Positions 1-16,992 of a stretch of 16,992 nt of DNA are shown here, piece by piece. The position numbers were made by a program, and so were the translations under genes. How positions within the stretch are numbered: position 1 is the stretch's first letter; every line of letters starts with the position of its first letter. Source of the DNA: Candidatus Methylomirabilis sp. (GTDB taxonomy: Bacteria > Methylomirabilota > Methylomirabilia > Methylomirabilales > Methylomirabilaceae); NCBI GenBank assembly GCA_041498975.1, contig JBGQJI010000042.1, positions 1-16,992 of the forward strand. Direction: 5' to 3'. Below the pieces are notes generated by a model. It did not search any database, was not told the DNA's origin, and worked only from the letters and a program-made list of their open reading frames with translations.

Positions 1-2135
1 CTGGGCGACATCGGCGACGGCAGTCTAAGGATTAACGAGACCAGCCGACCGATCGCCTCTGAGACGGCGGACGTGTCGCTGCCGACCTTTCCCACATTCG
101 CGAAGACCTCGAATGGCTCACCCTCGCCGCTCTGGTTCACGGTGATGTATGCGACTCCCAGCGGCGTCTCAGCACGGTAGGTCACGCCCTTCACCGTTCG
201 GGGCCGAGGCTTGACCTTCAATCTCTCCTCCTGCCGCGCCCCCGTAGCAGCCAGGGGGGCTTGTCCGACGGACTCTGCACTCCTCGGGAGTTGCGCGCCG
301 TCCTTCTGCTCTGTCTTGCCGCCCGTGCCGAGGTGGAGGACCTGTGTATCCTTGCAGCCGTCGCGAAAGACAGTGATCCCCAGGCAACCAAGCTCATGCG
401 CCATCAGATACGCCTTCGCGATCTCCTCTGGCGTCGCTGAATTGGGCAGGTTGATCGTCTTCGAGACGCCGTTGTCGGTCTGCTTCTGAAACGCCGCCTG
501 CATCTTGACGTGCCACGCGGGGTCGATCTCGTGGGCCGTGACGAACACCCGCTGGACATCCTCCGGCACGCCTTCGAGCCCGCGCACCGTCCCCCTCTGA
601 GCCACGCGCTGCATCAACTCCTCGGTGTGGAACCCCCGCCGCTTGGCGACCTCCTCGAAGATTGGGTTGATGAAGGTCAGGTGGCGGTCGCCAACGATGT
701 GGCTGAACGCGACGGCGAAGATCGGCTCGATCCCGGAGGAGCAGCCGGCGATAATGCTGATCGTCCCGGTCGGCGCGATAGTGGTCACGGTCGAGTTGCG
801 GAGCGGTGTCTTGTCCTTGTAGATGCTCCGAGGCCAGCGCGGAAACGGCCCCCGCTCCACTGCCAGCTTCTCCGAAGCATCGTGGCCGATCCGCTGGATG
901 AAGCCCATGGTCTCCTCGCCAAGCTTGAGGGCATCGTCGCTGTCGTATGGAATGCCCAGCTCGAGGAGCAGGTCGGCCCAACCCATGACGCCGAGACCGA
1001 TCCGTCGGTTGTTCCGAACCTCGTCGATGATGTCTTGAAGTGGGTAGGGATTCACTTCGATGACGTCGTCCAGGAAGCGGACCGATGTCCGGACCGCCTG
1101 CTCCAGCCCGACCCAATCGATCCGCTCCGCCGCCTTGGCGTCTGTTGGGATCGATGGGAGATAGAATGTCGCCAGATTGATCGAGCCGAGGTTGCAGGCG
1201 TCGTTGGGACCAAGCGGCTGCTCGCCGCATGGGTTAGTGGCCTCGATCACCTCGTCCTGCGGGACCGGATTGGCCGGGCTCGCATTGATCCGGTCGATGA
1301 AGACCATCCCCGGATCTCCCGTCCGCCAGGCCGCATGGACGATCCTCTCGAAGACCTCTCGAGCGCGGAGGCGGCCGGTCGCCTGCTTGGTATGCGGATC
1401 GAACAGCTCGTAGGTCTCATCCTTCGCCAATGCGTCCATGAATTTTTCTGTCGCAGCGACCGAGATGTTGAAGTTGGTGATCCCTCCGTCCAGTTTGCAG
1501 TCGATGAACTCTAGAATGTCGGGGTGATCGACCTTGAGGATCCCCATGTTGGCGCCCCGACGGGTCCCGCCTTGTTTCACCGCCTCGGTGGCACCGTTGA
1601 AGACTCGAAGGAAGCTGATGGGGCCGCTCGCCTTACCGCTCGTCGATTTCACCAGCGTGTCCTTCGGCCGCAGCCGAGAAAACGCAAAACCCGTGCCGCC
1701 CCCACTTTTGTGAATAATTGCCGCGCGTTTCACCGCCTCGAAGATCCCCTCCATCGAGTCCTCGATCGGCAGGACAAAGCAGGCCGAGTACTGGAGGCCG
1801 TTGTCTTTGCCGGCGTTCATCATCGTGGGCGAATTGGGGATGAACTTTCCCTCGACCATCACATCATAGAACGACTCGGCGATCGTGCGGGCCTCAGCCG
1901 AACTCTTCCCCCATCGCTCCTCGGCCTTGGCGATGGCGGCCGCCACGCGCCAACACATCTCTTCCGGCGTCTCCTTCACGCCGGTGGCGTCCCGTCTCAG
2001 GTACCGCTCCCTGAGGACGCGGAGGGCCGACTCACTCCACAGGCCGGTCTTGGCCGGTCGCTCACCAAGCGCTTGCGCAACGCCCACGGTCTCTTCGATC
2101 CCTCGAGAAGCCGAAGAACTCGATACGCCCGCCAT
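1..2135 (-). CDS. nrdJ: Class II adenosylcobalamin-dependent ribonucleotide reductase (3' end truncated by window edge)
   Basis: Hand translation of the minus strand from ATG 2135 (GGGGAGG RBS upstream; alternative in-frame ATG at 2180) is open to the window edge. It contains [63 protein letters not shown] (thiyl-radical Cys), [38 protein letters not shown] and GITVFRDG. These are followed by a [11 protein letters not shown]...[11 protein letters not shown]...PFEVF C-terminal domain typical of NrdJ. Confidence 0.95.
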
Positions 2136-2261
2136 CGTGTCCTCCCCTATTTCCGGCGACTCCGCCGGTGCCATTTCCATTGTACCTTTTGAAAAAAGTC
2201 ACGAATAGTCAAACCACTATATCCCTTCCACTACTGTTCTGTACCAAGGCATGATGAAGGC

Positions 2262-2324
2262 ACCTAACACGACTCAGCATCAGCCGCGGCGCGAAGTGGC
2301 GTCAGCTGCATGCCGTTGATAGGC
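2262..2324 (-). mobile_element. Integron attC-like site (59-base element) 1, degenerate
   Basis: Minus strand, 3 nt after the TAG of the DUF6414-like gene: GCCTATC (R'', one mismatch to RYYYAAC)-AACGG-CATGCAGC (L'' with extrahelical G)-...-GCTGATG (L', complement of CAT[G]CAGC)-CTGAGTCGT-GTTAGGT (R', GTTRRRY). The L'-R' spacer is longer than canonical. Confidence 0.75.
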
Positions 2325-2327
2325 AGA

Positions 2328-3233
2328 CTATACGAAGACCATGAGTGGAAGCACCTGTACAACCGGTCCGGGAACCTGGACCTCGCTGAATTCAGCGCGC
2401 GCCTCTTCATTCGCAGATATCTGCGCGAAAACTGTTTCAAGCTTTTCTGGCTTGAGAAGCGCCATCCCGTAATTCTCGAACGCACTCATCGTCGCTCCCT
2501 TAGGGATCACGCGTGTGACCTTTCCAAGTACGCGGACGCTGTTCTTGTGAAGCTCGCTCATGGTCAGATCGCGAAGATTCGCCGTACGAAGCGTTACCAC
2601 TGCCGTGCACCCCGTCGGCTCAGAGCAACGAAGAAGTACGTTAGATATTGGCGTTCGATTCCGGTCTTTGTCCAGGGTATCGCGAATCGTCCTCAGGGGG
2701 GACGTGGGTCCAGAGCCAGCAACCCCCTTGTGCTTCCCGCCGGCTGGACGTTGCGGTTGTGTTTGGAGCGCGAGGCTACTCAAGATATCGACTGCATCGA
2801 TGTAATCAATGACGGTATCGACGGCGTTTTTCTCAATCGTCCCAGCCAATTCGATGAGCGCCCCAGGTGCCAGATTCTGAAGATCGTCCAGCTGCCTCGG
2901 CTGAACGATATAGCCACCGTCGCGCGTGAGGCGGTCGTAGAGCAAGATGGCGACAGACGCTTCGGTATGGCCGCGGGACTCTGTTTCTCGGGAATGCTCA
3001 CGGTTCGCGCGCTCTTGGGATACGTCGGCTTAAACCGACGCATCGAAGAACCGACCGAAGAGCGCGCTTAGCCCGAACTTGGCAGACCCACCCGCCTCCG
3101 TTGTCAAGGCGGATGTTCGCTCACGGGTTACTTCTGCGCCAAACGAGACCCCGCCCTCAACTGCTGCCGCGAAAGAGACCAGCATCGGAACGTCGAGATA
3201 GATGGGATGAATCAGTCTGATCTGATTGCTCAT
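2328..3233 (-). pseudogene. DUF6414-like hypothetical protein (~301 codons) interrupted by a single in-frame TAA at 3030-3032
   Basis: Track ORFs 3030..3341 and 2328..2945 share a frame. Reading through gives MSNQIRLIHPIYLDVPMLVSF...FFDASV*ADVSQERANREHSRETESRGHTEASVAILLYDRL...VLPLMVFV. The PIYLD start, HTEAS motif and C-terminal PLMVF resemble DUF6414 (family assignment from memory). Confidence 0.7.
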
Positions 3234-3246
3234 GGTTCTCAGTTTT

Positions 3247-3328
3247 GCCCCACACTGGGCGTCACCCGCTGCCGGAAGCGGGGGCGCAGCGGATGCTGGA
3301 GCGCGTCGGCTGCAGCGCCGAGCCTGCT
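3247..3328 (-). mobile_element. Integron attC-like site 2, strongly eroded
   Basis: Lies between the AIPR stop and the next ATG. Minus strand: AGCAGGC-TCGGC-GCTGCAGC-CGACGCGCTCCAGCATCCGCTGCGCCCCCGCTTCCGGCAGCG-GGTGACG-CCCAGT-GTGGGGC. Box spacing and the GCTGCAGCCGAC core fit attC layout, but both R boxes are mutated (GTG instead of GTT). Confidence 0.55.
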
Positions 3329-3337
3329 CTCTTCCAC

Positions 3338-5074
3338 TCATAACCTCGGAAGCGAATCTTCTACGACCTTTTTCGCTAGGCTATACACTTTCCACTTGGA
3401 TTGAATCCTCTCCCGGATTTTCATCCACCACTCCTGACTGCGCACAAGTGTTGTAACCTCATTTCCTGCATCAACCAGTTCCTGCATAGCTTCGACATAC
3501 CACTCGAGCGCAATCGTTGCGTAGTTCCTTAGCCGTGTTTCAGTTGTTTTACTAATAGCAACGTCTGCTTTGAGCTTGTTCAGAAAAGTCTTTCCATTCC
3601 GTTCGTGGAGAATGATAGCCATAGCGGCGAGAACGAAAAATTTCGCACCCCGTTTGAGGATTGCGACACGACCAAGCTGCTGATCTTGAACCGCTTGCTC
3701 CAACTCTCTCTTGACCACCGTGGCGGCGACGGAGGCAGCCTGCCACACCAGCACGAGCTCTTCAGCACGAATCTGGTCAGGAAAGACATCGTCGTAGTGT
3801 GATGAAAATACTCGCCCTTTGTCCTTATAGGCGATTGCAGGCAGACCGCGAAAGGCTGCCAGGCACTGCGCTGCAAGATCGTAAGGAATCGCCCGCAATC
3901 CACCCGCACCAACGCGCTTGAATTTCTTGCGTTCGGGCGGTGGAAGTTGTCGCGTTTCGCCTTTTCTGAGGACGTAGAGGAATGGCGTTGGCAATTGTGC
4001 CAGCTCGCGTTTGAGCTTTTTCTGTAGCTTGTCCTGAGCAGTCAAATCCCACAAGCGAATTGGATTCTGCGAGTTGGTATAGCGAATAATAGGATCGATT
4101 GCTCGTTCAGGGGCGGCAATGAACCTCGCCAGCACGCGAACCTGCCTAACAGATGTCGGAGGCGAGTTTGCGATGGTGACGGTGGTCTGGCAGCCGTTAA
4201 CGATACTGAAGTTATTTAGAGTAAGAGTCTTACCTGCAATGTTGTAGGAGTCGCACACAAAGGTAACACCGTTGTTGTATGCCCAAAAGTTGGGCCTATC
4301 ATTCTCCGAATCAATCGTGCCACGAATACCAGCATTGACCCCTCCTTTGCGTGCGCCGAGGAACAATCGAACGTTTCGATCAAAGAGACGGTCGCCATGG
4401 TTGGAGTAAAGTTCTCGGAGTTGAGTTCCAGTGAGAGTAGTAACAAACGCTTTACCGAATCCACCCTTCTCCTCGAATGACATGGTGGGAATCACCTTGA
4501 GAGCGGCGTTTCCAATTCTGGTGGTTTGATTAATACGTTCGTTGTGTTCTGCAATTAGACTTTCCAGATGAACCACTCGGCACGATCTGGACGGAACGTT
4601 CCCTGCCTCGGAAACGTTGAATTGCCGGGCTGCATCATCAACGTCTTTGTACGGTGGTCCGCAGTATGCGTAAATGTACTCGACCGAGAAGCCATGACCG
4701 GTAGCATCCTTATAATCCTGAGCAGCAGCTGCAAGGTCCGCGCGACCCTCGCGTTCAAGTGATTCCGGATCCTTTAGCCAATCAGAGGTGTGAATGAGGC
4801 CGAGCAGCTCGCCCTTCCGTCCCTTGTATTGCCCCTTCGCATTGAACTTCAGTTGTGCGATCAAGACTCGTTCAGCTTCTTGATCAACATGGAAAAAGTC
4901 TATGTCCTTGTCGTTACCACCGTCGAACGAGACAGCCTCATATGCCTCGTCTTCTTGCAACTCAAGGCTATCGACCGCGTACCAGAGACCGAAGGCTTTT
5001 CCCTCCGTGAGGGAATATTCGGTCCTATACTTCTTGACCTGATCGCCAAGGTACACTAGAAAAACATCTTTCAT
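3338..5074 (-). CDS. AIPR family (abortive infection phage resistance) protein
   Basis: AIPR motifs LFDRNVRLFLG, FWAYNNGVT, IVNGCQTT and TNSQNPI. The N-terminal DGGNDKDIDFF...IAQLKF is a PD-(D/E)xK-like motif. ATG 5074 has AGAGG 9 nt upstream. Visibly more AT-rich than the flanks. Confidence 0.9.
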   Translation of the reverse strand: MKDVFLVYLGDQVKKYRTEYSLTEGKAFGLWYAVDSLELQEDEAYEAVSFDGGNDKDIDFFHVDQEAERVLIAQLKFNAKGQYKGRKGELLGLIHTSDWLKDPESLEREGRADLAAAAQDYKDATGHGFSVEYIYAYCGPPYKDVDDAARQFNVSEAGNVPSRSCRVVHLESLIAEHNERINQTTRIGNAALKVIPTMSFEEKGGFGKAFVTTLTGTQLRELYSNHGDRLFDRNVRLFLGARKGGVNAGIRGTIDSENDRPNFWAYNNGVTFVCDSYNIAGKTLTLNNFSIVNGCQTTVTIANSPPTSVRQVRVLARFIAAPERAIDPIIRYTNSQNPIRLWDLTAQDKLQKKLKRELAQLPTPFLYVLRKGETRQLPPPERKKFKRVGAGGLRAIPYDLAAQCLAAFRGLPAIAYKDKGRVFSSHYDDVFPDQIRAEELVLVWQAASVAATVVKRELEQAVQDQQLGRVAILKRGAKFFVLAAMAIILHERNGKTFLNKLKADVAISKTTETRLRNYATIALEWYVEAMQELVDAGNEVTTLVRSQEWWMKIRERIQSKWKVYSLAKKVVEDSLPRL

Positions 5075-5289
5075 TATCAACGTCCTCTACAGCAGTGTCG
5101 CGTCGGGCTAAGCACTGAGTATGCGGGTCAGCATGTCCTGGTCCTTGCACTTCTGACGACTGCGGCGATACCCTCGGGTGTTCGAGGACCTGTCAACGTG
5201 CCCAGGACCCTGCCGTTGCCCACAAGCATTGGCCAGCATAACCCAACCAAGGTTTGAACCGACGTGACGCGCCTGTCGAGCTCGGAAGA

Positions 5290-5337
5290 ATACCATATTT
5301 TGTGCGTGGGATTGTCTAATACAACAATATCTAGTGT
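5290..5337. promoter_or_regulatory. Tandem NrdR boxes
   Basis: ATACCATATTTTGTGC (5290-5305, 12/16) and CAACAATATCTAGTGT (5322-5337, 13/16) against the consensus acaCwAtATaTwGtgt. Their starts are 32 bp apart, the characteristic NrdR tandem spacing, and nrdJ lies downstream on the minus strand. Confidence 0.8.
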
Positions 5338-5345
5338 GTTGTCAA
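5316..5345 (-). promoter_or_regulatory. Putative sigma70 promoter overlapping the NrdR boxes, directed at AIPR/nrdJ
   Basis: Minus strand TTGACA (5345-5340), 18 nt, then TATTAG (5321-5316). The -35 is perfect and the -10 is weak. Confidence 0.5.
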
Positions 5346-5380
5346 GGGAAAAATAGCGGCCCAGAATAGAGATAGGAATC

Positions 5381-5457
5381 GTCATTGCGAGCGAAACGAA
5401 GTAATCTGGCCTTTTGGCTCTTAGATTGCCAGGCACCCTTTGGGTGCTCGCAATGAC
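5381..5457. repeat. Palindromic REP/RPE-like intergenic element
   Basis: Perfect 12-bp terminal inverted repeat GTCATTGCGAGC...GCTCGCAATGAC, with inner stems (AATCT/AGATT; GCACCC-TTT-GGGTGC). Confidence 0.8.
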
Positions 5458-5605
5458 AGATAATTCGGGGCGTTGGCAACCTATCTCTGTTCTCGAGTAG
5501 AGTATTCAGCGGAATCAAAGCAGGGCGATCATTCACAGACCGATTGCACAGACACAGAACCGGCGATGACCGAGCCGAGTTGGGGAATATCGAGGCGGTT
5601 TTTGC

Positions 5606-5634
5606 TTGCCCCATGGATGCGGGATGTGTAGTAT
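5606..5634 (+). promoter_or_regulatory. Putative sigma70 promoter for the ferredoxin fusion gene
   Basis: TTGCCC-N17-TAGTAT, about 30 nt upstream of ATG 5664. Confidence 0.45.
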
Positions 5635-5663
5635 GGTCAACGAAATTTCCATGGGAGGAAGAG

Positions 5664-6956
5664 ATGGCCTACGTCGTTGCCGAGCCTTGTATCGGGACCA
5701 AAGATCGCGCCTGCGTGGAGGTCTGCCCGGTCTCATGCTTCTACGAAAACGAAGACCAGCTCTTCATCCATCCGCACGAATGCATCGACTGCGATGCCTG
5801 CGTGCCGGTCTGTCCGGTCAGTGCGATCTTTCCGGAGGCCCAGGTTCCCGCGGAATGGAAGTTCTTCACGCAAAAAGCCATCGACTATTTTGCCGAGAAT
5901 GCAGGCGTCAAGGCCGCGAAGAGCAAGAGCGAGGTCGGATCCGGTGGTGTTGCCGAGGGCTCAACCCACTGGAGCTGGAAGGGCCAGCCCGACGTGGCGG
6001 CCAAGCCGCCACCCGCAGCGGCTACACCTGCTGATAAGCTTCAGGCGCCCCCCGAGCCTGCAACCGCCACAGCTCACGCAACCTCTTCGGCCGTGGTTGA
6101 ATCGCCCTCGGCCCCGGCCCCGCCCCAGCCTACAGCGGTGCCGGCCACGGCCCATGCTGCTACGGCGACTGTGGCCGAGGTAGCTGCGGCCGCCCCCAAG
6201 CCTGCAGCTCCGCCTGTCACAACGCAGGCGACCGCCGCCACTGTCGCCGAGGCGGCAGCAGCCCCGGCTCCGCCCAAGCCAGCTCCCGCGGCCCCCGCTG
6301 CGACCGCGCCAGCCGCAAAACCTGCTGCCAAGCCGGCCCCACCGCCCCCCAAGCCGATGGATCCGGATGAATACCGGCGGCTTCACGCCCTGCTCTATCA
6401 GCTCATGGAGATGCTGGGGGGCTCTCGACCATTCGATGTCGCGGCATTCTCTGAGGCGGAAGAGGCAGGAAGGCGCCTGAAAAAGGAGGTGGCGGTCGAG
6501 TTCGGAAAGGACGTGTACGTGGTGTCTGAACTGGAGAAAAAGGGGATGACCCTTCGCCAGAAGCACGATCTGGCGCAAGGCCTGCTTCAAGCGGTAGGTC
6601 GGGCCCAGTTCATCCCCCAGTATCGGGGTAAGCGCCAAAGGTTCATGCAGCTCGCCGCCGGCGGTGCGGTGACCGGCCTGATCTCGGCTCTCTGTGGTGT
6701 TCTCTCCCTCCAAACCGTTCGCATCGATTCGCTCCTGACGAGTCCGAAGCCTGGCTTGTCCGAAATGGTCCAAGCGTTCCTGAATCCGGAGAGCCTGATC
6801 CCATTCCTCTCGTTTCAGATGATAGCCGGCCTCTTCGGCCTCTTCACCATCTTTGCGATCTCTCGGTGCTGGCGGGTGATCAAGGAGGTGCACGAACTCA
6901 AGCGGGCGATGCAGGCCAAGCAGTTGGATCCCAGGTTAATCGCCCGAATGGCGTGA
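5664..6956 (+). CDS. 7Fe (FdxA-type) ferredoxin fused to an Ala/Pro-rich linker, a helical domain and two C-terminal TM segments (430 aa)
   Basis: GGGAGG RBS before ATG 5664. N-terminus [27 protein letters not shown]...[22 protein letters not shown] (C-x7-C-x3-CP and CxxCxxCxxxCP). The same frame continues through an A/P/T-rich tract to two hydrophobic segments. Confidence 0.85.
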
Positions 6957-6972
6957 GGGATGACTCCCGACG

Positions 6973-8040
6973 TCACCCTTCCCGTGCAGGATGGGAGGAC
7001 TCCGGCACGGCCCTGCGCCGCAGGAGCCAGATCAGCGTGACGATCATCCCCGAGAAGACCGCCAGGACGATGATCCAGAGGCTTCGCTGAAGGTAGAAAC
7101 CGAGCAGATAGATCAGGTAAACATCGTTCTTGCTCTCCCGCCAAGCCCGCTTGTACTCCTCCATTGCGGCATCGCCCCGCCCTTCCCCCTGAAGCGCCCG
7201 TGCCAACCCGAACCGAGCGAAGGTATAGGTCGGCTGCAGACGCAGTGCATGCTGAAACTCCTCGATTGCCGCCCGGTACTCCTTCCGTCGAAACCGCGCC
7301 CAGCCGATCTTCGCCAGCCCTGCAGGATCGTCGGGGCTGAGGGCCGAAGCCCGCGTCAGGATCTCAAGAGCCCGATCGGTCATCCCCTTGCGGTAGTAGG
7401 CCCACCCCATATCGAACAGGTAGGCCGGATTATCGGGGTCAACCGAGAGCGCGAACTGGTACTCTTCGATGGCCTTGTCAAAGTCACCCTGCTCCGCGTG
7501 GAGGCCGGCCATCCCGGCGTGCGCTCGCCCATAGCGGGGATCGAGGGCAAGGGCTCGACGGAATGCCTCACGAGGTTTATCGACCTGTTTCAACTCCGAC
7601 GAAAGCCATCCAAGGTTGGTCCACGCATCAACGTCCCGGGGCTCACGTTGCACCGCCCGTTCGAAGGCGTCCATCGCCTCGGACCAATGCCCCTGCCTGG
7701 CATAGAGGACGCCGAGCAGATTCGATGACACGAAGTCGGTGCTGTCCCGGTCCACCCGTTCCCTGAGGTCCGCAAGCAACTGATCAGCCGTTCCAACTCT
7801 ACTGTACGCCTCTTTGAGCCTCGCATAGACCTGGGCACGCGTGGGGTCGAGTCGAAGGCAGGTGCGGAAGGCTTCTATCGCCTCAGCCGTGTGTCCCTCG
7901 TGTTGCAGGCGCACACCAAGGCGGTACTGCCGATCGGGCTCATCGGGACGATCCGACAGTGAAAGTGCGCCCGAGGCACCTTTGGTGAGCAGCGAGATCG
8001 CCGCGAAGACCAGAATCGACCTCCACGCCCTCCGCCTCAC
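6973..8040 (-). CDS. Tetratricopeptide repeat protein with N-terminal signal/anchor and C-terminal TM helix (355 aa)
   Basis: Roughly eight TPR-like repeats (e.g. AWTNLGW...FRRALALDP, YLFDMGWAYYRKG). Start placed at GTG 8040, which overlaps the upstream stop (GTGA) and is followed by an RRRAWR-hydrophobic leader. Hydrophobic C-terminal segment followed by RRR. Confidence 0.85.
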   Translation of the reverse strand: MRRRAWRSILVFAAISLLTKGASGALSLSDRPDEPDRQYRLGVRLQHEGHTAEAIEAFRTCLRLDPTRAQVYARLKEAYSRVGTADQLLADLRERVDRDSTDFVSSNLLGVLYARQGHWSEAMDAFERAVQREPRDVDAWTNLGWLSSELKQVDKPREAFRRALALDPRYGRAHAGMAGLHAEQGDFDKAIEEYQFALSVDPDNPAYLFDMGWAYYRKGMTDRALEILTRASALSPDDPAGLAKIGWARFRRKEYRAAIEEFQHALRLQPTYTFARFGLARALQGEGRGDAAMEEYKRAWRESKNDVYLIYLLGFYLQRSLWIIVLAVFSGMIVTLIWLLRRRAVPESSHPAREG

Positions 8041-8210
8041 CCTTCTTTTCCCCTTCCTCCGAGGAGCTGCCCGAGGAAGAAGAGAACGCTTCCAATGCCG
8101 AGCAGATAGAGTTCCGTCCACATCCCGTGCTCGTCGGTAAACCCGATGTACAGACCGACCATCAGGTTGAGCATGCCGAAAAGCTGCAATCCCTTCCCCA
8201 GGTACCCCAC
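8037..8210 (-). CDS. Small two-TM membrane protein (57 aa)
   Basis: GGAGG 5 nt before GTG 8210. MGYLGKGLQLFGMLNLMVGLYIGF...ELYLLGIGSVLFFLGQLL. The stop overlaps the TPR gene start. Confidence 0.7.
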   Translation of the reverse strand: MGYLGKGLQLFGMLNLMVGLYIGFTDEHGMWTELYLLGIGSVLFFLGQLLGGRGKEG

Positions 8211-8231
8211 GTGGGCCTCCAGACAAAAGGC

Positions 8232-8259
8232 TTGCAATCTCGAGTGCGGGTGCTACAAT
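8232..8259 (+). promoter_or_regulatory. Putative sigma70 promoter with extended -10
   Basis: TTGCAA-N16-TACAAT with TG-n before the -10, 21 nt upstream of ATG 8281. Confidence 0.6.
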
Positions 8260-8280
8260 CTCGTCGCAAGGAGGAGCTCA

Positions 8281-8448
8281 ATGGAACAGTTCTTGACAAT
8301 CGCAACCCAGCCGGACAACATCCCGATCATCGGAATGCTGGTGCTTGTCTTAATCTGCTTGGGGCTCGCCATGAGGCAGGCGTTTGCCAATGACCGCCTC
8401 ATCGAAAAAGGGCAGAAGGACAAGATCTTCCGGGAGATGTACAAGTAG
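8281..8448 (+). CDS. Small single-TM protein with PDNIPI motif (55 aa)
   Basis: Strong AAGGAGG RBS before ATG 8281. MEQFLTIATQPDNIPIIGMLVLVLICLGLAMRQAFANDRLIEKG... Confidence 0.75.
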   Translation: MEQFLTIATQPDNIPIIGMLVLVLICLGLAMRQAFANDRLIEKGQKDKIFREMYK

Positions 8449-8503
8449 GCCTTTCGCGTCGATGCCTCCGATCTGCGCGCCCGATCCCTGAGGAGCCGAA
8501 CGC

Positions 8504-9004
8504 GTGTTCATCCTGGTCACGATTGCCATCCTGGTCGGCGTTGCCTTGATTCTCTTGATCACTCGTTCTTCGTCGCCGGTGGCCGCCGAGAAGGCGTATT
8601 ATCAACCCAGAGGCGCAGAGCAACAGCGACTCGAGCGACTCGCTCCCGAGCAGTTCGAGCGTCTCTGCATCCGCCTCCTGGAGCAGATGGGCTTAATCAT
8701 CAACTCCTTCAACAGCAACAAACAGGGGCAGATCGACATCACCGCTGTCAACCCTCAACCGATCACCGGCGGCGACTACATCGTTCACTGCCTGCTGGCG
8801 CCACCCGATGAGCCGATCAACTCCACCCGGATCATCGCCCTGAGCGATACCGTTCGTGCCGAGGGGGCATCCAAGGGGATTTTTATCACAACCGGTTTCT
8901 TCTCCGAGGAGGTTCCGAAACTCATCGAGGGGCCGCCGCTCGAATTGATCAACGGGCAGCGCCTTCGACAGATCCTCGGGGAACATCGAATCTCCCTCGC
9001 CTGA
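8504..9004 (+). CDS. Membrane-anchored Mrr-like (restriction endonuclease fold) protein
   Basis: GAGGAG RBS and N-terminal TM helix. Mrr_cat-like motifs PEQFERLCIRLLEQMG, GQIDI, GASKGIFITTGFFS and LELINGQRL. Confidence 0.8.
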   Translation: MFILVTIAILVGVALILLITRSSSPVAAEKAYYQPRGAEQQRLERLAPEQFERLCIRLLEQMGLIINSFNSNKQGQIDITAVNPQPITGGDYIVHCLLAPPDEPINSTRIIALSDTVRAEGASKGIFITTGFFSEEVPKLIEGPPLELINGQRLRQILGEHRISLA

Positions 9005-9229
9005 CCCCGCCTTCGGACTCCAGCCTAGAAGTCCCGTAGCATGTGTTTTCCGGCGGCTGGGCCGCCCTCGCGCACCTTGCCGCTGCGAGCGGCTGGAACC
9101 GCGCGAACCGATCCCGGTCTCTTGAGAGCGCGGAGCCTGCCCCGAGCAGTGCCGAGCGGGTTCGCTCCCCCCATGCCTCTTCATCCATGCCGACGCATTT
9201 GTTCGCTCTACCCGCTCCTGCGGTGATGC

Positions 9230-9691
9230 CTATCCGTGGAGCATCATCGCGAGCCACAGGGCCACCCCCCCTCCGACGCTGGTGGCGATAAGGCCGCGCC
9301 GCACCTGGCGCTTTGCGCCTTCAGCAGAGGGGCTTCTCGCGAGTCTCGGCATCCAGGCAAGGCTCAATCCGATCTGGATCCCGATCATGGCCGAGACGAT
9401 CAGGAGCTTGCCGGTGAGGCGTCTGAGGAAGGCCGGCTGGAAGGCAAATCCGATATCAACCCCTACCCTCAAGAGGTTGAATATCCCTGTCAGCACCAGG
9501 AGTTCGATGGCCAGCCAGGACCATCGGAGATACCGTCTTCCAAGGCGAAGCAGCAATTCCTCCCAGGAGGCCGGATCGATGCTTCTGCGAACCGGGGGTA
9601 GCCAGAGCAGGCTGAAAAAAGCGGAAGAGCCGATCCAGGTGAAAGCGGCGAACAGGTGGAGGGAAAGGTTGAGCAGCCCCAGGGACCCCAT
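9230..9691 (-). CDS. CopD/DUF4149-like four-TM membrane protein
   Basis: LHLFAAFTWIGS motif, LLVLTGIFN, GKLLIV and four hydrophobic segments. Last gene of the operon. Confidence 0.7.
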   Translation of the reverse strand: MGSLGLLNLSLHLFAAFTWIGSSAFFSLLWLPPVRRSIDPASWEELLLRLGRRYLRWSWLAIELLVLTGIFNLLRVGVDIGFAFQPAFLRRLTGKLLIVSAMIGIQIGLSLAWMPRLARSPSAEGAKRQVRRGLIATSVGGGVALWLAMMLHG

Positions 9692-9700
9692 AGATGCCGC

Positions 9701-10195
9701 CTACATGCCGAAGCGGTCCCTCGCCTCATCCATCACCTCGGCAGTGATCTTCTGATACCCCTTCTCCTCCGCGTACTGTTCGATCCCTTTCTGGGCCCAC
9801 GAGCGCACGAAACTGGGGATATTGCTCAGGCGCTGTGCCGCCTCCTCGGTCCAGATCGCTCGATGTGCTGGACCTTGCCGCTCGAAGGCGGCGTTGGCGA
9901 TCGATGTGAAGGGACAGCCCGATCCGGCAGAGGTGGGTTGGGTGGCCGATGGCACGTCTTCACGCTTCGCGGCAAGTGTGCTCCGGATAAACGTCATCGG
10001 ATCGGCGGAGACCTGTGCTCCGCCGATCTTGACGTCCATCGATCGGACGAGCTGCGTCTCCATCGGATTGGTGAGCAGCGCCACCTGCCGCCGACAGGCC
10101 GGGCAACCGAAGATGAGGGTCAGGCCCCCATCGTCCGGCCCCTTCGACTCCTGGATCTTCATCGGTTCATCGCACGGGACGCACAGAAACTTCAT
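9701..10195 (-). CDS. Zinc-ribbon (CxxC...CxxC) protein with C-terminal PCP_red-like domain
   Basis: MKFLCVPCDEPM...FGCPAC at the N-terminus and WTEEAAQRLSNIPSFVRSWAQKGIEQYAEEKGYQKIT at the C-terminus. ATGA overlap with the mrp stop; GGAGG RBS. Confidence 0.85.
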   Translation of the reverse strand: MKFLCVPCDEPMKIQESKGPDDGGLTLIFGCPACRRQVALLTNPMETQLVRSMDVKIGGAQVSADPMTFIRSTLAAKREDVPSATQPTSAGSGCPFTSIANAAFERQGPAHRAIWTEEAAQRLSNIPSFVRSWAQKGIEQYAEEKGYQKITAEVMDEARDRFGM

Positions 10196-11112
10196 CGACC
10201 CTCCTTCGCCTCGAGACGCGCCCGCGGACGGTTGAGCGCCTCACCGAGTTTGGCGGCGATTTGAGACAAGGCCTTGGACGACGGTGTCGTTGGATACGCG
10301 AGGAGGACAGGGGACCCCTCGTCGGCGCACCGGCTGAGAAGTGGATCGAAGGGCACGCGGCCCAGGAAGGGGACCCCCATGCGCTCGGCCATCTGCATCG
10401 AATCTGGCCCTGGGAAGAGCGTTTCCTCGGCGCCGCAGCGGGAGCAGAGATGGGCCGCCATATTTTCAATCACCCCCAGGACAGGCGCCTTCAAGATCTC
10501 CTTGGCCACGGTGACCGACTTGGCAACGATGAGCTGGGAAACCTCTGAAGGCAAGGTCACAATGATGACCCCATGAAGGTCGGGCAGCAACGGGAGCAGG
10601 TTGGGGATCCGATCGGTCCCGGGCGGCAGGTCGAGAAGCAGCAGGTCCAGCTCCCCCCATTCACTGTCCGCAAGGAACTCTCTGAGCGTCGTCACCTCCA
10701 TCGCCCCTCGCCAGAAGTACCCTGCCCCCTCTGTCGGTCCACTCCAGAGGACGGGCGTCTCGTCGCTGGGGAGGAAGAGGTCCATCGACACGACGCGGAT
10801 CCCCAGCGGCCCTTGTGCCGGCTTCACGCCTTCCGGCCGGAAGTCCAGGCGCTGCCCCCGCACTCCAAGCATCTTCGCCTGCGATGGGCCATTAATATCG
10901 GCGTCGAGGACGCCCACCCGCATCCCGCGCGCGGCGAACGCTGCTGCGAGGTTGGCAACGATGACGCTCTTCCCCACCCCGCCCTTGCCGCTCAGGACGG
11001 CCACCTTGGATTTGATCTTGGCCATGCGCGCTCGAAGTCGCTCCTGTTGCGCGGTGACCTGCCCCACCACATTGGAGCCGCCATCGCCCGCGATGTCCCG
11101 ATACGTCTTCAT
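10192..11112 (-). CDS. mrp: Mrp/NBP35 (ApbC) Fe-S cluster carrier ATPase
   Basis: SGKGGVGKS deviant Walker A, LDADINGPS, WGELDLLLLDLPPGT, GVIENM...CSRC and FLGRVPFDP. Start at ATG 11112 (MKTYRD), with ATGA overlap to the upstream stop. Confidence 0.9.
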   Translation of the reverse strand: MKTYRDIAGDGGSNVVGQVTAQQERLRARMAKIKSKVAVLSGKGGVGKSVIVANLAAAFAARGMRVGVLDADINGPSQAKMLGVRGQRLDFRPEGVKPAQGPLGIRVVSMDLFLPSDETPVLWSGPTEGAGYFWRGAMEVTTLREFLADSEWGELDLLLLDLPPGTDRIPNLLPLLPDLHGVIIVTLPSEVSQLIVAKSVTVAKEILKAPVLGVIENMAAHLCSRCGAEETLFPGPDSMQMAERMGVPFLGRVPFDPLLSRCADEGSPVLLAYPTTPSSKALSQIAAKLGEALNRPRARLEAKEGR

Positions 11113-11516
11113 GGCTTGAGGTCCCAGGCAGCCCGGGCCAGCATGTAGCCGGTCCCGAGTGTCACGAGGAGAAAGATCCATGCCCCCGCCCTCATCGAGA
11201 TCTCGATGCCTCCCGGGAGGGGGACAGCTCGGATTGTCGGATTGACGATCACACGCGCGACGCCAACGGCACGCAGAAGGACGAGAACAGCGAGGAGCCG
11301 TGTGAACCAGACGTACCCCCTACTGAGCAACCAGGGGAAGAGGATGATCAGCATCGCCCCGACAGCAAACCAGATCACGCCGGCCCGTGAGGTCAATGGC
11401 CGCCCAGTGATGCCCGTGGAAGCGACGTATAGGGCACCCGCCAGGTAGAGGCAGCCATAGACAAGATACGACAGGGCTGCCTGGCGGAATTTTTCCTGTC
11501 GTGTAGCCATCGCCAC
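11109..11516 (-). CDS. Hypothetical four-TM membrane protein
   Basis: Four hydrophobic segments; coupled to mrp by an ATGA overlap. Start at GTG 11516 or ATG 11510. Confidence 0.75.
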   Translation of the reverse strand: MAMATRQEKFRQAALSYLVYGCLYLAGALYVASTGITGRPLTSRAGVIWFAVGAMLIILFPWLLSRGYVWFTRLLAVLVLLRAVGVARVIVNPTIRAVPLPGGIEISMRAGAWIFLLVTLGTGYMLARAAWDLKP

Positions 11517-11559
11517 CTTGACACCAACGTCTGCCGGCCAATCTCTCCTTGCGCGCGCC

Positions 11560-13464
11560 CTACTCCGTCTTGCCCTGGTACCGCTCGCGGATCGCCGCTA
11601 CCTGGACGTCCCCCTTCGTGTAGTCGGCCACCACCTCGTTCATGATCCTCCTGCTGACCTCGAGGCCAGCCTCTACCATCGCCAGATCGATGAGGTCGGC
11701 GCCGCGTTCCCTGGCCACTGCCTCGATCCTGGATTTGGTGATGTCCTGCATGAAGCCGGCCGGGACAAGGCTCAGCCGCGCCACGGCCTCCTCGGTCCAG
11801 ACAAAGGCGCCATTCGGCTGACCCGCGGTCGACGGGACCGTTGTCTGAACCGGTAAGCCGAGGCTCTTCGCTTCGGCATCCTGCTCGATGACCGACGCGG
11901 CCAACTCCGTTGTGATCGCCTGCAGCTTCCGAATTCTGGCCGTCTTCTCGATCCTGGCTTTGGCCCTTCGCCGCTCGTATCCCGAAGGAACGGACCGCAG
12001 GAGCTTCTTGGCTTCCTCGGTCCAGGCGAGTTTGACGCCATCGAAGGCCTCTTCCTCCTCAAGACCCCCCTCTTCGCCGGCCAGGGCCTCCACGACACTC
12101 CTGTCGATCGTCTGGAACTTCTCGGAGCCGGCGCGACAGACGGGACACTGGACCGGCTTCACCTCGCGGGCGACGTGTCCGCAGACCTCGCAGAGGAAGG
12201 CGGGCATGTCGGACGAGCGAATCCGTTCCACGGCCAGCTCGAGCGCCGCGCGGCCGGCCGCCTCCGCCGTCCGTTTCGGCATGAACATATCCATGACCTG
12301 ATCGATTACCGACGAGGTGACCACCGAGTGCCCACGCTCCAGGGCGAATCGAAGGACGGCCGTCCTCGCGATCCCCTTCACGAAAGCCGGCACGCGCTCC
12401 ATCCTGGCGAGGGCCTCGTCCGTCCAGCTCACCGCCTCTTCGGCCTTTACATCGATCGGCGGGTAGAACTTTGCGCTGGTGAGCAGGACATGGCAGGGGG
12501 CCAGCCGAAGCAGGTTCTCGGCATTGCTGCCGATATCCATGGTTTCATCGCTGTGCACGCCGATCTTGCCCAGCACCAGGAGCCAGGGTTTCTCCTTTCT
12601 GATGTACTGGATGATCTTCTCGAACGCCTTCCCGTCCAGCAGGGTGATCCGGAGATCGACACCATCCCCCGCCGCCACGGTCCTGGCCACCTCCAGGTGC
12701 GACTGATAGATCTTTGCCAGGCCGGTATCGATAATCTCCTCGTGCAGCTTCTCCTGCTCCTTGAATTTGAACACCTTCGAGGCCTTTTCCGAGAGGACGC
12801 CCACGATGCTGTTGAACATCGCATAGTGCAGGTACGGATCATAGACGCCAACCGCCTCCACCTTGCGTCCCACGGCGCGCCCTATGGCGATCGCCGATTT
12901 GAGCCCGGCGAACGATTGAGGGCTGCCGTCGATCCCGACCAGTATACTGCCGCCGTTCTGCTCCGCCGCCGGCGTGAGGTCCTTCGCCACGAGGACATCC
13001 GTGCTGACCCGCCGGACCACTCGTTCCGTGACACTGCCGATCAGGCTGTCTTTCACCGCGCCCAAGCCGAGGGCGCCGATCACGACCAGGTCGTAGCCGT
13101 TCTTCTTGATGTCCTCCACCAACGGCTGGAAGGTCCGGCCGTCGAACATCTTCCGCTCGAATGGCAGGCCGCGCTCGCGGCATTTCCGCTCCACGACATC
13201 GATGTAGGAGTCTGAGATCAATTGCAGGCCCATGGTGATGAGCGAGTCGTGGATTCTCCGCTGCCGTTCCAATTCATTTTCATCCTGGTACTCTTCGGGC
13301 AGAGTATACTCCATCTGCTTGAAGCGATAGTCGTGCATCTTGGCGGCATAGACATGCGATCCGGTCAGCGATGCGCCGAACTGCTCACCCAACGTGACCG
13401 CCAGATCGGCGGCACAGTTCGAGTACTCGGAGTTGTCAAGCGGCACCATGATATTCTTGTACAT
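11560..13464 (-). CDS. Multidomain universal stress protein: 2x USP + PCP_red + rubredoxin-like + 2x PCP_red (634 aa)
   Basis: MYKNIMVPLDNS and SILVGIDGSPQS USP starts, both with G-x2-G-x9-GS ATP motifs (GALGLGAVKDSLIGS, GKIGVHSDETMDIGS). CEVCGH...CPVC. Three WT(D/E)EA...VP repeats. Confidence 0.9.
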   Translation of the reverse strand: MYKNIMVPLDNSEYSNCAADLAVTLGEQFGASLTGSHVYAAKMHDYRFKQMEYTLPEEYQDENELERQRRIHDSLITMGLQLISDSYIDVVERKCRERGLPFERKMFDGRTFQPLVEDIKKNGYDLVVIGALGLGAVKDSLIGSVTERVVRRVSTDVLVAKDLTPAAEQNGGSILVGIDGSPQSFAGLKSAIAIGRAVGRKVEAVGVYDPYLHYAMFNSIVGVLSEKASKVFKFKEQEKLHEEIIDTGLAKIYQSHLEVARTVAAGDGVDLRITLLDGKAFEKIIQYIRKEKPWLLVLGKIGVHSDETMDIGSNAENLLRLAPCHVLLTSAKFYPPIDVKAEEAVSWTDEALARMERVPAFVKGIARTAVLRFALERGHSVVTSSVIDQVMDMFMPKRTAEAAGRAALELAVERIRSSDMPAFLCEVCGHVAREVKPVQCPVCRAGSEKFQTIDRSVVEALAGEEGGLEEEEAFDGVKLAWTEEAKKLLRSVPSGYERRRAKARIEKTARIRKLQAITTELAASVIEQDAEAKSLGLPVQTTVPSTAGQPNGAFVWTEEAVARLSLVPAGFMQDITKSRIEAVARERGADLIDLAMVEAGLEVSRRIMNEVVADYTKGDVQVAAIRERYQGKTE

Positions 13465-13525
13465 GGCCTGTTATCCCCCCTCGTCGCTATGGCGTCTGAG
13501 TGGTTCTATAGGTCAAATCCGGCGA

Positions 13526-13554
13526 ATAATAGCACGTAACTCGCCAGAGACCAA
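13526..13554 (-). promoter_or_regulatory. Putative sigma70 promoter for the USP operon
   Basis: Minus strand TTGGTC-N17-TATTAT with extended TG-n, about 60 nt upstream of ATG 13464. Confidence 0.5.
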
Positions 13555-13687
13555 TGTTGATTTTGTCGATCTTTTCTCGGGCACGGGTTTCGATCAGCCA
13601 GAGAAGGCATGATGCAAACCACACCGGGTTTCGCCATCATGCACGCGGGGGTGCCAAAGCCATTGCCGCTCCCTCTTCTTGGCCCAC

Positions 13688-14077
13688 CTATGCTGCACCC
13701 ATCTCCCGAGGAGGCCCGGGCATATCCTCGGGATTCAACAAGTAGTCAAGACTCATCCACAAACTTCTCGAATACCGGAAAAAGAACAGGGGAAAGCCGA
13801 TGCCAAAGCTGCTCCAGAGGATAAGCTGCTGCGCGAGAGAAAGGTTGATGAAACGGTCAAGCCAAAAGAAACCCGCTATCACGATGATGGCGGTGGCAGC
13901 GTAATTAATGTAGATGGCGCCCACAAAATACCCCTGCTCGCGCTCAAACGTGAGATCACAGGAGAGGCAGTTTGGATACATCGAAAAGAACCCCCGGAAC
14001 AGGAGCCCGATGCCGCACCTTGGACACCTCAACCGCGCGCCTCGCCCGATAATACTGCACACCCGTCGAATCTTCAC
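13688..14077 (-). CDS. DUF983 family membrane protein
   Basis: GARLRCPRCGIGLLFRGFFSMYPNCLSCDLTFEREQGYFVGAIYINY followed by two TM segments and FFRYSRSLW. Likely start GTG 14077 (alternative 14110). Confidence 0.85.
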   Translation of the reverse strand: MKIRRVCSIIGRGARLRCPRCGIGLLFRGFFSMYPNCLSCDLTFEREQGYFVGAIYINYAATAIIVIAGFFWLDRFINLSLAQQLILWSSFGIGFPLFFFRYSRSLWMSLDYLLNPEDMPGPPREMGAA

Positions 14078-14224
14078 CTGCTGCCCCCCTTGCTCGACCC
14101 ACTCTAGCACAAGACATCAGCCGCTGGTAGTGCGACGTGAAGGTGCTCGCTTAGAGGTGACGTGGCTCGGAGGGGCTGGGACTCCAGCATGCCTGTCGAG
14201 CGTCACCTTCATCCAAGACGCGCA

Positions 14225-14253
14225 TTGACAGCGCCTGGTGGGCGTGGTAAGAA
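14225..14253 (+). promoter_or_regulatory. Putative sigma70 promoter for thiO
   Basis: TTGACA-N17-TAAGAA with TG-n before the -10. Confidence 0.5.
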
Positions 14254-14362
14254 TTTCTCTGACAGTGATATTCGTGTTCCCGGTCGCAACACGTCTGCAG
14301 TGGCGCTGAACACACCGGTTCCCTCAACGGTGCAGCGGCACTCCAGTCAAATGGAGGTAACG

Positions 14363-15478
14363 ATGGCCAGAGGAGCGGACGTCATCATTATCGGAGGGGG
14401 GATCATCGGCGTCGCATGCGCCTACGCCCTCACGCGAGCTGGGGTGCGCCGCGTGGTGCTGGTTGAGCGGGGAGAGCTGGGACGGGAAGCCTCGCGGGCT
14501 GCTGCGGGGATGTTGGCGCCACAGGCGGAAGCGGAAAGCCTCGGGCCTTTTCTCGACCTCTGCCTGGCCGCGCGGGATCGCTACCGGACGCTGGCCGGCG
14601 AGCTTCGGGACGCCACCGGGGAAGACATCGAGCACTGCAACTGGGGACTTCTCTATCTCGTTGACCCGGCCGAGCATGAAGCGGCGCGAGGGCGGGCTGG
14701 CTGGCAACGGGAAGCGGGGCTCCGAGTCGAGGAGGTCTCCGGACAGGCGTTGCGCTCCCTGGAGCCCGCCCTAAATCCCGAGATCAGCGGTGCTCTCTTC
14801 TTCCCGGATGAGGCCCATGTCCGCCCGTGCGCGGTTGTCCGAGCGCTTACGGCAGGTGCGCGGGAACGAGGCGCTCAGGTCTTCGAGAACGTGGAGGCTG
14901 TCGATTTCATCATCGGCGAGGATCGGCTTCGCGGGGTCAGGGCCGGCGGAGAGACGATCCTGGCCGACAGCATTGTGGCCTGCGCCGGCCCGTGGACCGG
15001 CCGCCTCCTGGACCTGATTGGGCACGGGCTTCCCACAGAGCCTGTCCGGGGTCAGATCGTCCGAGCCAGGTTCGACCGGCCTCCCCTGTCCCACCTCGTG
15101 TGGGGACCATTGGGGTACCTGGTCCCACGGCTCAACGGCGAGCTCTTGATAGGATCGACAATGGAGCGTGTGGGATTCGATTCGACCCCCACGCTGGGGG
15201 GTGTGGCGGGCCTGTGCGAGGCTGCCAGGGCCATGGCTCCAGGTCTGATGGCCGCCCCTTTCGACAAGGCGTGGGCAGGGCTGCGTCCGCGACTACCGGA
15301 TGGCCTGCCAGCCATTGGCCGATTCGCCGATATTCCCAATCTGTACGTGGCCACCGGGCACTACCGCAACGGAATCCTCCTGGGCCCCCTGACTGGAGAG
15401 TTGATCGCCGACCTAGTGGTGGGGAAGGCGCCGCCGCTCTCTCTGGAACCATTCTCCCCCGACAGGTTCGCCACGTAA
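14363..15478 (+). CDS. thiO: Glycine oxidase ThiO (FAD-dependent, DAO family)
   Basis: GGAGG RBS before ATG 14363. IIGGGIIG dinucleotide-binding motif, ASRAAAGMLAP, PVRGQ, WAGLRP and ATGHYRNGILLGP. Confidence 0.85.
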   Translation: MARGADVIIIGGGIIGVACAYALTRAGVRRVVLVERGELGREASRAAAGMLAPQAEAESLGPFLDLCLAARDRYRTLAGELRDATGEDIEHCNWGLLYLVDPAEHEAARGRAGWQREAGLRVEEVSGQALRSLEPALNPEISGALFFPDEAHVRPCAVVRALTAGARERGAQVFENVEAVDFIIGEDRLRGVRAGGETILADSIVACAGPWTGRLLDLIGHGLPTEPVRGQIVRARFDRPPLSHLVWGPLGYLVPRLNGELLIGSTMERVGFDSTPTLGGVAGLCEAARAMAPGLMAAPFDKAWAGLRPRLPDGLPAIGRFADIPNLYVATGHYRNGILLGPLTGELIADLVVGKAPPLSLEPFSPDRFAT

Positions 15479-15489
15479 TGTCGGATAGC

Positions 15490-15792
15490 TCAGCGGACTT
15501 TATTCCGCCTGGCCTCTTCCACCTCTGATTCCGACCGAACGCAATCCTGTCCGCACCCTTTTCGTTGCGGCCAGAGAGAGCAATTCTTCACGCGCAGCAG
15601 CGCTCGGCCGAAGACTGAGGTCAATGCTGCTCGACCTGCATCAATTCCGACCTCCGCTTCCTGGCCCGCTACTGGGCACGTCAGTGACTTCCTGCTCCGA
15701 AAGCGGCGGAACGTGTCAGCGGCCACTGGAACCAGGACGTACACTGCCGCAAGCGCAAAGATGGCGGCGACGGCGATCCCGGGAGCACTCAT
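15490..15792 (-). CDS. Hypothetical membrane-anchored protein with four Cys (TCP...CSLWP...CGQDC)
   Basis: AAAGGAGG RBS, N-terminal TM helix, Cys-rich soluble domain. Confidence 0.75.
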   Translation of the reverse strand: MSAPGIAVAAIFALAAVYVLVPVAADTFRRFRSRKSLTCPVAGQEAEVGIDAGRAALTSVFGRALLRVKNCSLWPQRKGCGQDCVRSESEVEEARRNKVR

Positions 15793-15855
15793 CTCTTCCT
15801 CCTTTCCTCATTAGTTGTTCAATGTTGAATACACCCCCCCCTCACTCCCTCGCCA

Positions 15856-15872
15856 AGCATTCTAAATGCCAG
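15856..15872 (-). promoter_or_regulatory. Putative sigma54 (-24/-12) promoter
   Basis: Minus strand CTGGCATTTAGAATGCT has GG-N10-GC spacing and resembles YTGGCACGNNNNTTGCW. It lies about 65 nt upstream of ATG 15792. Confidence 0.6.
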
Positions 15873-16260
15873 GCCCAATCCGGCCGGAACACGCGACGCA
15901 CAACCGCTTTATTCCTAGGAAGTTGTGAACGTTTCCTAATCCACGCCTTTGGCCAGAAGGAAAGGGCCGAGTGGTCATAAGAGGGGCATCAGTACCCCAA
16001 AGCGTCAGAGTTGATTCCGCTAACTCTCCGAAACTCAAATGATCACGGGGATGGGACACCGATAGGACAGTTACCGACAGCTTACCCCAGCACTGGACAT
16101 TCATATCCCTAGCCCAATGCCCCGTGTCTCGGGATATTTCGTCTTCGTCAGAGGAGCGTCGAGGCTGAAGCCTGGGCGGTGAGTTGGCGCTGAGGAGGCT
16201 GGAGGGTCGGGACGCCCGGATAGTGAGATCTGAATGGCAAATCGCTTTCCCATGGGACGG

Positions 16261-16695
16261 TCATGATGGCGGGTAGAGATGATACAGCATCCAATAGACA
16301 ATAACCCCGGTGACCGACACGTACAGCCAGATGGGCAGGGTCCAGCGGGCGATCCGAACGTGCCTGTCGAAGCGGCCCTTCAATGCGCGAGAGAGCGTGA
16401 CCAGCACCAATGGGACGATCGCCGCGGCCAGGATGGTGTGAGAGGTCAGGATCGCGAAGTAGAGGATTCGAATCCCTCCCCGGCCCGCGAATCGGATCGA
16501 TCCCACGTGATAGTGATACGTCAGGTAGGAGATCAGGAAAAGGGTTGACGTCCCAAAGGCCGATAGCATACAGATCTTATGCGCGGTGATCTTTTTCCGC
16601 CTGATGCAGAGGTATCCGATAGCCAGCAAGAGGGCGCTGGTGGCGTTGAGTACAGCATTGACGGCGGGGAGGAACGAGATGGGGAGGACGATCAT
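16261..16695 (-). CDS. DUF420 (CtaM/YozB-like) membrane protein
   Basis: LPAVNAVLN, AHKICMLSAF, FLISYLTYH, SHTILA and HVRIARWTLPIWLYVSVTGV. ATGA-coupled to the SCO gene. Confidence 0.9.
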   Translation of the reverse strand: MIVLPISFLPAVNAVLNATSALLLAIGYLCIRRKKITAHKICMLSAFGTSTLFLISYLTYHYHVGSIRFAGRGGIRILYFAILTSHTILAAAIVPLVLVTLSRALKGRFDRHVRIARWTLPIWLYVSVTGVIVYWMLYHLYPPS

Positions 16696-16992
16696 TCCTC
16701 CTGCAGCAGAGCTTTCACGTCCTGGCGGAGCCGCTGGAGAGAGTCCAAGTCGGTGCTGTCGTAGTAGTTGCGAATTCGCGCCTTCCGGTCAACGAGCACA
16801 AACCTGGAGCTGTGCAGTACCGTGATGCCCCGCGCCCCTTCACTCGCCATCGCTGTCCCAGGTTCGAGAACCCCGGCCTTGTTTCTTGGATCAAGGATGG
16901 GTAGCCGCAGGCCCTCCTGAGCAAGACGATAGATCGCCTCTTTCTCTCCAGTAAGGAAGAGCCACCGTACGTGGTCGGCCTTGAAGCGGTCA
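16692..16992 (-). CDS. SCO1/SenC family copper chaperone, C-terminal part (5' end outside window)
   Basis: Hand translation: DRFKADHVRWLFLTGEKEAIYRLAQEGL...VLHSSRFVLVDRKARIRNYYDSTD...LRQDVKALLQEE*. Contains the WxFLTG and HSxxFxLVD motifs. Confidence 0.85.
   Translation of the reverse strand, partial: DRFKADHVRWLFLTGEKEAIYRLAQEGLRLPILDPRNKAGVLEPGTAMASEGARGITVLHSSRFVLVDRKARIRNYYDSTDLDSLQRLRQDVKALLQEE

Follow-up and report, generated by a model that had tools for sequence, protein, structure and literature searches.

Genes and control elements in the nrdJ leader

The window analysed here is a stretch of 16,992 nt of Candidatus Methylomirabilis sp. (contig JBGQJI010000042.1). On its minus strand, a promoter with two predicted NrdR boxes (P1) is separated from the ribonucleotide reductase gene nrdJ, for which the assembly holds a single match, by an insert made up of two cassettes and an integron platform (Table 1).

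Table 1. Features of the nrdJ leader and its insert (window coordinates)
Feature	Position	Strand	Details
nrdJ, class II ribonucleotide reductase	3..2135	-	NrdJ_Z, 685 bits; runs past window edge
Candidate -10 of the nrdJ-proximal promoter P2	2179..2184	-	no clear -35, no NrdR box
Distal attC	2262..2324	-	left core mutated, right core not; bottom strand folds over its full length
Cassettes of the insert	2268-5111		attC-bounded, co-oriented ORFs
Cassette 2, broken DUF6414 gene	2328..3233	-	in-frame stop 3030-3032
Degenerate attC between the cassettes	3247..3320	-	left arm recognisable, both core boxes decayed
Cassette 1, AIPR/AbiU-family gene, 578 aa, intact	3338..5074	-	PF10592, 143 bits
attI-like site	5105..5134	-	crossover between 5112 and 5111; core GTT -> CTT
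Integrase-less integron platform	5105..5270	-	homologous to the intI 3' end-to-attI stretch of broken same-orientation integrons
Decayed cassette promoter Pc	5168..5196	-	-35 intact (5191-5196); -10 (5168-5173) without conserved A
NrdR box 2 (predicted)	5290..5305	-	16-bp linker from box 1; 18.8 bits
NrdR box 1 (predicted)	5322..5337	-	between -35 and presumed -10; 17.1 bits
-35 hexamer TTGACA of the ancestral nrdJ promoter P1	5340..5345	-	perfect in 12/12 aligned leader loci

An earlier note on this DNA had described two NrdR boxes at a spacing of 32 bp beside a minus-strand TTGACA, and we located all of these elements at 5290-5345. The available part of PMC13584703 gives C4, A6, A8, T9, T11 and G13 as conserved box positions and a linker of 15-16 bp. 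Both window boxes carry all six positions and their linker measures 16 bp, which is the sequence pattern of an NrdR-controlled promoter. A strict box pair of this kind was unique in the 2.68 Mb genome, and ten shuffled genomes yielded zero to two pairs each (three in total). When we scanned with an NrdR matrix trained on array-free relatives only (including one pair, L008, wrongly taken from a repeat), the window pair was the top tandem with 36.0 bits vs 24.3 bits for the next one. The repressor gene nrdR was found in the genome (TIGR00244, 197 bits), as the note had presupposed, and in four of five close relatives. P1 and both boxes are kept in every locus whose sequence extends to them, and the position of the -35 hexamer relative to box 1 is unchanged in array-free relatives. 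P1 failed a strict sigma-70 scan and its -10 is therefore weak.

Other assignments of the boxes were rejected. The lexA promoter motif differs from them and they track nrdJ in genomes without the ferredoxin neighbour, which rules out LexA sites; the latter observation, together with locus L065, also rules out that they belong to the divergent ferredoxin gene. A second box pair upstream of a methyltransferase (contig C28) is not claimed, since it matches a loose pattern only (21 occurrences vs 17-34 in shuffles).

Removal of 2268-5247 leaves 175 nt between the boxes and nrdJ, in agreement with the roughly 180 nt calculated previously. Position 5247 is no natural edge because the insert consists of the cassettes (2268-5111) and the platform (about 5112-5270). 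Close to nrdJ, the earlier note had overlooked a candidate second promoter (P2), the -10 hexamer of which is identical in 13 of 14 loci and replaced by a consensus-compatible variant in the 14th. No NrdR box was detected at 2140-2300 (best score 1.6 bits), a score that also disposed of a half box supposed near 2212. The stretch from P1 to nrdJ showed no minus-strand terminator.

Cassettes and integron platform

The two cassette genes had been read as a co-oriented pair behind the boxes. The AIPR gene is intact; the DUF6414 gene is broken by an in-frame stop that had escaped notice. An assembly error was ruled out by an identical contig of run X2, which possibly stems from the same campaign, and PADLOC returned no match for this gene. 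The AIPR domain scores above its cut-off in an unbroken frame, and residues D51, K56, D59 and Q74 are invariant across 89 aligned sequences, which places the protein in the AIPR/AbiU family. Its predicted structure comprises a restriction-endonuclease-like N-terminus and a central ParB/Srx-like domain. Profile and modelled fold resemblance make it an anti-phage candidate. A single-sequence fold was unusable (pLDDT 34), and a Foldseek search with the good model gave no match at E <= 0.001. The protein does not qualify as MzaE of an MZA system (67.5 bits vs a cut-off of 1050), and no partner genes lie in the array. The GC content of the AIPR gene is 0.51 vs 0.63 for nrdJ. Relatives were absent from viral contigs, and a search of 150 further genomes from the phylum at E <= 1e-60 gave none. 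Two short contigs from the RNA run match the AIPR gene exactly, a weak signal from a run with a small share (0.06) that carries no start, strand or level; missing cover elsewhere in this run is uninformative. One 9-of-12 sigma-70 site just ahead of the gene (5101-5073) is at chance level and overlaps the start codon.

The attC sites were found by pairwise scoring and not by a sequence-only model; such a model, built on a poor 16-row alignment, gave no match in the window and missed both sites. The distal attC scored 61 vs a shuffle maximum of 37. The score of the middle attC was reached by one of 300 shuffles and ranks second among 1354 windows. The insert thus has the makeup of a CALIN: two attC sites, one of them degenerate, follow co-oriented ORFs and are the two top-ranked of the 1354 windows. 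Genome-wide BLAST with the attC set, an insensitive search, gave 10 hits and missed the middle attC. At 99% identity in AIPR, the downstream sequence differs between runs X14 and X15 and diverges at 3300, inside this middle attC.

The integron origin of the insert had gone unrecognised in the earlier note. The window does not hold a complete integron: no intact intI stands beside attI, the attI core has CTT in place of GTT, and Pc has a decayed -10. The core is shared with the sequence after the intI-bearing loci L070, L077 and L079. No integrase lies near the array, and intI occurs in this genome as broken remnants on other contigs only. Intact intI was found neither in this genome (84.9% complete) nor in four array-bearing relatives; above-cutoff matches were confined to the sister clade. 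Outside the leader, we counted 27 platform copies in nine genomes, some in tandem inside arrays. Four of these further copies are in this genome, two directly behind intI remnants (C6, C218), and one copy lies within its LexA/PolB2 region; another, in G012 (L096), stands behind a similar promoter. Judged by their sequences, the recombination sites in this genome are largely frozen and decayed.

The leader slot across the clade and its possible explanations

In 13 of 19 same-genus genomes, the boxes lie near nrdJ without an array. In the window, platform and attC cassettes occupy the leader. The proposal that foreign cassettes were inserted into the nrdJ leader is borne out, and so is the expectation of other cargo at the same spot: 15 clade loci contain 12 different arrays. 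All 15 carry cassettes, so that no empty allele was seen within the array clade, and in four runs no cassette-skipping joint appeared among contigs, which drop rare variants. In array loci, the boxes are 1.0-3.2 kb from nrdJ; the attI core marks the start of the cargo, and a common downstream sequence marks its end in most loci. In the nrdJ tree, which has 31 rows, the 10 with arrays cluster together (support 93/85, below the starred threshold), and the sister group and outgroups have empty leaders. Promoter or platform alleles can differ ahead of the same cassette (L033/L063, 96%; L035/L064, 98%), and one relative has lost attC altogether.

Pc is strictly intact in none of 12 leader copies and in 20 of 27 copies elsewhere; under lenient scoring the figures are 3/12 vs 21/27. 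These counts are not independent because the leader copies share ancestry, and the -10 change may be a single event. The Pc -35 alone (5/12 vs 21/27) did not differ significantly (p 0.06). Leader copies also show greater divergence in the Pc spacer and in the 25 nt upstream of Pc, while attI identity is alike in both sets (0.82/0.77 vs 0.79/0.78). The attI core is intact in 4/12 leader copies. The loss of Pc in the leader, set beside the perfect P1 -35 at all 12 loci, makes the NrdR promoter the probable driver of cassette expression.

We consider it rather probable that an integron platform landed once in the nrdJ leader and that P1, under NrdR, now drives most transcription of the cassettes. 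A platform with Pc and attI and without integrase would have entered the nrdJ 5' leader just downstream of the NrdR-boxed P1 in the ancestor of one Methylomirabilis clade. Integrases encoded elsewhere in the genome would then have loaded one to three cassettes at the leader attI, and cassette blocks would also have been exchanged between strains by recombination at conserved flanks. Pc would have turned redundant and decayed. The cassettes, in the window an intact nuclease-type AIPR gene and a dead DUF6414 gene, would follow NrdR, off at high dATP and on at low dATP, and nrdJ would be supplied by read-through and probably also by P2. Phage infection, suggested earlier as a possible inducer of AIPR through NrdR, may shift the dNTP pool in either direction. 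NrdR repression occurs at high dATP, according to the available part of PMC13584703, and therefore dATP shortage alone would induce. A shortage of DNA precursors may thus turn on the leader-slot genes.

The entry of cassettes at a secondary genomic site (attG) instead of a transplanted attI is very improbable. Integrases do insert cassettes at attG, where resident promoters can express them (10.1101/2022.09.11.507474, available part), but the first cassette is preceded by 165 nt with homology to intI-tail/Pc/attI regions, and in G014 the last intI codons persist there, which largely refutes this route. That AIPR has a promoter of its own (residual Pc or internal) and nrdJ uses P2, with P1 minor for both, is improbable as well. 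The perfect Pc -35 in the window, the three leader copies that pass the lenient Pc test and the conserved P2 are in line with such independent units. However, P1 and its boxes are conserved at every locus reached while Pc erodes, and unused boxes should decay; moreover, no second NrdR site exists near nrdJ.

The remaining question is whether selection acts on the arrangement. It is quite conceivable, at somewhat under an even chance, that a scattered platform copy simply landed in a tolerant leader, that the boxes are kept for nrdJ alone and that NrdR control of the cargo is incidental. This account has the same anatomy as the favoured one and differs in selection only. Tolerance of the site may come simply from the conserved candidate P2 beside nrdJ. 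The 27 copies elsewhere, including those in the LexA/PolB2 region and at L096, the decayed attI core in 8/12 leader copies, the pseudogene in the second cassette and the relative without any attC fit a neutral landing, which leaves unexplained, however, the absence of empty loci, the intact state of the AIPR gene amid decaying neighbours and the leaning of the cargo towards defence. A retained defence hotspot, in which release from NrdR at low dATP would signal phage replication or nucleotide depletion and costly nuclease-type cargo would be on only when needed, is the more tentative proposal, and we regard it as unlikely on balance. PADLOC-matched defence genes occur in 5/12 leader arrays, and strong matches (E < 1e-20) in 5/12 vs 1/25 ORFs behind other platforms. 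The excess is significant for 5/12 vs 1/23 (Fisher p 0.012), an uneven comparison of whole arrays with mostly first ORFs; it falls to 3/10 vs 1/23 (p 0.07) when first ORFs are compared with each other. AIPR genes in first position come in two unrelated forms (30% identity over 227 aa), metabolic cargo, common behind other platforms, was not seen in the leader, and the boxes were retained although nrdJ may have P2. On the other hand, seven of the 12 arrays lack a PADLOC match, toxin/nuclease-type genes (BrnT twice, DUF4258, HNH, RusA, nucleotidyltransferase) also follow other platforms, and defence genes are abundant in integron cassettes anyway, as the available part of 10.1101/2024.07.02.601686 indicates.

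Relation to known systems

The following comparisons refer to the available parts of the cited sources. With CALIN and other integrase-less chromosomal arrays (10.1101/030866; Xanthomonas, 10.1101/2025.06.18.660453), which are said there to be mobilisable in trans, the locus shares attC-bounded cassettes, the lack of an adjacent integrase, a fixed place and lineage-variable content. Unlike these, it keeps attI and a Pc remnant, lies within a housekeeping gene's 5' leader and directly follows a promoter predicted to be under the control of a host repressor. Same-orientation (inverted-integrase or reverse) integrons (10.1101/030866) also have Pc and attI after the intI 3' end on the same strand, but the present locus has lost its integrase, and the Pc-attI module occurs at many scattered sites, with some copies in tandem inside arrays. 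Anti-phage integron cassettes (10.1101/2024.07.02.601686; 10.1101/2024.07.02.601719) are likewise defence-type and their expression is set by position behind a promoter; in those systems this is the constitutive Pc. The cassettes here are candidate defence genes. The main text of 10.1101/2024.07.02.601686 makes no mention of AIPR or AbiU. With the AbiU1/AIPR family (PMC3506569; PF10592; PADLOC AbiU), the window protein shares the AIPR domain and the modelled ParB/Srx-like core, but it lacks a restriction-modification partner, and its N-terminus models as restriction-endonuclease-like and not as the HEPN domain that PMC3506569 gives for the family. The two 16-bp promoter boxes and their linker agree with the NrdR regulon of ribonucleotide reductase operons (PMC13584703); here, however, the boxes lie beyond the 500-nt search window of that paper and the first downstream genes are variable foreign cassettes. 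No description of this arrangement was found in the openly readable papers and preprint texts searched; preprint supplements may list such arrays.

In the usual picture, a constitutive Pc drives integron cassettes and NrdR is a repressor of ribonucleotide reductase operons. If our reading is true, the exchangeable genes of this slot are governed by a sensor of core metabolism, which links dNTP status to inducible defence. The slot is also a source of candidate defence genes, with about ten ORFs that match no family. A wider version is doubtful: having given up its own promoter, the domesticated platform would serve the whole clade as an interchangeable slot for defence genes governed by NrdR. 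A fall in dATP as phages replicate would then activate ribonucleotide reductase along with the nuclease-type cassette present in the strain, and platforms behind LexA-type promoters would point to a recurring capture of DNA-stress promoters. Even with incidental wiring, the locus illustrates the spread of attI modules that lack an integrase and their recruitment of host promoters. A pattern scan of genome contigs gave six stretches, four of which are loci already compared here and two of which lie in unrelated taxa.

Tandem NrdR boxes upstream of nrdJ

The earlier note had described two NrdR boxes next to a minus-strand -35 upstream of nrdJ, and this reading held. All six conserved positions are present in both boxes and the linker measures 16 bp (criteria from the accessible text of PMC13584703). 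A strict box pair occurred once in the whole genome (G000) versus three times in total across 10 shuffled genomes, and the window pair was the top-scoring tandem in a scan with a matrix trained on array-free relatives (those without cassettes at this site). The window forms the beginning of contig C42 of G000, and the nrdR gene was located on another contig (TIGR00244, 197 bits). According to the same text, NrdR binds DNA once dATP takes the place of ATP, so that low dATP relieves repression.

The expectation that relatives lacking the insert keep the boxes near nrdJ was borne out by 13 of 19 same-genus genomes; four of the others carry arrays and two were uninformative. The second box lies at -140 to -143 in ten of these array-free genomes, at -158 in one, and at -277 and -504 in two, where short repeat-like inserts intervene. 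The promoter layout of the window is also present in other families of the order. Several families have the ferredoxin fusion gene as the divergent neighbor of nrdJ; the array-free sister clade does not.

Contig C28 of G000 contains another NrdR-like pair, spaced by 32 bp and flanking a perfect -35 (~8430-8477; L114:2931-2978), where it precedes a solitary methyltransferase-like gene of 454 aa. It ranked second by matrix, yet satisfied the loose pattern only, and a search of 19 other genus genomes did not find it.

Features of the window
Feature	Position	Strand	Remark
nrdJ	from 2135	minus	NrdJ_Z, 685 bits
In-frame stop in DUF6414 gene	3030-3032	minus	
Platform stretch	~5270 to 5105		
Second NrdR box (16-mer)	5290-5305	minus	downstream of the -35
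NrdR box (16-mer)	5322-5337	minus	downstream of the -35
-35 of NrdR promoter	5340-5345	minus	perfect
Inverted-repeat element	5381-5457		5' of promoter; multi-copy in these genomes
Ferredoxin-domain gene	5664-6956	divergent from nrdJ	start 5664; one fusion of ferredoxin, long Pro/Ala linker and membrane-ending domain
Small membrane-anchored protein	8504-9004		Mrr-type restriction endonuclease domain

An integron-derived insert in the nrdJ leader

G000 contains four further copies of the platform stretch, and in two cases the copy comes immediately after an integron integrase 3'-end remnant on the same strand. These copies hold a promoter (perfect -35, 17 nt, -10 with conserved A and T) and terminate in the same core that is found after integrase-bearing loci of relatives. 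By position and homology, we read promoter and core as the cassette promoter Pc and a putative attI, and the insert in the nrdJ leader is, judging from its sequence, integron-derived. Downstream of attI follow AIPR, a degenerate attC, the DUF6414 gene and a better-preserved attC. The proposed foreign cassettes were recovered with a different boundary, and of the two co-oriented genes, both present, DUF6414 is broken by a stop, which an identical 3588-nt contig from sequencing run X2 shares. Mutations in the attI core, in the middle attC and in the distal attC (left core) make the G000 array look frozen. An intact integrase was found neither in G000 nor in the four array-bearing relatives (assemblies 82-94% complete). 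Taken together, the anatomy of the insert is well supported and the earlier observation as a whole was largely right.

Among the relatives, the G014 leader retains the last intI codons (L035:~3270-3350); its platform allele differs from that of L064, with which it shares the cassette. Hairpin elements break up the platform in L033, L034 and L035.

Cassette turnover and promoter use

The nrdJ 5' untranslated region pattern, which is blind to array presence, retrieved 10 metagenome loci. Together with five genomes, cassettes occupied the leader site in 15/15 loci, two of whose contigs stop short of the promoter. Other cargo does use this spot in relatives, with 12 different arrays among the 15 loci (which include one same-strain pair and two pairs with a common cassette). 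In an nrdJ tree of 31 rows, which omits L059 and L068 (too short), L063 and L066 (left out) and G014 (contig ends before nrdJ), the 10 array rows formed a single group (93/85) adjoining the array-free clade. One gain followed by turnover of cassettes fits best. The same cassettes were also found behind differing promoter alleles, and an AIPR at 99% identity is followed by DNA that differs between runs X14 and X15; both observations suggest that cassette blocks may be exchanged as well.

The attC of one cassette is gone in L033 (from 2691) and L063, and in G009 the frame of this cassette reads through into that of nrdJ with no intervening stop. The G009 nrdJ (L033) carries an in-frame insert of ~460 aa near residue 148, a putative intein judged by its ends. 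In another family, G032 (L022) has an nrdJ leader of ~720 nt, apparently with an unrelated small ORF, seemingly an independent insertion into a site of this type.

Pc was strictly intact in 0/12 leader copies versus 20/27 other copies (3/12 versus 21/27 under a lenient test), a contrast limited by the shared ancestry of the leader copies, by the generally higher divergence around Pc and by the -35 alone not being significant. The Pc -35 was lost from seven leader copies in seven different ways, and the attI part was equally conserved in both sets. The same 12 leader loci all keep a perfect -35 in the NrdR promoter and both boxes. No minus-strand terminator was found between this promoter and nrdJ. 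Two short contigs from an RNA run matched AIPR exactly at a depth of 2-2.6, for which a DNA origin is possible. The cassettes are likely under NrdR control de facto; selection for a dATP-triggered defense is a possible but rather doubtful extension. A conserved -10-like hexamer lies 44 nt ahead of the nrdJ start, and two array-free relatives have motifs like it; this hexamer suggests a candidate second promoter, which would make the site insert-tolerant. LexA-type promoter regions, too, have platform copies behind or within them (L096 of G012; G000 C6:22000-30200), and these sites cut both ways: DNA-stress promoters may have been captured repeatedly, or debris may land in many places. On contig C6 of G000, a platform, a broken integrase and lexA all fall within a 7.1-kb stretch.

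Inside the arrays of L084, L087, L091 and L085/L098, the Pc-attI module recurs two or three times over a span of 1-3 kb. Some tandem copies are preceded by a common sequence, which we take to be IS-end-like, and the module as such seems to be mobile.

Cassette cargo and AIPR

The cargo scan covered 18 ORFs of other loci and the genes of the window, with two very short ORFs left out. Strong PADLOC matches were obtained in 5/12 leader arrays (AbiU twice, PDC-M34A/B, PDC-S32, and a type II restriction enzyme with its methyltransferase), and further matches from Pfam were RES, DUF4145 and, weakly, GIY-YIG. Behind non-leader platform copies, 1/25 scanned ORFs matched strongly; several are metabolic and six toxin- or nuclease-like. 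With related and unevenly sampled rows, the defense excess in the leader (p 0.012 by array, 0.07 by first ORF) is suggestive only. Integrase-less arrays, same-orientation integrons, defense cassettes and cassette expression from resident promoters are already described in the accessible parts of 10.1101/030866, 10.1101/2025.06.18.660453, 10.1101/2024.07.02.601686 and 10.1101/2022.09.11.507474; we found no published description of an attI platform within an NrdR-controlled leader.

At E <= 1e-30, at least 574 of 8000 scored candidates were relatives of the window AIPR; some of these carry Acidobacteria or Verrucomicrobia labels. In its structure model (pLDDT 84.5), residues 1-183 resemble restriction-endonuclease folds (Z 9.7, rmsd 3.2, 115 aligned; FokI Z 9.1, MspJI Z 8.4) and residues ~200-335 weakly resemble ParB/sulfiredoxin folds (Z about 5). 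Profile and fold likeness point to a putative anti-phage gene.
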